Part shown: piece after piece, positions 1 through 64,000 of the stretch | Position numbering within the stretch: position 1 is the stretch's first letter | Layout of the letters: the number at the start of each line of letters is the position of its first letter | Source of the DNA: Epithemia pelagica | Taxonomy: Eukaryota > Protista > Bacillariophyta | Length of the DNA: 64,000 nucleotides | Direction of reading: 5' to 3' | Assembly (NCBI GenBank): GCA_946965045.2 | Contig: OX337228.1 | Coordinates: forward strand, 62,001-126,000 | Made by a program: the position numbers and the translations under genes | The notes under the pieces: generated by a model | Told to the model about the DNA's origin: nothing | Databases searched by the model: none | What the model saw: the letters and a program-made list of their open reading frames with translations, nothing else

Positions 1-815
1 TTTGGTTTGGCTTGCATCATGTCGTTTGGTGGATGCGCCATGCTCGACAATCCTTTCGTGGACGCTTGTTCTTTGTAGAACGACGGGTCCATGCGACGTC
101 ACTGCCGACTGCCGGTGGTGTCACCGACTCCCACAATGCGGACATGACGTACTTTTAAGCGTTGGCCAACACGGCCTTGGATTTGCTCAGTCCATCCTTG
201 CGCCGAGCGCCTTTTCTACGAGTTTTGTCGGCGATCGTCATGGTCCATACACATGGTCCAAACTATGGTCTTGTTTCTTTGCAGATGGGCCGTGTTGGGT
301 GCATTGGCAACCTTTGCCACGAAAAATTCATCCCTATGGTCGTCGTGGCTATGCTTTTTGTCGGCTCTTGTGGGAGGCAAGTGAGCGACAGGGACAGTCA
401 CGAGACTATGAACGCTCGTAGCCAGTGGTGGCTTCTTTCACTGCGCTCTGCGTACAGACCCAGATAGTGAACCACCCAATCGAAGCAACGGGGCAGATGG
501 TTTGCTGGAAAGCAATCCTTCCTCATCGAATCTCACAGGCAGCAATGTTGACATCATGGCCACCCCATTTCTCTGTGCGCTCATCGCCAGGAACCAATTC
601 GTCTAGCAATGCCAATGACATGATTCGGCAACAAGGGCCAAGGTCCTCATCATGTCAGGTCTATTGCGACTTGATTGGCGGTGTAGCTCAGCTGTTATGG
701 AATCAGCTGCGAAAAATGGATGCCACCAAAGCTCTTTCACAGTCGCTGTAGCAAGCATGGCAGTGAAAACAAGAATACCGACTGCAACAACAAGGACAGA
801 AGAGGTCTCGAGATT

Positions 816-1140
816 CTCGGAATGAAGAAAACGTGAATGCTGGGAGTTTGGATTCAAGAAGTGTGGACAAGTTGTGGGCTCAGACGTTGGCCGGGGGGGG
901 GGGGGGGGGGGGGGGCTAACTCTGTCTGTAAAAGCCATGAGAGACTCGAACGGTGTGTGATCAAGAAGGGCAAGCTTCCAGGCAAGCTTCCAGGACACTT
1001 GCCCTTCTTGATCACATACCGTTCGAGTCTCCCATGGCTTTTACAGAAAGAGTTAGGCCCCCCGGTCAACGTCTGAGCCCACAACTCGTCCACACTTCTT
1101 GAATCCAAACCCCCAGCATTCATGTTTTCTTCGTTCCGAG
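816..1140. repeat. Long fold-back inverted repeat (arms 816-974 and 998-1140, 23-nt loop)
   Basis: Left arm ctcggaatgaagaaaacgtgaatgctggg...tcaagaagggcaag is the reverse complement of right arm cttgcccttcttga...ttcttcgttccgag with only scattered substitutions. A G23 run (893-915) faces a C6 run. The centre carries caagcttccagg twice. Confidence 0.95.
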
Positions 1141-1287
1141 GCTCGTACGACGAAGTGTCATCGTCGTCGTCATCGTCATCCTCGGCTCGCGATTCCTCTT
1201 CGTCTAAACTAGGAGGGGCATCTCTTGGAGGGGTTCGTTCTTGTTCGGCCAAATTTATCCCGCGATCGGCAGTTTCGTCATCACGGG

Positions 1288-1695
1288 GCGTCCAAACCGG
1301 TACGAGATCTCCAAAAGAAACCAGAAGGAAATGCCACTACAACGTACTCCTCCTGGGCCGAACCATCACAACGAAACACCAAGAACGACGAGAAGGATCA
1401 AGAGCTCAGCATCATGTCGCCTGTTTTTGGTACTTGGCCTCTCAACACCACACGGGCCTTTTCTCTCATCCTTCCACCAATTCAAGTAGCTCGAGTGGTG
1501 CCGATTGGTCCTTGTCCTTGGTGTCGGTCACCTTGTGTTCGCATGCACCACACTCGAATGACATGGCAGCCTTGCATCGCCGTTTGCCCTTGACCATTGT
1601 CAAACTACACGCCTTGTTGGCACGACACTATGCGTTGGAAGTCGATCGACAAGAATTGCGCTTGGCCATGCCAACGACGACGTGTCGTAGTAGTA
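1288..1695 (+). pseudogene. Truncated duplicate of the 3' (ubiquitin-like) part of TBCE
   Basis: Aligns by eye with about 5938-6357 (e.g. QHHVACFWYLASQHH...WSLSLVSVTLCSHAP..DMAALHRRLPL vs QHHAACFWYLASQHH...). No CAP-Gly or LRR portion. Confidence 0.9.
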
Positions 1696-3353
1696 CCAGG
1701 AGTGCATCACAACTACGTGAGGATGAGAGAGAGAGACGAAGAGTGTGTTTGCCAACCACAACCAACCACAACCAACCACACATCAATCCACAGACTGTAC
1801 TAATAGAGAGAGTGGGTTCGTCCAGAGAGAGATGGACGACACTTGAATGGACCACAACTACAACAAGAAACACCACAGAGGTCTTCTGTGCCTACGGTGA
1901 CTTGACCAACCAACAATCTCATTGTTTGATATGGAATGGCTCAAATGAACAACATTCGAGATAAAACAGGTTTAGGATGAGGATTACAAGAACCAGTTCC
2001 TCTAGAGTTTGAGCCACTGAAGGAGGGCGGAGATCAAGCATATGAATGTGGTGATCAGCAAATGGTCGACAGTTGGTGGACAGAGGAGCGACTGAAGCTC
2101 CTTGAGCGTGAAGCGTCTCTGGGGAAACTAGTGGACAAACTGTAAGAGGGCCAGAAACTTTTCATCGTGTTCTCATAACTGCCTTTGTGGTCGAGATGAT
2201 TCCAAAATCAGAACTCTCCAAATCGAAAGAAAAAATTGTCTACAACATCAGAAATCTCTTCGCAATGCACTCTCCTCTTTCTTTTCGAAAAAACTTGAGA
2301 TCTGTAGATGAATTTGGATGCCGGCTTAATGGCCCATTTCTGTAATTTGGTGCTGTGGACGAAATTCTCCGACCTCCAGTAACGAGAAGCGTCGAGTCGA
2401 ATCGAATCGAGATCATCCGCTCATACCTGCGAACCAAAAGGACACTTCCTCTTGTTGCGGTTGTGTTGTTGGCATCGCACACATACACACAGCTCTCACT
2501 CTCTCTCTCTCTTTTGCGCGATTTTGCATTGACACACCTCTGCTGCGACCTGTTCCAATCGGTCCTTGTGGCAATCACACACCATGAGCTCTTCTTCTTC
2601 ATTCTCATCCTCATGATCAAGGTAGTCGTCGTCTGCCCCTTTGTGGTCGTCGCCGTCAGTTTGGTCCTTTGCGGAACACCAACACAAACGTCTCATCCGT
2701 CGTCGACCCTATCATTTCAAGGCACTTTGCCAATCCGTGTTGTTGTTGACAGTCTTGGTGTCTTGGTGGGAACTAACACCTATCAACAGCTCCCGTCGTT
2801 GCCGATGGGAGGAGGAACTGCCAGAATAACCAGCACCAGCAAAACTACTACAACGACTGCTCGAGTGCCGCCAAAGGACTCAAACCCGACAATCAGTTTC
2901 CCCAGGCTAGCACCACCACAACCACAACGACCGTTTTTCGCATGGACGTCTTGGTCTCACGAAACACCACCATGTGAGGAATCGCACATGGAGCAACAAC
3001 TATCCTCATCATCCCCTGGCCGAACCACGACTCTCCAATGATGGAACTACCAATCCTGCTGATTCTTCACCTTCTTCGTTCTTTTCGACCGTTCGATGCT
3101 TGGAAACCTTGTTGGTATGGAAATTGACCAAAACGCCGGCCATGCTCATGCTGCTCTTTTATGCTGGTTTCTTGGCACAAGCCATTGTCTTGGAATTTTG
3201 CCCTCTGAAACCTGCACGGACAATTAAAGAAAGCGAGTGCAGCGTGGACTCTTACAAGGATACAGCAACGACACAGACTGAAGCGATCGTGTGTCTTCTC
3301 CGACCGACGGATGTGCCTTGAGCAAGCCACCGGAAGAGACCGACGGAGCATTC

Positions 3354-3417
3354 CGATCTAGAAGATCGTCAAGTCACGGAAGAACATGTCGATCTGGAAG
3401 ACCGTCAAGTCACAGGA
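3354..3417 (+). repeat. Two copies of a 28-bp motif at 36-bp spacing (cgatct(a/g)gaaga(t/c)cgtcaagtcac)
   Basis: Copies start at 3354 and 3390. Confidence 0.8.
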
Positions 3418-4008
3418 AAAGGAAGTCGTTCTTCACTACATGGGAACTCCAGTTCCATGGGTTTCCATCCAAGGATGCTGGATCTGGGCGTAGTACTCAA
3501 TCTGACTGGCAATCCGGGGCCGAGGTCCACGTTCTGCCTCTCGATGGACACTTCTGAGAAGGCGAACCACAAACCACACACACAAGTATCCATATTCAGT
3601 TTTATGATTATTCTTCACCCCTTGATCCAACCCATATAGTATAAACGTATTAACAACCTATCGACTCGATCTTCCATGATATCTACACAGACGAGTACTC
3701 CTATGAAGTGGTAGTAACATAGATTATGCTGCCACTGTGTGGGTCCCGTTTCGTTATTCGTGTCGATGACATCTCCGAAACACATATTATGCGACTCATA
3801 CGCTTCCCCCGACTCAGTCATGACTCATGACTGCCTCGCACGCCCGCAACGCGCGCGCCCATATCGAATGGGGAGAATCGACGACCATGGCGGTGTGTGC
3901 GGTTTAATTGAAAAGAACAAGAACAACAACAACAACACAAGTCGAACCATTCCACAAGACCTTCCAAATTCGAAACCATCCCAAAACACAAAGAACGAAA
4001 GAAATCCG

Positions 4009-6660
4009 ATGGATCGAAACAATGAGAACAGCAAATCGCAACCAGAAAGCAATTCCACCAAAACTACCACAACAACAACTTCTCCACTGCTGTCTTCCCA
4101 GCCTTGTTCCTCGAATGGTTCCATGAGAATTCGTCAGGAAGGTCAAGTGTCGGAGATTGCCTGGCAGGTGTATCACAGTCATGGAATAGTACTGGGCCAT
4201 TCACAATGCGAATGGGATGGTGAAGTGGGGACCATTTGTTACATTGGACCGGTAGCCAGTTCGTCGCAGTATCCCACACTTTGGTATGCTGGCATTGTCT
4301 GGCAACAACCCGGCAGTCCCAAAGCCAAACACAATGGCACCGTCTGGGACAGCCAGCACAATGAATGGGTGTGTCATTTTCAAGTGCCACCCAACACTAC
4401 CCATAGTACGACTGCCTGTACTACTACTACTTCTAGCAACACTACCAATCGAGCCTCTTTTGTCAAATGGTCCAAATTGCAGCATCATTTGGGTCACGGT
4501 CTCGACTTGAAACTGGTCCAAGGCCGCTATGTCCGTCGCGATTGTCCCGAGTGGGAAACCACGGACAACCATGTCTTTGGACCGCATGCGGCCGTGGCCA
4601 CGACCGTCCCCGGTCAGTACAAATTGATTGAATTTTATGGGGAAGCCCAATTGCGCACGCAACAAGAATTGGGAAGTCGACAATTGACCACCTTGTCGTT
4701 ACGACGTGCCGGTCTTTCCCATGTCGTTTCCACCCAAGCGACCGATTGGCAACTCGTCCCACACCAACCATTGACTCCAACGTCTCAAGACGATAACGAC
4801 CCAAAGGACCCACATGGTTCGGAACCACTGGTGCAGCAGCAACAGCAGCAGCAGCATGCCTTGCAGTATATTCGCAAACTCGATGTGGCGGGGAATTTGA
4901 TTTCCGATTGGCACGTGGTGGCGGACTTGTTGCATCTGGTACCCCATCAAGCCTTGACCGAATTGAATCTCTCGTACAATCGATTGTCTGGTCCCATTCT
5001 TGTGGGGCAGGAGGAGCTTCCAGAAACGGATGCAACCGACCCTGCAAGTCTCGAGCCGCGAGGACCAGCACCATCACCACAGTCGCTGGACGTGGAGCCC
5101 GAGACAGTGGGGGAAACGGTCCTTATTTCTCCTGATTCTTGGCCACAACCACGTCCGCCACCCCACACGATGCGACACGACCAGTTGCAACACTTGAATG
5201 TACGAGCCAGCCATTTGAATCCATGCCAACCCTTTGCCACCGTATTGGAGTGGCTGGGAGGTTGCTTTCCACAATTGCAAACCTTGGGACTCTCGCAAAA
5301 TCCCAACTTGTTTGGTGCGACGTGTTCGGTCCACACCACCACCACGACTACTACGACACCCCAATCCGTGGCCACCGCCTTGCCATGGTTGGAACGTTTG
5401 GATGTGTCCGAGTGTGGCCTGGCCTCCTTGCAAGATGTCTGGCATGCACTGGCCCGGTTGCCTCGATTGGCGAGTTGGAATCTCATGGACAATCCCCTCC
5501 AACAATTGCAACTGACAACGACGACAACGACGACAACGACACGAGAACCGTCGTGTCCCTTTTCCTCCTTGCAACAGTTGCAATTGTCGGGAACCTTGGT
5601 GGAAACCTTGTCCGATTTGCTGGGAATTGAACCCATCAGTCTCGACAAGAATGGACGGGCGACGGACCAGGAAGCAAACGACAAACAAGACTCGAATCGC
5701 CATCACCAGGACCGGGACACGAACAATGCCTTTCCCCGCCCGTACTTGACCGCTTGCTTATTCCCCGCCTTGTCCTCCTTGCGGTTGGATCAGACGCCCT
5801 TGACGCAAGCCCAAGGTGTGGCGACCACTCGTAGTACCTTGATTGCTCGACTGGGACCGCAATTGCAAACCTTGAATGGAACGGCCATTTCCGATCGAGA
5901 ACGGACAGATGCCGAACGACGATTTGTCCGAACCTGGTCCAAACCAGTACGAGATCTCGAAACGAAACAACACGAAAATGTCACTGCAACAACATCCTCC
6001 TCTATGGCCGAACCATTACAACCAGACACGAGGAACGACGAGAAGGATCCAGAAGCTCAACATCATGCCGCTTGTTTTTGGTACTTGGCGTCTCAACACC
6101 ACTCGGCCCTCGTCTCTCATCCTTCGACCAATTCGAGTAGTAGCTCGAGTGGTGCCGATTGGTCCCTGTCCTTGGTGTCGGTCACCTTGTGTTCCCATGC
6201 ACCCAACTCGTGTGACATGGCAGCCTTGCATCGCCGTTTGCCCTTGACCTTGACCATTGCCAAACTACACGCCTTGTTGGCCCGACACTATGGGTTGGAA
6301 GTCGATCGACAGGAATTGCGCTTGGCCCTGCCAACCACGACAACGTGTCGTAATACCCACACGACGATGACGACGACTCGCACCGAGGCCGTCGTACCCA
6401 CCGTCTTGGACGATCCGGACCGCGATTTGACCTATTTTGGAGTGGTGGATGGATGTACCATTTACATGCACGAACGGGACGACTACGACACCAATGGTCG
6501 AGCAACAGGGCCCAGTAGTAACCAAACAACAACCGACCACCAACACGAACAACGAATCGAGCAGCAAGAAGCGGAATGGAGGGATTTTCGCAATCGGCAA
6601 TCTCGACATGCACCACAGGGGACACATTGCATCCGACCTACCACCAACGAACCACCATGA
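4009..6660 (+). CDS. TBCE: Tubulin-specific chaperone E (CAP-Gly + LRR + ubiquitin-like)
   Basis: CAP-Gly motif GTICYIGPV...WYAGIVW...KHNG...HF; LRRs (LDVAGNLI, LNLSYNRL, LDVSECGL, WNLMDNPL); C-terminal UBL (LPLTLTIAKLHALL...DDPDRDLTYFGVVDGCTI). Start chosen at ATG 4009 inside the 3739-6660 ORF. Confidence 0.88.
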   Translation: MDRNNENSKSQPESNSTKTTTTTTSPLLSSQPCSSNGSMRIRQEGQVSEIAWQVYHSHGIVLGHSQCEWDGEVGTICYIGPVASSSQYPTLWYAGIVWQQPGSPKAKHNGTVWDSQHNEWVCHFQVPPNTTHSTTACTTTTSSNTTNRASFVKWSKLQHHLGHGLDLKLVQGRYVRRDCPEWETTDNHVFGPHAAVATTVPGQYKLIEFYGEAQLRTQQELGSRQLTTLSLRRAGLSHVVSTQATDWQLVPHQPLTPTSQDDNDPKDPHGSEPLVQQQQQQQHALQYIRKLDVAGNLISDWHVVADLLHLVPHQALTELNLSYNRLSGPILVGQEELPETDATDPASLEPRGPAPSPQSLDVEPETVGETVLISPDSWPQPRPPPHTMRHDQLQHLNVRASHLNPCQPFATVLEWLGGCFPQLQTLGLSQNPNLFGATCSVHTTTTTTTTPQSVATALPWLERLDVSECGLASLQDVWHALARLPRLASWNLMDNPLQQLQLTTTTTTTTTREPSCPFSSLQQLQLSGTLVETLSDLLGIEPISLDKNGRATDQEANDKQDSNRHHQDRDTNNAFPRPYLTACLFPALSSLRLDQTPLTQAQGVATTRSTLIARLGPQLQTLNGTAISDRERTDAERRFVRTWSKPVRDLETKQHENVTATTSSSMAEPLQPDTRNDEKDPEAQHHAACFWYLASQHHSALVSHPSTNSSSSSSGADWSLSLVSVTLCSHAPNSCDMAALHRRLPLTLTIAKLHALLARHYGLEVDRQELRLALPTTTTCRNTHTTMTTTRTEAVVPTVLDDPDRDLTYFGVVDGCTIYMHERDDYDTNGRATGPSSNQTTTDHQHEQRIEQQEAEWRDFRNRQSRHAPQGTHCIRPTTNEPP

Positions 6661-6760
6661 CACGAAACGCCATGATACATATGAGGGTTATTGAAACGGA
6701 AAGGAGAGAGTGAGATGCCAAATAGCGCTAGTAGAGAACCAACAACACCTTCTTCTTTCG

Positions 6761-7685
6761 TTAGGAGTAGTTCTGGTCTCCGCCTTTGGATGCTTTTTCC
6801 ACAGCAGCGGACACCACAGTGGCAGCCGTTTCATGGGTGGTGGTAGTATTAGCTGCTGATGCGGTGGATGATGGAGGAGGAGCTGGATTGTGAAACAGGG
6901 CCTCAATCTATCATATGTGGTGGAACACAAACAGGGCGTGTGAGTACCAAAAATAGAAACAACGGCACTCCTCACAGTGGATGATTCCGCGCGTACTTAC
7001 CTCGTGTTGGGACCGGTCGGCGAGTTCCACAAAGGTAAGGCGGAGGCTCATGAGTTGCACCAAGGACCAAATGTCCAAGTAGTGTGCCGCGTCCAAGAGG
7101 CCAAAGGCCGTTGGGGCATCGGCCACGCTCTCCTGGACAAAGTTGCGATACCAGTCTTGGGTCATGCACTAATGGTGTAAAAAATACACAAGAGCACATG
7201 GGTGAGTGAGAGAACCCTTTAAAATCCAACAGCCATGGTACCAACCGCATACCTACCTCATCCAAGGTTCTCCCTGCCAAGGGAAGCGAAATGGTTTGAA
7301 ACTCCTCCTGTTCCAAATGCTTGAGAAACTCCACCACTTTTCCCAAGGTGGACCCCGTCAGCTTGGGAATCGGAACCACTGGTGGTTGTTCCACGGACAC
7401 CACTCCCGTGTCCTCCACCTCCTCCTCATCCTCATCTTGATCATCCTCTTTGCCCAAGGCATGGCGAATCATACCACTGTGTCGAGCCGCCTTCCAGGGC
7501 AGCTGGAAGGATTGATGGTCCAAACTCGTTACCGTCACGACCAGAATGCGATTCTGCGACGCCTTGCGTTTCGTCGATAGAGCCGCGGCCGCTGTCGGAG
7601 GAGCTTTGGCAGTGAATGCCGCGTCGTCATTGGCAAACGGCGGACGGGGAGGATTGTGGTTGTGGTGGGTCGCGTCGTCTCCCAT
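6761..7685 (-). CDS. SKP1: Divergent SKP1-like protein, 3 exons (7685-7257, 7168-7001, 6907-6761)
   Basis: SKP1/POZ signature TSLDHQSF...ARHSGMI...VPIPKLTGSTLGKVVEFLKH and LLDAAHYLDIWSL. GT-AG introns keep the frame. Confidence 0.8.
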
Positions 7686-9129
7686 GGTCACAATGTAGGA
7701 GTAGAGAGTTTTGGTGGTGGCAAGGACGTGAATCCAGTCTCGGATTATATATGGCGGAATGGGTGTGTCGTCCTGTTGTCTGGAAGTGGTGCAAGGCGGA
7801 GGAGTTTGCGGTACAGAACCGCTCCGTTTCCTCACCACCGAATGATCCTGGCGAAGAAGAGATCTCTTTGGATTGGGAGAGGAGGCGGGAATTGGTTCTG
7901 CCCTACGGTACAATCGGACGAATCAAACGTCTTACTTTCTATAGTTCCAGGAGTAGTAGGAGTACTGAAAATCATAGAGAGATTTGGAGTTGGTGTTCCC
8001 GCCGCCCCAAGCACACAAGTCCTACGGGAAAACTCGTAGCGGTTTGCACCGCGTCTATTAGACCAATACCATTGCTGATCCAAAGCTAATGATCTGGGTA
8101 GTAATACTATATCGACTACCTGGACCAGTTCATGTCGTAAGGTTTTCAAACGAGCTCTCCATCCGCCTCCTTTCAGCGCATTCTTGTGTGTGGTTTTGGT
8201 GTTGTGTGTGTCTCTGTGTGTGTGTGTGCGAGAATGACATGGGACAAACGGGACTTACAACAGATGATACAATAGACAGCCTCCTTTGGAGGGCAATCAT
8301 ATGATCGCCTCGTCATCCGTCTTTCGCCGTTGAAGAATCCCGCTCAAGGATGACTCACACCAACAAACCAAAGTGATTGCTTGTATTACTGCCAATGGAT
8401 GTTGAAATGTTTTTGTATTGCGCGCGCAAGAGGTAGGCTAGCTAGGTATTCGTTCCGACCAAAAACAAGAGAACGAGGGACAATAAGGTCGTGATGGGAT
8501 TCACTCCAAGATACGAATTACGAGTACTACCATCACTACTCTTTATTCTCGTCGAGCATTGCTGCGCCACAAACTCCCCCACGGCGGGTCCACAACAAAG
8601 GCAAACGGACCAGCAACGCCGTGGAGTCGTCGCGGAGGACAGAACCACCAAACAACCTCTGGTGGTCCGAGCACACGACTTGCCATAAACAACAAAATTC
8701 CATCATGGTGGAGGATACGATCAACGCTGCTCTACGAGAAGAGGAAGCATCGTAGAACTATCAAAAAAAGAATGGACAGGGGACACGACGCGGAATGTTC
8801 TGTATTGTAGGACCTGGAAGCATACATTCTGTAAACAAACGTGTACCTGTTGTGATCTTGGTAAGTAGATGCTCGTTGTCGTGCGTGCTAGGGAGTCGGC
8901 GCAATCCTCTAAACTTTTTCGTGCCCTCGCACACCAGAATGGCAGACTACTATAGTATACGCGCCGTACCATGTCATTGTCTAATTCAAAACTGCCATTG
9001 GCCGAAGGGATACACACATGATTCTCATTGTCGCGTTTGGAAGGTACAAGCTTTCCACAAAAGAGAACAACAAGAATTTGAACTCCAAGGAGTTCCATTG
9101 GCTCAATTTGGCGTCAAGCCAACCAAGAG

Positions 9130-9245
9130 AAGAGTGGTCGTTCTCCTGCTCCTCAGTTTGGGGTCCTTCTTCGTGGGGCCACCAGACGATGATCCTGGTA
9201 CTGGTATTGCAACGTTGTTCCTCACGAAACAATGAGAGACCAACA
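9130..9245 (-). pseudogene. Degenerate fragment of the 5' end of the SGNH-like gene family
   Basis: Resembles 10890-10975 plus the aatgagagaccaac cassette start at 11106. Confidence 0.55.
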
Positions 9246-9412
9246 GTGTCCCACTAGAAACAGCACATAATCTATAGTAGATAGAGAGCAACAGCCAGAA
9301 TTCTCTCGTTCTCGATCTATTAGATTGTGGGGAATTTTTAGTGTGGCGGCACAAAGACCAAACGTGCCAAAACCCACAACCACTGGAGAGCAAGGATACT
9401 CCACCATAGTTT

Positions 9413-10978
9413 CTACTCCATTCGATTCGATTGGAATTGTTGCTGTTGTTGCAAGTTGTCCCAGTGATGCGCCAGCAGTTGAATCCACACGAGTCGACCG
9501 GCCAGACCATAATGGGCTGGATGATCGCCTCGAATGCGGTCCAGGTCAAAGGATTTGGGTTGAATGGCCGCTGCAAAATTTACGTAGGAAATGCCAGGAT
9601 TGGATGCTGGTTCGTGCCATTGGTGTGGTTGTTGTTGTTGTTGTTGTTTGTGCTCCACATGATGAAGGACGGCCCGATTGAATTCTTGCACAGCCGGTTG
9701 TTCCTCCGCCGACGAGGTTCCCAGGGCATAGCCCGAGGTTTGCCACACCACGTGCAAGGGAGATGGTTGTACGGACAAAACTTGGCGTATCAAGGAATGT
9801 ACCTCTTGCACCAAGGTGGTAATGTTCCGATTCGTAGTAGTAGTCGTATTGGGATGCTGGGACGACACTGCCACTGCTGCTCCGGATGCTGCTGCATCAC
9901 AGTGCTGGGGCTGTACTTGATGCCATATGCCCAAGTTCAAGACGAGGAGAGTATAGTGGGGCAAAATGCGTCCTCCCGATCCATGGTGGTGGGCATGATG
10001 ATGATGGGCCAGTTCCGACGCCAAAAAGGTGGACACGTCTTGCAGACAATTGGCGCGCAAAAATGTGACATCGGATGGTGGAGTGGTTGTGCTCGTACAA
10101 CGACAAATGGCTTGTCGAGGTTGCAACAAGGCATTGGCCAATGCTTTGCGCCGTGGTTTCCACCAGGGTCGATTGCAAGGTTCGGTCATGCGATTTCGAT
10201 TGAGATTGACATCGCGTTCCAACACGGCACTCGGTACATGGACAGTGTCATGGTCGTTGCCACTTGTAGTCGTTGTTGTGGTGTGATTCAAGAGGGCAAA
10301 CAGAGTCATGGCCGCTTGTCGGGCCGTGGAATCACCGAGAATCAAGAGTCGCTGACCAGCAAACAAGGCTTGCAATTCCGACACGCTATACAACTTGTGG
10401 GATGGAGGTGGAATCCAAGTATCACCCATCCAAGAACCAATCATAGACTGTTGTTGTTGAGGGTGAGTGGACGTGTTGTTGTTGGTGGTGGTGGACCTGG
10501 TACTCTTGTTGTTGTTGTTGGTGGTGGTGGTGTTGGCGTTGTTGGTGTTGGTGTTTGGGAGAGTGGTGCTGTTTTCGTGTGCAACGCCGTTGGCGCCATG
10601 GTACGCTTCTTCCATAGTGGAGAAAGACGACGACAAGGAATGGTTGTGGCTGTTTTCCTCGTGGGTTGTGGTGTGGTCCAAATGCCCTTCTTTGCGTTGC
10701 ACCACCATGACACTGTCCGAGCTGTTTGGTGATTTTGATAATGACGGTGTCACGACGAGATGCGTGGTGGTTCTGCTGGTGGTGGTGGTGGTTGCTCTTG
10801 TTGTTCTTGTTGTTGTACTACCACCAAAATACGGTACGATCACCCGTCGATTGAGCACCCATTGGCATCCACCGACCAGTGTCGCAACCCACAAAAGAGT
10901 CGTCTTTCTCATGCTCCTCATTTTGGGGTGGTTCTTCGTGTGGCCAGGAGATGATACTGGTAATGGTACGACTGTCAT
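9413..10978 (-). CDS. SGNH-fold (GDS...DxxH) type II membrane protein, PC-esterase/O-acetyltransferase-like; paralogue 1
   Basis: LLILGDSTARQ and GDHPAHY motifs, N-terminal hydrophobic anchor, Thr/Asn-rich stem. Start set by alignment with the 35447 paralogue. Confidence 0.75.
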   Translation of the reverse strand: MTVVPLPVSSPGHTKNHPKMRSMRKTTLLWVATLVGGCQWVLNRRVIVPYFGGSTTTRTTRATTTTTSRTTTHLVVTPSLSKSPNSSDSVMVVQRKEGHLDHTTTHEENSHNHSLSSSFSTMEEAYHGANGVAHENSTTLPNTNTNNANTTTTNNNNKSTRSTTTNNNTSTHPQQQQSMIGSWMGDTWIPPPSHKLYSVSELQALFAGQRLLILGDSTARQAAMTLFALLNHTTTTTTSGNDHDTVHVPSAVLERDVNLNRNRMTEPCNRPWWKPRRKALANALLQPRQAICRCTSTTTPPSDVTFLRANCLQDVSTFLASELAHHHHAHHHGSGGRILPHYTLLVLNLGIWHQVQPQHCDAAASGAAVAVSSQHPNTTTTTNRNITTLVQEVHSLIRQVLSVQPSPLHVVWQTSGYALGTSSAEEQPAVQEFNRAVLHHVEHKQQQQQQPHQWHEPASNPGISYVNFAAAIQPKSFDLDRIRGDHPAHYGLAGRLVWIQLLAHHWDNLQQQQQFQSNRME

Positions 10979-11009
10979 GATGCGGATACAATGAATGGAG
11001 AGGGCCAAG

Positions 11010-11152
11010 CAAGCAAGCAACCAACAGCCAGTCACTATACATGCAGACCGAAAAAGACTGGAATGGCACCGTTGGCTTGTTTAAAGTGTTGTCCCTCAAG
11101 AAAAAAATGAGAGACCAACGGTCCACACGCGCACGGCGACCTGACGCGCGCG
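11010..11152 (+). promoter_or_regulatory. Shared intergenic cassette copy A (aaaatgagagaccaacggtccacacgc...cgacctgacgcgcgcg) in a bidirectional promoter
   Basis: Near-identical motif at 14338-14463 (+), 32670-32830 (-) and 35155-35370 (-). Regulatory role is inference from position. Confidence 0.5.
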
Positions 11153-11360
11153 GACAGAGCAATCGATAGCGTCTCGTACATGATTCATGACTCGTCTAAT
11201 CCCGTACTCGCAAGGTATACAACGACAATACGAGAGTACTGTAGTGAGAGATTTTTCCATGTCGCTGCGACGTCTCGGAGGTCCCGGCTCCCGGAGATGC
11301 TGTTTGCAAAGAGAACACAGAACAGACAGACAGACACAGACACAACCGAAAAAACCGAAC

Positions 11361-11811
11361 ATGGTATCACACTCTTTTCTTTTAAAAAATAAAACCTTCT
11401 CCTGTTTGTTGTTTGTTCTATCTTTTTACTGGAGCCAAAGCCACTCTCGCCTTGTCGTCGTCGTCGTCATTGTGTTTGATTCGAGTGCAATCATCATCAT
11501 CATCGTCGTCGTCGTCATGACACTGCACTTTGTTTTGGACCAGAACAAAAGACGACGAGGAACCAAACGAGGAGAGCAGCATGACACAACCACAAGTGCA
11601 GCCGTACGACCGAGTGTTGCGGGGTGGCCGTGGCGGTGGTGGTGGTGGACGAAGCAGTCGAGGAGGTGGTGCTGGTGGATCCACCAGTACTAGTAGCAAC
11701 ACCAACAATCATCCAGACGAGGGAAACGACGATTCGTGGATGATTGGCGTGGTAGTCGTTGTCGTGGCGGTGGTCCTGGGCAATGTCTGGTGTTGGTATC
11801 GACGACGTCAG

Positions 11812-11844
<33 letters not shown>

Positions 11845-13061
11845 GAGCAAACAAAGAAGGAACAGAAGAAGAAGAAGAAACAATCCACAACAGCAACAGC
11901 ACAACAAGAAGAAGGACGACGACAAGACTATGCCTCGGCCTACCGAGCCGCTCGTCAAGCCGTCTTGTATGACGAGGATGACACGCAAAGAGCATTGCCA
12001 CCACAACCACCATTGCCCTTTCGAAATGGCATGTACAAGGGTACCTATCACGATGCCCATGGGAGACTCTTGACAGTCACGACCCATCTCGTCGTGTTGG
12101 ACCAAAAGAAGAACCCAACCAAGACGACACCAATGAAACGTGAAGCACCACAAGACACTCCTCCTACCAACCACCGTGAAGTGTGGACTCTTTTGGCAAG
12201 ACGACACCAATGAAACGTGAAGCACCACAAGACACTCCTCCTACCAACCACCGTGAAGTGTGGACTCTTTTGGGAATTGGTCGAGATTTTTGGGAATCCT
12301 TTGAGATTGTCGAAGGATTTGTCTGTCCCCGTACCGGTCGTGCCTATTGGGTCCACGCCTCCTCGGAAGGAGGCCGTGTCTTGACGACGGGAACCTTTGT
12401 GGTGAACCACAACAAGAAGGATTCTTCTTCTTTTAGTTCGTGTTGCTCGCTCACACAAGCGTCATGGATTTCGAATCAAGCGTGGTGCAAACGAGTCACC
12501 CCGTATCTCTCGTTTGAATTCGTACGGACACTTCCCCATGATGACGACAAGAATCCGCAGGACAAGGATTCTCAGAATCGATCCATGACGACGACAACAA
12601 CAACAACAACGACAAGGACGACGAACTCCGGCGGCACATCCGCAACAACTGCGAAGGCCATCATTAAGAACGCCACCACCACAAGTCGAACTCCTACAAC
12701 TCGTCCCCCAGTTCCGGCCCAAATCTCCTACCCAGGAACATCACGAGTCGTTGCAAGGTGCTCCACGACACCCCCCCACCTCGGGAACGTAGTTGTAGCT
12801 CTACTACGAATCCGATCCGGGAGCATTCATCCATCCATTCATTCATTCTCGTCGTGGGCCATCAATAAGCCAACAACAGAGGATGCGACGGATTGTCATG
12901 GTGGCGGTGGTGTGACCCCCAAAAGAAGAAGAAAAAGAAGACTTGTTGGTTTTGGATCGGAGAACCACATTAGTGTTTCACTGTTCTTGTTTTTGGTTGT
13001 CGTGGATCGATATGATATAAGTGAGCTAGATTCTTGGTCGTGCCGAGAGAGGTGCTTATAA
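11361..13061 (+). pseudogene. Gly/Arg-rich single-pass membrane protein with an unnamed beta-rich C-terminal domain; frameshifted copy 1
   Basis: RVLRGGRGGGG, TM (WMIGVVVVVVAVVLGNVW), poly-Q/K, then domain NGMYKGTY...WTLLGIGRDFWESFEIVEGFV...RAYWVH...LTTGTF. Frame breaks near 11530 and at the 77-bp tandem duplication. Confidence 0.7.
12120..12273 (+). repeat. Perfect 77-bp tandem duplication
   Basis: caagacgacaccaatg...gtgtggactcttttgg starts at 12120 and again at 12197. Confidence 0.95.
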
Positions 13062-13434
13062 CTATCTAGTCTATACATGTTCGAAATCCCCAAATGAGGG
13101 CAAGACTAGTAGCCTTTGGAGCGAATAACGTTCTCATATCCTCAATCATGGTTCCCGGATCGAAAAGCTCATAATAATACTGACAACTACAACAACCATT
13201 GAACCATTTCCCCTCCTTCTGGAGTGTCTGGTACGAACCGACAGTATAGCAATATTACACACTCGGTACGAACTGTGTATTGTTGTCCTCTGGGATCTTG
13301 TTGTTGTTGTTGCTGCTGCTGCTACAAAAGCCACTCCGTGTCGTTCGTGTCGTCATTTTGTTTAAATCATTACTGCTCACGTGGTTTCCGCTCTCCCTAG
13401 TATATATAGTGCAATTGTCATCGTCGTCGTCGTC

Positions 13435-13857
13435 ATGACGCTTTTGGGACAAGAAGAAGAAACCACACCACTGCACCGCATGTTGCGGGGTGGTGGTGGC
13501 CGCGGTGGTGGTGGTGGTGGTGGACGAGGCAGTCGAGGAGGTGGGGGTGCTGGTGCGGGTGGAGACTCATCATCGAGCAATAACCAGGAAAACTCGGGAT
13601 GGATTGTCGGGGTCCTGATTGGAGTGGTGGTGGTCCTGGTGATTGGCTGGTTTTGGTTGTTTCGACCATGGCGACAAATACCAAGGACACGACACAACCA
13701 ACCACCACCACAACCATCACTCGTAGGAGTAGAGGGTTCGTCGTCCTCGTCCTCCTCCCCTCAAACGGCCTTGTCCACCACCACACACAAACACCCATTC
13801 TCCACAGCCGCATCAATCACTCCCACCACCACAAGTAATACAAGTAGGAATACCTAG
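13435..13857 (+). CDS. Short Gly/Arg-rich single-pass membrane protein, copy 2 (lacks the beta domain; possibly truncated)
   Basis: MTLLGQEEE...RMLRGGGGRGGGG...GWIVGVLIGVVVVLVIGWFWLF, paralogous to 11530-12213 and 33992-34927. Confidence 0.55.
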   Translation: MTLLGQEEETTPLHRMLRGGGGRGGGGGGGRGSRGGGGAGAGGDSSSSNNQENSGWIVGVLIGVVVVLVIGWFWLFRPWRQIPRTRHNQPPPQPSLVGVEGSSSSSSSPQTALSTTTHKHPFSTAASITPTTTSNTSRNT

Positions 13858-14337
13858 TAGTACACTAGAGATATCCTTTCGATCACAGCTGGGAGTCGAG
13901 CACAGGAAAGGGGTCTCGGAATCAAAAGTCGCCGCTTGCCTGAGGATGCTCCAGTGGACGAGACTTGTGAGCTGTTTTGGGTTTTTGAACGGGAGAGTTC
14001 CTCTTGTCCTCACGCATCGTGGTGAGGATGATCCTCTTGGAGGAAGCAGATTGGAGGTGAAGCATAGACACGACTCTTTTGATTGGAATCAGCCCTTTCC
14101 TCGATCTCGAATCAGTCCTCGACGTAGATTAGTATTCCTAAGGATAACAAACTGTCTCCACTGACGCACCGTCGTCATGTTCCCAGTATCACCGCCCACA
14201 CTACACCCAACAATAACAACAACAACAACGTCGTTTGTCGCACCATGTGCCTCGTTGCCCATGGTACCTCTGCTTTGAGCACGAGTAGACATCATTAACA
14301 CCTCCCACTCCACAACAGCACCATTATTTCTGTCCAG

Positions 14338-14463
14338 AAAAATGAGGAACCAACGGTCCACACGCATGCGGCGACCCGACGCGCGCGCGAAAAGTTCAGT
14401 CGCGATACATTCAAGAGCGATGGATCCGCGATTCGACAGAAAATACGAACCGAACGTGACACC
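14338..14463 (+). promoter_or_regulatory. Shared intergenic cassette copy B
   Basis: aaaatgaggaaccaacggtccacacgc...gcgatggatccgcgattc...aaaatacgaaccga, nearly identical to the reverse complement of 35155-35280. Confidence 0.5.
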
Positions 14464-14897
14464 TTCCCATCGACGACCAACCAACGAGAACAACACGACA
14501 GAAAGGAAGAATACGAGAACAAGAAGATCCTTACACCGTTTCAGCAGGATGATGGGAAGGATCTCAATTTCTCGTGAGATCGCAATCTTCCCACAACACA
14601 GTCACACAAACACTGCCGAACCGAATCCAACCAAAAAGTCGACAATACAACGACAACAGACAGTACTTAGCGCATCCGAACCACTCGAAACCAACGTCAC
14701 ATCAGACTCTCGATCGACACCATCCTTATCATGGCCTTGACAATGATTAATCTCTTTATCCTTGATCAAAAGGTTTGTGTTCTGCCATGTGAGAGAATCC
14801 ACAGATGGACAACTCTTTTGTCTCTCCCTCACATCCTTTGTTTCTCTCGATAATCTTGTAGGAACTTCGGATTCCTTTGCTGCTCGTGGACAGCCTC

Positions 14898-15404
14898 ATG
14901 ATTTTGGGAGCACATCGGTACGTTCCACACTGACACGGACAAGGAATCCATCCACACGACATGGCTGTCACAGGCTATGGTTGGGGCCTAAAGTCTATCA
15001 TCCTTCGGATCCCATCACTCTTACTTAGCTGTTTGTTTGTCTGTTTGGTTTTTGTATGGGTTTTGCTCGGTCATTGTTTGTGGATCCGGTCATTTGGTTG
15101 GTGAATCGCAACTTCCATTCCATGTTCCTGGTTGGATTCTTCTCCTCTGTGTTTTGGCTTTTTGTCTTGCAGCTACGAACGACACTTGGTCCAGGAACGC
15201 CAAGCCCTTCACGACAAGCAATTGCATCAAGCCCAAGTGCAACACGAATTGGAAAAACGCGACAAGCGAGCGCAACAATTGGAACACCGAGCGCAGCAAA
15301 AGGCCCACTTGCAGGCTGCCAAGGTTTCCATTGGGAACAACAACAAGACGCTCCTGGCCTCGAGTCGCATTCAACAACCCGACAAGGCCAAAAAACTCAT
15401 ATAA
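14898..15404 (+). CDS. Possible small basic coiled-coil protein (putative exons 14898-14917 and 15173-15404)
   Basis: Pyrimidine tract ending ttgcag before YERHLVQERQALHDKQ...EKRDKRAQQLEHRAQQKAHLQ. The upstream gtacgt donor is in a compatible phase. No family recognised. Confidence 0.35.
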
Positions 15405-15659
15405 AAAGTCGTCCTCTGGAGTGATGTCGTCCAGGAGAACACACTAGTGTTCTATTCTTTGAGAGAGAGAGAGCAAGTCCCATAGACTAAGTGCCTATAG
15501 CAAATGAATCCTTCTAAAAACAACAGACACACACTGCGTTACGACAAACACCCAACGTTTCCTGTAGCCATACTAGACGAATAGCAACTTCCACCAGTGC
15601 CGTTTCGTTGGTTTCCTTCCTCGTCCAATCATACCTCAAGAGTCGGTGTGTGAGACTAC

Positions 15660-17536
15660 TTACATGGCATTGGCGGCCACGGCCGTCGTGGCCGCTGCGG
15701 AGGATGCCAGGGTCGTAGCGGTGGGTGGTGTCGTTGTCGTCGTCGTTGTGGTTGTTGTGGTCGTACTGGTACTGGTCGTTCCCCCCACCCGTAAGGCATC
15801 TTGCAAAAAGTAGGCCACCAAATCCTTGGCACTCACGACGCCCAACAAAATCGGAGGACGACTCGTGGGATGGGTAGTTGTGGGAGTGGCATCCATGGCT
15901 GTGACACCACCACTCGTAGACGTGGGATCAACCACCATGCTTCCCAACAACCCACCGGGCATTGTCGATGGAGCTGTCGTTGTCGTATTCAGATCTAACA
16001 TTCCAGGCATGGCAATGGATGGAACAGAATTTTCTTCTTCGGCGACTGGGTGTTCTTGTACCACGTAGAGTCGATGAAATCGTACTTGGGCAAAGGATTC
16101 AAAAATGGCTTGCAGGGTATGACTGGGACTACAGGTTCTCAAGGCATCCGGTGTCGTGACATCGTGTCGTGTTTGCTCCAACACATGGGCCAAGGTCAAA
16201 TTCAAATTGGACATGGCATCGTCGGCATCCTTGGCCTTGGTCAAAAAGGTAATATCGGAACGACTGTAGGCACCGACAATGACTCGACTGCCATCGGCCA
16301 AATGTTCCACAACGGGCAAGGCACTCAGCCCATGTTGGGCCATGAGTTCCAAGGCTTGTGCCAATGTTTGATTCGGTGTGGCCGTGACGAGTTGCGATCC
16401 ATACGTGCCAATGCCCAAATCGGTAATACTATCATCAAACAACCGTCGTTGTTCACGAAAATGCGTCACCAAATGTTCCAAAATGTGCGTATAGGTCAAA
16501 CAGGCCAAGACACGCATATCTTGCGTGTACATAATGGGCAAATAATCTTGTCCACTCTGTAACAATTGCAAACAGGCCCGATGCAAACTACACGTCGATT
16601 CGGCCGCTCCAAAGGGACGGACCTGCAAGGCGCCATGGGCTTGGGCATTTTGCAAAATATCGGCAATGCTCCACACGGCCAAATCGCCCACGCGTTTGGG
16701 AGAGTTTGTACTTGTTGTCGTGGTGGTACTTTCCTGGGTGGACGACGAGGTGACGGTCCGAAAATACCGCAAAATGTCAATAAAATCCGTCACGGTCAAA
16801 ATCCCGGCAAATTTGCATTGGACTGGATCCCACAAGGGAGCTGCTTGCATATCTGTAATGCGACAACAACCGTCAGAACAACAACGTGTATACATAGATA
16901 TATTATTCACACATGGGATAGATCCACAGTGTCAAATCGAATCCAAACCACGTCAAACGCAAATGATACAAATAGGGAAAGAGAGAGACAGAGAGAGCCA
17001 AAAGGTTGGTGAGAGACATGGTTTATCTTGTTGTTGAATTCACACCGAGACTGGTCGTCGTCACTGGCAGGTTGATCAAAAGTTTGACCGGGTCACCCTC
17101 TCCACAAACAACACGGCACTCTCCAGCACTTTTTTTATTTCTACAACTCTTTCTCCACGCACGTACCATGTTCGACGAGGGCATAAAAGGCCAATTGAAT
17201 GGGAATACGGGTATCAAAGACAACGACTTTGCCCGATCGTCGCAAACAGGCAAAACAATTTTGGCCTTGCAAAAATTGACAAATGGCTTGTCGACCGGCC
17301 GATCGGACCACTTGTTGTTCATTTTGCATGCGAATCGTATTCACCACGGACGAAGACGCTGTGGTGGTGGAGGACGAGACGGAGGCTCCTCCGGCCGGCA
17401 TTCGGGCCGCCAAAGTCGAAGAAGAAAGCATCATGGGTACTCCACCGGCTGCCGTCGGGGAGGACGACGAGGAGTGCGTGGCATCGACTCCTCCTCCTCC
17501 TGGTGTGTTGGTTGTGGCAGGGTTGGTGGGTAACAT
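15660..17536 (-). CDS. CBS-domain protein, AMPK-gamma/SNF4-like, 2 exons (17536-17167, 16852-15660)
   Basis: SGKVVVFDTRIPIQLAFYALVEH|DMQAAPLWD...FAGILTVTDFIDIL, plus LSALPVV and AYSRSDI CBS motifs. GT-AG intron in phase. Confidence 0.85.
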
Positions 17537-18299
17537 ACTGTGCAAGGCGATGGAATGTGTTTTGGTCGCTGCTTCTCTATTGCTGATTTGTGGTAGACGT
17601 TCCACCAAACAATATATGGTCCAACTCCGAAAATCCAGAACGAAACAAGGAGACGGGGAGAGTCGTTCTGTGTTTGGTGGTCTTGTCGTGAGCAGATTGT
17701 GTCTCTTGTTTTGTGTGTGTTTGGAAAGGATGAGAAATTCTCAAGTCTCGTTTGTCTGTCAACGGCCTTTTTGTCGATGAGTGCTGCTGCTATTCTTTAG
17801 ATCCTCCCTTTGCTCTTCCCGATATTCTATATCAATGGACCGTGTAGCAGTAGTGGAACGATCCAAAAGACAAACACTCTTTTCGAAGGATACAAATGGG
17901 ATGGGGTACATATACGGCTTTTGTGACACCACCGCGTCCGCGTTTTGCAGCGTCTCCAAGTGGGTCGCACATATAGTTCGTGACGCCGTAGTCTAGCTGT
18001 GCTATGTATTGTATGGTGTAGGAAAAGCTACCTTGCGCAATCTCTCGTCTCTCTCGCTCTATTCCTGTGCCTACCTATTCAAACATACCCTTCTCCTCAA
18101 TCTCCGGAACGTTGTTTGAGTGGATTGGTTCCCTTTTACAAGAAACATAGAGTGTGGTCTCCTGCTGTTTCGCTTGAATCTACAGCTACCAAACGTATCA
18201 TGGTGGTGATGGTGGTGCATCTCTCCAAGAAAGGCGGCTCCCAATCATAAAAGGGCATATTACAGTCAGGGTCTTGTGTGAGTGATGAAGAATGATTCG

Positions 18300-19604
18300 T
18301 TACGACTCGGGCGGGCGCCTATCCTCCTGTTTGTCGTGGAGTTGTTGCACCCGATTGGCGAGCAATTGAATCAAGACAAAACGAGGTTCCCATCCATAAT
18401 GGACAAACATGTCTCCCCCCAGTCGTGTTGTTCCAAACGATCGGCCTTGAATCATGGCACTCCAATCCACCATGGCGATCGTACTACTAGTACTATTCGT
18501 AGAATGATTGGTGGACCACCACCACGGTGATGGAATCATGGTTCGCAGTGCGGTATTGTAGGCTTGAATCTGGACATGATGCGCCGGATGCGGTTTGAGA
18601 CTGTGAGCGGAATAACCCGAGGTGCGCCAAATCACATGCACGGGACGATGCGATTGTTGTTGCAGCAACAAGGCTTGAATCAAGTCTTGACAGCGATGCA
18701 TCCATTCCGAAATGGATACGTCATTGCGAAACTTTTCGGCATAGGGAGGATCACTCTTGAGACGTGGCTCTTGACTAGCATGGTCCGCACAGACATGAGC
18801 CAATTCCTCATGCCAGACGCCCAAGGCAATCACGACAAGATCGTACTGAGGCCAAATCAACCCTCGTCCCACTCTTGGATCCTTGGTTGTTTTTGTTGTC
18901 GTTGTATTCGTGGTAATAGTCGTAGTAGGACTACTCGAGTAGTGCAGTTCGGCGTGTAACAAGTCGTAGAGTTGCGACAAGCAATTGATGCGCAAAAATG
19001 TGACATCGGTATGGATGGTTGAAATGCGTCGACAAATGGTATCCTTGGGATAGGCCGTGGAATCCTTGTACTGGGCCGTTTGGGCCCAGGGTCGTTGACA
19101 GGTGGGTTTTCGAGCTTGTCCATTGACATCAATCCATTGTTCCACTTGCCACACGTCCATATTGTGGTTTTGGGGGTTGTTGCTGTGGTGCGACGACAAG
19201 AGCGACACCAATTGCATGGCTGTTCGACGACCCGTCGAATCGCCCAACCACAAGATGGAATGACCCCGAAAAATCGTTTGCAATTGTGACACGGAATACA
19301 ATTTCAACCCTGCGGGAGGAATCCAGTGCGTGCCAATCCACGAACCCCTGGTGGTGGTAGTAGTAGTAGTATTGGGAACAGAGGTGGTGGAGTTGTTGTT
19401 GTGGGAGGAGTGGAGAACAGAAGTTGTTGTTATCGGTTGTGACTTGACACTGGAATGGGTGTTGCTGGTGGTGACATTCCAGGATGGAGTCAGTACGAGG
19501 AGGAGGACGATGAGCGATAGTACCACGAGAAGCATTCGGCTCACTCGCCGCCGTACCAATGGTTGGGAATCACGTCGTCCTACTGCTGGAGCGTTGTTCC
19601 TCAT
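18300..19604 (-). CDS. SGNH-fold (GDS...DxxH) type II membrane protein; paralogue 2 (more diverged)
   Basis: ILWLGDSTGRR, GGDMFVHY, anchor MLLVVLSLIVLLLVL. Shares GSWIGTHWIPP...LYSVSQLQ with the other paralogues. Confidence 0.75.
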   Translation of the reverse strand: MRNNAPAVGRRDSQPLVRRRVSRMLLVVLSLIVLLLVLTPSWNVTTSNTHSSVKSQPITTTSVLHSSHNNNSTTSVPNTTTTTTTRGSWIGTHWIPPAGLKLYSVSQLQTIFRGHSILWLGDSTGRRTAMQLVSLLSSHHSNNPQNHNMDVWQVEQWIDVNGQARKPTCQRPWAQTAQYKDSTAYPKDTICRRISTIHTDVTFLRINCLSQLYDLLHAELHYSSSPTTTITTNTTTTKTTKDPRVGRGLIWPQYDLVVIALGVWHEELAHVCADHASQEPRLKSDPPYAEKFRNDVSISEWMHRCQDLIQALLLQQQSHRPVHVIWRTSGYSAHSLKPHPAHHVQIQAYNTALRTMIPSPWWWSTNHSTNSTSSTIAMVDWSAMIQGRSFGTTRLGGDMFVHYGWEPRFVLIQLLANRVQQLHDKQEDRRPPES

Positions 19605-20071
19605 CTTGTGCGTGTCTGTCTCAGGATTTACGAAATTAGAATGGGAGACGAGGTCACCGACCCCCAATACCATCATCATCAACAACAATAAGACTGGTGA
19701 GCAGGATGGTGCCGGCTGCTCTCCGCTGTCATGGTCTCGAAGACCACGAATCCCTACAAAAGTGTCTTGGGAAGAAAAAAATGGGTCCCCTTCCGAGAAG
19801 TCCGAGCTTTGGACCCGCGTTTGGGTCGCGGTAGATTGCTGGCATAGCATCTATGCATGCTACTCCTAGGAGTGTATTCATCTACGAGAGAGCATCCATG
19901 CTGTGGAATTATTCTCATCATGGATCTAGCACCATGAATGTATGACATAACAAGTCTATACCAAGGCGTCAAAGGAACGGAGGATTGCAGTTTGCGTTGT
20001 GTTAGCGCGCGCAGGACGCAAGGGGGCATCGATTATATACTATACTAGTAGAATAATATCAGATGGAGCCC

Positions 20072-21040
20072 TTACGCGTATTCGCCGACATAGGGAAAGG
20101 GCCCTTGGGTCAAGACGGCTTGGGTGACCATACCGGAAAAGGCCAACATGGCCAAACGGCAATGAGTTATTTCCTTGAGCATCATTTCTTCCTCTTCTTC
20201 CGGTGTGAGACCGGTCATGAAACCAATCGGGTCCAATCCAAAGTCCCCGGGTTGACGGCCACTGCCATTCAACATTTGGACAATGGCGGGAATCGAAAGG
20301 GTTTCGGCCAAACCAATCCACAAAAACAATTGTCCCATGGCACCCTGTTTCACCAAGGCATCGTGTGCCGTAATACTGGTCAATCCTTCATAGGCTTCGG
20401 GCATGGGGTAAATGTGAAGGCCCAAATCGACGGCGGCAAAGCCGACAATGGCCAATTGAGCTTGACGACCATGCTTCAATTCCGCTTCTCGCAAAAAGTC
20501 CATGGGAACAAAGTCGGAAAATCGAAAGGGATCAAAACCGGCATCGCCCACATAGCCCTTGAGATTGGGAGGGTATTCCAAAAAGGGCAAGGCCGTACTG
20601 GCCACATAGGCCGGTTCTTCGGGTTCGGCCGGGGCGGCTTCTTCGGCAGCTTCTGGTTCCGCCACAGCGTCCGAAAAGACGCGAGACGACATGCGGCCTA
20701 CGACAACAAATCGCATTCATTCCAGGAGATTGGGATGGGGGTTGTCCAATGGCATTGTTACCAACAAATCAACAAGATGGAACGATACAGACTGTGAGAT
20801 TCGCACTTCAAGAGAGTTCTTCCTACTGCCCTTTCCAAAGAGATACAGAGGCAGTCTCTCGCCCTATCGACCACAGTTCATTCGCCAACACTAGAAGAAA
20901 CCAATCCGTCCCCGACACAACACGGCCATGACTGGGCAGTGTTCTTCCTCAACCATGAACAACAACTCACCAGCGAAGGAGGCCGGGGCAAAGGCGGCCG
21001 CCGAGCCAATTAGAGATGCCAAGCAAAGAACGGCCTTCAT
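20072..21040 (-). CDS. Lhcr: Lhcr-type fucoxanthin-chlorophyll light-harvesting protein, 2 exons (21040-20971, 20697-20072)
   Basis: GFDPF, FLREAELKHGR, EITHCRLAMLAF. Exon 1 MKAVLCLASLIGSAAAFAP is a bipartite plastid signal. Confidence 0.92.
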
Positions 21041-21770
21041 GGTCAAAGTGTATTGATTTTGGAGAGAGAGCGTGTTGGAGAGAGATGTTGCCGGTACGGC
21101 ACACTATGGGATAGTTGAACTGAAAGATCGCCGCAGTGCGGCCCGAAAAGATACAGCGACTCAAACGCGTTGGAGCGGCAGCTGTGGGATGAGAAGCGGA
21201 ACCTACAAACCTATACCTCCGCTATCTGCGGAAGGTACTATACTCCTACTCCTCTAGTAGAAGTACTCCTAGTTAGAACGACCAATGGCACAATGATGAA
21301 CTTCACTTGGCGCTCGTTTCACTCTCACGTATTGTCGTCACATCCTCCTCAACTTTTTGTTGGAGCAACCATTGAGCGCGAGACACGATTGTGTCTGTAC
21401 AAAAAGTATACCTCTCTCCCGTCTGCTAAGGTACCAGGTAGACGATCCTTTCAATGAACTCCTCTCTCTCATTGTCTCGGCACGCATCGCTCCCTATGGT
21501 AGAATAGAGATCCTATCTATAAGTTTTGTCTTCTTTGGACGGGACATACGTTTGGAAAGATCCTCGGATGCCTCTATCAATACTAAACCAAAAAGCCAAA
21601 AGAACAAGTCTAGAAAGAAAAAAAGACTAGCGACCATGTTGCTGCTGGGAGTTCCTTCTTGGCAGTGACAGACGACTACTACTACAAGAAGAAGAGCCAA
21701 CAACGAACTGGTCCAGAGAAGGGTGTGGGCATGACGGCAGGCACCTCACATGCGCGCGCACACATTCGAT

Positions 21771-22609
21771 TTAAAAGTATGGGAATCCCACGTCGTAATA
21801 GACGGATTGGGTGACCATCCCACCAAAGGCCATCATGGCCAAGCGTCCATTCATAATTTCTTGGTATTTCAGCGTTTCAATTTCCTCGTCCGACTTGCCG
21901 GCCAAGTATTCCAAGCCAAAGCCAAAGTCTCCGGGAGCCCGTCCCGATCCTTGCAACATTTCGGCAATGGCAAGCCATCCGACAATTTCGGCCAAACCCA
22001 AAAAGACGAGCATGTTGCCCATGACACCCTTTTCCACCATGACATCATGGGCCGTGGCCGAGGTCAAGCCGGCACCGTAGGGATGCAAAATCAAGCCTTG
22101 ATCGACACAGACATAGCCGACCACGGCCAACATGGCAATGCGACCGTGTTTCAATTCGGCTTCGCGCAAATAATCCATGGGAAAGTAGTCACTGACACCC
22201 AAGGGATCAAAACCAATGTCGTCGCCAATGTATCCCTTGAGGTTCTCCGGGTACGGCAAGAACGGCAAGGCCGGAGACTTTTCGTTCAACAGGGTGGCGG
22301 CGCGAGCTATTGTAGAACCGCAATCAAAGCAGAACAACAAGAAGAACAAGAACAAGAGGGTGGTTGGAACAAGCAAAACAAAGAACGGAGCGTATTGCCA
22401 TGAGAAAGGCCATATTCAATCAAAAGCAACCAACGAATTCAAAGGGGGACCATAGGGTGTCCAGAAATACTAGCCACTGACATTCCTTGCAGCTCTGCAA
22501 TAACAACAACTGTAACACTGCAGGTCCACCTACCACCATTGGATTGCGCTGAAGGAGCAAAGGCGGCGGCAGCACCCAACAAGCAAAAGGCAATTACGGA
22601 TTTCATCAT
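21771..22609 (-). CDS. Lhcr: Lhcr-type light-harvesting protein, 2 exons (22609-22534, 22306-21771)
   Basis: GFDPLG, YLREAELKHGRIAMLA, EIMNGRLAMMAF. Exon 1 MMKSVIAFCLLGAAAAFAP. Confidence 0.92.
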
Positions 22610-22742
22610 GGTGTTGGGGTATTATTAACAAAGCAAGGAGACAGACCTTGAAGGAGAGGAGGTTGAATCGCAAAGATCGGGGCCTATCTATCGAATGAAC
22701 GCACTGTCTGTCTGACGTTGGATCCGATGCGGGAATGTCGGA

Positions 22743-22866
22743 AGAGAGTTGAGTCCCGAATACAAGGTCGCGTAAACATATGCGGTCGCGGTAGAGAGTT
22801 GAGTCCCGAATGTCGGTCGCGTGTACCGTGTTGGTCGCATTAAAATTAAGGTCGCTTCTGAGTCGC
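22743..22866. repeat. Motif cluster: agagagttgagtcccgaat x2 and (g/a)gtcgc x6 in the Lhcr/ACC divergent intergenic region
   Basis: 19-mers at 22743 and 22793; GGTCGC at 22766, 22784, 22815, 22833, 22850; AGTCGC at 22861. Confidence 0.75.
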
Positions 22867-23327
22867 ACTTACTTGGAGATTCGACTGCACGGGGCGATCC
22901 GGTTCGCGTCACCATCACTCTCGCACGAAACGTGGGGTACGTCACCTTTCTCACATGCATCTCTTGCTTGTCGGTTGTCGGCCACCATGTCGTGATGTCT
23001 GTCTCTCTTTCAAATTTCGACGAGGGATCCATTCTCGATCCGCATCATCTCTTTTTTTTTCCAGCAGTGCGTCGTCGTCGTCGTATTTGCTTCACAAAGA
23101 TTTGACGGGGAACCCACACACACAAATACATACACACAACTAGAACGAACCAGAGTATCCCTTGTGTTGCTTTGGGGGGGTTCGGTTCGACCTTGTCATT
23201 GTTTGGTTTGGATTGCGCTTCACAAATCCATCCATCCATTCTTTAGCAGTTCGTTGGCTCCTTCTTTTGCTTCTTTTGCTTCTTGTTGTGGTTGTGACAT
23301 TGTCTTGCGAGTCCTATTACGATCAAT

Positions 23328-26300
23328 ATGAGTGCTGCCGACACCACGACGACGACCAGCAGTGTCTTGTTGGACGAGGGGGGTACTGTCTTGGATGCCG
23401 GCGGGGAACCCACCACCACGGCGGCTGCCGTCTCGCGCATTCCCTCGTCGTCGAATCGACAATACCGTCGCTTTGCGTCGGTCCACGACTATGTGCAGGA
23501 ATGGGCCGGTGATAAGGCCCGCGTGATTACCCGCATTCTCATTGCCAACAATGGCGTGGCCGCCGTCAAGGCCATTCGATCCATTCGACGATGGTCCTAC
23601 GATGTTCTCGGCAATGAAAAAGCCATTTGCTTTGTTGTCATGGCCACACCCGAAGATTTGCGGTACGTTTCAAATGAATGGCAGGAAAATGTGTCACTCG
23701 TAATGTCTCTCTCTCACACACACACTCTTGGTTCTTCTTTGGGTTTTGGTTTCGGAATTGGATGGAATCGTCGTCCTGTGTCATTTGGACAGTGCCAATG
23801 CCGAGTACATTCGCATGGGCGATGTCATTGTCGACGTTCCCGGTGGTTCCAACAATCACAATTATGCCAATGTCACCCTCATTGTCGAATTGGCCCGCTT
23901 GCATGGTGTTCATGCCGTCTGGGCGGGATGGGGACATGCCAGTGAAAATCCCACCTTGCCTGATACCCTACACGCCAGTTTGCCGACCTCCATCAAGTTT
24001 ATTGGACCGGCTGGTCCGCCCATGCGAGCCTTGGGGGACAAAATTGGCAGTACGCTTATTGCGCAATCGGCCGGTGTCCCCTGCATTGCCTGGAATGGAC
24101 AAGACATTACCTGTACCTACGACGCGGAAGCAGGAGAATTGCCGCCGGGTGTCTACGAACAAGCCACGGTCACCACGGCCACGGCCGCCCAAGAAGCCGC
24201 CCAACGCATTGGCTTTCCCATCATGATCAAGGCTTCGGAAGGCGGTGGTGGCAAGGGCATTCGCAAGGTGGAACGGGTCGAGGATGTGGCCGATGCCTAT
24301 CGTCAAGTCTGTGGCGAAGTGCCAGGCAGTCCCATTTTTATCATGCAATTGTCTCGCAATGCGCGACATTTGGAAGTCCAATTGCTGGCCGATGAATACG
24401 GTGCTGCCATTGCCCTCAATGGCCGCGATTGTTCCGTCCAACGACGACATCAAAAAATTATTGAAGAAGGACCGCCCGTGGCGGCACCTCCGGCCGTGTG
24501 GGAACAAATGGAAGCGGCCGCCGTGGCCTTGGCCCAAGCCGTGCAGTATACCAATGCCGGTACCGTGGAATACTTGTACGACGAAGCCACACAAAAATTT
24601 TATTTTTTGGAACTCAATCCCCGTTTGCAAGTGGAACATCCCGTGACGGAAATGATTACCCAAGTCAATTTACCCGCCGCCCAATTGCAAGTGGCCATGG
24701 GCATTCCCTTGCATCACATTCCCGAAATTCGAGAATTGTATGGCCATGCTCGATTTCCGGAACCCGGCACGGATTCCACCATTGAGTTTGCCACGACACC
24801 ACGGAATCAAGCCGTCGGACATTGCATTGCCGTCCGAATTACGGCCGAAAATGCCGAAGCGGGCTTTCAACCGACGTCGGGCGGCATTCAAGAATTGAAT
24901 TTTCGATCGACGCCGAATGTGTGGGGTTATTTTTCCATGGACAGTTCGGGATCGATTCACGAATTTGCCGATTCGCAATTTGGACACTTGTTTGCCATTG
25001 GCGTCGAACGAGAACAGGCCCGACGGAACATGGTATTGGCCCTCAAGGAATTGAGTATTCGTGGCGATATTAGTACGACGGTGGATTATATTTCCAAACT
25101 CTTGGAATTGCCCGATTTTGTTGCCAATCGCATTGATACCGCCTGGTTGGATGGCATTATCCAAACCGTCGGAGGCCTCGAAGGCTTGGCGGCCGCCACG
25201 ACGCAGGATTCGCACACCAGTGGGGCCGCCACCAACCAAGAAGGACCGCACCCACATGTTTATGTGGTGTTGGGGGCTTCGATTTTGGCCTACGATGCCC
25301 GCAAAGACAATGAAACGCATTTTTTGGATTTGTTGGAACAAGGACAGTTACCCAATCGATCACTGTTGCAAATGACCCACAAGATGGAATTGATTTTATC
25401 CTCCATCAAGTACAAGTTGACCTGTGCCTGCAATGGACCGCATGATTTTTCCATTCGCTTGCAAACCAACGACACGGACCTTAGTCCAGCCGTCCAAACC
25501 AATGTGCGTGTCTTGAGTGATGGCGGATACTTGATTGCGATTGGTGGACAATCCTATGTGGCCTATGTCACGAGCCGAAGTACCGTCTCGACCGGACTCC
25601 GATTGACGGTGGGCGGTGCCACGGTCGTCTTTTCGCCCGATTACGATCCCACCTCGCTCCGTACCGAAGTGGCGGGCAAATTGGTCAAGAAATTAAAGCA
25701 CCAAGGCGAGGCCGTCAAAAAGGGCCAGGTCTATGCCGAAATTGAAGTCATGAAAATGTTCTTGCCCGTCCGGGTCGAAGAATCGGGAACCCTGGCCGCC
25801 TGGCATGTCAATGAAGGCGCCGCGCTGGCCGCTGGCGATTTAATGGCCACGGTCGAATTGGACAATCCCGAAAATGTCGCCCGCATTCAAGTCTTTGACG
25901 GTCCTTTGCAAGTGCCGACCACGACGACGAGTATCCAACAACAACAACAACAACCACGACCCCATTTGCAGTTTCGGGCCGCCTTGGAACGGTTGCAAAG
26001 TGCCTTGGCGGGATATCTGCCCACCAATGTCGACCAAGCCTGGGAAACCTTGGCCTTGGCCGTGACGTCGCCTCTCTTGCCGGCCCATGAAATTGAAGAA
26101 CAATTGTCGGTCCTCAATGGACGCATTCCCGCACCCTTGTTTGGAGGCATTTCCCAAGTACTCAAGGACTTTCGTCAAGCCTGGGATGCCCGGGCTTCGG
26201 GAGCGTCGGGAATTCCAGTCAAGTACGTTGTTTTTTATATGTGGTTGTTCTTTCATGTGGGGCAAGATACCAGGCTCGGTGAATGTCAAACTCACTTGCT

Positions 26301-29300
26301 GCATATTGCCATTTATTTTGCAGGTTCCCAGCCACGGATATTCTGTCCATCATGGACAAGTACTATGAAGGAATGGACAATGCAGCGGAGAAGCAAGCGC
26401 TCATGTCGGTTACGGAATTGCTTCGTAACACAGTCTTACCCTATACCAAGAGCAAGGCATCGGGAGTCCCTGGAGCGGAACGTGCCATTCTATGCTTTGA
26501 CGAAATACTCCGCAAGTGGATTTCGGTCGAGCGATGGTTTTGTGAAGGCGGCAGTACCACCACCTTTTCGGATGTGGTGGAAAATCTTCGAAAAGCGCAC
26601 AAGACCGAAGCTCAAACCGTCTTGGACATTTGCCGGGCGCACGAACAGCTGGCCACAACGTCCGGAATTATCCTGCGAATCTTGGGGGCCATTAGTGACG
26701 GTACCCGATTGGATCTAGAAGCCATTGACTCTCCAGATATTGGCAAGATGGTGTCCCTGGTGGCTGGCGCCGAGAGTCTGCCCACTGTCATGCCAGCCAT
26801 TGCGGAGATTGGCTCCTTGGTGGGGAACCAAGATTCCTATGCCGAAGTGACACTGCGGGCACGCAAGTTGCTGATGCAAGTCAGCATGCCTAGCTTTATT
26901 CGACGTCGTGAAAAAATTCTCGGAGCAGCCCAAACCATTGCCGAACAAGAGGGAGCAGCTCCCTCTCGAGAAGTCCAAGACTTGCTGGCAGACCGGTATC
27001 CCATTGTGGATGTCTTGTTTTCGGTGCTCAAATCATCCGACGTGTCGCCCGCTGTCTCGGTAGGACTTTTGGAATTGTATCTCAGACATTTGTACCGCCC
27101 GTATACCATTAAGAAGTTTGAGAGAGATGTCGACAGTCATGTGGTCAAGTTTTCATTTTTGAACAAACCAGCCGAAGGCGTCTTCAACGCAGGCTTGTCC
27201 ATGACAAGTATGACGGACTTGTCAAGGGCCGTCAGTACTGGTTCCCTGAGCAAAATGGCGGATTCCGCAGAGGACCTCAAGTCCAAAGACACGAGCGACT
27301 CCATGCAAGAGCGCGTGCCTCCAACTGTCGAGAGAACTGGCCTGTGTGTCATTGTGGACAATATCGCCGCTGTGAACTCAACGATGGAGTCTGCCCTCTC
27401 CAGAATTACGCCAAACGCATCTCAAAGTGAAACGAGCCCAGTCAATGTCATGTATCTCATTGTGGTGGGGGAAAATGCCAATGTCGGAGACGAGAATGAA
27501 GACGACATTGCAACCAAATGTGAAGAAGCCCTTGCTCCCTTTGGCAGCCAGCTGACTGCGGCTGGAATGCGTCGCGTGAGTTTCATCTTTGATCGCCGTG
27601 GTGGTGACGTGGATTTGGAGGACTCCACTCCAGCTCTCTTGACGTACCGTGCTCCGAGCTTTAACGAAGATGTGCTGTACCGTCACATTGACCCAAGCCT
27701 TGCTTCGCATCTCGAACTCAGTCGCTTATCGGCCAACTTTACTCTCAAGAGCTTGGGATCCAGGCATTCAGCGGCCTGTCATGTGCACATGTATGACTGT
27801 CGTCCCAAGACAAGTGCGCTGGAAAAAGACAAATGGGCCAAGAAAGATCCTCGTGTCTTTGCCCGAGCGCTGAGCGTGGAAATGGACTTTTCATCCGCTA
27901 GCTTTGAACGTGTGCTTGTGGATGCCTTGAATGCAATGGACCTCTGCTCGTTGAAGAACACGAGTGACAACCATTTGTTCCTGAGTCTTGTCAGTGACTT
28001 TGAACGTAACGTGGTCGACCCTGTCGTGGTCGAACAAATTGTTGCTGGTGTGGTCAAGCGTCATAGTCATCGCATTTCGGCTCTCCGGATTGTGGAAGTT
28101 GAAACACGAATTGTATGCTGCTTGAGTCCCGACTCGCCTCCTGTGGCGATCCGTTTGTTCTCGAGTAATCCCACTGGGTTTGTCCAAGTGATGAACACAT
28201 ATGTGGAGGCAGCGAGTGATACTCAGCGTGTCTACAAGCTCATTGGAGGAACCAAGGCCAGTTTGGCTGGTACAGGTGATAGCTCCTGGGATGGTAAAAA
28301 TGTGAATACGCCCTACCCCTTGACACGTCCCTTTGATGCCCAGCGTAAGGCAGCTCTTCGATCCTCGGACACTGTATACTGCTATGATCTACCCGCCTTG
28401 TTTGAAGCCGCGGTCGAGCAACAATGGGAAGAAGCATTGGAAAAGAACCAAAAGGGCTCACGCAACACCTCGCGGCCTTTGATGGTGATGTACACCACAG
28501 AACTTGTGGTCAAGAAGAAGAACGGTGTGCCTACGCCTTGGACGTTGCAAGACTATCGGAACGGCGACTTGCAGCTTGTCCAAGAAAATCGCGGAGCTGG
28601 GCACAACAATGTCGGAATGGTGGCATGGCTCGTGACATTGCGGACCGTGGAATGTCCTAGTGTAAGAACTTTGTTTGGCTCGGAGCTTTCAGTGTGGTGA
28701 TCACCCCCGTGTATTTCGAAATGTCTCACGTCTTCCTTTTTGCTTTCTTGCTTGCTGTTGTGTTGAATACGCAGGGACGACAAGTCATTCTTATTGCCAA
28801 CGATATTACCGTCAAGGCTGGAAGTTTTGGAACACGCGAAGATGTCGTGTTCAAAATGGCATCCGATATGGCACGGGAAAAGCGGATACCCCGTCTCTTT
28901 ATTGCCGCCAACTCGGGAGCCCGGATTGGGTTGGCCGATGGTGTCAAGAAAGCCTTTCAGGTGGCCTTTAAGGACCCGGCCAAACCGGAAAATGGCTTTG
29001 ACTTTTGCTATCTCGAAAAGGACATGTACGATAAATTAACGGCCGATGATTCCTTTCCCGAAGTGAGATGCGTGGAGGACACGTACAATGGACGACCCGT
29101 CTACCGCATTACCGACATTATTGGCAAGGAACCTGACTTGGGTGTGGAAAATCTTCAAGGATCGGGTCTCATTGCCGGCGAAACGAGTATTGCCTACGAG
29201 AATATCTTTACCATGACGGTGGTGTTGGGTCGTACCGTGGGAATTGGAGCCTACTTGGTCCGCCTCGGTCAACGAACGATCCAGAAAACGGCGGCGGCTC

Positions 29301-30835
29301 CCATTATTCTGACGGGATACCAAGCTCTCAACAAACTCATGGGTGTCGATGTCTATTCGACCAATGAACAAATTGGAGGACCGGGCATTATGCACTTGAA
29401 TGGCATTTCGCATCAGGTGGCACCGGATCCGCTCTTGGCCGTCAAGGCCGCCGTGGATTGGCTCTCGTATGTGCCTTCGACCCGCGGTGGGTTGTTGCCC
29501 GTGACGGACATTACCGGGATTGACAATGTGGAGCGCAAAATTGCCTTTTGTCCCCAAGCCGGTGCTCCGTACGATCCCCGAATGCTCGTGGGTGGCGGAC
29601 ACGACGACGATGGCAATTGGATTAGTGGCTTTTTTGACAAGGATAGTTTTACGGAAAGTTTGGCTGGTTGGGCCAAGACCGTCGTGGTGGGACGAGCGCG
29701 ATTGGGCGGGATTCCCATGGGTGTCATTATCACCGAAAATCGTACGGTCGAAGCCATTCGTCCCGCCGATCCGGCCGATCTCAAGGCGTCGGAAACGGTC
29801 AATCAAGAGGCGGGTTGTGTCTGGTTCCCCAGTTCGGCCTACAAGACGGCTCAATCCATTAACGATTTCCGGACCGAAGATTTACCACTCATTGTCTTTG
29901 CCAATTGGCGTGGGTTTAGTGGCGGACAGCGGGACATGTTTGAGGAAGTGTTAAAGTATGGTTCCATGATTGTCGATGCCTTTTGTGCGTACGAACAACC
30001 CGTCTTTATCTTTATTCCTCCCTTTGGTGAAATTCGGGGAGGAGCCTGGGTCGTGTTGGATTCCTGCATTAATGCGTCCGTCATGGAAATGTATGCCACC
30101 AAGGGTACGGCCCGGGGCGGTGTCTTGGAAGCCAATGGCGCCGCCTCGGTCAAGTACCGGACCCGCGATTTGATTGCCACCATGCATCGGTTGGACAGTG
30201 CCCTGATGAAATACGATCAAGACTTGTTGTCGGCAGTGGACGAAACGACCCAAGCGGACATAAAGGCGCACATTGCGGCCCGCGAGCACCAACTCTTGCC
30301 CGTGTACGAACAAATTTCGGTGCAATTTTGCGAATTGCACGATACACCGGGTCGCATGAAGGCCGTGGGTGTGATTGAACAAGAGGTGGAATGGGAAACT
30401 TCTCGATCCTACTTTTATTGGCGACTCCGTCGCAAATTGGCGGAATTTGATTTGCGTCGGCAATTGATTGAAGGGTCCAACTTGGGACGGGGGGTCAAGG
30501 CCTTGACGCCCTTGGAGGCGTCGGCCATGATTCAACAATGGTTTACCCAAGATACTGCCGGAACGTCATCGTCGTCCTTGTGGAAGCATGACGACAAGGC
30601 CGTCTTGGCGTGGATGGCCGATCATCATGCCGATTTGGAACAGCGCATTTTGGGCTTTCACAAGGAGGTGGTATCGGCCGAAGTCGCCCAAGTCATTACG
30701 GCGGGTGGCAATACCGCGCAAGTGGGCATTGCCGGCATTGTCGAAGGCCTCTCGCGCGGCGTCGATCAATTGTCGCCCGAGGAACAACGACAAGTACGAG
30801 CCTTGCTCCGCACGACGTTTGGACTCGACGCGTGA
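23328..30835 (+). CDS. ACC: Homomeric acetyl-CoA carboxylase, probably the cytosolic isoform, 4 exons (23328-23662, 23793-26222, 26324-28661, 28775-30835)
   Basis: BC domain ([35 protein letters not shown]), biotin site EVMKM, central domain, CT domains ([29 protein letters not shown]). GT-AG introns in phase. No signal peptide at the N-terminus. Confidence 0.96.
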
Positions 30836-31600
30836 TAGAGGCGAAATCTCTAGAATACCAAACTTAACACACCAACGAGTAAAGTAGTAACGATTAGGAA
30901 ACAGAATTCTCTACTAGTAGACAAGAGTTTCTTTTATACTCTCTCTAGAGTGTATAAAAGGTGGTGATTCACACCCAACGACTCGAGAGCCACGGCAACA
31001 ACAACAAGAAGCCATTGGGTTCGCCTGGTGGATACTTTGTGTGGTTTCATTCCTAGTAGGAGCTACTTTTTGGTTTGCTGCTGCTTGTCTTGAAGAAATT
31101 CTTGAAGGAGTTCTTGTCCTTGTTACACAGGGCCTTGGGGACATTTTCCTTGCTCCACTCCCATGCTTTGGTCGCATGTTCTTGCAAGACATCGAGTGTC
31201 GACCAATGGTCGGCCGAGGAACAACGCCAAGTGCGAGCCTTGCTCCGCACCACGTTTGGTCTCGATGCGTCCTAGAGGCAAAATCTCTAGAATACCAAAC
31301 TGGACACACCAACGAGTAAAGTAGTAACACTATTAGGAAACAGAATTCTCTTCTAGTAGACAAGAGTTTCTCTTTAGAGTGTATAGAAGGTGGCCAACGA
31401 TTCAAGAGCCTTCAAGAAGAAGAACAACAAGAAGCCAATTCTTTCGTGTTGTGCATGCTTTGTAGTGTTCCATTCCTAGTTGGTTACTTTTTGGGTTGCT
31501 TGTCTTGAAATTCTTGAAGGATTTCTTGTCCTTGTTGCAATGCCTTGGGGACATTGACCTTGCTCCACTCCCACGCTTTGGCCGCTTGTTCTTGGAGGAC
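30761..31600. repeat. Tandem duplication (~437-bp period) of the convergent ACC / Rossmann-gene 3' junction
   Basis: The ACC tail ([24 protein letters not shown]) recurs at 31198-31275. The tail of the minus-strand gene (KAWEWSKVNVPKAL) recurs at about 31053-31190. Confidence 0.93.
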
Positions 31601-32557
31601 TTTTATGGCATCGGAAAACCCTGTTGCGGGTGGATCGTTGGTGAGTGCTTTAATGGCAGCGGTTCCATCAATCACCGATTCGGTACAGTCTCCCACTGCT
31701 GCCGCCGCACAGGCCTTGGCCACGGCCGTGACCGACACGGGAGGTCGCAAGGCTACCTTGACCAATCCCGGAGGCAACAAGTCGGCCACAGTTGTAACAA
31801 TTGGCCACGACAAGACTTGTTCGACGGCCGAACCGTATTCGGTCGTGACGCGGGGCGGAGCAATGCCAAACGACGAACCGCCATAGATGAAGGAGGGTTG
31901 AATCACGGTGCATTTCGTCGTGTCACCATTCACAGCCTCCAAGGCGGCGGCCGCTGCTTCTTGTTTGCCTTGGACATAGCTGGCGACAAAGTCGGGAATG
32001 CCAAAGGTTCCTGGCAAGTCGGCCACATCGGCACTGACACCAATCAAGACGGCGCGTTGCAATCCTCCTTGGTCATTGTCCGCAGCCGCAGAAGCCGATG
32101 CTTGAAAGGCAGCGACATTGGCCGCTCCATTGCCTTGCCGTAACGCCGTGGGATTCGTGCCAATGGCCCCGACACAACTAATCACGGCCTGGGGAAAATT
32201 GGCGGCCGCTTGAATGTGGTTGGCATCGTCGGTCCCCAAGGTGGCTTGATTCCACGTGACGGAATTCGTCCAGTCTTGTCCGATATATTCCTGGGGAATC
32301 ACACCCGATTGACTGACACTTGTCACTTGCAGATTGTTGTAGTCCTCGACCAAGGCTTGACAGACGCGAGAGCCAACAAAGCCCGTACCGCCAAAGACGG
32401 TCACTCGTTGAATGTTTTTGTTCGTATTGGTATTCGTACTACTCAAGGCATGAACGCTACTGCCACTCGAGGCCAAGCACAACAGCAACCAGAAGGCAAC
32501 CATTCTCCCCACCCAGAGAAGGAGCATTCGATACGATGGTTGCCACAGAATCTTCAT
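31484..32557 (-). CDS. NAD(P)-binding Rossmann-fold (epimerase/dehydratase-like) protein with signal peptide
   Basis: RVTVFGGTGFVGSRVC glycine motif, VISCVG, YVQGKQEA (YxxxK), IQPSFIYG. Start may be a downstream Met. Confidence 0.85.
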   Translation of the reverse strand: MKILWQPSYRMLLLWVGRMVAFWLLLCLASSGSSVHALSSTNTNTNKNIQRVTVFGGTGFVGSRVCQALVEDYNNLQVTSVSQSGVIPQEYIGQDWTNSVTWNQATLGTDDANHIQAAANFPQAVISCVGAIGTNPTALRQGNGAANVAAFQASASAAADNDQGGLQRAVLIGVSADVADLPGTFGIPDFVASYVQGKQEAAAAALEAVNGDTTKCTVIQPSFIYGGSSFGIAPPRVTTEYGSAVEQVLSWPIVTTVADLLPPGLVKVALRPPVSVTAVAKACAAAAVGDCTESVIDGTAAIKALTNDPPATGFSDAIKVLQEQAAKAWEWSKVNVPKALQQGQEILQEFQDKQPKK

Positions 32558-32669
32558 GGTTTGTGTTGTTTGTTTGGAATAGATGGATCCGTCCCGGGAC
32601 TAACTCCCCCTGCAAACGTGACTGGTGTCAAGATCAAAAAGTCGCAGCGACATTCGTCTCGACCGATCT

Positions 32670-32830
32670 TTCCGCGCGCGTCGGGTTGCCGTGTGCGTGT
32701 GTGTGGACCGTTGGTGGCTCTCATTTTTTTGGGGTGCCATTCTTCTCCACCGTCTTTTGTGTTTGGTTCGGTCGGCACTGTGACTGGTTGCTGGCTGCTT
32801 CATTGCTTGCTTGGTTGGCTCTCTCTCTCT
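32670..32830 (-). promoter_or_regulatory. Shared intergenic cassette copy D, upstream of the Rossmann gene
   Basis: Reverse complement aaaaatgagagccaccaacggtccacacacacgcacacggcaacccgacgcgcgcgg; the upstream cagtcac..tgccgaccga..gaatggcacc also matches 11010-11100. Confidence 0.5.
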
Positions 32831-33991
32831 CTCTTTCCAACCTTGTTTTGGTTTTCGTTGAGAGAATGAGAGAGAGAGAGAGTGAGCCACTAATACAATC
32901 CAATGGTAGCTGCTCGGTGTTGGCACACGGCACAGGATTGCGACCCGAATCATCAATCATGAGGTCTTGGCCACAAAGTGTGGTGGTGCTGCACGGCCAG
33001 TCGAGACACTCGACACCAACGGCTGTCTGGCATTCTACGAGGACTGTGCCACACACGGTCGTTGGTGAGAGAAAGAGTCGTCTCTATACGCTCCACCACC
33101 TCTCCAATCTGCTTCCTCCAAGAGGATCATCCACATATATTCTCGTCACCATTGCCGTTCGCGATCCTGCAAGAATACTGTTTGTGGTCGGTCCTCGAGG
33201 ACGGATTCGAGATCCAGGAATCGGGCTGTAATTCGAGATGGAGGAGTCGTCTATACTCCAATCTACTTTTTCCAACAGGATAAAGAGACCAGAGGACAAC
33301 ACACACTGTTCGTACCGAGTGTACGATTGCCACTCGTAGGAGACACTCCAGGCAAATGTTTCAACTATTATGATTAGGAGCTTTTTGATCCGGGAAACAG
33401 GATTGAGGATATGAGAACTTTATTCGCTTATCCTCATTGGGTGATTACAAACACGTATGACCTAATAAATAGGTATAGCAGCAGCTCTCGCGGCACGACA
33501 AAGCATATAGCTCCATCTCATTGATCCATGACCACCAAAAACAAGAACAGTGAACCAATGGGGTTTCTCCAATCCAACCAACAAGATGACATTTTCTTCT
33601 TCTTCTTCTTCTTTTGGGGACCATGGCAATCCGTCGTATCCTCACTTGGCTGATTGGCGGCCCACAATGAGAATGAATGAATGAATGGATGAATGCTCCT
33701 GAATCGGATTCGTGCAGGTAGTACTACGTTCCAGAGGTGGAAGTCGAGGAGTTCTTTGCAACGACTCGTCATGTTCCGGGTACAGAGATTTGGGCCGGAA
33801 CTCGGGGACGACGAGTCGTCGTAGTCGTTCGACTTGTGGTGGTGGTGGCGGCGTTCTTTTGGATGGCCTTCTCGGTGGTTGCGGTTGAGACGCCGGACTT
33901 TGTCGTCCTTGCCGTGATGGTTGTCGCGGTTGAAGTCGTCGTCCGAGATTGATCCTGCGGATTCTTCGTGTCCGGCGGATTCTTCGTGTCA

Positions 33992-34927
33992 TCATGATTC
34001 GGAGTCTTGACGAATTCCAACGAGAGATACGGGGTGACTTGTTTGCACCACGGCTTGATTGGAAATCCACGACGCGTGCGTGAGCGTGCTACAAGATCGA
34101 AAAGAAGAAGAATCCTTCTGGTTGTGGACCACAAAGGTTCCCGTCGTCAAGACACGGCGGCCTTCCGAGGAGGCGTGGACCCAATACGCACAACCGGTAC
34201 GTGGACAGACCAATCCTTCGACAATCTCAAAGGATCCCCAGAAATCTCGCCCACGTCCCGAAAGAGTCCACACGACACGGTGGTTGTGTGTAGGAGGAGT
34301 GTCGTGTGGTGCTTCACGGTTCCTCGTCACCGTCTTGGTTGGGTTGTTTGTTCGGTCCAACACGAGATGGGTCGTGACGGTCAAAAGTCTCCCATACGCA
34401 CCGTGATAGGTACCCTTGTACAAGCCATTCCGGACGGACAGTGGTGGTTGTGGTGCTTCTGTGTTTGGGATATCATCATCATCATCATCATCCTCTCCCC
34501 CCAAGACGGCTTGACGAGCAGCTTGGTAGGCCGACGCATAGTCTTGTCGTCGTCGTCGTCGTTCTTGTTGTGCTTGTGGTTCGAGTGCGGCTGCCATGGT
34601 GTCTGTTGGCTGGTCGGATTCTTGGTTCTTGTTTGTTTTGGGTCCTTGTCGTTTGGAACACCAGAATCGTCGAAACCACTGGCCAAGCCCAATGGCTACC
34701 ACCACCAACAAAACGACCACGCCAATTCCCCACCCCGTCGTATAATCCTCCTCCTCTCCGTTGCTACTCGAAGATCCATCACCACCACCACCCCCTCGAC
34801 TGGTTCGTCCACCACCACCACCACCACCACCGCGGCCACCACCCCGCAACACTCGGACCAGCAGCGGCTGCACTGGTGGAGTGGTGGTTGCTTTGTCTAG
34901 TTCGTCTTGTCCAAAAAGGAGTGTCAT
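33992..34927 (-). CDS. Gly/Arg-rich single-pass membrane protein with beta-rich domain, copy 3 (1-bp insertion near 34050 relative to copy 1)
   Basis: RVLRGGGRGGGG, TM GWGIGVVVLLVVVAIGLG, NGLYKGTY...WTLSGRGRDFWGSFEIVEGLV...CAYWVH...LTTGTF. caagccgtgg here vs caagcgtgg in copy 1 shifts YLSLEF into ORF 33769-34134. Confidence 0.65.
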   Translation of the reverse strand: MTLLFGQDELDKATTTPPVQPLLVRVLRGGGRGGGGGGGGRTSRGGGGGDGSSSSNGEEEDYTTGWGIGVVVLLVVVAIGLGQWFRRFWCSKRQGPKTNKNQESDQPTDTMAAALEPQAQQERRRRRQDYASAYQAARQAVLGGEDDDDDDDIPNTEAPQPPLSVRNGLYKGTYHGAYGRLLTVTTHLVLDRTNNPTKTVTRNREAPHDTPPTHNHRVVWTLSGRGRDFWGSFEIVEGLVCPRTGCAYWVHASSEGRRVLTTGTFVVHNQKDSSSFRSCSTLTHASWISNQAVVQTSHPVSLVGIRQDSES

Positions 34928-35154
34928 GACGACAAACTCATCGGGCACACTTGAGACGAGATGAGGATGATGATTGACAAGAAGAGCACTTTTCCAATCC
35001 AACAGGATGATGATGATTCGGACGACTCCAAAGACGACAAGAAGTGGCTTGCTTGTGTGTTGCAGCAAAGGACATTTTTGTTTCACCTCTCTGATGTACG
35101 ACAGAGGTGCAATCGGCAAAAGAGAATCGAATGGCAAAAGTTGGAGAGCGAAAC

Positions 35155-35370
35155 GGTGTCACGGTCGGTTCGTATTTTCTGGAATCGCGGATCCATCGCT
35201 CTTTTGAATTTCGCGACCGAACTTTTCGCGCGCGCGTCGGGTCGCTGTGTGCGTGTGGACCGTTGGTTTCTCATTTTTCTGTTGTTGTGTCTTGAGAGAA
35301 TCCACTGGAGAACGGTGCCAGGACAATCGTTTCGCAGTCGGCATGGTAACTGGCTGAGTTGGTGGTTGTT
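35155..35370 (-). promoter_or_regulatory. Shared intergenic cassette copy C in a bidirectional promoter
   Basis: Reverse complement of copies A and B. Confidence 0.5.
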
Positions 35371-35446
35371 TGGTTCTCTCTCCAACCTCGTGTGTGTGTG
35401 TGTGTCCTCTTGAGCGAGGAATCATCGAATCAACAGTATCCGTATC

Positions 35447-36994
35447 ATGACAGTCCCATCATCATCATCATCGGTCTCTGGTCACACAAAGAACCACCCC
35501 AAACAAAAGAGCCGGAGAACCACTACTCTCTTGTGGGTTGCGACATTGGTCGGTGCCTGTCAATGGCTGCTCAATCGACGGGTAATGCTTCCGTATTTTC
35601 GCACCACAAGTACAACAAGAGGAACCACCACCAGCAGCAGAACCACCACGCGTCTCGTCGTGACGCCATCATTATCATCATCACCAGCAAACAGCTCGGA
35701 CCGTGTCACGGTGGTGGATCGCCAATGGCATTGGAGCGACACCACCCACGAGGCATCCAACCACAGCCACAACGACGATTCCTCCTGGTCGTTTCGTTTA
35801 TCAACCTCCTTGGAAGGACCCAACCATGCCGCAAACGTTACACAGGAAAACAACAACAACACTGTTCCGAACCACACCACGAACAACAGCACTAGCAAGT
35901 CCACCAACAGCAACAATTCCACTCTGTCCTCACAACCACCACACCAGTCCTTCCGGATGATTGGTTCGTGGATGGGCAATACCTGGATTCCCCCACCCTC
36001 TTTCCAATTGTATAGCGTGTCGGAATTGCAAGCCTTGTGGGCCGGTCACCGACTCTTGATGCTGGGCGATTCCACGGCCCGACAAGCGGCCATGACGCTG
36101 TTTGCCCTCTTGAATTACACGACAACGACAAATACGAGTGTCAAAAACGACAACAACAAGAACAATAATGTACCGGTGCATTTACTCAATCGCGATCTCA
36201 ATCTCAATCGCGTCAACCAGACGGAACCTTGTAACCGACCCTGGTGGAATGCACGGCGCTTGGCCCAGGCTTTGTTGCAACCACGACAGGCCATTTGTCG
36301 TCGCACCACCAATCACCCACCCACCGACGTTACGTTTGTGCGCACCAATTGTTTGCAACATGTGGTGACATTCATGGCGTCGGAACTGGACCATCATTCC
36401 AAACATGGATCGGGTGGACGCATCTTGCCGCACTACGACGTTGTTCTTTTGAACTTGGGCATTTGGCATCACTCGCAGCCCCAACAGTGTGCCAAACCAA
36501 TATCGTCCCATAAAACCAATGCCACAACCAGGACGCGCAACATTACCACCTTGGTCCAACAGGTGCATGCCTTGACGCAACAGGTACAGGCGGTACAATC
36601 CTCGACCTTGCACGTGATTTGGCAAACCTCGGGCTATTCGTCCTTGACTCCGTCGGCCGACGACCAACCGGCCGTGCAAGAATTCAATCGAGCCGTTCGT
36701 CATCAAATAATGGAGCACTACCAACAAGCACAACAACAACAACAAGCAGCACAAGAACAACAAGCACAACAACACTTGCACCACCATCACACCATTTCCT
36801 ACGTTCCGGATTTTGCCCGTGTCATGGAACCACGATCCTTTGGAGAGGATCGAATCGAGGGCGATTCGCCGGCCCATTATGGTCTGGCGGGTCGTTTGGT
36901 CTGGATTCAATTGTTGGCCAATCACTGGAACCACTTGCAAATACAACAGCAACAACAACAACAAGCAGAACGACGACCGAGTCGAATAGACTAA
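35447..36994 (+). CDS. SGNH-fold (GDS...DxxH) type II membrane protein; paralogue 3
   Basis: LLMLGDSTARQ and EGDSPAHY; highly similar to 9413-10978. Confidence 0.78.
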   Translation: MTVPSSSSSVSGHTKNHPKQKSRRTTTLLWVATLVGACQWLLNRRVMLPYFRTTSTTRGTTTSSRTTTRLVVTPSLSSSPANSSDRVTVVDRQWHWSDTTHEASNHSHNDDSSWSFRLSTSLEGPNHAANVTQENNNNTVPNHTTNNSTSKSTNSNNSTLSSQPPHQSFRMIGSWMGNTWIPPPSFQLYSVSELQALWAGHRLLMLGDSTARQAAMTLFALLNYTTTTNTSVKNDNNKNNNVPVHLLNRDLNLNRVNQTEPCNRPWWNARRLAQALLQPRQAICRRTTNHPPTDVTFVRTNCLQHVVTFMASELDHHSKHGSGGRILPHYDVVLLNLGIWHHSQPQQCAKPISSHKTNATTRTRNITTLVQQVHALTQQVQAVQSSTLHVIWQTSGYSSLTPSADDQPAVQEFNRAVRHQIMEHYQQAQQQQQAAQEQQAQQHLHHHHTISYVPDFARVMEPRSFGEDRIEGDSPAHYGLAGRLVWIQLLANHWNHLQIQQQQQQQAERRPSRID

Positions 36995-37849
36995 GAACTA
37001 TAGCATTAGAGTGTACCACCGACTCATAAATTTGGAGCAACCACAACAGCCACGCACAAATAGTGAACCATTGTTTTAGTAGTATGTTGGAAGGATTCTC
37101 GTACAAGAACCAACTCCGTAGGACGTAATCTCCTCACAACAATCTCATGGCTACTACGTGGGACAAAATCATACTCATGCCATCTCTCTGCTGGACGACA
37201 CGAACAAAGCACTCGAACGACACTCGATACCAAGAGAAACCGTCTTTTCATCCCAAAGCATGTGTGCCCATTTGTATATGCAGGGGGTTCCATCGTCTTT
37301 TGTGGAACCGTAGGAGTGTGTGTATGGGTGACGTTGTATACGACGACCGCTGATCCTCGGGGGGGATGTATTCTCCCCACACGTGCCTAGTTACTATAGC
37401 CCGAATTTTTACTGTACTCAAATTTTAGTTTTAGTGTATATAAGTAAAATTTTCGGTCGTGGGAAAAACCCAAAAAATGAGGCGAACGGAAACCGTCACA
37501 AAATGAGCCGAAACAGACCACGAAAAACAAACCGCGTGCAACAACAGCAACAACAACAGCAACAAGAACAACAATAGCAACAAGAACAAACAACAGCAGA
37601 GCCAGGACAAAGACAATGTAACAAAAAGGACATCACAACCAACCAGACCAAAGGATAAAGGCGAGACATGAAGACCAACCAAAGAGAGATACAAGGCGAG
37701 ACAAGTCGACAACCAAAGAAGGAAGGCAAGGCAGAGAAATGCAAAGACAAAGGCAAGACAAAGCAAAAACAACAGATAGCACCAGAAAAAACAGAAATCG
37801 AAGAGAGCCATTAAGAGACAACAATCAACAAGGAATAGGGAGGGTGAAT

Positions 37850-37915
37850 GCATTCGAGGAGGACCAAAATCAAAGAGAAACGGCATTCGAGAAGGACCTA
37901 AATCAAAGAGAAATC
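37850..37915 (+). repeat. 33-bp tandem duplication inside the element's left arm
   Basis: gcattcgag(g/a)aggacc(a/t)aaatcaaagagaaa at 37850 and 37883. Confidence 0.85.
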
Positions 37916-38110
37916 AAGATTAAGGTTAGACATGCCTTTGGAAAGAACACAGCAATCAAGAAGGAACAGCAAAAGACAAACTTACCTATGGATTTGTAGC
38001 GAACATCACAAAGAGCTCAAGCATCAACCTGTTAAGACGAAGATGGTGAGAGAATAGCAATAGACAGACAGCAAATCAAACGAAGTAACTTACCCATTTC
38101 ATTCTGTCAT

Positions 38111-41100
38111 TCAGTAGTGACGACCCCCGTGGTTGAAATGGTAGTGATCACCGCCATGTCGGTGATAGCCACTGTGGTGGTTGCCTTGGTTAGGCCACGA
38201 AGAAGATGCAGGATACTGACGTGGAGGCGGTGGTGGCGAGGAATGATGGTGATAGTGATGGACCGTTGGGCCATTCACACGGGACGAAGGAATAGGAGGA
38301 GGTGGCGAATATGATCGAGGAGGGGGTGGCGGAGGGGAAGGCCCGCGGTAATGATCGTAACGGGGTCCATACGATGGTGGAGGTGGAGGAGGAGTCCACC
38401 CACCATGGTTACGATCGCTCGAATGGTAGGAGTACGATCGAGAATGAGGGGGAGGAGGAGGAGGCGACCGATTGTAGTGGTTGTCGCGTTGGTGGTAGTG
38501 ACTGCGACTCTCGTTGCGCTGGTAGTTGTGCTGGTAGTTGTCGTGTTGGTGATGAGAGTGTGTGGTGTTTGTTGTATTGTTGTTGTCCCATGCAGAAGGA
38601 GGAAGGAGCGGGGGTGGTTCGTCCTCGTCGTCTTTTTTCGCGGCTACTGGTGGAGATTTTTTCTTAGGTTCCTCTGAAACGAGAACAGTAGAGAGGTAAG
38701 AAACAGAAGTAGTAACAACATGCATTAGTCAGACAACAACGTACCTTTTTTGGTTTCTTCTTCGTCATCGGATGGCATGTACCAATGGGCCGTCACTGCC
38801 CTCTGTTTCGAGTGGTCCGTCACTTCTTGATACTCAAAGTTGATCTTTTCACCCTTGTGGCGGCCGTAATTCGTTGCAAGAGGTTGAGGAACGCCCGAGT
38901 TCGCAACCGTGGTGATCCCAGTTCTCCGAGCGGAACGACCAGTAAAGTTGCCGGTTCCTTCGAAACCACAACGCTTAGCCAACTCTTTCGTGTTGCGCGC
39001 AGCGAAATTTTCGCCCAACTTTCCACCAGGACGCATGCCAGTCAACGGATTAATCTTTGTTTTCGACATATCAGGAACAAGATCCGTCCAGGCACGGTGA
39101 GTCGATCCGTCAGTGCGTGTGGCAATTACTTTGGCGGGTGCTTCACGAAGGAAGAAGAGCCCTTTCCAACCCGGCGGGTGGGCAACTCTACGGTACTCCA
39201 TGACCAGTTTGTAGGTGCTCCATGGATCCTTGGGGTTTTCCACAATCATGTTCCCTTTGCAATCCACTGCGCGCCGGAACGAAGGGTTGGCAAGAGTCAA
39301 TTTTACATTCTTATGGTGACCGGAGTCAAGAGGGATGATCGCCGCCTTACCAGCGAGATCGCCGTGCGAATCATCTAGACTTTTAACAAATAGAAAGTCT
39401 GTTACTTTTGCTAAATGCATCTGAGTAGAAACAACAAGCAGAGGTGAGAAGCGTGTGATCCATACGACAATCCAACGGATCGTGGACGTACCTCTAGACA
39501 TCGAAAACTACAGTCACGGCAGACTTTGTAGAACACCATCATGAGGAGATCCTTGTAAATTTCAAACGGACGAAGTGGAGGACTCGCATACTTTCGCATG
39601 GACTTCTCGTCGTTGAGGCAAACTCCGGCTCGTTTGGGAAGTCGGCCAAACTCAGAACGGACGGTGGCGGTTTCCGACCACAAGTTCTCCAAGTAGGCAT
39701 GGTACGAGCCCTCCCCTTTGAGGTCCGACTGTGTGATCACGACTCCATTGGCTCGCAGGATGGAAAAGATGTGATTGAGCACTTTGCCGGTCGTGTTTGG
39801 CTGGTAGTGATACTTGGGGTCATGCGGGTCGTGCTCCCCCTTTTTGTACCCAGCCATCCGAAGATTCATGCAAAAAATCATACACAAACTGTTTAGCAAC
39901 CCCAATTTACCGCGTGTAATACCCCCCCGGAGAGCAACAAAAAGCTTGGGCACCTTCAAATTCTCGCCCTTTTCAGTATCAGGATCAATGATGGGCGCCG
40001 CGAGTCCTCTATAGTGTTTATGGCGACGGAGAATGTCTAAGAATCGTTTGAAAGAGTCCGCCTTGGCCTTGTTGTACGACTCCGAGTTCTGCGAGAGCTC
40101 GCGAACGTCGTACTTGTGGTTCTCGTCTTCGTACACATCCTCGCTGATGCGAGCAAAGGTGTTCCAGTACTGAATACTGTCCTTGGTGTGTGGCACATCC
40201 ACAGGGAGTTTTCGATACTCCGCAATCATCAGCTCGCCATCCTCATTTTCGGTCACATGTCTCTGCTTGACGCATGCCATGGCAATGGTTCGTGTATCGA
40301 GTGGAGAAGGGGGACCAATGGCAGCAGGAGGATGATGTTCGTCCAGTGGTTCCTCGTCGTCCGTATCTTCCAACAGGTGATACCAATCGTCTTCATCTTC
40401 ATCGTCATCGTCCCTGAAAGAAAGAACGACATTCGTGTGAGACACAACAATCATACAAAAGAAGGGAGTATCTCATCCTCAACTTACTCCGGAAGATAAG
40501 GAACAAGAGGAGGAAGACGATCGTCTTCTTCGTCGTCATCTTCCTCGTCGAAAAGGGAAGGACGATCCTTCTTCCCATTGGTGCTGAAAAAGAGGAGGCC
40601 ATTCTTGTCAGACACAACAATCATACAGAAAAGAAGACGGCAATGATGATCCAACAACTTACCTTTCTTTCGGGTGAGGATGGTGACGAGGAGGAGGAGG
40701 AACGTTTTCCTTCCCATTGTCGACGGTGGGAGGAGGAAGTTTCTTCTTCGGATGAACCTTCTTTGTTACCTTCCGAACAAGAGGGCGAGGAATGTCGTCT
40801 TCCTCTTCATCGCGGTACCTCTTCTTGGCTGCTGCAGCAGCAGCTTGGCGTTTAGATCGACGGGGGCGGAGCGGAGTCTTGGCCATGGTCTTTCGTTTCC
40901 TGCAATGCGATGCAAAAATGGCAATGGAAGAAAAAGTGTGAGGTTTGTTTTGCACGGTAAACACAGCAACGAATTCAAAAATGGATGAGGCGGGGCACGC
41001 GCGCAGGAAGAAAAAGGAAGGAAGGAAGAGTCGCAGGAAGGAAGACTGGTCGACAATGACAAAAAACAACAATCAAACTTACATTTTCTCCAACTTGGCA

Positions 41101-41372
41101 AGGTACCAAGGATCGGAATGAACACTGTGAGCGTCGGTGTCGCTCCCAGTGCATTCATCCATCTTTGGAACGAAGGTACCGTCCAAAGGTACGAAGGCGA
41201 GTGAGATGGCGTCCGACGAGGATGAACACAACGATAAAGACGACGAAGACGATGAACACGACGACAAAGACGACGAAGAAGACGCAATGGAGATAGGAGA
41301 AGACACAATGCCACGATGTCCCTTGTCCTTGGAAGGCATGGGGCTGACAACGGCCGTAGGAGGTTTCGTCAT
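38111..41372 (-). CDS. Tyrosine recombinase (Crypton-type), 927 aa, 6 exons (41372-41083, 40899-40663, 40583-40488, 40413-39492, 39420-38745, 38673-38111)
   Basis: YQPNTTGKVLNHIFSIL core-binding-like helix; SFRCLE (Arg I); HHKN; FTGRSARRTGITTVANSGVP; GRHK; FEYQ (Tyr). All five introns are GT-AG, and the exons sum to 2784 nt with no internal stop. The exon 1 start codon is less certain. Confidence 0.85.
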
Positions 41373-41624
41373 GGTCAGGTCTTCCTTTTTCCAAACGAAT
41401 GATGAAACACAACGCCCAACACACAAATGCGGCCACTTTATCTGCTTGGAAACTCGTAGCTCCTAAGTAACCTCCAAGTATATTTGTGAGTCCTAATTAG
41501 ATTGTTCCTAATTGTCGTAAGTAATCTTTCTTTACAATGGTACTGTTTTCCTATGTATTCCAAACAATTAGAAAACTCAACGTACTTTATTACATCCCCC
41601 CCTCGGACGCAACGGACGCCTATG

Positions 41625-41821
41625 ACATTTGCTGCTCGGAACGCTTCTCGTCGGGGGCACTCGTCGGGGCGTAACTCCTCGAAGGGCAATAGGTCCTCGT
41701 CGTGGACTGCCCCTATATCCGCTGACGCGGGGGGCAGTCCACTCCTCGGACCTATTGCCCTTCTCGTCGTTACGCCCCTCCTCGTGCCTCCCTCCTCGAA
41801 GCTACTCCTCGCAGCAAATGT
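41625..41821 (-). other. Rod-like hairpin with nine tandem G.A/A.G mismatches (structured ssDNA or RNA element, unknown class)
   Basis: Watson-Crick helices catttgctgc, gcttc, ggcac, ggggcgtaac, gaagggcaataggtcc and gtggactgcccc are separated by tc/tc on the + strand (GA/GA on the - strand). Apical loop ccgc-GTCA-gcgg on the - strand. Confidence 0.9.
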
Positions 41822-43465
41822 AATATTACAACAACAAGAAGGCCGGGGGACGATCCCTGGTTCCGTTTCCTACACACGCTTGACCTTGGCCTCCGACCGG
41901 GGGTGGTTGTTGTTGGTGTTGTTTTGCTGTGGTGGTTGGGAACCAGAAGACGAACGACCCCGACAACGAAACGTTTGCCACACCACCAGACCCAACCAAA
42001 GGAGGGCTGTTCCATATTTGCCGGCATTGGCCACTACAATCACAGTCCAAGAATACCACCACGAGTCGTCACTTTGTATGGTTCTCGGTTGTTCAAGAGC
42101 CCGTCGACAGGCGAATTGCAACAGAGAAGTTTCCGCCACGTCGCAAATCCACGTCGTACACACCGGCCCCCACACACGCCAGTGCCGGAGACACGTGCCA
42201 CAAGGAGGAGGAACCACGAGTGTTTGTCGTCGTCCAGGATTCTTGCTCCCAACTCCCATACACGAGACTGCTGAGCGCCACAATGTAACAGGGCATGTAC
42301 CACGCCAAGTCAATATACGAAAAGTCAATGTACTGACGTTGTTTGGTGGCGGTCCACGCTTCCACAATCCATTCGGACAATAAGGCCTCACTACTACTAC
42401 GGGTCGTCGTACCATTGTTGCCGCGCAAAAAACACAACAAGACCATGTCGGGGAGCCACACGCCTCGCGTCACAGCATACATGGCAAGATTGCCACACGC
42501 GGTCAAGACCGCCAAGAGAGTCAAGGATCGCTTCAAGTGATGCGCACCCCATTCACACAGCGCACTGTACTGACAAGCCAACCAATAAACCCGCTTCCCA
42601 AACCCTGCCATTGTGGCTCCTGGTGCTGCCATGTCTGGACGAAAGGTATCGACGACGATAACAAGTGTCAAACCCAAAGGATTCTTGGTTCCTCAAAGAG
42701 ACACTTTTGGTCTTCATGGAGGCCTCACCCGAGTCGTGAAGCGAACTCCCAAAGATACCAATTTCATCCGCGTTTAGGTCGCTCTTTACAGTACTTGTCG
42801 ATGGATTCCCGATCTGTGACTGCAGTCCCATGAGGAGATTCATGGATTCCCGATCAGATGGGTCGTGGTTCGGTAGCCTCTGTAGTGTTCGCATCCTTCG
42901 GAAACAGGAACGAATTCCAGATGCAGATCTTTTGGGTGCCACGACGCCATGTGTCTCGCGTGGATTCCTCCCCTCACTGCAAAAGCAATTCGTCGACCGA
43001 AAGAAAAAGAGAGAAGACTGAGAAGATACCTGTCTCTTCCATTGATCTTCTTGTGTGCGGGTTGTAGGAGTATTATCCACCACGATACTATACTGGCATT
43101 GAATACGATCTCGATACACAGCAAGTCCAAACACGTGTGTGATTTGGGAAACAGTGTTGTGTGTGGGCAAGTGCAAAAAGTGATCACACCAAGCAACATC
43201 TTGGTAGCAACAGCATCAGCAGTAGAGGCCGTTGGAAGAATTGTCGATTGAACCAAACGCATCTTCCTGCCTGCCTTGCGTCATTTTCGGGGGACCAAGA
43301 GTGACACACGACTCTTGGCTGTGTGACATCGGGCCGCCAAACCAGGAATATATCAGTGAGTATAGAAACAGGAAACGAAGGATGAAACCGTGTGGAGGGA
43401 ATCCTACCCAACAACCACTGCGGCGTGATGGTGCTTTATCTTCATCATCCTTTCATGAATGGCGA

Positions 43466-46400
43466 ATGACTCGTCTTCTTCTTCTTCTTCTTGGCATGGT
43501 CGTCGGGTGGAATGTCGTACTGCCAGTTCCAACCGTTGTGGCGACTTCTCCTCCGCTTCGAGTACAGGGGAATGCCAAACTGCAAGAGGCACGTCGAACC
43601 TTGCTCGTTCCCGAACCCGTCAATTATCTCGAATTGAATCAAGATCCACCGGGACCCGACACGACTCTGGAACAACCACAACCACAACTCCAGCAAGACG
43701 ACCTGGTTTTGGCCAATGATGAACAGGATCATGATCTTGACAATGACGCCGTGTTGCAACACAATGACCATGACCATGAGGATGACGACACTGCCGGCTT
43801 GTCCTTGCATCGAGCCGTGGAAATTGTCATCATGACGATTTTGCTCGTCTTTTTTGTCTTGGTCCTCGTGTGGACCTTTCGCAATCATTCCTATTACGAT
43901 CCCAATCAACGACGCTGTCCTCCCATGACGAGCAACAATACCAACAACAGCAATACCAATACGAGTCCTACGGCAACGGCCGTGGCGGAGGAACCCACAA
44001 GCACCACACTGGCTTCCTGGTTCCAATGGTGCAAGACGGTGTTTGCTCGTCGTCCCTCTTCATTGGCCGAAGGCAACAACGGCAAGGCCCATTATGCCTG
44101 GCAAGCCGTGCCCACCAATACTACTAGTAGTAGCAGCAGCAATCCTTCCACGTCCCTGGAACAGGGACACGAAGGATCGTACCAACGGCACACTCGAGCG
44201 ACCTCCAATCCGGCGGCAACGACGACCACGAGCAGTCATGGCAGTTGGTATTCGCCAGCCATGACGCAATTAACGTCCCTGTCCAACAGTCTGGGTTCGA
44301 CCTTGTTGTCCAGCACCCATCATTTGCAACAGCATCAGCAACAACAACAACCATCGGGCAGCCAGTCGCTCTACCACATGCTTTACAATACCAATCATCA
44401 TCCGACCAACAATCATCCCAATACCAATAACATGTATTGGTCCATGGCCTTTTGTCAAACTTTGGAACATGCGCAAGAACGGATTCAACACAATTGTCAA
44501 AATACATTTGACAACAATCATCAAAGTCCGCCCAATGGCACGTATACGACCGTCTATTACAATGTGGCGGCCGGAACGCAACAAGTCTTGTATTTTTCCG
44601 CCACCCAATTGCACTTTACCCCCCTGGCGTCGTCGTCCTCGACGGCACCCACGACACCACGAACGGGTGCTACGACCCATCACCACCAAAACAAGTCTCG
44701 CGTCACGGCTCCTTCTACAAACACCAATGCCACAGCAACGACGACCACAAATGACCACAATGCCTTGGAAGGATGGACCATTACGGGTCGCGGCAATGAT
44801 TCCGATGGTCCCTTTACCATTTTGTATGGAAGGGCGGCGGCCAGTGGCGAATTGTATTGGATTCAAGCCGCCCCCCATCACACCAGCACGACCACACCGT
44901 CGTCGGCCAGTCATGGTCCGGGAACGGTCGTCTTGCATTGGGCCTTGTTGAATGGAGACGATGATTCCTTGACGGGCTGTTCCATTGCCTCGACGGCCTC
45001 GTCCATGGACGAACGGCATTATTATTCTCATGTCCGATTGCATCGACCCTACCTCCAAGCCTTGTATCAAGCACGAGAACGGGTCATTCAAGAAGAACAG
45101 CAACCACAACCACAACAACAGCAACATGCAGACCAGGGGTTGTACCCAGAGTCCGCCAGCACGACGACAACGGGAAGCACAACGACTAGTACTAGTACAT
45201 GGATGGGACCTGGCTTGTGGTCGTCCTGGCATCCTCTCAAGAGAATGCACACCACCACCAAGACTTTGCCGCACACGCCCCTTCCCCAATCGTCCGTGTC
45301 GTCGTCCTTGTCCTTGTCATTATCACCCCAAGTCTTGTTGTTTGCTCCCACCAATGGCACCTATCAATGCAGTTATTACGACAAGGGCATTCGGTATTGG
45401 GTCACTTTGGAATTGCAATTCACCTTGGAACAAGTCGTCGAATCCAATAATCCTACTAGCAGCAGTACTACGGGTGGTACCACAGCCGTCCTCCCAGCTC
45501 ATGAGGAGGATGAGGATGACGATGAGGATGATGACGATGACAATGAAAAGGCTCAGGGGCAAGAACAAGGAGGGGAAGCAACCGCACTGGTCGCAGCCGA
45601 ACACCACCATCACCACCACCCGGATGTAGAAGACGATGGAGCATCCTCACCGACTGATGCTCGCACGGCCTCGACGGCAGCGACAGCAACATCGTCGTCC
45701 GATGCTTCTTCGTCGTCGTTTACACGATCCTATTGGATTTGGAACGTGTCGGGTCACGGTCACATTTCACCCTCCTCCATTCAACCACCCCGAAAATTCC
45801 GTATCGTCGAAGGTCGAGTGTCGGCCACGACCGGCAAAACGTATTGGGTCGAACAAGAAGACGAAGAAGAACCACCCCAATCGAGTACTAGTAGTAGTAC
45901 AGCACTCAAGGCACCACCTACAACATCCTCGTCTCCCGAGCCCTCCAAGAATTCAACACAACAAGTTCCGTTGCCACCCACCAACGAACCCAACCAGACG
46001 ACGAGTACTTCCCACAAGGATGCACTTGGAGGACCAGAACAGCAACTCGACACCAAAAAGAAAACTTTGCACCGAAGACGACTGCATCATCCAGAGGGTC
46101 CTCCCCAAAGCTTGACGACTGGTCACTTTTCGTTTGTGAATCAAGATTTTGTCGGATGGCGACAAGCCAACAATGATGCTCCCAGTGTTCGATATCCCGA
46201 GTTTTATCTCGTCCACGAAGACAAGCAACATCCCGGACAGGCCTATCAAATGTCGTACGAGTTGGCCAAATCCAATGTCCAATACGACATTCAAGCCGCC
46301 AGTTCCTCGGCCGGCCTGTATACCCATTACTACGCCAATCGGCGATACTATACGCCCATGAGTGGAACCTATACCTTTTGCTTTCATGACTATTTGCATC

Positions 46401-47368
46401 CTCCGCCCAATCATCATTCCCATCACCGCAATCCCATGACGACCTCGCGTCATGAAACTCTCTTGTCGTCCACCCTACAATTGCACTTTGAAGCCCTGCA
46501 CGACACGGATCAACAGGACCAGGACGCCGGTGACAATCCTAACCGAAACGGCGAGAACCATGCATCCGGAGGACAACAAGACCAGGCCCAACAACCCAAG
46601 AGTTGGAAAATCACCGGATCGGGAACCAATGCGGCCGATGGAAGTGAATTTACCATTGTGGAAGGGTTGGTTTCGGCGAGTGGCAAGGCCTACTGGGTCC
46701 AGAAAACGACTCGGACAGCTGCCCCACCGTCTCCCCCTCCTTGTCCAGCACCGCTCTTGACACAACTTCCCATTCCTCAACCTGTCGTCTCCCAAGAAGA
46801 ACAAGACAAGTTTCCTCAAGGTCGACGACGTCCCTATCGTCCAGGACTAGAGCTTGATGAGAATGAAAACGAATATGTCTTGTCCACGGGCGAATTTGTC
46901 TTTGTCTTACCGTCTCCATCGACCATGACGCATCGTTCGCGCGGACAACCACAAACACCGCCGTCGCAGCGACCCCAAGAACCCATTATGGAATTCCGTG
47001 GTGGATGGCATAATATTCGAGGCCATAAACGATGGTACGAAAAGTTTTATTTCACCAGTCCTTCCTGGTGGTATGGACCGGGAGGACGGGGAACCACGGG
47101 TGCTCCTTCCAGCATGATGACGGCGCCTCCGGCAACCGGACAAGCCTTTGTGCCTCCCACCACGACGACCGCAACAACCACCCCCATGAGACCAGCAGCT
47201 TCCACGCTGCCCTCGGTGGTGGTGGCTTCGTCCCCTACCGTGGGGATTCCTCCCCCTCCTCCTCCGCCACCACCACCGCCTGTTCCCAGTCACAATCACA
47301 ACAACAACAACAACAACAGTACCAATGGCTCCACCCCACACACCAGCACAACTCTTTCGCAACAATAA
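43466..47368 (+). CDS. Large type I membrane protein: signal peptide, short ectodomain, one TM, three copies of an unnamed beta-rich domain separated by low-complexity linkers
   Basis: SP MTRLLLLLLGMVVGWNVVL; TM VEIVIMTILLVFFVLVLVW; repeats PNGTY/PTNGTY/PMSGTY...W.I(T/S)G.G...F.I..G....G..YW. Confidence 0.75.
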   Translation: MTRLLLLLLGMVVGWNVVLPVPTVVATSPPLRVQGNAKLQEARRTLLVPEPVNYLELNQDPPGPDTTLEQPQPQLQQDDLVLANDEQDHDLDNDAVLQHNDHDHEDDDTAGLSLHRAVEIVIMTILLVFFVLVLVWTFRNHSYYDPNQRRCPPMTSNNTNNSNTNTSPTATAVAEEPTSTTLASWFQWCKTVFARRPSSLAEGNNGKAHYAWQAVPTNTTSSSSSNPSTSLEQGHEGSYQRHTRATSNPAATTTTSSHGSWYSPAMTQLTSLSNSLGSTLLSSTHHLQQHQQQQQPSGSQSLYHMLYNTNHHPTNNHPNTNNMYWSMAFCQTLEHAQERIQHNCQNTFDNNHQSPPNGTYTTVYYNVAAGTQQVLYFSATQLHFTPLASSSSTAPTTPRTGATTHHHQNKSRVTAPSTNTNATATTTTNDHNALEGWTITGRGNDSDGPFTILYGRAAASGELYWIQAAPHHTSTTTPSSASHGPGTVVLHWALLNGDDDSLTGCSIASTASSMDERHYYSHVRLHRPYLQALYQARERVIQEEQQPQPQQQQHADQGLYPESASTTTTGSTTTSTSTWMGPGLWSSWHPLKRMHTTTKTLPHTPLPQSSVSSSLSLSLSPQVLLFAPTNGTYQCSYYDKGIRYWVTLELQFTLEQVVESNNPTSSSTTGGTTAVLPAHEEDEDDDEDDDDDNEKAQGQEQGGEATALVAAEHHHHHHPDVEDDGASSPTDARTASTAATATSSSDASSSSFTRSYWIWNVSGHGHISPSSIQPPRKFRIVEGRVSATTGKTYWVEQEDEEEPPQSSTSSSTALKAPPTTSSSPEPSKNSTQQVPLPPTNEPNQTTSTSHKDALGGPEQQLDTKKKTLHRRRLHHPEGPPQSLTTGHFSFVNQDFVGWRQANNDAPSVRYPEFYLVHEDKQHPGQAYQMSYELAKSNVQYDIQAASSSAGLYTHYYANRRYYTPMSGTYTFCFHDYLHPPPNHHSHHRNPMTTSRHETLLSSTLQLHFEALHDTDQQDQDAGDNPNRNGENHASGGQQDQAQQPKSWKITGSGTNAADGSEFTIVEGLVSASGKAYWVQKTTRTAAPPSPPPCPAPLLTQLPIPQPVVSQEEQDKFPQGRRRPYRPGLELDENENEYVLSTGEFVFVLPSPSTMTHRSRGQPQTPPSQRPQEPIMEFRGGWHNIRGHKRWYEKFYFTSPSWWYGPGGRGTTGAPSSMMTAPPATGQAFVPPTTTTATTTPMRPAASTLPSVVVASSPTVGIPPPPPPPPPPPVPSHNHNNNNNNSTNGSTPHTSTTLSQQ

Positions 47369-47839
47369 CCACATCGCAACAATCACCAAACCATCATACC
47401 TTTGCACAGTACCAATCTTTCCAAAATCAGAACCCGATCATATGAAAAAAGGAATAGAAACAAAGTCGTCATAGCTTGCTGGCAACATCCAAAGACGACA
47501 ATCTAGTAGTACATAATAATATCTTTCAATTCTCTCCGCGTAAACCACTGATCGGGGACGCTCCTGAAGTGGTTCCAAAGAAAAGACAAAACTCGAAAAG
47601 TTCTAGACGAAAAAAAGTGTCCTAAGGAGTGTATCTAGATCCTCAAATAGATAGGAGTAGCGACTAGCGACTATGGCGTATGTGTCAATGTACATATTGC
47701 AGTCGTGATTCTCTCCAGTCATGCTTCGGTCGCAGAACGAGATTAGGAACGCATGCACGCACGTACTTGCATGGGACCTGACGTTGGGTCGGTCGATAAC
47801 CAGCATCTACCCCTCCAAACGACGAATAGATCCCATCGA

Positions 47840-47922
47840 ATCCGTCATGGAACAAAAGGCTCTTCTTTCTCAAGGTTCGAGATCCGTCATGGAACAAAAG
47901 GCTCTTCTTTCTCAAGGTTCGA
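47840..47922 (+). repeat. 42-bp tandem duplication
   Basis: atccgtcatggaacaaaaggctcttctttctcaaggttcga twice. Confidence 0.9.
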
Positions 47923-48368
47923 AGTTCGAAGCGAGAGAAGCAATTCACGACTTTTAAATCTCATCGACCATGACAAAGGGAAGCAATTCATAAACAAAAA
48001 TTGATAGTGTTAACTACCCACAACAAAATGGGAGTGATTCTCAAGCCCTTGGAATAGATTTCGTGTTTCACGAGGAGAAGGGTTTCCAACCGTTTTGAAA
48101 ATCCTGCCTCTCGTTGTAGCATGGCTTGGCTTGCTCCATTTGTCCAACTTTCCTCCTTTATTCCTCCATTGGTATCTCATTCGTTTTCATTGTGGTATTT
48201 TTGATTGTATATCCAGTGTAACTCTCGTTCGTATTCCATGTTATAGTTGTGAATTGTGATTGAAACAAAGAACACAACCATGTACTCTTGTTGTTGTATC
48301 GAAAATGACAAGGATGGGTCCACACCAGAAAAACGGATGATTTCAAGACTGTATCACAGAAGCAGTCG

Positions 48369-48865
48369 TTACAATCCCAGGGATTGCAAATAGGCATTGA
48401 ATTGTTGGACCGTCGCTTGCAATTGCGCAATGGCTTCTTGCACGGCGGTTTGCAAGGGTGGCGGGGCACTGGTCCCTCCGGCTTGATGGGCGGCTCGTGC
48501 CGAATGTTCCAAGGCATAGGAAGCGTCTCGCACTTGATGGCACATGAGGTTGGCCGAAGCACCCTTGAGCAAATGAGCACTCCGCATTATTTGTTCAAAG
48601 GGTTTATCGGCAGGATTCTGATATGTAGAACAAACAAGTCAAAAAGCAGAAAGGTGGACAAACATGACGCATTAGAAGACGATTGAAATCAGTGAATCTT
48701 TTTGCTCATGATTTGCAGCAAGCATAATCGTACCTGTATGACGTTCCCAATGGCCTCTAACTGAGCACCGGCTTCTGTTCTCAAATCGACCAACAATTCT
48801 TTCAAGAATTCTTCATCGTTACCACATTGGTCCATGGCATCATTCCATTGAATGACATTGGACAT
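48369..48865 (-). CDS. Stand-alone histidine phosphotransfer (Hpt) domain protein, 2 exons (48865-48734, 48617-48369)
   Basis: WNDAMDQCGNDEEFLKELL and RSAHLLKGASANL with the phospho-acceptor His. GT-AG intron in phase 0. Confidence 0.88.
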
Positions 48866-50103
48866 GATTGTTGAAATTTCTGTGGCTGATTAGTTTGGCC
48901 TGATTGTGTGCGCGTTTGCTCCGCTCGATAAACTACGAAGAGAGTAATAACAGAGGAATCAATCCAGGTTTCTGGTTTTCGTTCGTTGGTGCGTCGTTGT
49001 TGGAATCCTTAACAAAACACAAAAAACAACATTAGATTGTGACAACAAACAGAGGCACGCCCATTGGCAAAGAAACGCACAACCCAAATCACCATTATGT
49101 CCAATGGTTGTCGAAGCAAACACGACACAACGTCCTCTTCGAAACAATCAGCGCTCAGTCTCGCACTCACCTCACAAACTTCAAAGTGATCAGATTGTGA
49201 TCCACGACGAAAGATCTGCAAAGATTGAAACTCTGGGATGGAATGCGAAGAGTTTGAAAGGGAACCAATGTGAACACGATGAGAGATGAGGGGGGAGATG
49301 ATGCGCAACTGACGAAAGACTGTGCGTTGATGAGAACGATCATGCATAGCTATGTGGAGAATGGGGACCTCCTAAACTTAATTATTGGGACTACTGAGTA
49401 CTGAGAGTACGATCCGGTCTTAGCTATAGTACACGTCGCTCTTGAGTGACCAGTAACCAAAGGTCTCCAATGTCATATGTCATGCATGGAAACTTCTCAA
49501 GGAGATGCGGTCTGCTAGGATGATCGCTAATGATTAGCGACAATTTAGCGACAATCATGGCAAAAAGCATGGACAGAATAAGAAATGCTAAGTAGTCGTA
49601 TTCCAATGTCATATACTTAGCAATGAATAGATTCAATTTGATGAGAAACCAAGACTAAAATGTTAATAATCTCTACATTTAAGACTGGTTCCATTGTGGG
49701 CAGGGATATTTCAGAGGGGTCCCAATTTGAGTTCGTTACATAGATCAACTCGTCTTTGAATGCTCTTTCGATTGGTTCAATATATGCCTCGCCAAATTAA
49801 GATATACACTTTGAAATATTGGACTAAAGTATGGCCGGCAAAATTTTAGTATTCAAAACCCTAATGTGAGATGTGCTAGAAGGTACGTAAAAACGGTACT
49901 GCAGTCGCGCACGTGAATGACAATAGGGGTATATCGCGCGCATACCGCGCAAAACTTTCAAGCTTGATTTCTCGAAAAGTGGATTTTTCAAATATCCCTG
50001 GTGACGATGGAATCAGTCTTATTTACGTATACGAGTAGGGATTCATTAGTATTGTGCCCACAATTCGTTGCTGGTTGGGTTCATTAATGTAGTAGTGTAC
50101 GTT

Positions 50104-50403
50104 GATCAAAAGTTTTCCCGAACGTCTCTCAAAAAGCTATCCTAAAACTCCGAACGTCTCTCAAAAAGCTATCCGAAAGTCTTTCATTTCACTTTTTAAA
50201 GGCTTCATAGCGAAATGAGAGACATTCGGGGAAACTTTCAATTTTAGGGATAGGGTTAAACTGGGGAATGTAGTTGAAGTGGCACTGACAAGACAACTAG
50301 GGTCATTTTATTTAAGAAAAGTCAGTAATGGAGACATGGACGGTCACTGGATGGTCTGTCCGAATGTCAGTCTATCTTTTGAAAGTTTCTCCGAACGTCT
50401 CTC
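50104..50403. repeat. Cluster of aaagttt(t/c)ccgaa(c/t)gtctctc-type motifs in direct and inverted orientation
   Basis: ccgaacgtctctcaaaaagctatcc at about 50118 and 50150; gagagacattcggggaaactttcaa (about 50217) is the reverse complement of ttgaaagtttctccgaacgtctctc (about 50379). Confidence 0.8.
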
Positions 50404-51983
50404 GTGAAAGTCCCTCGTTTCACTCCTCTCAGGGGAGTGAGATCTCTGTGCAGGATTCGTCCAATTCGTACCAACTACCAAAACTAGTAGAGGAGGAAGC
50501 TATGAGATTATGAGATACCTTCCTAAGTTCCTGCTCTTTTGTTCGATAGAGCTATGGAATATATAATGGGTATGTCATAATATGTCAAATGTCAAGTGTC
50601 AAACCCACTCTTCGTGTTTGGATTTTGGATCTTGGATTTTTGATTGCCCACGCTGTATGCTGTATGGTGTATGGTCCATCCGATATCCGATGGTGGGAGT
50701 GGTGAGGTTTCGATGGTGACAAACGCGAACTTTTCTTCTCAGGTCGGTTTGCACTTGAATCTAGAATCTACCGGCTCATGGAAACCAGAAATTTGGACAA
50801 TCACTCAGCATCCGAAAAAATAGATTCAATGAGAAGTCAGAAGTCAGAAAAATAATAAGAAATAATAGCGGGTCGAAAGGAGAGTGGTCTCCCTTCCAAT
50901 CCTTTCCTTCCTTCCTTTCACCTGTCTCAACAGGAGACAGGAGACAGGAGGTATTTCAAGTTTCGAGTTTCTACTCCATCTCGAAGTGCACTCATGTCTC
51001 ATGTTGTCATGATGTGTCATGTGACAGTGAGTGTTTGCGAATCCGAATCCACACCCGACACAGCTACTTCTTCTTGGTCGACTTTAGTTCATGCTTTGGG
51101 GAGAGGAGTGCCGCATGGAAAAGGTTGACATGAGCATTGTTCTCGTTGGTGCAATCTCACATGTAGGCATTTGAGATTGGAAAAGGGTCGCTGGATGAAT
51201 CGGACAACCACATTATCTCATGATACATTCATTGTGTGCGTTTTTCTAGATAGAAACCCGTTGCTTTCTTTCTAGGAAGACGGCTCGTGTTCCGGAATCC
51301 TTTTCGAGCGAATCTCTAGGTAGAAGAGAGGGGAAAACTAGAATATAGTCTATGGAGGAAATGGTGACGACGAGATAATGGCCTTTCGTACGATCGACGA
51401 TACCCAGATACTCCTAGAATCTATGCCGGCACGTGCTATCTCCTAAGATCTGAAAGTCTGAGCACATGCAGTCATAGACTCAGTCGAATACTATGCCCTA
51501 AATCGCCAGGTTCCCGGGAGCACGCCGGTATGAGTAGCAAAAAAATCCTAACTTTTTACCGAGCTTTCACGTGTCCATGGCGCATGCTGGCAACATCTGT
51601 ATAGTATAGCTACGCAATTATAGCGTACATATAAGCGCGCTCGCGTACTCGGAACGACACTAGGCACATGCTTTTGTGCGCATAGGGAACATAGAAACAC
51701 ACGTGCACCAACGACTTGCCCTCACAATATTTTTGTTGAGCCATGGTTCTCAAAGATTCTTTGAGAACCATGGCTCAACAAAAATACCCACGATCGAGAA
51801 GAAGAGAACTAAACCACACAGCGCCAAACTATAAAGTCGGACGCAGACGCACACTCGAGAGAGAGAGAGATACTAGAGTGGCCTCCTCAGCTGAAAGTCT
51901 GAAACAATTGGACATCTTCTTTTTCTTGTGTGTGCTGGAGTCGACGAAACGAACGACAGCGACTTCACCGTTTTTCGAGACGA

Positions 51984-54750
51984 ATGATGCATGACACGGC
52001 GACTACAATGGAATCTACTCCAGATACAACAATCCTCACGACGAGAATCATACTGACCAAGGAGAATATTTCCACAGTCCTGCTTTCCAGCAATGCAGAC
52101 GACGACGACGACGAGTATGAGACCTACGACGACGACGACGACGATGGATTTTCCAACTATGTGGAAACCACAGTGGATCCGAGTCCATGGGCCTTGATCT
52201 TGACCATTTTCATTTCCATTCTATGCATTGCCTCCATTCCCTTGTTGATTCATTGTTGGAGAAGGAGGAGAAAGAGGGTCCATTCCAAACAACAGCAAAA
52301 CGGAGCACAACACGTAGCACAGCAACGAGACCAAGAACCAACGACGACGACAACAACAACAATACCATCCGAGGAGACAACGACCCACGAGGCAACCCTT
52401 GTCGTTGCGAATCCATCAAACGATGCATTACGGGATGAACCCTCATTGTCGTCCTTGCAGCCGATTCCACCACAGCTTCCTGTTCAATTCAAAGACCAGC
52501 AAACCAAAGCCAATGACTCGTTGCAAGTCGTCCTTTCCAACCCATCTGCTACGGCAAACACAAACAAAACAACTGTTCTTGCCTCGAGAGACCACAGCCA
52601 TGAGACTCCTACTACTACTACTGCTAGAACCAATCTCCTGGAGGAATACCTAGACTCGGGTGCCATGTGGCATCCCAAGCACAAGGATGTCCGTCGAATT
52701 GTCGGTGGAGCGGAAGCCATTCAACAAGTCTTGTTGCCGGCCATGGGTGTGGGCGCAACAACAGACGCGGAACCAATCGATGGCAACGACGATAAGGACA
52801 GCAAGGAGGATCCGCAACCACTCGGTGAACCGATTCCCAAGGATGCTCCATCAAAGTCATCGTCATCATCATCATCCTTGTCATTGCCACACATGGGTAC
52901 CGAAGATTCGTCCTATTCTGCCGGTGGTGAAGTGTCCAAATCGGGCCCACGTCGTTCAAACTCCTTGCGGTTCTTCTGCTGTTGCCACAGCACCAAGAAA
53001 CGCTACCAGTTTTATCGCTTTGACGATGATATGAAATCCATTATTCAGTTGGCCATCCCCTTTACCTTGCATACCTTTATCATTCACATTTTTGAATTGC
53101 TGGAACTGGCCATTATTGGTCGATTGGTGGGTATTAACGAATTGTCGGCCGTCTTGGTGGTGGACACGGTCTTGTCCTTGGCCACCATGTTTCTCGAAGG
53201 ATCCATTACCAGTTTGTATACACTCTGCAGTCAAGCAGTGGGCGCGCAGGAAGATTACTTGGCCGGTCAATACGTTCAAATTGCCGTGGTGTTTTATCAA
53301 GTCACCTTTATTCCCATGGGTGTGATTGGCTGGTTCGTTCTCGAAGACATTGTTCGATTGTTTGGATTTGATCAAGAAGTGGCCGATCTTGCCGTGAGCT
53401 ATGCCACGATTGAGTTTGTCGGGTATCTCTTTATGGTGTATACAGAAGGCATTGGCTACCTCTTGGAGGTGACGGGATACGAAAAGTTTTCGGCTGGATT
53501 TGATGTCATAAATGCCGTGATTGGTTTTGTCTCTCTCTTTATCATGGCCAAATACGGTGAGCCGTCCTTGAGGGATATTGCCTTGTTGGGGTTGGCCATT
53601 GATATCCTATTTTCCATTCTCGTGGTTGCTGTGACAGTGAATCGTCGGTGGTTGAATCGACATCACTGGGCCGGAATGGTGGGGAACTTTGCTCCCTCCA
53701 ACTGGGAAGCGGTCCGTGTCTTTTTCAAAACGTCCATCCCACTGTCGTTGGGCTATATCATGTCCACGGGCGAGTGGGAAGTCTTGACCATCTTGGCGGG
53801 TGTTATGGGACCCGCCGAGGTCGCCGCCTGGAGTTTGTTGGGATGGTTGTGGGATGCCATTGAGGAAGTGAGTTTGGCCGTGGCCGACGCAGCCGAAGTC
53901 AAGGTGGCCAAGTTCTTGGCATCCGGGCAGGTTGTGCGGGCCCAAACCTTGGCGCACAAATCCTTATTTCTGGGCTGCCTTGTCTCCGTCATCTTTTCCG
54001 TACCCATCTTGGCACTCCAACCTGTTCTTCCAAAGCTTTTCACGACGGATGAAACACTTCAAGAACTGTTGCGTCAGCTCATTCCGTTTGTCGCAGTTGG
54101 GAACGTGGCACTCATGTTTGGGTCCATGTGCTGGACCATTTTGGGTGCCCAGGGTCGGTATGGCCTCGCCACCGCCATGGGATTCCTGGGAAGTTGGGCC
54201 GTTACATTGCCCTTGTCAGTCTTGCTTACCTTGGCGTGGAACTGGGACCTGCAAGGCGTCGCGGGTGCCGTCGTGATTGGGTATGCCTGTTCCGGAGCTC
54301 TGAATGCCGCGGTACTGTTTCAATCCGATTGGGAAAAGCTTTCCGCTCGGGTTGTTCGAGATACCATCAAGGCGGCTGGATCGTCCACCATGAAGTTGTT
54401 GAAGGAAGGTAATTTGGACTTGAGTAATGACGACATGGTACCACCAATCCAGGATTTTGACGATTATGACTGGAATGAGCTACCAGAGTTTGGTACGTTG
54501 TAGAAACACGGTGGATGTGTCTGACAGCATGAGAAACTGAATGACGCTCACGTATTTTTCTTCATTTCATTATCTAGTACAAGCCGCAGCTTCTGTGTTG
54601 GGTTATACCAAAGATTTGTGGGATAAGGAAATGGAGCCTCCGGCTTCCGAACTTGAGTGGAATCAAATGAGTGCTGAACAACAAGAAGCAGCCGGAGTTA
54701 TAGGATATGACCAGAGACGGTGGGACGCCGATGATGAAAGTCAAAAGTAG
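51984..54750 (+). CDS. MATE-family efflux transporter with an extra N-terminal TM and two C-terminal W..L...AA..LGY...WD repeats; 2 exons (51984-54492, 54578-54750)
   Basis: LAIPF, LCSQAVGA, LSIPLSLG-type and EWEVLTILAGVMG MATE motifs across about 12 TM. An in-phase intron adds DWNELPEFVQAAASVLGYTKDLWD...EWNQMSAEQQEAAGVIGYDQRRWD. Confidence 0.88.
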
Positions 54751-55363
54751 CAGTAGCAGCAGCAGCAACGGAGATATTGAAGACTCTGGGAGCAAGCACG
54801 ATGGGTCCAAGGGCAGTGCCCATCCAGGAAATACCAGTTATGAGCAACATCAGATGGCTACCGTTGATACCGACGAAGAGTGGGATGAATCCCCATCAGT
54901 AATCATCGATACCGAGTTGCAAAGACACTCGCTTTCCAAGATTATATTTGAGGAACTAGCCTTCTCCGGTCGTACAAATGCCGATTTTGCTATCAAGGAA
55001 TCGAAGACGTGGTGAGAGTACAAAGAAAGTTCTCATTGGATGTTACTTATTGGGAAAAGCCAAAAAGACCCGTGCATACAACCAGAAGTAGCTGTTATCA
55101 ATCCAACATTCGGCTTGGCTAAGTGGGTATCAAGAATTGAACCAGGAAACCGACAATCGCATATATTATTGAAATCAGGATGAACGCAATGGCGGCGGAC
55201 TGAGCAAAAGCTCCGAACAGATGGTAAATAATGATTCCATAGATCCTTGTAGATGTACCTGCTTTCGAGGAGGTTACATCAATGATTCGTTAGTGCGTAT
55301 CATAGTACAAGGCCCTTTCGGAGTAGTAATACGTATCGATTTCGTCGAGGCTCTCAACATGGG

Positions 55364-58300
55364 TCATGGCTGACAGTCACCCAACACAAAAGACGCATTC
55401 GAGGGTGACACATGCAGCACTTCCTCGTTGTCAATTCGAACCGAGATGAGGGATTGGTTCAGCGACGGAGTCGTTTCAAACATGGTAGTATTCAAGACAA
55501 CACATTGTCCTTCCGAAATACACATCTCCTCCAGAATCTTGCGAAAGCTATCAAGTGGATCGTAGTCAGGGCTTTGCCATAGCCTGGATGTTTCATTAGG
55601 AAGTTTCCCCGGTTGTTCCAAAGACCAAATGATATTTTGGTTTCTCTCCAACACGATGTATAAGCGCAAGTAGGAATCTCCATTGCGGCAAAACGGAGAA
55701 ATGCGAAACGTTCGAACCTCTCCCGAATTATCAGATACAGCCATTAGAGAAGCGTCATAGGAAGTGGCCAGTGCTGGTGGACTCTCCGTCTGGATGACGT
55801 CCCCGATCGGATACCATACCATGGTTGCATCCAGGCGAAACGACCCAACCTTGTATTCCATGCTACTTTGTCTTGACAAGCCAAATGTCATCGTCGTTCC
55901 ATCTGTGGAGAGTGAAGCGGAGTTTTCGATAACACTCCAGCCCTCTTCCACGATCAAGTCGTTTCCAGTTTTCACCCATGTATTGTCTTCTTGGACTGCA
56001 TACAGCACAATGGCTGGTGTGTCGGTACGAGCGGCTGCAATGAAACGACCATTCCTTGACATTGTTGACCATCCCACATTGGAGGCAACAAGAGCAACCG
56101 TCCAGTTCGCACTGCCCAATTCGTCGGAAGTTGGTGATACATGGAAGAGGTCCGCATTGGAAGATTTCAGAAGAAACGACCCGTTTTCGGACACGGACTG
56201 CAAGCTTTGCATATCGCATGATAAACCCAAATCCAGACATGAGACCGCGGTGACTTGAACGCTCTCATTGGTCAGATCAAATATAGAGATAGTAGTTGGG
56301 TCGGTTTGGACCGCAAGGTATCGTCCCTTTGCAAAAAAGTCGAAATAGGTACCAAAACGATCACCGACGAGAGATGGTTCCAGAGTAAAACGAATCTCTG
56401 GGTCCAGGGGAACAAAACGGTCCATTTGCCAGTCCATCACATGTACCACAAACGTCAATAGGCCATCGGTTGACGTGGTTGGATCAAACGAACCAATGGC
56501 CATGCGGACATCGACGGGCCAGGCAATGAAATCAAGCACACTCCCGTGTGCCGTTGAAAAGGTTATTCTATACCCAAAGGAGCTGTCACGAGGTCCATAT
56601 AGGGTGTCCCCTCTCTCGATCCATTCCGCATCCACCCGGTCAAACACTTTAACATTCGCAGCTCGGGGATGGGAAACGACCAGGATTCGACCATTTGGTG
56701 ATAATGTAAGGATTGCGAATCTCTGTGCACTCCATCCCGCCACTGTCTCCATTTCCAGTTCTGTTGCATCTAACGCCCAACATCTCTGTCCAGGATCACA
56801 AGAGAAGGCAGTGTCTCTGCAGTACGGAAATCCAACCTCGACGGTTCCATTGTATCCACAAAATTGTGTCAGCGAACTCTTACAACTAGCACGACAACAG
56901 TCCCCTAAATCATACGCGAAATCCCATGTGTTGAATCCCACGTCACACTTGCCTGAAAAAACCAACAAAACTCAAAGGTGTCAGATCGTTGTACACGTGG
57001 TTAGAACATTGCTCCAAAGATGCAAACCACAGGACGTACCATCGGCCGATGGCAGGACTTGGCACTTGTTTCCTGTCGACCCATCCAAACATTGACAGGT
57101 ACCATTGATGCAAGGATTGCCAAACTTGCATGGGAATTCGACAGCATGACAAATGGCACAATCAAAATCTGACGACGCCTTTTCTTCTTTGACGGGCCAC
57201 TGCATGGCTTCTTCACTTCGTGGTGTGGAAGCTCTGTACCATGCGAGCCGAACGGGACTGGAAGAATCGGAAAGCGTTCCAACATCGGAAGGATCCGACA
57301 TGAAGGCTCCTTGGATTGGCTTTTTATGAAGGCTCCAGCCATTTTCGAGCGCCACGGCCAATTCCTTGGTCGAAGATACATTGAATTGCGCCATGGTCGT
57401 CATGAGCCATCGTCTCCCATTAAACACAATCAGTCCATTAAAGATGGGATCCACATAGACTGGTTTCGAGTACATGGTCACAAGGTTTCCGTTTTCATCA
57501 GTGATTGTTTCATAGTCAGTGGGCATATCTCTTGGTCCAACAAAGGCTTCATCCTTGTCGAGGAAGATTCTAGAACATGGTAGAAGGAAATTACATCTCC
57601 TCCCAAACGTTTTGGGTCCACAAACACATTCTCCGTTCGTGTATACAGCATTGCGTCGACAGGGATTTTCCTTGTCGGGACACAAAAAGCACTGAAGCGA
57701 AAAGGGTCGCAGGGGTACCCGAGGTGTATCGGGCGTACCGAGACTCCACAGCACCGTTTCGGTAATCTCATAGGTCTCGGTCATGGACGACACTGCTTTG
57801 TAGTTGCAGGAGTCGTTTTCATCATATGTAAAGGTCCAGGCTTCAATGTCATTGCAATATCCAAAAAAGGCAGATTTGGACAGTCGTTCCCTATACCGGA
57901 AGCGTCCCGCATCGGTCGGTCGGGAGGATCGATCGTAAATCCCACTAAAGGCCGCCAGGCCGGGAACCAAGTCATCGGGGAATTGGACTTCAATGGAGGT
58001 AGACACAAAGTGACCCGTTTGTTGCAAGACAAAGATCCAAATCCAACAAGCCAAAATGACAAAAAAGACAATGAGCAAGGGAAACCGTCGACGAAAGCGA
58101 TTGTCGGTAAAATACGAAATGTCGGTCACTTCATTGGCTCCGGCTTGTACAGTGGGACCAATAATCCCAAAGGTTGCCAATTGAAAGGCCAAATTGTCCT
58201 GTAACATGTGTGTGTTGATGGAGGAACAAAGAAAACCATCAAGCTGTGTTAGAACCCTCCATGATACCACACGAGCGAGGACTTGTTGATTCTGAACAGA

Positions 58301-59273
58301 ACACACGTACCAAGTCGTTAATGAATTGAAGCGCAATAAAGTTGAAAAAGATTTCCAAGACTTGTGATTCAATCATGATGAGTAAAAAGGAGGCAAAGAT
58401 GGAAAGGGTTCCCACCAACATGCGACAGGTGACAGACAAGACAAATTTACTATACGAGCATTCATGAAACTTTTTCTCCAAGGCCTCTTTTTGATAGCCG
58501 TCATTGATCAATATCATTCCTTCGACAATCTCATCTTGCAAGGGAATGAGCATAATGAGGGCAATCACTATAATATACAAAACATTAAGGTGCAATGAGG
58601 ACCGCACGTGAGAACAGAAGCAGTTACGTAGTCAGAGGGAGGACCAGACGATTCGGAGTACCCAATACAATCGAAAGCAAGACCAATACAGCAGGAATAA
58701 CCCAAGGCCAACATGTCTGGACATACCTTGCGCAATTCGAACGGCCGGATCGACATTGGCGGGGAAGCCAAAGGGATTGACGCCATCGGACGTGTCCGTG
58801 ACATCAATCAATACCAAAATGTAGGTGGCAAATTGAAAAAAGGTGACCAGCATACCAAAAGAAAAGGGCATGGATCGGTAGGGAGCAATCATGACCATGG
58901 AAAAGGTATCTTCCGGCAAGCGTTTTTCGGTTTGGAGTCGTTCATTTTCCGACGGTTCATATTCGCCCGGAAGTCGTACCACTCGAAAGGATCCACCGGG
59001 CCGTTGAATCGTAGCCGTTTGTTGCTGTTGTTGTTGTTGCTGTACATGAGCCTGTTCCTCGGGTGGTTCTCTGGTCAGTAATAGTGCGGATGCCGCTGTT
59101 TCCTCCGATTGCAAGGGTGAGGATGGATCGGACCCTGTCGTTTTGCAGTGGAGCCGCCTCTCTTCATCGCCCGTCAACAAGACCTTTTCTTGAGAGGATC
59201 CCAGGGTGGTGTTCGTTGTTTGTTGGAATTGTAAAAGTCCTTCATCATCAGTCACTTCGCTGGTTTCCGACAT
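55364..59273 (-). CDS. Multi-pass membrane protein with EGF-like, LNR-like (CD..FNT..F.YD.GDCC) and beta-propeller (FG-GAP/WD-like) ectodomain; 4 exons (59273-58727, 58567-58311, 58198-57040, 56952-55364)
   Basis: TM block ...VLEIFFNFIALQFINDLDNLAFQLA; CVCGPKTFGRRC and CQCLDGSTGNKC; GKCDVGFNTWDFAYDLGDCC; LSPNGRIL / MSRNGRFI / LSTDGTTM blades. In-phase GT-AG introns. Confidence 0.75.
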
Positions 59274-59378
59274 TGTCTTCCTTCTTGTTTTATTTTATGG
59301 TTCTATGCAGTGGTTTGTGGTGCTAAGCGGCCGAACCGCATAGTAAGTGGGGCGTTTCTTCTTGGGGGAAGAAAGTGG

Positions 59379-60254
59379 CTATTGGGAATGGAGTGTACAG
59401 GGGTGGTTGTGGGGCGTATACCTTGCCCGCTGGGTTTTCTTGTATCTGCTTTCATATTCTTGGTTGCGCAGCGCAGAAATTTGTTTGTTTAGATGTTTGG
59501 CCAGGGACGTTACCAGGGCGTGTCCAAGTGACGCCTTTGCGTAATGTCCTATCGAGTGGATGTGTGCTTCGTCGTATCGAAATCTTGGTGATCGTTTGGT
59601 GGCTTTGTTGGCGATGTTGTTTGGAGCGTATTCGATTTCTTGGTAGAGGTCAAAGGCGGCGGTATGTTGTTTGCTTCTTGAGGGTGTCCGTCCGAAGTGT
59701 GCATCTGGCCATTGTGGTGGGATGGCCGAGGAGAATTCGTGTGGCAAGTCGTCCTGGTGGAAGAGAAGGCGCTGGGCGAAGGATCCAAGGGATCCGAGAT
59801 GATCAACGGTGAATGGGATCATATATACTCCGTTTCCAAGAAGGTGTTTTGCTGTGTTGTCGTCATGGCAGAATTTCGAACGGGCTGCTTCATGGTGCGG
59901 TCTGGAGGCTGCAAGGCCAAGGGCACTGTTATCGACCGGGACGGGAAGTGGTGTTCGAGCATGAGGGGGCGGGATGGTGACATCAATGGCCACATAGTTG
60001 AAGGGTTCGTTCTTCTGTGGTTGTTTAAGCAACAATCCAACGTCGGCTGGTCTCACATTTCTTGTGTGTTGTGGGGCCAGACCGGGAGGTTCGATGTGGA
60101 CGTCCTTGCAGTCCTCTACGTAGCCGGCCGCGGGTGCCAGGCGGGAGAGGAGGTCGTAGACGGTGTCCCTTACTGCATTGGAGAGGGCCGTCTTCGAAGC
60201 CATTTCGGCATCATTTTCTACCCCCAAGCAGGGGTGAATAGTCGGGTCGCACAT
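59379..60254 (-). mobile_element. 3' remnant of a non-LTR retrotransposon with restriction-like endonuclease (CRE/R2-type)
   Basis: (S)NAVRD, RPADV, AIDVT, HEAARSK and PFTVDHLGSLG match the R-x-x-D / PD-(D/E)xK layout of RLE domains. No RT domain present. Confidence 0.72.
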
Positions 60255-60270
60255 GTGTCGTGAATTCGAG

Positions 60271-61296
60271 GTGCAAAGTCTTATTCACCCCCACGGCGCG
60301 AGGGTCCAAAATTGGCGATTTCTCGACTTTGCCACAAACCACAAAAACACACCACACATTCACCACGGAGCCAATCTTGAGAGTGTCATAACATCACCCA
60401 TGAACGTTCAATCCTTCACCCAAGATGACCAACATGTCTCCCTTGCCCCACCGGACCATCGTGAACCTGCGGTTGCCTCCGAAACCCGCCGCAACGAGTC
60501 TCTCCATGGTCTGCATACCACCACCAAGAACAACCATACCAACGAGACAGATGACCATCCTTTCCATCCATCCATGCAAGCTCTCCTTTTGATCCAACCA
60601 TCCGCAAGCCTCCCTTGCACCTCCACAGACCAAATGGAGGCTTTGCATTCGCTCGAAACCACAATCAACCAGGCTTTTCCGATTACAACGGCAAGACGAC
60701 TCGTGCTTGGGGATTGTCTATTTGTTTGCTTATCACCATCTATGTCATAAACTATGGTTGATTGTTATCTTGTTGTCTTCGTCTTGGGGGAAGCTAGATG
60801 CAACAAACGAGAGGTGATTGCTGTGTGATCTTGGTGCTTCGTATCTTTGAGCTTAATTTGTGTCTTATCATTGTTGTGTGTGGAGAGTGAAGACCCCAAT
60901 GTTGTTGTTGTTGTCGAGTGCTGAGGGCCTTGTTTTCCATGGGATAAAGATAGGCCGATGCAATCAATGAAGGAAGGAGAGAAAGGAAGAGGGGGAACAT
61001 CGTCAATGCCTGATAGAAAGGAATAATGGGTGAGAAGAAGGTTGTTTTGGGCGATGCTTCTGTTGCTGCCTACCATGGACCTTGGTAAGCCAATGTCAAC
61101 CTTTCTGCACCACCATCAAGTCATACAGTCCACATGCGCCTTGTTTTGGATGATGGTGGCCTTTGGGCAGTGATGATGGGCCATGGACGATCGCATCACC
61201 TCCAGTGCCGTGGTGAAAGCGCGGAGTGGTTGCGAGGTTTGTGTTAAAGTCGAGAGCGGAAGGGACGCGCCGTGGGGGTGAGAAAGAGTTTGCACA
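60271..61296. repeat. Diverged inverted repeat (about 60271-60370 vs 61205-61296)
   Basis: gtgcaaagtcttattcacccccacggcgcg versus cgcgccgtgggggtgagaaagagtttgcac; shared tctcgacttt..cacaaacc and ttcaccacgg further in. Confidence 0.75.
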
Positions 61297-62300
61297 CCAG
61301 GATCGAATCACTAAACCTCATGACTCACCCCCGCTGGGGGGTAATCATTTTCTTTGGGGGGAGAGCGTGACAAAAAAGGAGAAATTGTGCGGAAATAGCG
61401 ATTGGGTGTATATATCTGTACTATTTGTTCTATATTATAGAATGCAACCCAACGTTCACAACTATTGATTTGAAAAAAGGAGTGTCAAAATTTTCAGTCC
61501 AAACCGTCCACAATCGCTATGTTCGCTAGAGCAAGTAAGGTCTTGTCAATCTTTATTCGGTCTACATTCTATATATGGACATAGGTACTCCTCTCTATGG
61601 TAACAAAAGCATACTGCAGCTCTCTCCTTTTTATGTGAATGAAGAACATAATCTGGATCTACTACCTACTAGGTAGCTTTGTTGAAAAAAGGGAGAGATG
61701 CTCGAAAAAGGATTCCATCCCAACCTCTACCTTCAACTACAGTTCGAGAGTGACGTTCCACCGGCCATCTTTGACCTCCTAACATTCTTGGTAAACTGCC
61801 AGGTATTCGATTGTTTGTTTGACGCTTGTCGTGTCTAGGCAGGAAGAACCAGACAAAGAGCGACGAGCCACTATAGCATCCACGCCGCTCTCCACGACTT
61901 GATTGTGGCCTTCACACTCTCTTGGGAGAACTGTTGTCTTCTTGACATGGGGAGGCTGCTGAGTTGCGGCTCGCTACGCTTTGGTTTTGGTCAATGGCGC
62001 CTTGTCCGGAACCATGACTCCAAGAGTTTGCGTTTTTCGGAGGCTTGCCAGCCCATCCACGGAGGATGATCTTTCTCGTCCATCCAGCACGACAAGGTTG
62101 TTGTCAACCAGAGTTGCTCGGTAATTGAAAATAGTTGAAAAGGTCATTGCGAACAAACTTTTTTCCGCCGCGCGGCGTGGTTCGACGAGGTTCCTCACGC
62201 GGCAGTGCGTCGCTTCGCATTTCCAGTCTCGACCTGTGTCACACAGTCCATCACTTGACACACATACTACCATCCCACAGCAGTCCACCACCATCACACC

Positions 62301-62744
62301 ATGGGCTGCGCTCCCTCCAAACTCCCTCCCGAAGGACACCAGCTCCTCGCCCACGACACACACGTGACAATCAAAGAACCAGTGTGGGTCCGCTTGACCT
62401 TTCGCCACCTCCGCACCCCCCACAAGCGTGCCAACTACTTGTTCCTGCGGACCAAGGGGTCGCTGGCCATTTCCAATCAACGCATCCTGGGCTACATTCG
62501 GAACAAACGCGGACGAATGGAACGACAAGTGAATGTGGCCTTGGATGACACGGCCACCAGCACCCGAAGCATACAGTTTGCCGTCAATGAAAAAGGCCAG
62601 TTTGTCGTGCACGCGGATTTGGCCGTGACCCAGCCAGGCGGAAGATACGCGGGGACCATGGAATTGGTCTATTGCCTCCCCGAGTCGGCGAGTACGACCG
62701 TTCTCAGCCTTCTGCCCCCCGTACTCCTCCGTAGTCCTCGGTAG
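62301..62744 (+). CDS. Small intronless protein with an N-terminal MGCxxSK acylation motif and a PH-like beta core
   Basis: MGCAPSK; GSLAISNQRILGY...VNVALDD...GTMELVY. Confidence 0.65.
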   Translation: MGCAPSKLPPEGHQLLAHDTHVTIKEPVWVRLTFRHLRTPHKRANYLFLRTKGSLAISNQRILGYIRNKRGRMERQVNVALDDTATSTRSIQFAVNEKGQFVVHADLAVTQPGGRYAGTMELVYCLPESASTTVLSLLPPVLLRSPR

Positions 62745-63314
62745 TCCTTATACCGACCTACCGGGAAGTATGTGCTAAAAACCCACCAGTTTATCTTCTT
62801 TTAGAAAACCAGCAACATATCTATCATTTGTTTGTATAAGATCCGAGAACCTTAGGTTATCTTATGACTACTAGTAGAAATCTATAGCCATTTCCCGTCG
62901 CTACCATTCATTAGTTTTGCCGTCTTTTCTTCGACCAAAAATTCTTTATCGTTTCGACTTCCCACCGACACAACATTCCATATAGTCGCTGTGAATATAT
63001 ACGTCTATTAACCGCTAGGTACTCCTCAATACCCGGGGTAATCCATGTTTTCCAGGATTTCTATGAATTAGTCTCGACTCGCGCGCGCGCCATTTCCATG
63101 CTCGGTCCACCTCGGGAGTTCATTAATGCCGCTCACTCATTTTTCCCTCGAAATATTGTAATATTACATTGTCTCTCGATTCTCCATGGCGCAATCGCAG
63201 TCTGGTTCGTTTCCATCCTGTAACTGAGAGCAAGACTGTGACCTACACACACAAGACTCTTCTTGCAAGGTTTCTTTGTATTCGCAGACCAAGGAGGAAA
63301 CACCATACCAAGGA

Positions 63315-64000
63315 ATGTCTCGTGTGCCGGCAACATCCCTGGAGGCCCCCACTCATCATGCCATGGAGGTGGAGACGTTGGAGTCTAGTTTGGCCGCCCC
63401 CAAGAAGATCCTCACCCAACAAGAACAACAACCACAAGAGTCAAACCCAATCGTTTCGAGCGACGAAGCATCTCCCGTCGCAACGACCAGGGTACGTCCT
63501 GTGAGGGCCGAGGATGATCATGAGCATGAGGAAATGAAGGACCCTGGTCCAGCGAACGACACACACCAAAGAACAACAACAGAAGAGACGCCCACGTCAC
63601 TAAACAATGTGTGGGAAGCACTCGAGTCTCTCGATTCGGAAGGATGCGCTTGCACAGGAGGTTTAGCGACAGAGTTGCCCTTTTTACCAGGACTGGTGGT
63701 GGAAAGAGTCGGACAAGTCCAGGTACCAATGGATCCCGACACGGCCACCAAACTCCAAACAGGGCAACAACTACAACAACCACAACAATCGGTTCGGGAC
63801 AAGTCGGACCGTATGCTTCAAACGGTGGGTGACATTTTGGTTCCCAAAGACCACCAAGACAACTGTAACGTGGGTAATGGCACAATTCAAGTGGATGCCG
63901 ATAAGATCACATTGACGAATCCAGCCTGGTGTGCTGGTTTGAACGAGCTGACAAAAAGGGTATGCACCGATCTGGGTGTCAATCCTGACATGGTACAGTG
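63315..64000 (+). CDS. 2OG-Fe(II) oxygenase family protein, N-terminal part (runs off the window)
   Basis: Frame open from ATG 63315 to the window end: LPGLVVERVGQVQVPM...IQVDADKITLTNPAWCAGLNELTKRVCTDLGV, the typical lead-in to the YKLL...HxD core. The catalytic motif lies beyond the window. Confidence 0.65.
   Translation, partial: MSRVPATSLEAPTHHAMEVETLESSLAAPKKILTQQEQQPQESNPIVSSDEASPVATTRVRPVRAEDDHEHEEMKDPGPANDTHQRTTTEETPTSLNNVWEALESLDSEGCACTGGLATELPFLPGLVVERVGQVQVPMDPDTATKLQTGQQLQQPQQSVRDKSDRMLQTVGDILVPKDHQDNCNVGNGTIQVDADKITLTNPAWCAGLNELTKRVCTDLGVNPDMVQ

Follow-up and report, generated by a model that had tools for sequence, protein, structure and literature searches.

The stretch of diatom DNA analysed here (64 kb, hereafter the window) carries, at positions 37344-41829, an element of 4,486 bp with a single spliced gene on the minus strand that extends across its 4.5 kb. 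No Pfam family is recognised in any exon piece, and the element contains no reverse transcriptase, DDE transposase or further enzyme, as is the rule for Cryptons. With a probability of roughly 70%, we read it as one copy of a young Crypton-type DNA transposon whose ends differ from those first proposed and which would be excised by the joining of these ends, presumably as a circle. Its only enzyme is an intact, intron-containing tyrosine recombinase (YR), as in Cryptons, and the element was mobile recently and probably still is.

The gene comprises six exons that GT..AG introns join in frame into 927 codons, which bears out the uninterrupted six-exon recombinase frame of the original prediction. 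Exon 1 (41083..41372, like all the following on the minus strand) has its predicted start codon at 41372, keeps an open frame across the GT..AG intron and is 67% conserved with family B2; this exon and four of the five coding introns are predictions. Exon 2 (40663..40899) encodes a basic region and exon 3 (40488..40583) an acidic linker. Exon 4 (39492..40413) specifies, according to the alignment, a conserved N-terminal helical domain and ends at the invariant R512-x-x-E515 with the first catalytic arginine, and exon 5 (38745..39420) carries the YR catalytic domain with K552, R677, R680, H703 and Y712, as placed by alignments, a structure model and fold matches. Exon 6 (38111..38673) ends the protein with a Pro/His-rich low-complexity tail and the stop codon, and is devoid of Pfam matches. 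A further 65-nt GT..AG intron (38029..38093), with a predicted donor, lies in the 3′ UTR; in run X4, a contig of 1,056 nt has it spliced out between ends CT..AC (cut +2), and no such skip was seen in runs X1-X3.

Judged by its modelled fold, the gene product is a tyrosine recombinase. Sequence searches were nearly silent on this point: Pfam gave no match to four exon pieces at E values up to 1 and recognised no integrase domain; among ten homologues, the sole relevant match was a weak Phage_integrase in P0046 (E 0.004); and a PDB search found nothing with one protein and only XerA (E 0.31) with a family profile. Since PDB sequence searches were near empty, fold comparison was needed. The model of exon 5 has a pLDDT of 87, and its best 28 Foldseek matches in the PDB are all YRs. 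The VIA fold comparison returned 23 rows with Z scores of 8.7-6.0, namely 22 YR entries and QRICH1, as against ≤3.5 for unrelated folds; Cre and XerA score 8.2-8.7, with Cre residues 175-341 aligned. Fold matches in AFDB reach E values as low as 2.8e-7 and consist of DUF3504 and Tyr-recombinase domains. Family alignments show no variation at R512, E515, R680, H703 and Y712 and very little at K552 and R677; the spacing of the catalytic motif R-x2-R...23...H...9...Y is identical to that of Cre, and ≥90% of the family have arginine (R677) in place of the histidine of the R-H-R-Y tetrad. The N-terminal domain is modelled with a pLDDT of 75-90 over residues 110-305, and no credible match to its fold was found in the PDB. 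When full-length relatives were sought for P0025, which is a transcript from the diatom Entomoneis paludosa, P0025 itself was the only sequence returned.

The extent of the element was set by eight paralogous copies that lie elsewhere in this assembly, with ends taken from loci L004 and L001 and from families B1, B2, C and D. The L004 copy is 98.7-98.8% identical to that of the window over 37344-41833, with unrelated flanks and nothing in common beyond. The left end of L001 falls on the same base as that of the window copy; homologous bases likewise mark the ends of C and D, each represented by one copy, and of the pairs B1 (99.1% identity) and B2 (94.2%). The original prediction had placed the ends at 37355 and 41606, taken CCTCGG as crossover or 6-bp target and expected a loxP/dif-like circle TACATCCCCC-CCTCGG-GGGGGATGTA. 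The letters that it quoted are present, with CCTCGG at 37355-37360 followed by GGGGGATGTA at 37361-37370, and TACATCCCCC at 41591-41600 followed by CCTCGG at 41601-41606; these motifs are real and perfect, and CCTCGG and the arms are kept in B and altered in C and D. However, homology among the copies extends a further 11 bases on the left and 223 on the right, i.e. they have other boundaries, a finding that the prediction had named in advance as contrary to it. The supposed host flanks, the right one with the hairpin described below, recur at every locus and co-diverge with the recombinase. CCTCGG is internal, and exchange occurs at TTAC|C, 11 nt outside its left occurrence. Since the true ends lie outside the predicted ones, the 26-bp loxP-like site does not form, its arms lying at the foot of a long hairpin with ~250 nt between them. 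The sequence expected to remain in the chromosome with a single CCTCGG, GCTGATCCTCGGACGCAAC, belongs to the element and not to the host, because independent copies share the extra bases on both sides. No solo remnant or empty site of the predicted form was found in the window (≤3 mismatches), in L001-L003, in the ~200 kb of fetched loci or at read joints, nor was the predicted circle junction TACATCCCCCCCTCGGGGGGGATGTA in read contigs or in the JGI metagenomes, a collection probably without this organism. Moreover, the read depth of the hairpin is that of the element interior, and a contig free of the element also lacks 41601-41828. Little credence can thus be given to ends at the two CCTCGG.

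With the corrected ends, the element begins with CGACC and closes with ATATTAC, the right terminus being GTAATATTAC (41820..41829, plus strand), with the family pattern GTA-N4-TAC and the crossover after its final C. On the target side, GA (37342..37343) lies left of the element as part of a preference (G)AC|NAC, and AAC (41830..41832) lies right of the terminus. GA precedes the first C at five of seven left junctions and belongs to the host in the intact target next to L001, GAGGAC|CACACGG; NAC follows the terminus at all eight right junctions. The crossover maps to C|NAC in a target of about GAC|NACa, and this host side resembles the joined ends of the element itself (TTAC|CGACC in the window copy, TAC|C-G/T-ACC in general). 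At the variable junction base, the four informative copies are element-type on the left and target-type on the right. A target-site duplication is absent: both junctions share C.AC, imperfectly and with the second base free, which is less than the 4-7 bp of published Cryptons. Under these ends, the empty site would read ...TATACGAC|AACAACAAG... A boundary with a 2-bp TC duplication around a 12-bp terminal inverted repeat was also considered and rejected, because homology between copies extends beyond it.

Inside these ends lies an unusual arrangement of repeats. A 27-nt site at the left end (37344..37370, plus strand) runs from CGACC through CCTCGG to the arm of the original prediction, and its 28-nt inverted partner (41591..41618, plus strand), which contains the other arm and the CCTCGG of 41601-41606, is located 211 nt inside the right terminus. 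The arms announced as perfect over 10 bp are indeed present and inverted, but the actual repeat measures 12 nt (GGGGGGGATGTA) and is the inner part of this 27/28-nt repeat, which matches at 22 of 28 positions in family A, 22 of 28 in B1 and 26 of 32 in C. The 64-kb window contains exactly two occurrences of the 12-nt sequence, one on each strand (0.23 expected even at one mismatch). The space between the right-internal copy and the right terminus is occupied by TTAC and a 205-nt imperfect hairpin (41621..41825), in which inverted-repeat pairs form helical blocks broken by CTCG facing CTCG. Twelve CTCG motifs point in one direction, with the two CCTCGG as the outermost pair; the left one (37355..37360, plus strand) is the 12th and not a crossover core. 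At the interruptions, the plus strand shows 12 CTCG versus 0 CGAG, with a background of 4.1 per kb for each. All 12 interruptions oppose like with like, and one strand therefore contains tandem G.A pairs: the mismatches are T.C/C.T on the plus strand and tandem G.A on the minus strand. The minus-strand fold is the more stable in 8/8 copies; in family D, both arms carry CGAG instead at the four inner motifs. The hairpin is ~80% conserved between families, where coding DNA is only ~66% identical. An Rfam search with the hairpin gave only a sub-threshold MIR1858 (47.9 bits versus a 137-bit threshold), read as generic hairpin likeness.

The inverted repeat ends at 41618, so a hairpin module of 211 nt lies outside it, as expected if a CCTCGG-bounded recombinase element had inserted site-specifically into a separate hairpin repeat of ~245 bp. 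Yet the nine hairpin units seen are all occupied, with no solitary unit among them, every recombinase family is accompanied by a hairpin that has diverged along with it, and the left end covaries in pairing with the segment just before the hairpin; such nesting of two elements is hence very unlikely. A single transposon with a divided structure remains the preferred reading. Joining its ends does complete an inverted repeat that contains the arms of the original prediction, around a long hairpin and not a 6-bp spacer. In four families (A, B1/B2, C and D), the joined ends form one hairpin of ~280 nt, at the base of which the left end pairs with the right-internal site, with ΔG values of -82 to -90 on the plus strand and -87 to -96 on the minus strand; for family A, the native right flank gives -76.7 versus -87.5 for the joined ends. 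The arms differ by family and keep their complementarity (GGGGGGGATGTA/TACATCCCCCCC in A, TTGCCTAGGTA/TACCTAGGCAA in C and GTCGTACC/GGCACGAC, 7/8, in D). The base adjoining the crossover covaries with its partner (G-C in A; T-A in B, C and D), and compensatory changes span the joined-end junction. That selection has maintained pairing across the junction, or matched binding sites there, argues for a joined-end form. Covariation in inverted repeats can also come from the co-evolution of protein sites, besides base pairing.

The original prediction had taken the element for recent and possibly active, which the copies sustain. They occupy unrelated loci and the family is not syntenic; the genes of the window and L004 copies are both intact, with 24 substitutions between the copies, no amino-acid change over residues 208-740 and an in-frame 24-nt insertion in exon 6 of L004. 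The spliced contig of run X4 is in keeping with expression of the gene. The insertion in the window is probably hemizygous, with one haplotype lacking the element: a contig of run X2 is free of the element and has its right breakpoint exactly at 41829, from which probable hemizygosity follows. The left side of that contig joins at 37048 instead of 37343, and no clean empty site occurs among the read contigs; a search for the alternative haplotig through both flanking genes returned only the contig of the window. Three premature stops in the L001 gene would suit a domesticated or dead recombinase that has lost its mobility, an explanation that appears highly improbable in view of two copies with intact genes at unrelated loci, 98.8% identical over the aligned length, of near-identical pairs in other families, of a haplotype probably without the insertion and of the lack of synteny.

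For a mobile Crypton-type element, the following course can be proposed. The recombinase would excise the element by joining both ends, presumably as a circle; in the joined junction, the hairpin and the crossover point TTAC|C would be enclosed by the two 27/28-nt sites; and the recombinase would then exchange strands of this junction with those of a short stretch of host DNA that resembles it. The corrected joined-end junction was found neither in read contigs nor in the JGI metagenomes, which probably do not include this organism, and its absence is weak evidence because contigs drop rare forms. The same corrected ends could also be processed as a folded single strand, in the manner of attC or of CTX attP with XerCD: the minus strand would fold into a G.A-stabilised rod, one strand would be exchanged at TAC| and replication would resolve the product. 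Such a route would agree with the 12/12 like-with-like interruptions, with tandem G.A on one strand, and with the stabler minus strand in eight copies; the four informative junctions all fit a single fixed exchange point, although with weak statistics (p about 0.06); and the aberrant L001 copy, cut within the hairpin and accompanied by a perfect 97-bp host duplication, fits a replication-coupled resolution. Against it, the inner motifs of family D are flipped to CGAG on both arms, so that no single strand is consistently favoured, and cruciform extrusion of double-stranded DNA or plain protein-binding sites explain the same data. Single-strand processing is rated as unlikely, well below end joining. 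It is likewise unlikely, though conceivable, that the mismatch-punctuated hairpin of ~280 nt, whole only across joined ends, is itself the recombination site, as a folded single strand or an extruded cruciform.

To our knowledge, Crypton transposition has never been reconstituted, Crypton ends are notoriously featureless and the circle model stands by analogy. In the present family, the ends and the short target are defined, two copies have intact genes, one insertion is probably hemizygous, and a conserved, covarying structure can be understood only with the ends joined; the circle model and a role of DNA structure are therefore directly testable in a culturable alga. If the folded joined-end hairpin were the site, it would be a nuclear counterpart of integron attC and CTX-phage integration, and the first structural handle on the movement of any Crypton.

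Likeness to Cryptons (Goodwin et al. 2003; Kojima and Jurka 2011, PMC3212892) is extensive. The family shares with them a YR as sole enzyme, the absence of reverse transcriptase and long terminal repeats, a low copy number, a very short sequence common to both junctions, introns in the gene, a stramenopile host and a fold nearest to the Crypton-derived DUF3504 domains; the original assignment to YR-only Crypton-type transposons holds on the YR fold and catalytic residues, with no other enzyme. Cryptons have been described without inverted repeats and with terminal direct repeats of 4-7 bp, whereas here a 27/28-nt inverted repeat and a hairpin of ~205 nt together make up a split palindrome. Most CryptonS elements have TATGG termini (PMC3212892), and the 4,671-bp CryptonS-1_PTri of Phaeodactylum tricornutum, the only diatom Crypton found in published work, has CTGTAAG termini (PMC3212892 supplement; Kojima and Jurka 2011). 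The predicted mismatch with CryptonS and CryptonF motifs is confirmed, as the termini CGACC.../...ATATTAC correspond to neither TATGG nor CTGTAAG and as GCR1_C, the DNA-binding domain of CryptonF, has no Pfam match at E values up to 1. CryptonS-1_PTri also differs by its recombinase motifs (H-S-A-K-R and W...Y, versus R-S-A-R-R and H...Y here) and by its CTGTAAG termini, versus C.AC junctions here. On these sequence comparisons with published termini and motifs, the family is an undescribed diatom Crypton-type family.

Cre/loxP and XerCD/dif resemble this system in enzyme fold, in the two inverted recombinase-sized arms that face each other once the ends join and in a crossover at the edge of one arm. 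Their arms are 6-8 bp apart, whereas here arms of 27/28 nt are separated by ~211 nt (hairpin and TTAC), with CCTCGG inside and not between them, and the host partner shows ~5 bp of similarity. The element is not of a compact lox-like design, and the suggested integrase tool with a 26-bp site is not supported: a long, structured site is required, with a host target of only ~5 bp. Integron attC and CTX-phage attP likewise adjoin the exchange point as imperfect hairpins with conserved, regularly spaced mismatches and an apparently single fixed crossover position; they are bacterial sites of 60-150 nt, in contrast to a structure of ~280 nt in a nuclear element that becomes whole only across the joined ends. 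The integrases of Tn916 and Tn1549 match the YR fold with Z 6.1-6.3 and have 5-7-bp variable coupling sequences on both sides, a Xis protein and bacterial hosts, unlike the present system; their circular intermediate may parallel the putative circle of this family, and they too tolerate non-identical bases at the crossover.

The catalytic residues of vaccinia type IB topoisomerase are R130, K167, K220, R223, H265 and Y274. Type IB topoisomerases have lysine where this family has arginine, and no other sign of topoisomerase ancestry is seen in the family; by spacing, which is what the residue assignment follows and not superposed side chains, both have a basic residue, not histidine, three positions before the second arginine, and histidine, not tryptophan, before the tyrosine.

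This is a tyrosine recombinase (YR)-only element. Its ends are defined, the short sequence it uses in host DNA resembles these ends when joined, it has recent copies, and its end structure is complete only once the ends are joined. The window is identical to contig ctg1325l (locus L005) of ENA assembly ERZ21939226, which holds further copies. In family A, the window copy is accompanied by L004, 98.8% identical over window positions 37344–41833 and unrelated beyond, and by L001, 96.7% identical, with the same left end and a truncated right end. Six other loci form four further families with ~40–65% protein identity to the window copy: L002 and L008 (B1) are 99.1% identical to each other and L003 and L007 (B2) 94.2%, while L006 and L009 (C and D) are single copies. 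End regions are ~80% identical between families versus only ~66% for coding DNA. Between the window copy and L004 there are 24 substitutions and two indels; the frame is intact in both, and none of the six amino acid changes falls within residues 208–740; the L001 gene has three premature stops. The B2 contig L007 (ctg905c, 25,936 bp) also carries a Copia-type reverse transcriptase, and the suffix ‘c’ of its name is possibly an assembler flag for circularity.

The original prediction placed the ends at two CCTCGG motifs, regarded as the crossover core of a loxP/dif-like site formed by the joined ends. The quoted letters are present, namely CCTCGG at 37355–37360 followed by GGGGGATGTA, and TACATCCCCC at 41591–41600 followed by CCTCGG at 41601–41606. 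The inverted repeat in fact measures 12 nt. The window contains exactly two occurrences, one per strand, compared with an expectation of 0.23 even when one mismatch is tolerated; the motif is therefore real and its pairing is not due to chance. As element ends, the motifs fail: the left homology limit in every copy is C-(G/T)-ACC, 11 nt left of CCTCGG, and the right limit is GTA-N4-TAC, 223 nt right of the other CCTCGG, past a 205-nt hairpin (ends at 37344 and 41829). Homology between copies thus runs through the flanks ...ccgctgat and acgcaacg..., which had been assigned to the chromosome and belong to the element. Comparison with the boundaries of other copies had been set beforehand as a refuting test; these boundaries differ, and the loxP/dif-like design is refuted.

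The predicted arms continue into a 27/28-nt inverted repeat (37344–37370 versus 41591–41618), with matches at 22/28 positions in each of families A and B1 and at 26/32 in C. The left copy starts with the element's first base; the right one lies 211 nt inside the right end, the gap consisting of the hairpin plus TTAC. In silico joining of the ends gives a single hairpin of ~280 nt, with the two 27/28-nt sites at its base, in each of the eight complete copies (families A, B1, B2, C and D), and in family A the ΔG is −87.5 for the joined form versus −76.7 with the native flank. The 278 nt across the joined ends contain 12 CTCG and no CGAG (background 4.1 per kb for each); the two CCTCGG are the first and last of this series, with six motifs per palindrome arm. 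With the same orientation on both arms the motifs are unable to pair, and the stem is interrupted by T·C/C·T mismatches on the plus strand and tandem G·A on the minus strand. Arm sequences are rewritten between families with complementarity retained: GGGGGGGATGTA/TACATCCCCCCC in family A, TTGCCTAGGTA/TACCTAGGCAA in C and, at 7/8 positions, GTCGTACC/GGCACGAC in D. Covariation also extends to the element's second base and its opposite partner, which are G and C in family A and T and A in the other families. By our own count over eight sequences from five families, 21/70 consensus pairs are altered on both sides, and six of these lie across the junction; the count is suggestive but does not amount to a formal test. 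In Rfam, 41621–41824 matched the MIR1858 precursor of plants below threshold, with 47.9 bits on one strand and 38 on the other (gathering score 137), taken as generic long-hairpin likeness.

How the hairpin acts can be envisaged in several ways. It may work as an extruded cruciform, or may merely space the binding sites. Action as a folded single strand is unlikely: the minus-strand fold is the more stable in every copy, but in family D (L009:6797–7050) the four innermost motifs are CGAG on both arms, which argues against a fixed functional strand. This flip points to a like-with-like mismatch at symmetric positions, rather than the sequence of one strand, as the conserved feature.

The right terminus is followed by NAC in 8/8 junctions, mostly NACA(C), and GA precedes the shared C in five of seven left flanks. 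The target of L001 is preserved: a perfect 97-bp direct host duplication (L001:8671–8767 and L001:13130–13226) flanks the copy, and its right-hand copy continues as GAGGAC|CACACGG. Together these give a host site of roughly GAC|NACa, resembling the joined ends TAC|C-(G/T)-ACC. At the free position, the four informative insertions carry the element-type base on the left and the host-type base on the right, so the exchange falls at the C immediately preceding it. In the proposed mechanism, TTAC would be joined to CGACC on excision, the product presumably being a circle; the recombinase would recognise the two 27/28-nt sites flanking the hairpin, and strands would be exchanged at TAC|C with the GAC|NAC host site. 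L001 itself is a degenerate copy from an aberrant insertion; it breaks off within the hairpin's 5′ arm, at the equivalent of window position 41691.

The uninterrupted six-exon recombinase ORF was confirmed, with GT..AG introns and 927 open codons on the minus strand; splice prediction places the exons at 41372–41083, 40899–40663, 40583–40488, 40413–39492, 39420–38745 and 38673–38111. No exon has a Pfam match, so the recombinase claim was tested by other means. Only 95 relatives were found when HMMER was run in full over 1.84 billion representative proteins. One of these, a 1,027-aa protein derived from a transcript of the diatom Entomoneis paludosa, matches the predicted exon 4/5 joint exactly and runs uninterrupted across it. 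In the family alignment, exon 4 ends with a retained R-x-x-E (R512, E515), and exon 5 has invariant R680, H703 and Y712 and nearly invariant K552 and R677. The catalytic spacing (R-x2-R, 23 residues, H, 9, Y) is that of Cre, whose catalytic positions include H289, R292, W315 and Y324. At R677, where the classical R-H-R-Y tetrad has histidine, at least 90% of the 38 aligned members carry arginine, and the tryptophan/histidine position is histidine in all of them. For the AlphaFold model of exon 5 (pLDDT 87), the 28 best PDB matches are all tyrosine recombinases; VIA-align gives 23 rows (22 recombinase entries and QRICH1) at Z 8.7–6.0, including XerA, Cre 175–341, XerH, IntI, Tn1549 Int and the Crypton-derived domain of QRICH1, with the next fold at 3.5. 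Its best AlphaFold DB matches are DUF3504 and ‘Tyr recombinase domain’ proteins, and ESM Atlas neighbours comprise hypothetical proteins of diatoms and oomycetes, phage integrases and DUF3504. The enzyme is a YR from the Crypton/DUF3504 side of the superfamily. Positions 39492–40100 within exon 4 (residues ~320–515) encode an N-terminal helical domain that is conserved, with the motifs YQPNTT, GSYHAY and FGRLPxRA; it is modelled at pLDDT 75–90, has no match in a PDB fold search and is presumably the DNA-binding half of the recombinase.

The region is contained in four sequencing runs of one study (X1–X4), examined as contigs, which drop rare forms. Summed depth over the element, hairpin included, is four to five times flank depth in X1 and X3; the hairpin has no excess over the element in these contigs, which argues against free-standing hairpin units. 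Neither the predicted empty site nor a circle junction, predicted or with corrected ends, was found among the joints of these contigs, a negative of little weight given the loss of rare forms. An 845-nt X2 contig (record 9) joins 37048 to 41829 via a stretch of unknown letters, without 37049–41828, at a depth similar to that of the flank–element junction contig. Its left breakpoint lies 295 bp outside the left end and its right one is the element's last base, making an element-free haplotype with a diverged or rearranged left flank the simplest and a probable reading; no alternative haplotig was found in the assembly. An X4 contig lacks 38029–38093, with minus-strand GT..AG ends, and is evidence for a spliced transcript. 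The 3′ UTR (37500–37920) is strongly A-rich (AT skew 0.28) with CAA-type repeats and a 33-bp tandem duplication at 37850–37913; a GTAAG at 37985, the second such donor, points to an additional UTR intron.

Of the predicted Crypton-type YR element, the recombinase and the YR-only make-up stand and the loxP/dif-like design does not. The element resembles Cryptons in enzyme, composition and probably mode of action, but departs from their published description by its inverted repeats and long structured end, and from CryptonS-1_PTri in termini and catalytic motifs; a literature search found no described Crypton with a split palindrome. The element itself is a good experimental entry point. A CTCG-punctuated hairpin of ~180 nt at L011:5690–5870 also lies upstream of a recombinase gene, a single copy whose enzyme represents a further family (44% identity in the catalytic domain).

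Follow-up and report, generated by a model that had tools for sequence, protein, structure and literature searches.

A strand-specific hairpin interrupted by tandem G·A pairs at the 5′ end of a Crypton-like element of Epithemia pelagica, a candidate folded-DNA recombination site

The recombinase gene

The window analysed here is the whole 64,000-nucleotide stretch of contig OX337228.1 of the diatom Epithemia pelagica, and all coordinates refer to it. Its minus strand carries a predicted multi-exon tyrosine-recombinase gene at 38725-41372, the approximate extent of which was set by homology, by motifs and by the structural model of a relative. The gene begins with a conserved first exon, recognised by homology on the minus strand, whose ATG lies near 41372, and continues with a basic exon (40665-41072, minus strand) and two overlapping minus-strand reading frames: ORF A (39411-40454), which contains the core-binding domain and the catalytic Arg in FRCLEV, and ORF B (38725-39501), which contains RxxR...H...Y. 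GTAAGT donor sites are visible on the minus strand of the gene. When we aligned the relatives, we observed that FRxxEV closes ORF A and is followed by an intron, the invariant 'EV' corresponding to a GAG|GT donor, and that ORF B holds the motifs GRxARRTG and GRHK, with a Tyr 9 residues after the His, the spacing of W315-Y324 in Cre.

Sequence searches placed this gene in no known family. No Pfam family matched the ORFs of the element (at least 80 aa) or eight relatives, and no RT, RNase H, DDE or HUH domain was found among them. A DIRS-like retroelement was rejected, since no reverse transcriptase/RNase H domain was found in the scanned ORFs and the element has a size of only 4.0-5.4 kb, the range among the families for which we built joint constructs (see below). 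ORF B has three non-self relatives in 5.8 billion proteins, and ORF A has 156 relatives in the representative library. One relative with an uninterrupted frame of 580 aa, P0160, gave an AlphaFold model with a pLDDT of 72, and nearly all of the best 30 Foldseek matches of this model were tyrosine recombinases or topoisomerase IB. In VIA-align comparisons Cre came first (Z 12.9, 290 of 316 residues), followed by Xer, XerH, IntI-attC (structure 2a3v, Z 9.6), Tn1549 Int, lambda Int, Flp and topoisomerase IB, while a PDB sequence search with P0160 returned chance matches only. The Atlas neighbours of the recombinase belong to Phage_integrase, DUF3504, ALOG and NDC10 clusters, the kin group of eukaryotic Cryptons. 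Because the model of the relative matches the Cre fold and the catalytic motifs are in place, the gene product is predicted to be a tyrosine recombinase, by fold and motif and by no sequence family.

The rod at 41625-41821

Upstream of the gene, the minus strand of positions 41625-41821 (197 nt, delimited by folding, by alignment of the two arms and by the consensus fold of the relatives) folds as a single rod with a DNA minimum free energy of -72.9 kcal/mol. Dinucleotide-preserving shuffles (n=200) reached -29.0 +/- 3.3 kcal/mol, none of the 200 being as stable, which gives the rod a z of -13.5; the plus strand has an equivalent fold at -68.3 kcal/mol. The original prediction had drawn the minus-strand fold from the letters of the window, and the drawing agrees exactly with both the computed fold and the arm alignment. 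Helices of 11, 3, 5, 3+5, 10, 16 and 12 bp are separated on the minus strand by one GA/GA and four GA-N-GA/GA-N-GA modules, the middle pair of each module being G-C or C-G in the arm alignment. This alignment likewise bore out that every GA stands opposite another GA, that the four modules keep a Watson-Crick centre, and that the only other interruptions are a GT/GT wobble, two single-base bulges and a 5-nt bulge, ATATA, adjoining the apical stem-loop. The apical region, defined by the fold and the family alignment, covers 41714-41730 of the minus strand and comprises the bulge (41714-41718) and the stem-loop CCGC-GTCA-GCGG (41719-41730); the CCGC/GCGG stem is common to all families, with loops of GTCA, GTAA or TATAA.

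The composition of the mismatches is peculiar. On the minus strand, G·A or A·G accounts for 18 of the 20 mismatched positions, and the other two make up a single tandem G·T wobble. With equal likelihood for each of the 12 ordered mismatch types, 18 G·A mismatches would have a chance of about (1/6)^18. Tandem 5′-GA-3′ opposite 5′-GA-3′, closed by C-G or G-C, is known to be unusually stable in both DNA and RNA, and the modules of the rod would be expected to share this stability and the sheared geometry. Seen from the plus strand, the same mismatches are TC opposite TC, and the motif CTCSTCG occurs in nine copies on the plus strand inside the rod against none of its complement. The CCGAGG at 41744-41749, which had been taken as a hexamer shared with the core of the element, turned out to be another of these C-GA-G modules.

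The rod was rejected as coding sequence, as its copies share no ORF running through it. Another long hairpin is present within the window at 895-1078; the ORFs beside it are unrelated, and it was rejected as kin of the rod system.

Extent and ends of the element

The relatives for which DNA was available all come from one ENA assembly, ERZ21939226, from the same organism as the sequencing runs that hold the window. Those bearing a rod represent, together with the window itself, six families (L001/L010; L002; L003/L006/L007; L004; L008; and the window), in which ORF A is about 35-65% identical to that of the window. Homology detected by blastn to L001, L002 and L003 spans the window from 41833 to about 37341. 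From this homology and from copies with unrelated flanks, we delimited a whole Crypton-like element of ~4489 bp at 37343-41832 on the minus strand (ends +/-4 nt), which reads on that strand from a 5′ core at 41832 to a 3′ core at 37343.

In all families both ends of the element carry GTNGT as 5-bp terminal direct repeats, the 5′ ends reading GTNGT-ARTWYTAC and the 3′ ends ...GGTNG(T). Exact ends were given by L003, L006 and L007, which are 99% identical across 4994 bp with unrelated flanks: 5′ GTAGT-AGTTCTAC-rod and 3′ ...CCAATGGTAG(T). The 5′ terminal core of the window's element is GTTGT (minus strand; ACAAC on the plus strand) at 41828-41832, placed by the family alignment and by a joint in the reads at 41829, inside the core. 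Its 3′ terminal core, GTCGT (minus strand; ACGAC on the plus strand) at 37343-37347, is based on the family alignment and on L009, a copy 96.7% identical to the window's element that set the 3′ end of its own family. A 6-nt spacer, AATATT (41822-41827, minus strand), unpaired in the consensus fold, separates the 5′ core from the rod. The segment 41591-41606 was considered as an end of the element and rejected, being internal and pairing with the true 3′ end at 37348-37371.

Because the element ends at GTNGT cores fixed by copies with unrelated flanks, the rod falls inside it, 7-11 nt from the 5′ end. The original prediction had placed the rod next to the recombinase element, 18 bp from its right end. 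Comparison of copies with different flanks confirms that it belongs with the element but moves it inside, as the 5′-terminal structure, and the distance becomes 7-11 nt, since the 5′ core GTTGT lies at 41832-41828. On this comparison of sequences, the rod is the element's own 5′-terminal structure. Its predicted place on the sense strand of the recombinase, about 250 nt upstream of the ATG, agrees with the conserved first exon, which begins about 250 nt downstream.

In every complete relative, a rod homologous to that of the window lies on the sense strand of the gene, at a distance of 1.2-2 kb upstream of its recombinase ORFs. The rod is retained in the 99% identical copies with different flanks; being carried inside the mobile unit, it could hardly be the targeting landmark that had been among its suggested roles, and the copies contradict that idea. 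An independent fold-back or MITE insertion was also rejected, as in all six families the rod keeps to one strand and to a distance of 7-11 nt from the 5′ end of the recombinase element.

Broken copies were found as well. In L009 the rod is cut at the position equivalent to 41691. L005, a relative of 38% identity, has its own recombinase relative without a rod; the half rod at its edge is a lone 5′ arm, cut at the apex and with decayed modules, that comes from another, broken copy. In relics missing half of the rod, the modules are decayed. P0011, a relative of 37% identity from other samples, has no module in the ~1.2 kb of upstream sequence that its contigs hold.

Covariation and strand bias

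When the 3′ end was joined to the 5′ end at the core in each of the six families, the consensus fold of the six joint constructs contained 88 pairs, with 90.2% of the cells paired and compensatory changes in 29 pairs. As a control, the partner column was slid by 1-3 positions, which left 36-44% of the cells paired and 6-13 compensatory pairs. The six families share ancestry and the pair counts are not independent, but the slid-partner control retains this relatedness and still fails. The covariation test that the original prediction had put forward thus gave 29 compensatory pairs of 88, against 6-13 with a slid partner. For the contiguous part, RNAalifold returned 66 pairs, 25 of them with compensatory (double) changes. 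It is the basal stems and the helix between the two ends of the element that covary. The apical ~75 nt are nearly invariant in sequence, consisting of GGGCAATAG...GAGGAGTGKACTGCCC and its partner with the CCGC/GCGG stem. Between families, the middle pair of the modules switches from G-C to C-G, and a GA/GA unit is sometimes replaced by a Watson-Crick TC/GA.

The oppositions on the sense strand, tallied over the six families, were 140 G·A/A·G, 18 A·A, 8 G·G, 15 T·T, 11 T·C/C·T, 18 G·T and 6 A·C. Purine·purine mismatches therefore outnumber pyrimidine·pyrimidine ones by about 6:1, where a strand-symmetric process predicts equality; the excess of G·T (18) over A·C (6) points the same way in counts that are small and non-independent. 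Each rod has 9-17 modules of the CGASGAG type in its sense strand, against 0-1 in its antisense strand. Within ~215 kb, both strands included, clusters of at least six modules were confined to the rods, apart from one 6-module cluster partly overlapping the rod of L008. The polarity claimed earlier, with T·C at the same positions on the plus strand, is reflected in the energies: the sense strand exceeds its complement in stability by 21-41 kcal/mol under RNA parameters, in which tandem GA is rewarded, and by 4-9 kcal/mol under DNA parameters, in which the mismatches of both strands are treated as generic loops.

Together, these comparisons support the view that the rod is a selected, strand-specific structure, as had been proposed: compensatory changes occur in six diverged families, and the structure is always on the sense strand of the recombinase. 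It could instead be without function, as a decaying palindrome or a chance MITE-like fold-back beside the gene, a reading to which long hairpins elsewhere in the window, for example that at 895-1078, would lend some colour. We regard it as extremely improbable, given the same position, strand and grammar in six families at 35-65% protein identity, the 29 compensatory pairs, and a mismatch spectrum beyond the reach of point mutation. Each change of GA to TC costs two transversions, and the exclusion of random decay made in the original prediction is upheld on this account and on that of the shared position, strand and grammar. The decay of the modules in half-rod relics also speaks against a structure free of constraint.

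A fold across the joined ends

The pairing does not stop at the base of the rod. In the families compared, the last ~24-30 nt of the element are complementary to ~30 nt following the rod, again across G·A pairs. In the window, the segment after the rod (41591-41624, minus strand) reads CATAGGCGT-CCGTTG-C-GTCC-GA-GGGGGGGATGTA and was defined by its pairing with the 3′ end and by covariation; its final 25 nt are paired to the 3′ end of the element, and a GCG within it is paired to the crossover core. The 3′-terminal pairing segment (37348-37371, minus strand) reads TACATCCCCCCC-GA-GGAT-CAGCGG; its complement, at 41591-41615, faces it with G·T wobbles and a GA/GA mismatch. Each of the six joined constructs folds as one long rod, and one strand can form a continuous helix of ~290 nt. 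Tandem G·A/A·G oppositions on the sense strand of the recombinase are almost the sole interruptions in all of these helices. The joint sequence predicted for the circle is ...CAGCGGTCG|TAATATTAC....

Among the families the end-to-end helix is made by three unrelated sequences, all of which pair. In L002, GTTGCCTAGGTA is paired with TACCTAGGCAAC, and in L004 and L008, GTCGTGCC or GTCCTGCC is paired with GGCACGAC or GGTAGGAC, with a full GA-N-GA module in addition. The crossover core GTNG|T lies in the joint fold within a 3-bp helix between the end-to-end helix and the rod. There, the core G-T-N-G|T faces 5′-GCKTC-3′, which gives the oppositions G-C, T·T, N-N′, G-C and T·G, and the third base of the core covaries with the base that it faces after the rod, being C:G in the window and A:T in the five other families. 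Inverted recombinase-binding arms flanking the core were looked for by eye and none was found. We infer from the pairing of the 3′ end beside the crossover core that the structure is tied to the joining of the ends, and not to expression.

Our preferred reading, to which we give a probability of roughly 45%, is that the rod region may be a strand-specific folded-DNA recombination site, similar to integron attC and to the attP of CTX phage and a member of neither. Among the roles suggested earlier, a folded-strand recombination substrate would account best for a crossover core that is enclosed by the fold spanning the circle joint. Under such a mechanism the ends of the element would be joined in a circular intermediate, as is assumed for Cryptons. 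The sense strand, either single-stranded or extruded from the supercoiled circle, would then fold and bring the two ends together, and the recombinase would meet the core in duplex-like surroundings. This strand would be favoured by its stable C-GA-S-GA-G modules, the complement having T·C or C·T at these positions. The conserved apical ~75 nt could be the part that is recognised, and pairing could be the sole requirement on the covarying basal stems. Each module is locally two-fold symmetric in the fold and could seat a protein dimer. As a more doubtful extension, we put forward the fuller claim that a tyrosine-recombinase transposon of a eukaryote would use a folded single DNA strand for its excision, its integration or both, its ends being joined by a purine-zippered helix that holds the cut site.

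The covariation between the ends could also reflect the logic of terminal inverted repeats, with one protein binding both ends. This leads to a reading in which the DNA acts as a duplex or as an extruded cruciform, and the rod and the inverted end segments are an array of protein-binding sites; one-way CGASGAG motifs would give direction and the palindrome would place recombinase or accessory proteins symmetrically, much as arm sites do in phage attP. The normal substrates of tyrosine recombinases are duplex sites and Holliday junctions, the latter resembled by a cruciform, and the fold matches of our recombinase are enzymes of this kind. The apical ~75 nt, conserved in sequence beyond what pairing demands, would suit such an array, and the end-to-end complementarity does resemble terminal inverted repeats co-evolving with one binding protein. 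Protein binding to a duplex, however, does not explain why compensatory changes should keep the spacers between motifs palindromic, why the mismatches of one strand are nearly all purine·purine, or why G·T exceeds A·C, and in duplex form about 225 bp would separate the inverted end segments. We consider this reading unlikely.

Sequencing reads at the locus

In two genome-like runs, X2 and X3, the depth was 60-100 in the flanks, 350-440 in the element and 1144-1517 in the rod, which fits several copies of the window's family together with rod words shared between families. A third run from the same sample, X1, had a very uneven depth, from 4.6 to 13,650, which suggests that it is RNA. One of its contigs covers 41511-41691 free of mismatches and at a depth like that of the element body. 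The loose end of the reads at 41691 is the exact junction of the copy L009. GT..AG joints in X1 had low depth and short sides and were not counted as shown introns.

The X1 contig would fit a rod that acts as a structured RNA, transcribed by read-through, from a promoter at the circle joint or as antisense, and serving as a translational or stability element or as a small-RNA precursor that controls the element. The rod has tandem G·A pairs and G·U wobbles, as RNA helices typically do, and the energy gap between sense and antisense is greatest under RNA parameters. A search of Rfam also matched MIR1858, a long-hairpin miRNA precursor, on both strands; the 47.9 bits obtained are far from the gathering threshold of 137, and membership was rejected as a generic likeness among long hairpins. 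An integrated copy has no more than 7-11 nt of its own sequence ahead of the rod, and its first exon begins ~250 nt downstream; therefore the element's own promoter cannot make a sense transcript of the rod. Of the structured ncRNA role proposed in the original prediction, a sense-strand transcript from an internal promoter is thus unlikely. An RNA function would also leave unexplained why the neighbour of the rod pairs with the extreme 3′ end beside the core. On balance, we find an RNA role quite unlikely, and folded DNA is the form that we infer.

A joint connecting 37048 with 41829 was present in all three runs at a depth like that of the flanks. Its right side falls within the predicted 5′ core (ACAAC, 41828-41832); on the left it meets a further ACAACA (37043-37048), which is 295 bp past the 3′ end. 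It may come from a haplotype without the element, or from a deletion made by the recombinase that reached a secondary core. A circle joint, a single-stranded form or a precise empty site was not seen in the read contigs, in which rare forms are dropped.

If the circle were single-stranded, the rod could also serve as an origin for the second strand by recruiting a polymerase or primase, in the manner of the single-strand origin (sso) of rolling-circle plasmids or of the minus-strand origin of filamentous phages. Elements of the sso type are known with such a size, an imperfect palindrome, strand specificity and a fixed orientation, all of which the rod of ~200 nt would match, and the evidence of strand bias applies here as it does to our preferred reading. 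Such an origin leaves unexplained that the fold continues across the joint and holds the crossover core. No single-stranded circle appeared in the read contigs, and no Rep or HUH protein is encoded among the ORFs scanned. A second-strand origin seems to us very unlikely, and the folded recombination site remains the reading that we prefer.

Searches beyond this genome

All of the rods known to us come from one genome and assembly, and the counts given by family share ancestry. Elsewhere, a protein-pattern scan of metagenome contigs gave 435 pattern matches, none of which was confirmed. The DNA pattern of the apical rod had no match in viral contigs or metagenome contigs, nor did blastn of the rod match any phage record. 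The literature searched held nothing relevant that would link Cryptons or tyrosine recombinases with hairpins or single-strand use, or tandem G·A hairpins with transposons. Cryptons have been described without inverted repeats (Kojima & Jurka 2011, PMC3212892), and the words hairpin and palindrome are absent from that survey. A survey from 2025 states that Cryptons lack conserved structural features (PMC12130899). Cutting and joining of a folded single strand is not known to have been described for eukaryotic transposons of the Crypton-like class.

Comparison with known systems

Among the classes of eukaryotic DNA transposons, Cryptons are to our knowledge understood the least: their ends are regarded as lacking distinctive features, and no demonstrated mechanism is known for them. 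A conserved, strand-specific fold that holds the crossover core would offer a testable model of how Crypton-like elements find and join their ends. The element in the window resembles the Cryptons, in particular the CryptonS of oomycetes and diatoms, in its predicted tyrosine-recombinase fold, its intron-bearing gene and its stramenopile host. Its ends likewise carry direct repeats of 5 bp that are taken as the crossover sequence, long terminal repeats are missing, and neither a reverse transcriptase nor any other known family matched in the scanned ORFs. An element bounded by 5-bp terminal direct repeats is the Crypton arrangement given in PMC3212892. It differs in that its core is GTNGT and not TATGG, and in that no Pfam family matches its recombinase. 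One end bears a ~200-nt hairpin interrupted by G·A pairs, and the other end pairs beside it. Whereas Cryptons are described without inverted repeats, here the 3′ end and a subterminal 5′ segment show an inverted pairing of 24-30 nt, in addition to the rod.

In the integron system, the attC site is an imperfect palindrome of a folded single strand, recognised by IntI, in which structure is conserved more than sequence, the strand is chosen by features outside Watson-Crick pairing, and the crossover lies inside the fold. The rod is likewise an imperfect palindrome with the crossover inside its predicted fold, and IntI-attC (2a3v) is among the fold matches of the recombinase. However, attC sites are bacterial, measure 57-141 nt and mark the strand by extrahelical bases, while the structure described here measures 197 nt (~290 nt across the joint) and carries tandem G·A modules; its apical part is conserved in sequence, and its use as a single strand is a proposal. 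In the attP(+) of CTX phage, two inverted segments of one strand fold into a strand-specific, single-stranded site for XerCD. Inverted segments of one strand in a mobile element and a strand-specific fold, predicted in our case, are common to both, but the site of this bacterial filamentous phage is ~150 nt long, is used by host recombinases and has a central unpaired fork in place of G·A modules.

Strand-specific hairpins near the ends guide single-strand cleavage and circle formation in IS200/IS605 and in Helitron/Replitron elements (PMC10288648). The rod has in common with these that a strand-specific hairpin is placed close to the end of the element. Theirs, however, are ~20-40 nt long and serve HUH endonucleases, and that of the present element is ~200 nt long and accompanies a tyrosine recombinase with a predicted Cre fold. 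Should the element act as single-stranded DNA, eukaryotes would share a mechanism that is otherwise known from bacteria alone (in integron cassettes, CTX phage and IS608), the element would be the first eukaryotic counterpart of attC/CTX/IS608-style recombination, and the C-GA-S-GA-G array would be its strand-selection device.

The modules themselves recall the tandem sheared G·A motifs of DNA, of the CGAG type, in centromeric GGA/TGGAA and in (CGA)n, which have the same 5′-GA-3′ opposite 5′-GA-3′ closed by C-G or G-C. The known cases are short model duplexes or satellites, in contrast to the spaced GA-N-GA array found here in a long, covarying transposon hairpin. The C-GA-S-GA-G array would thereby provide a natural system in which to study tandem G·A pairs within long helices, and a sequence signature with which such elements and their ends could be found in the genomes of diatoms.

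Rod relics and the junction at 41691

Two relics broken inside the rod, the 197-nt hairpin at the 5' end of the Crypton-like element, were found among the loci that hold recombinase relatives. The first lies in a copy of the window's element at L009:5768-10139 (96.7% identity), in which the rod is cut at the position equivalent to window 41691 and 12 nt are deleted 3' of the rod; the copy as a whole lies within a tandem repeat of the host. In the reads, a loose end was observed at window 41691, and it corresponds to this L009 junction. The second is a solitary 5' arm of the rod of another family, the L008-type (L005:325-431, minus strand, 92% identity), which ends exactly at the rod apex and whose modules have decayed to CGATGAG and TGATGAG.

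Read joints across and within the element

Contigs of three runs join position 37048 to 41829 at a depth like that of the flanks, and on both sides of this joint there is an ACAACA site (37043-37048 and 41828-41833). The joint omits 4780 bp, that is, the element together with 295 bp past its 3' end, and may reflect a haplotype that lacks the element or, alternatively, a deletion that ran from the 5' core to a secondary core. Within the recombinase gene, the run X1, whose very uneven depth suggests RNA, contained two joints of low depth. One links 40522 to 41111 and has plus-strand GT..AG borders, in the orientation antisense to the recombinase; the other links 40858 to 41111. These may come from a spliced antisense transcript running toward the rod, or they may be an artefact of paralogous copies. 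Just inside the rod, a 161-nt contig of the biofilm metagenome run X4 matched 41436-41596 with 3 differences, and therefore the organism or a close relative is present in that biofilm environment.

Other arrays, hairpins and palindromes

The gene of a distant recombinase relative that comes from other samples is followed on its 3' side, at L011:3250-3607, by an array in which GGGAAATACT-like motifs and local hairpins occur; G·A modules are absent from this array, which may be an end structure of another kind. At L006:2600-2920, ATATCGGGCTAGCCCGATC palindromic units form an array (fold of -74 kcal/mol) adjoined by DDE_Tnp_4 / Plant_tran genes, and this array is unrelated to the rod. Within the window, a perfect palindrome with arms of 29 nt and a centre of 1 nt (TATTTTTGTTGAGCCATGGTTCTCAAAGA and its complement) occupies 51728-51786. 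Immediately 3' of a run of 21 G, a near-perfect hairpin of 184 nt was found at 895-1078 (DNA fold -79.6 kcal/mol, z -17), with few mismatches and no G·A pattern among them. The adjoining ORFs (1122-1964 and 2355-3041) have no kinship with the recombinase, and the hairpin may be a fold-back element.
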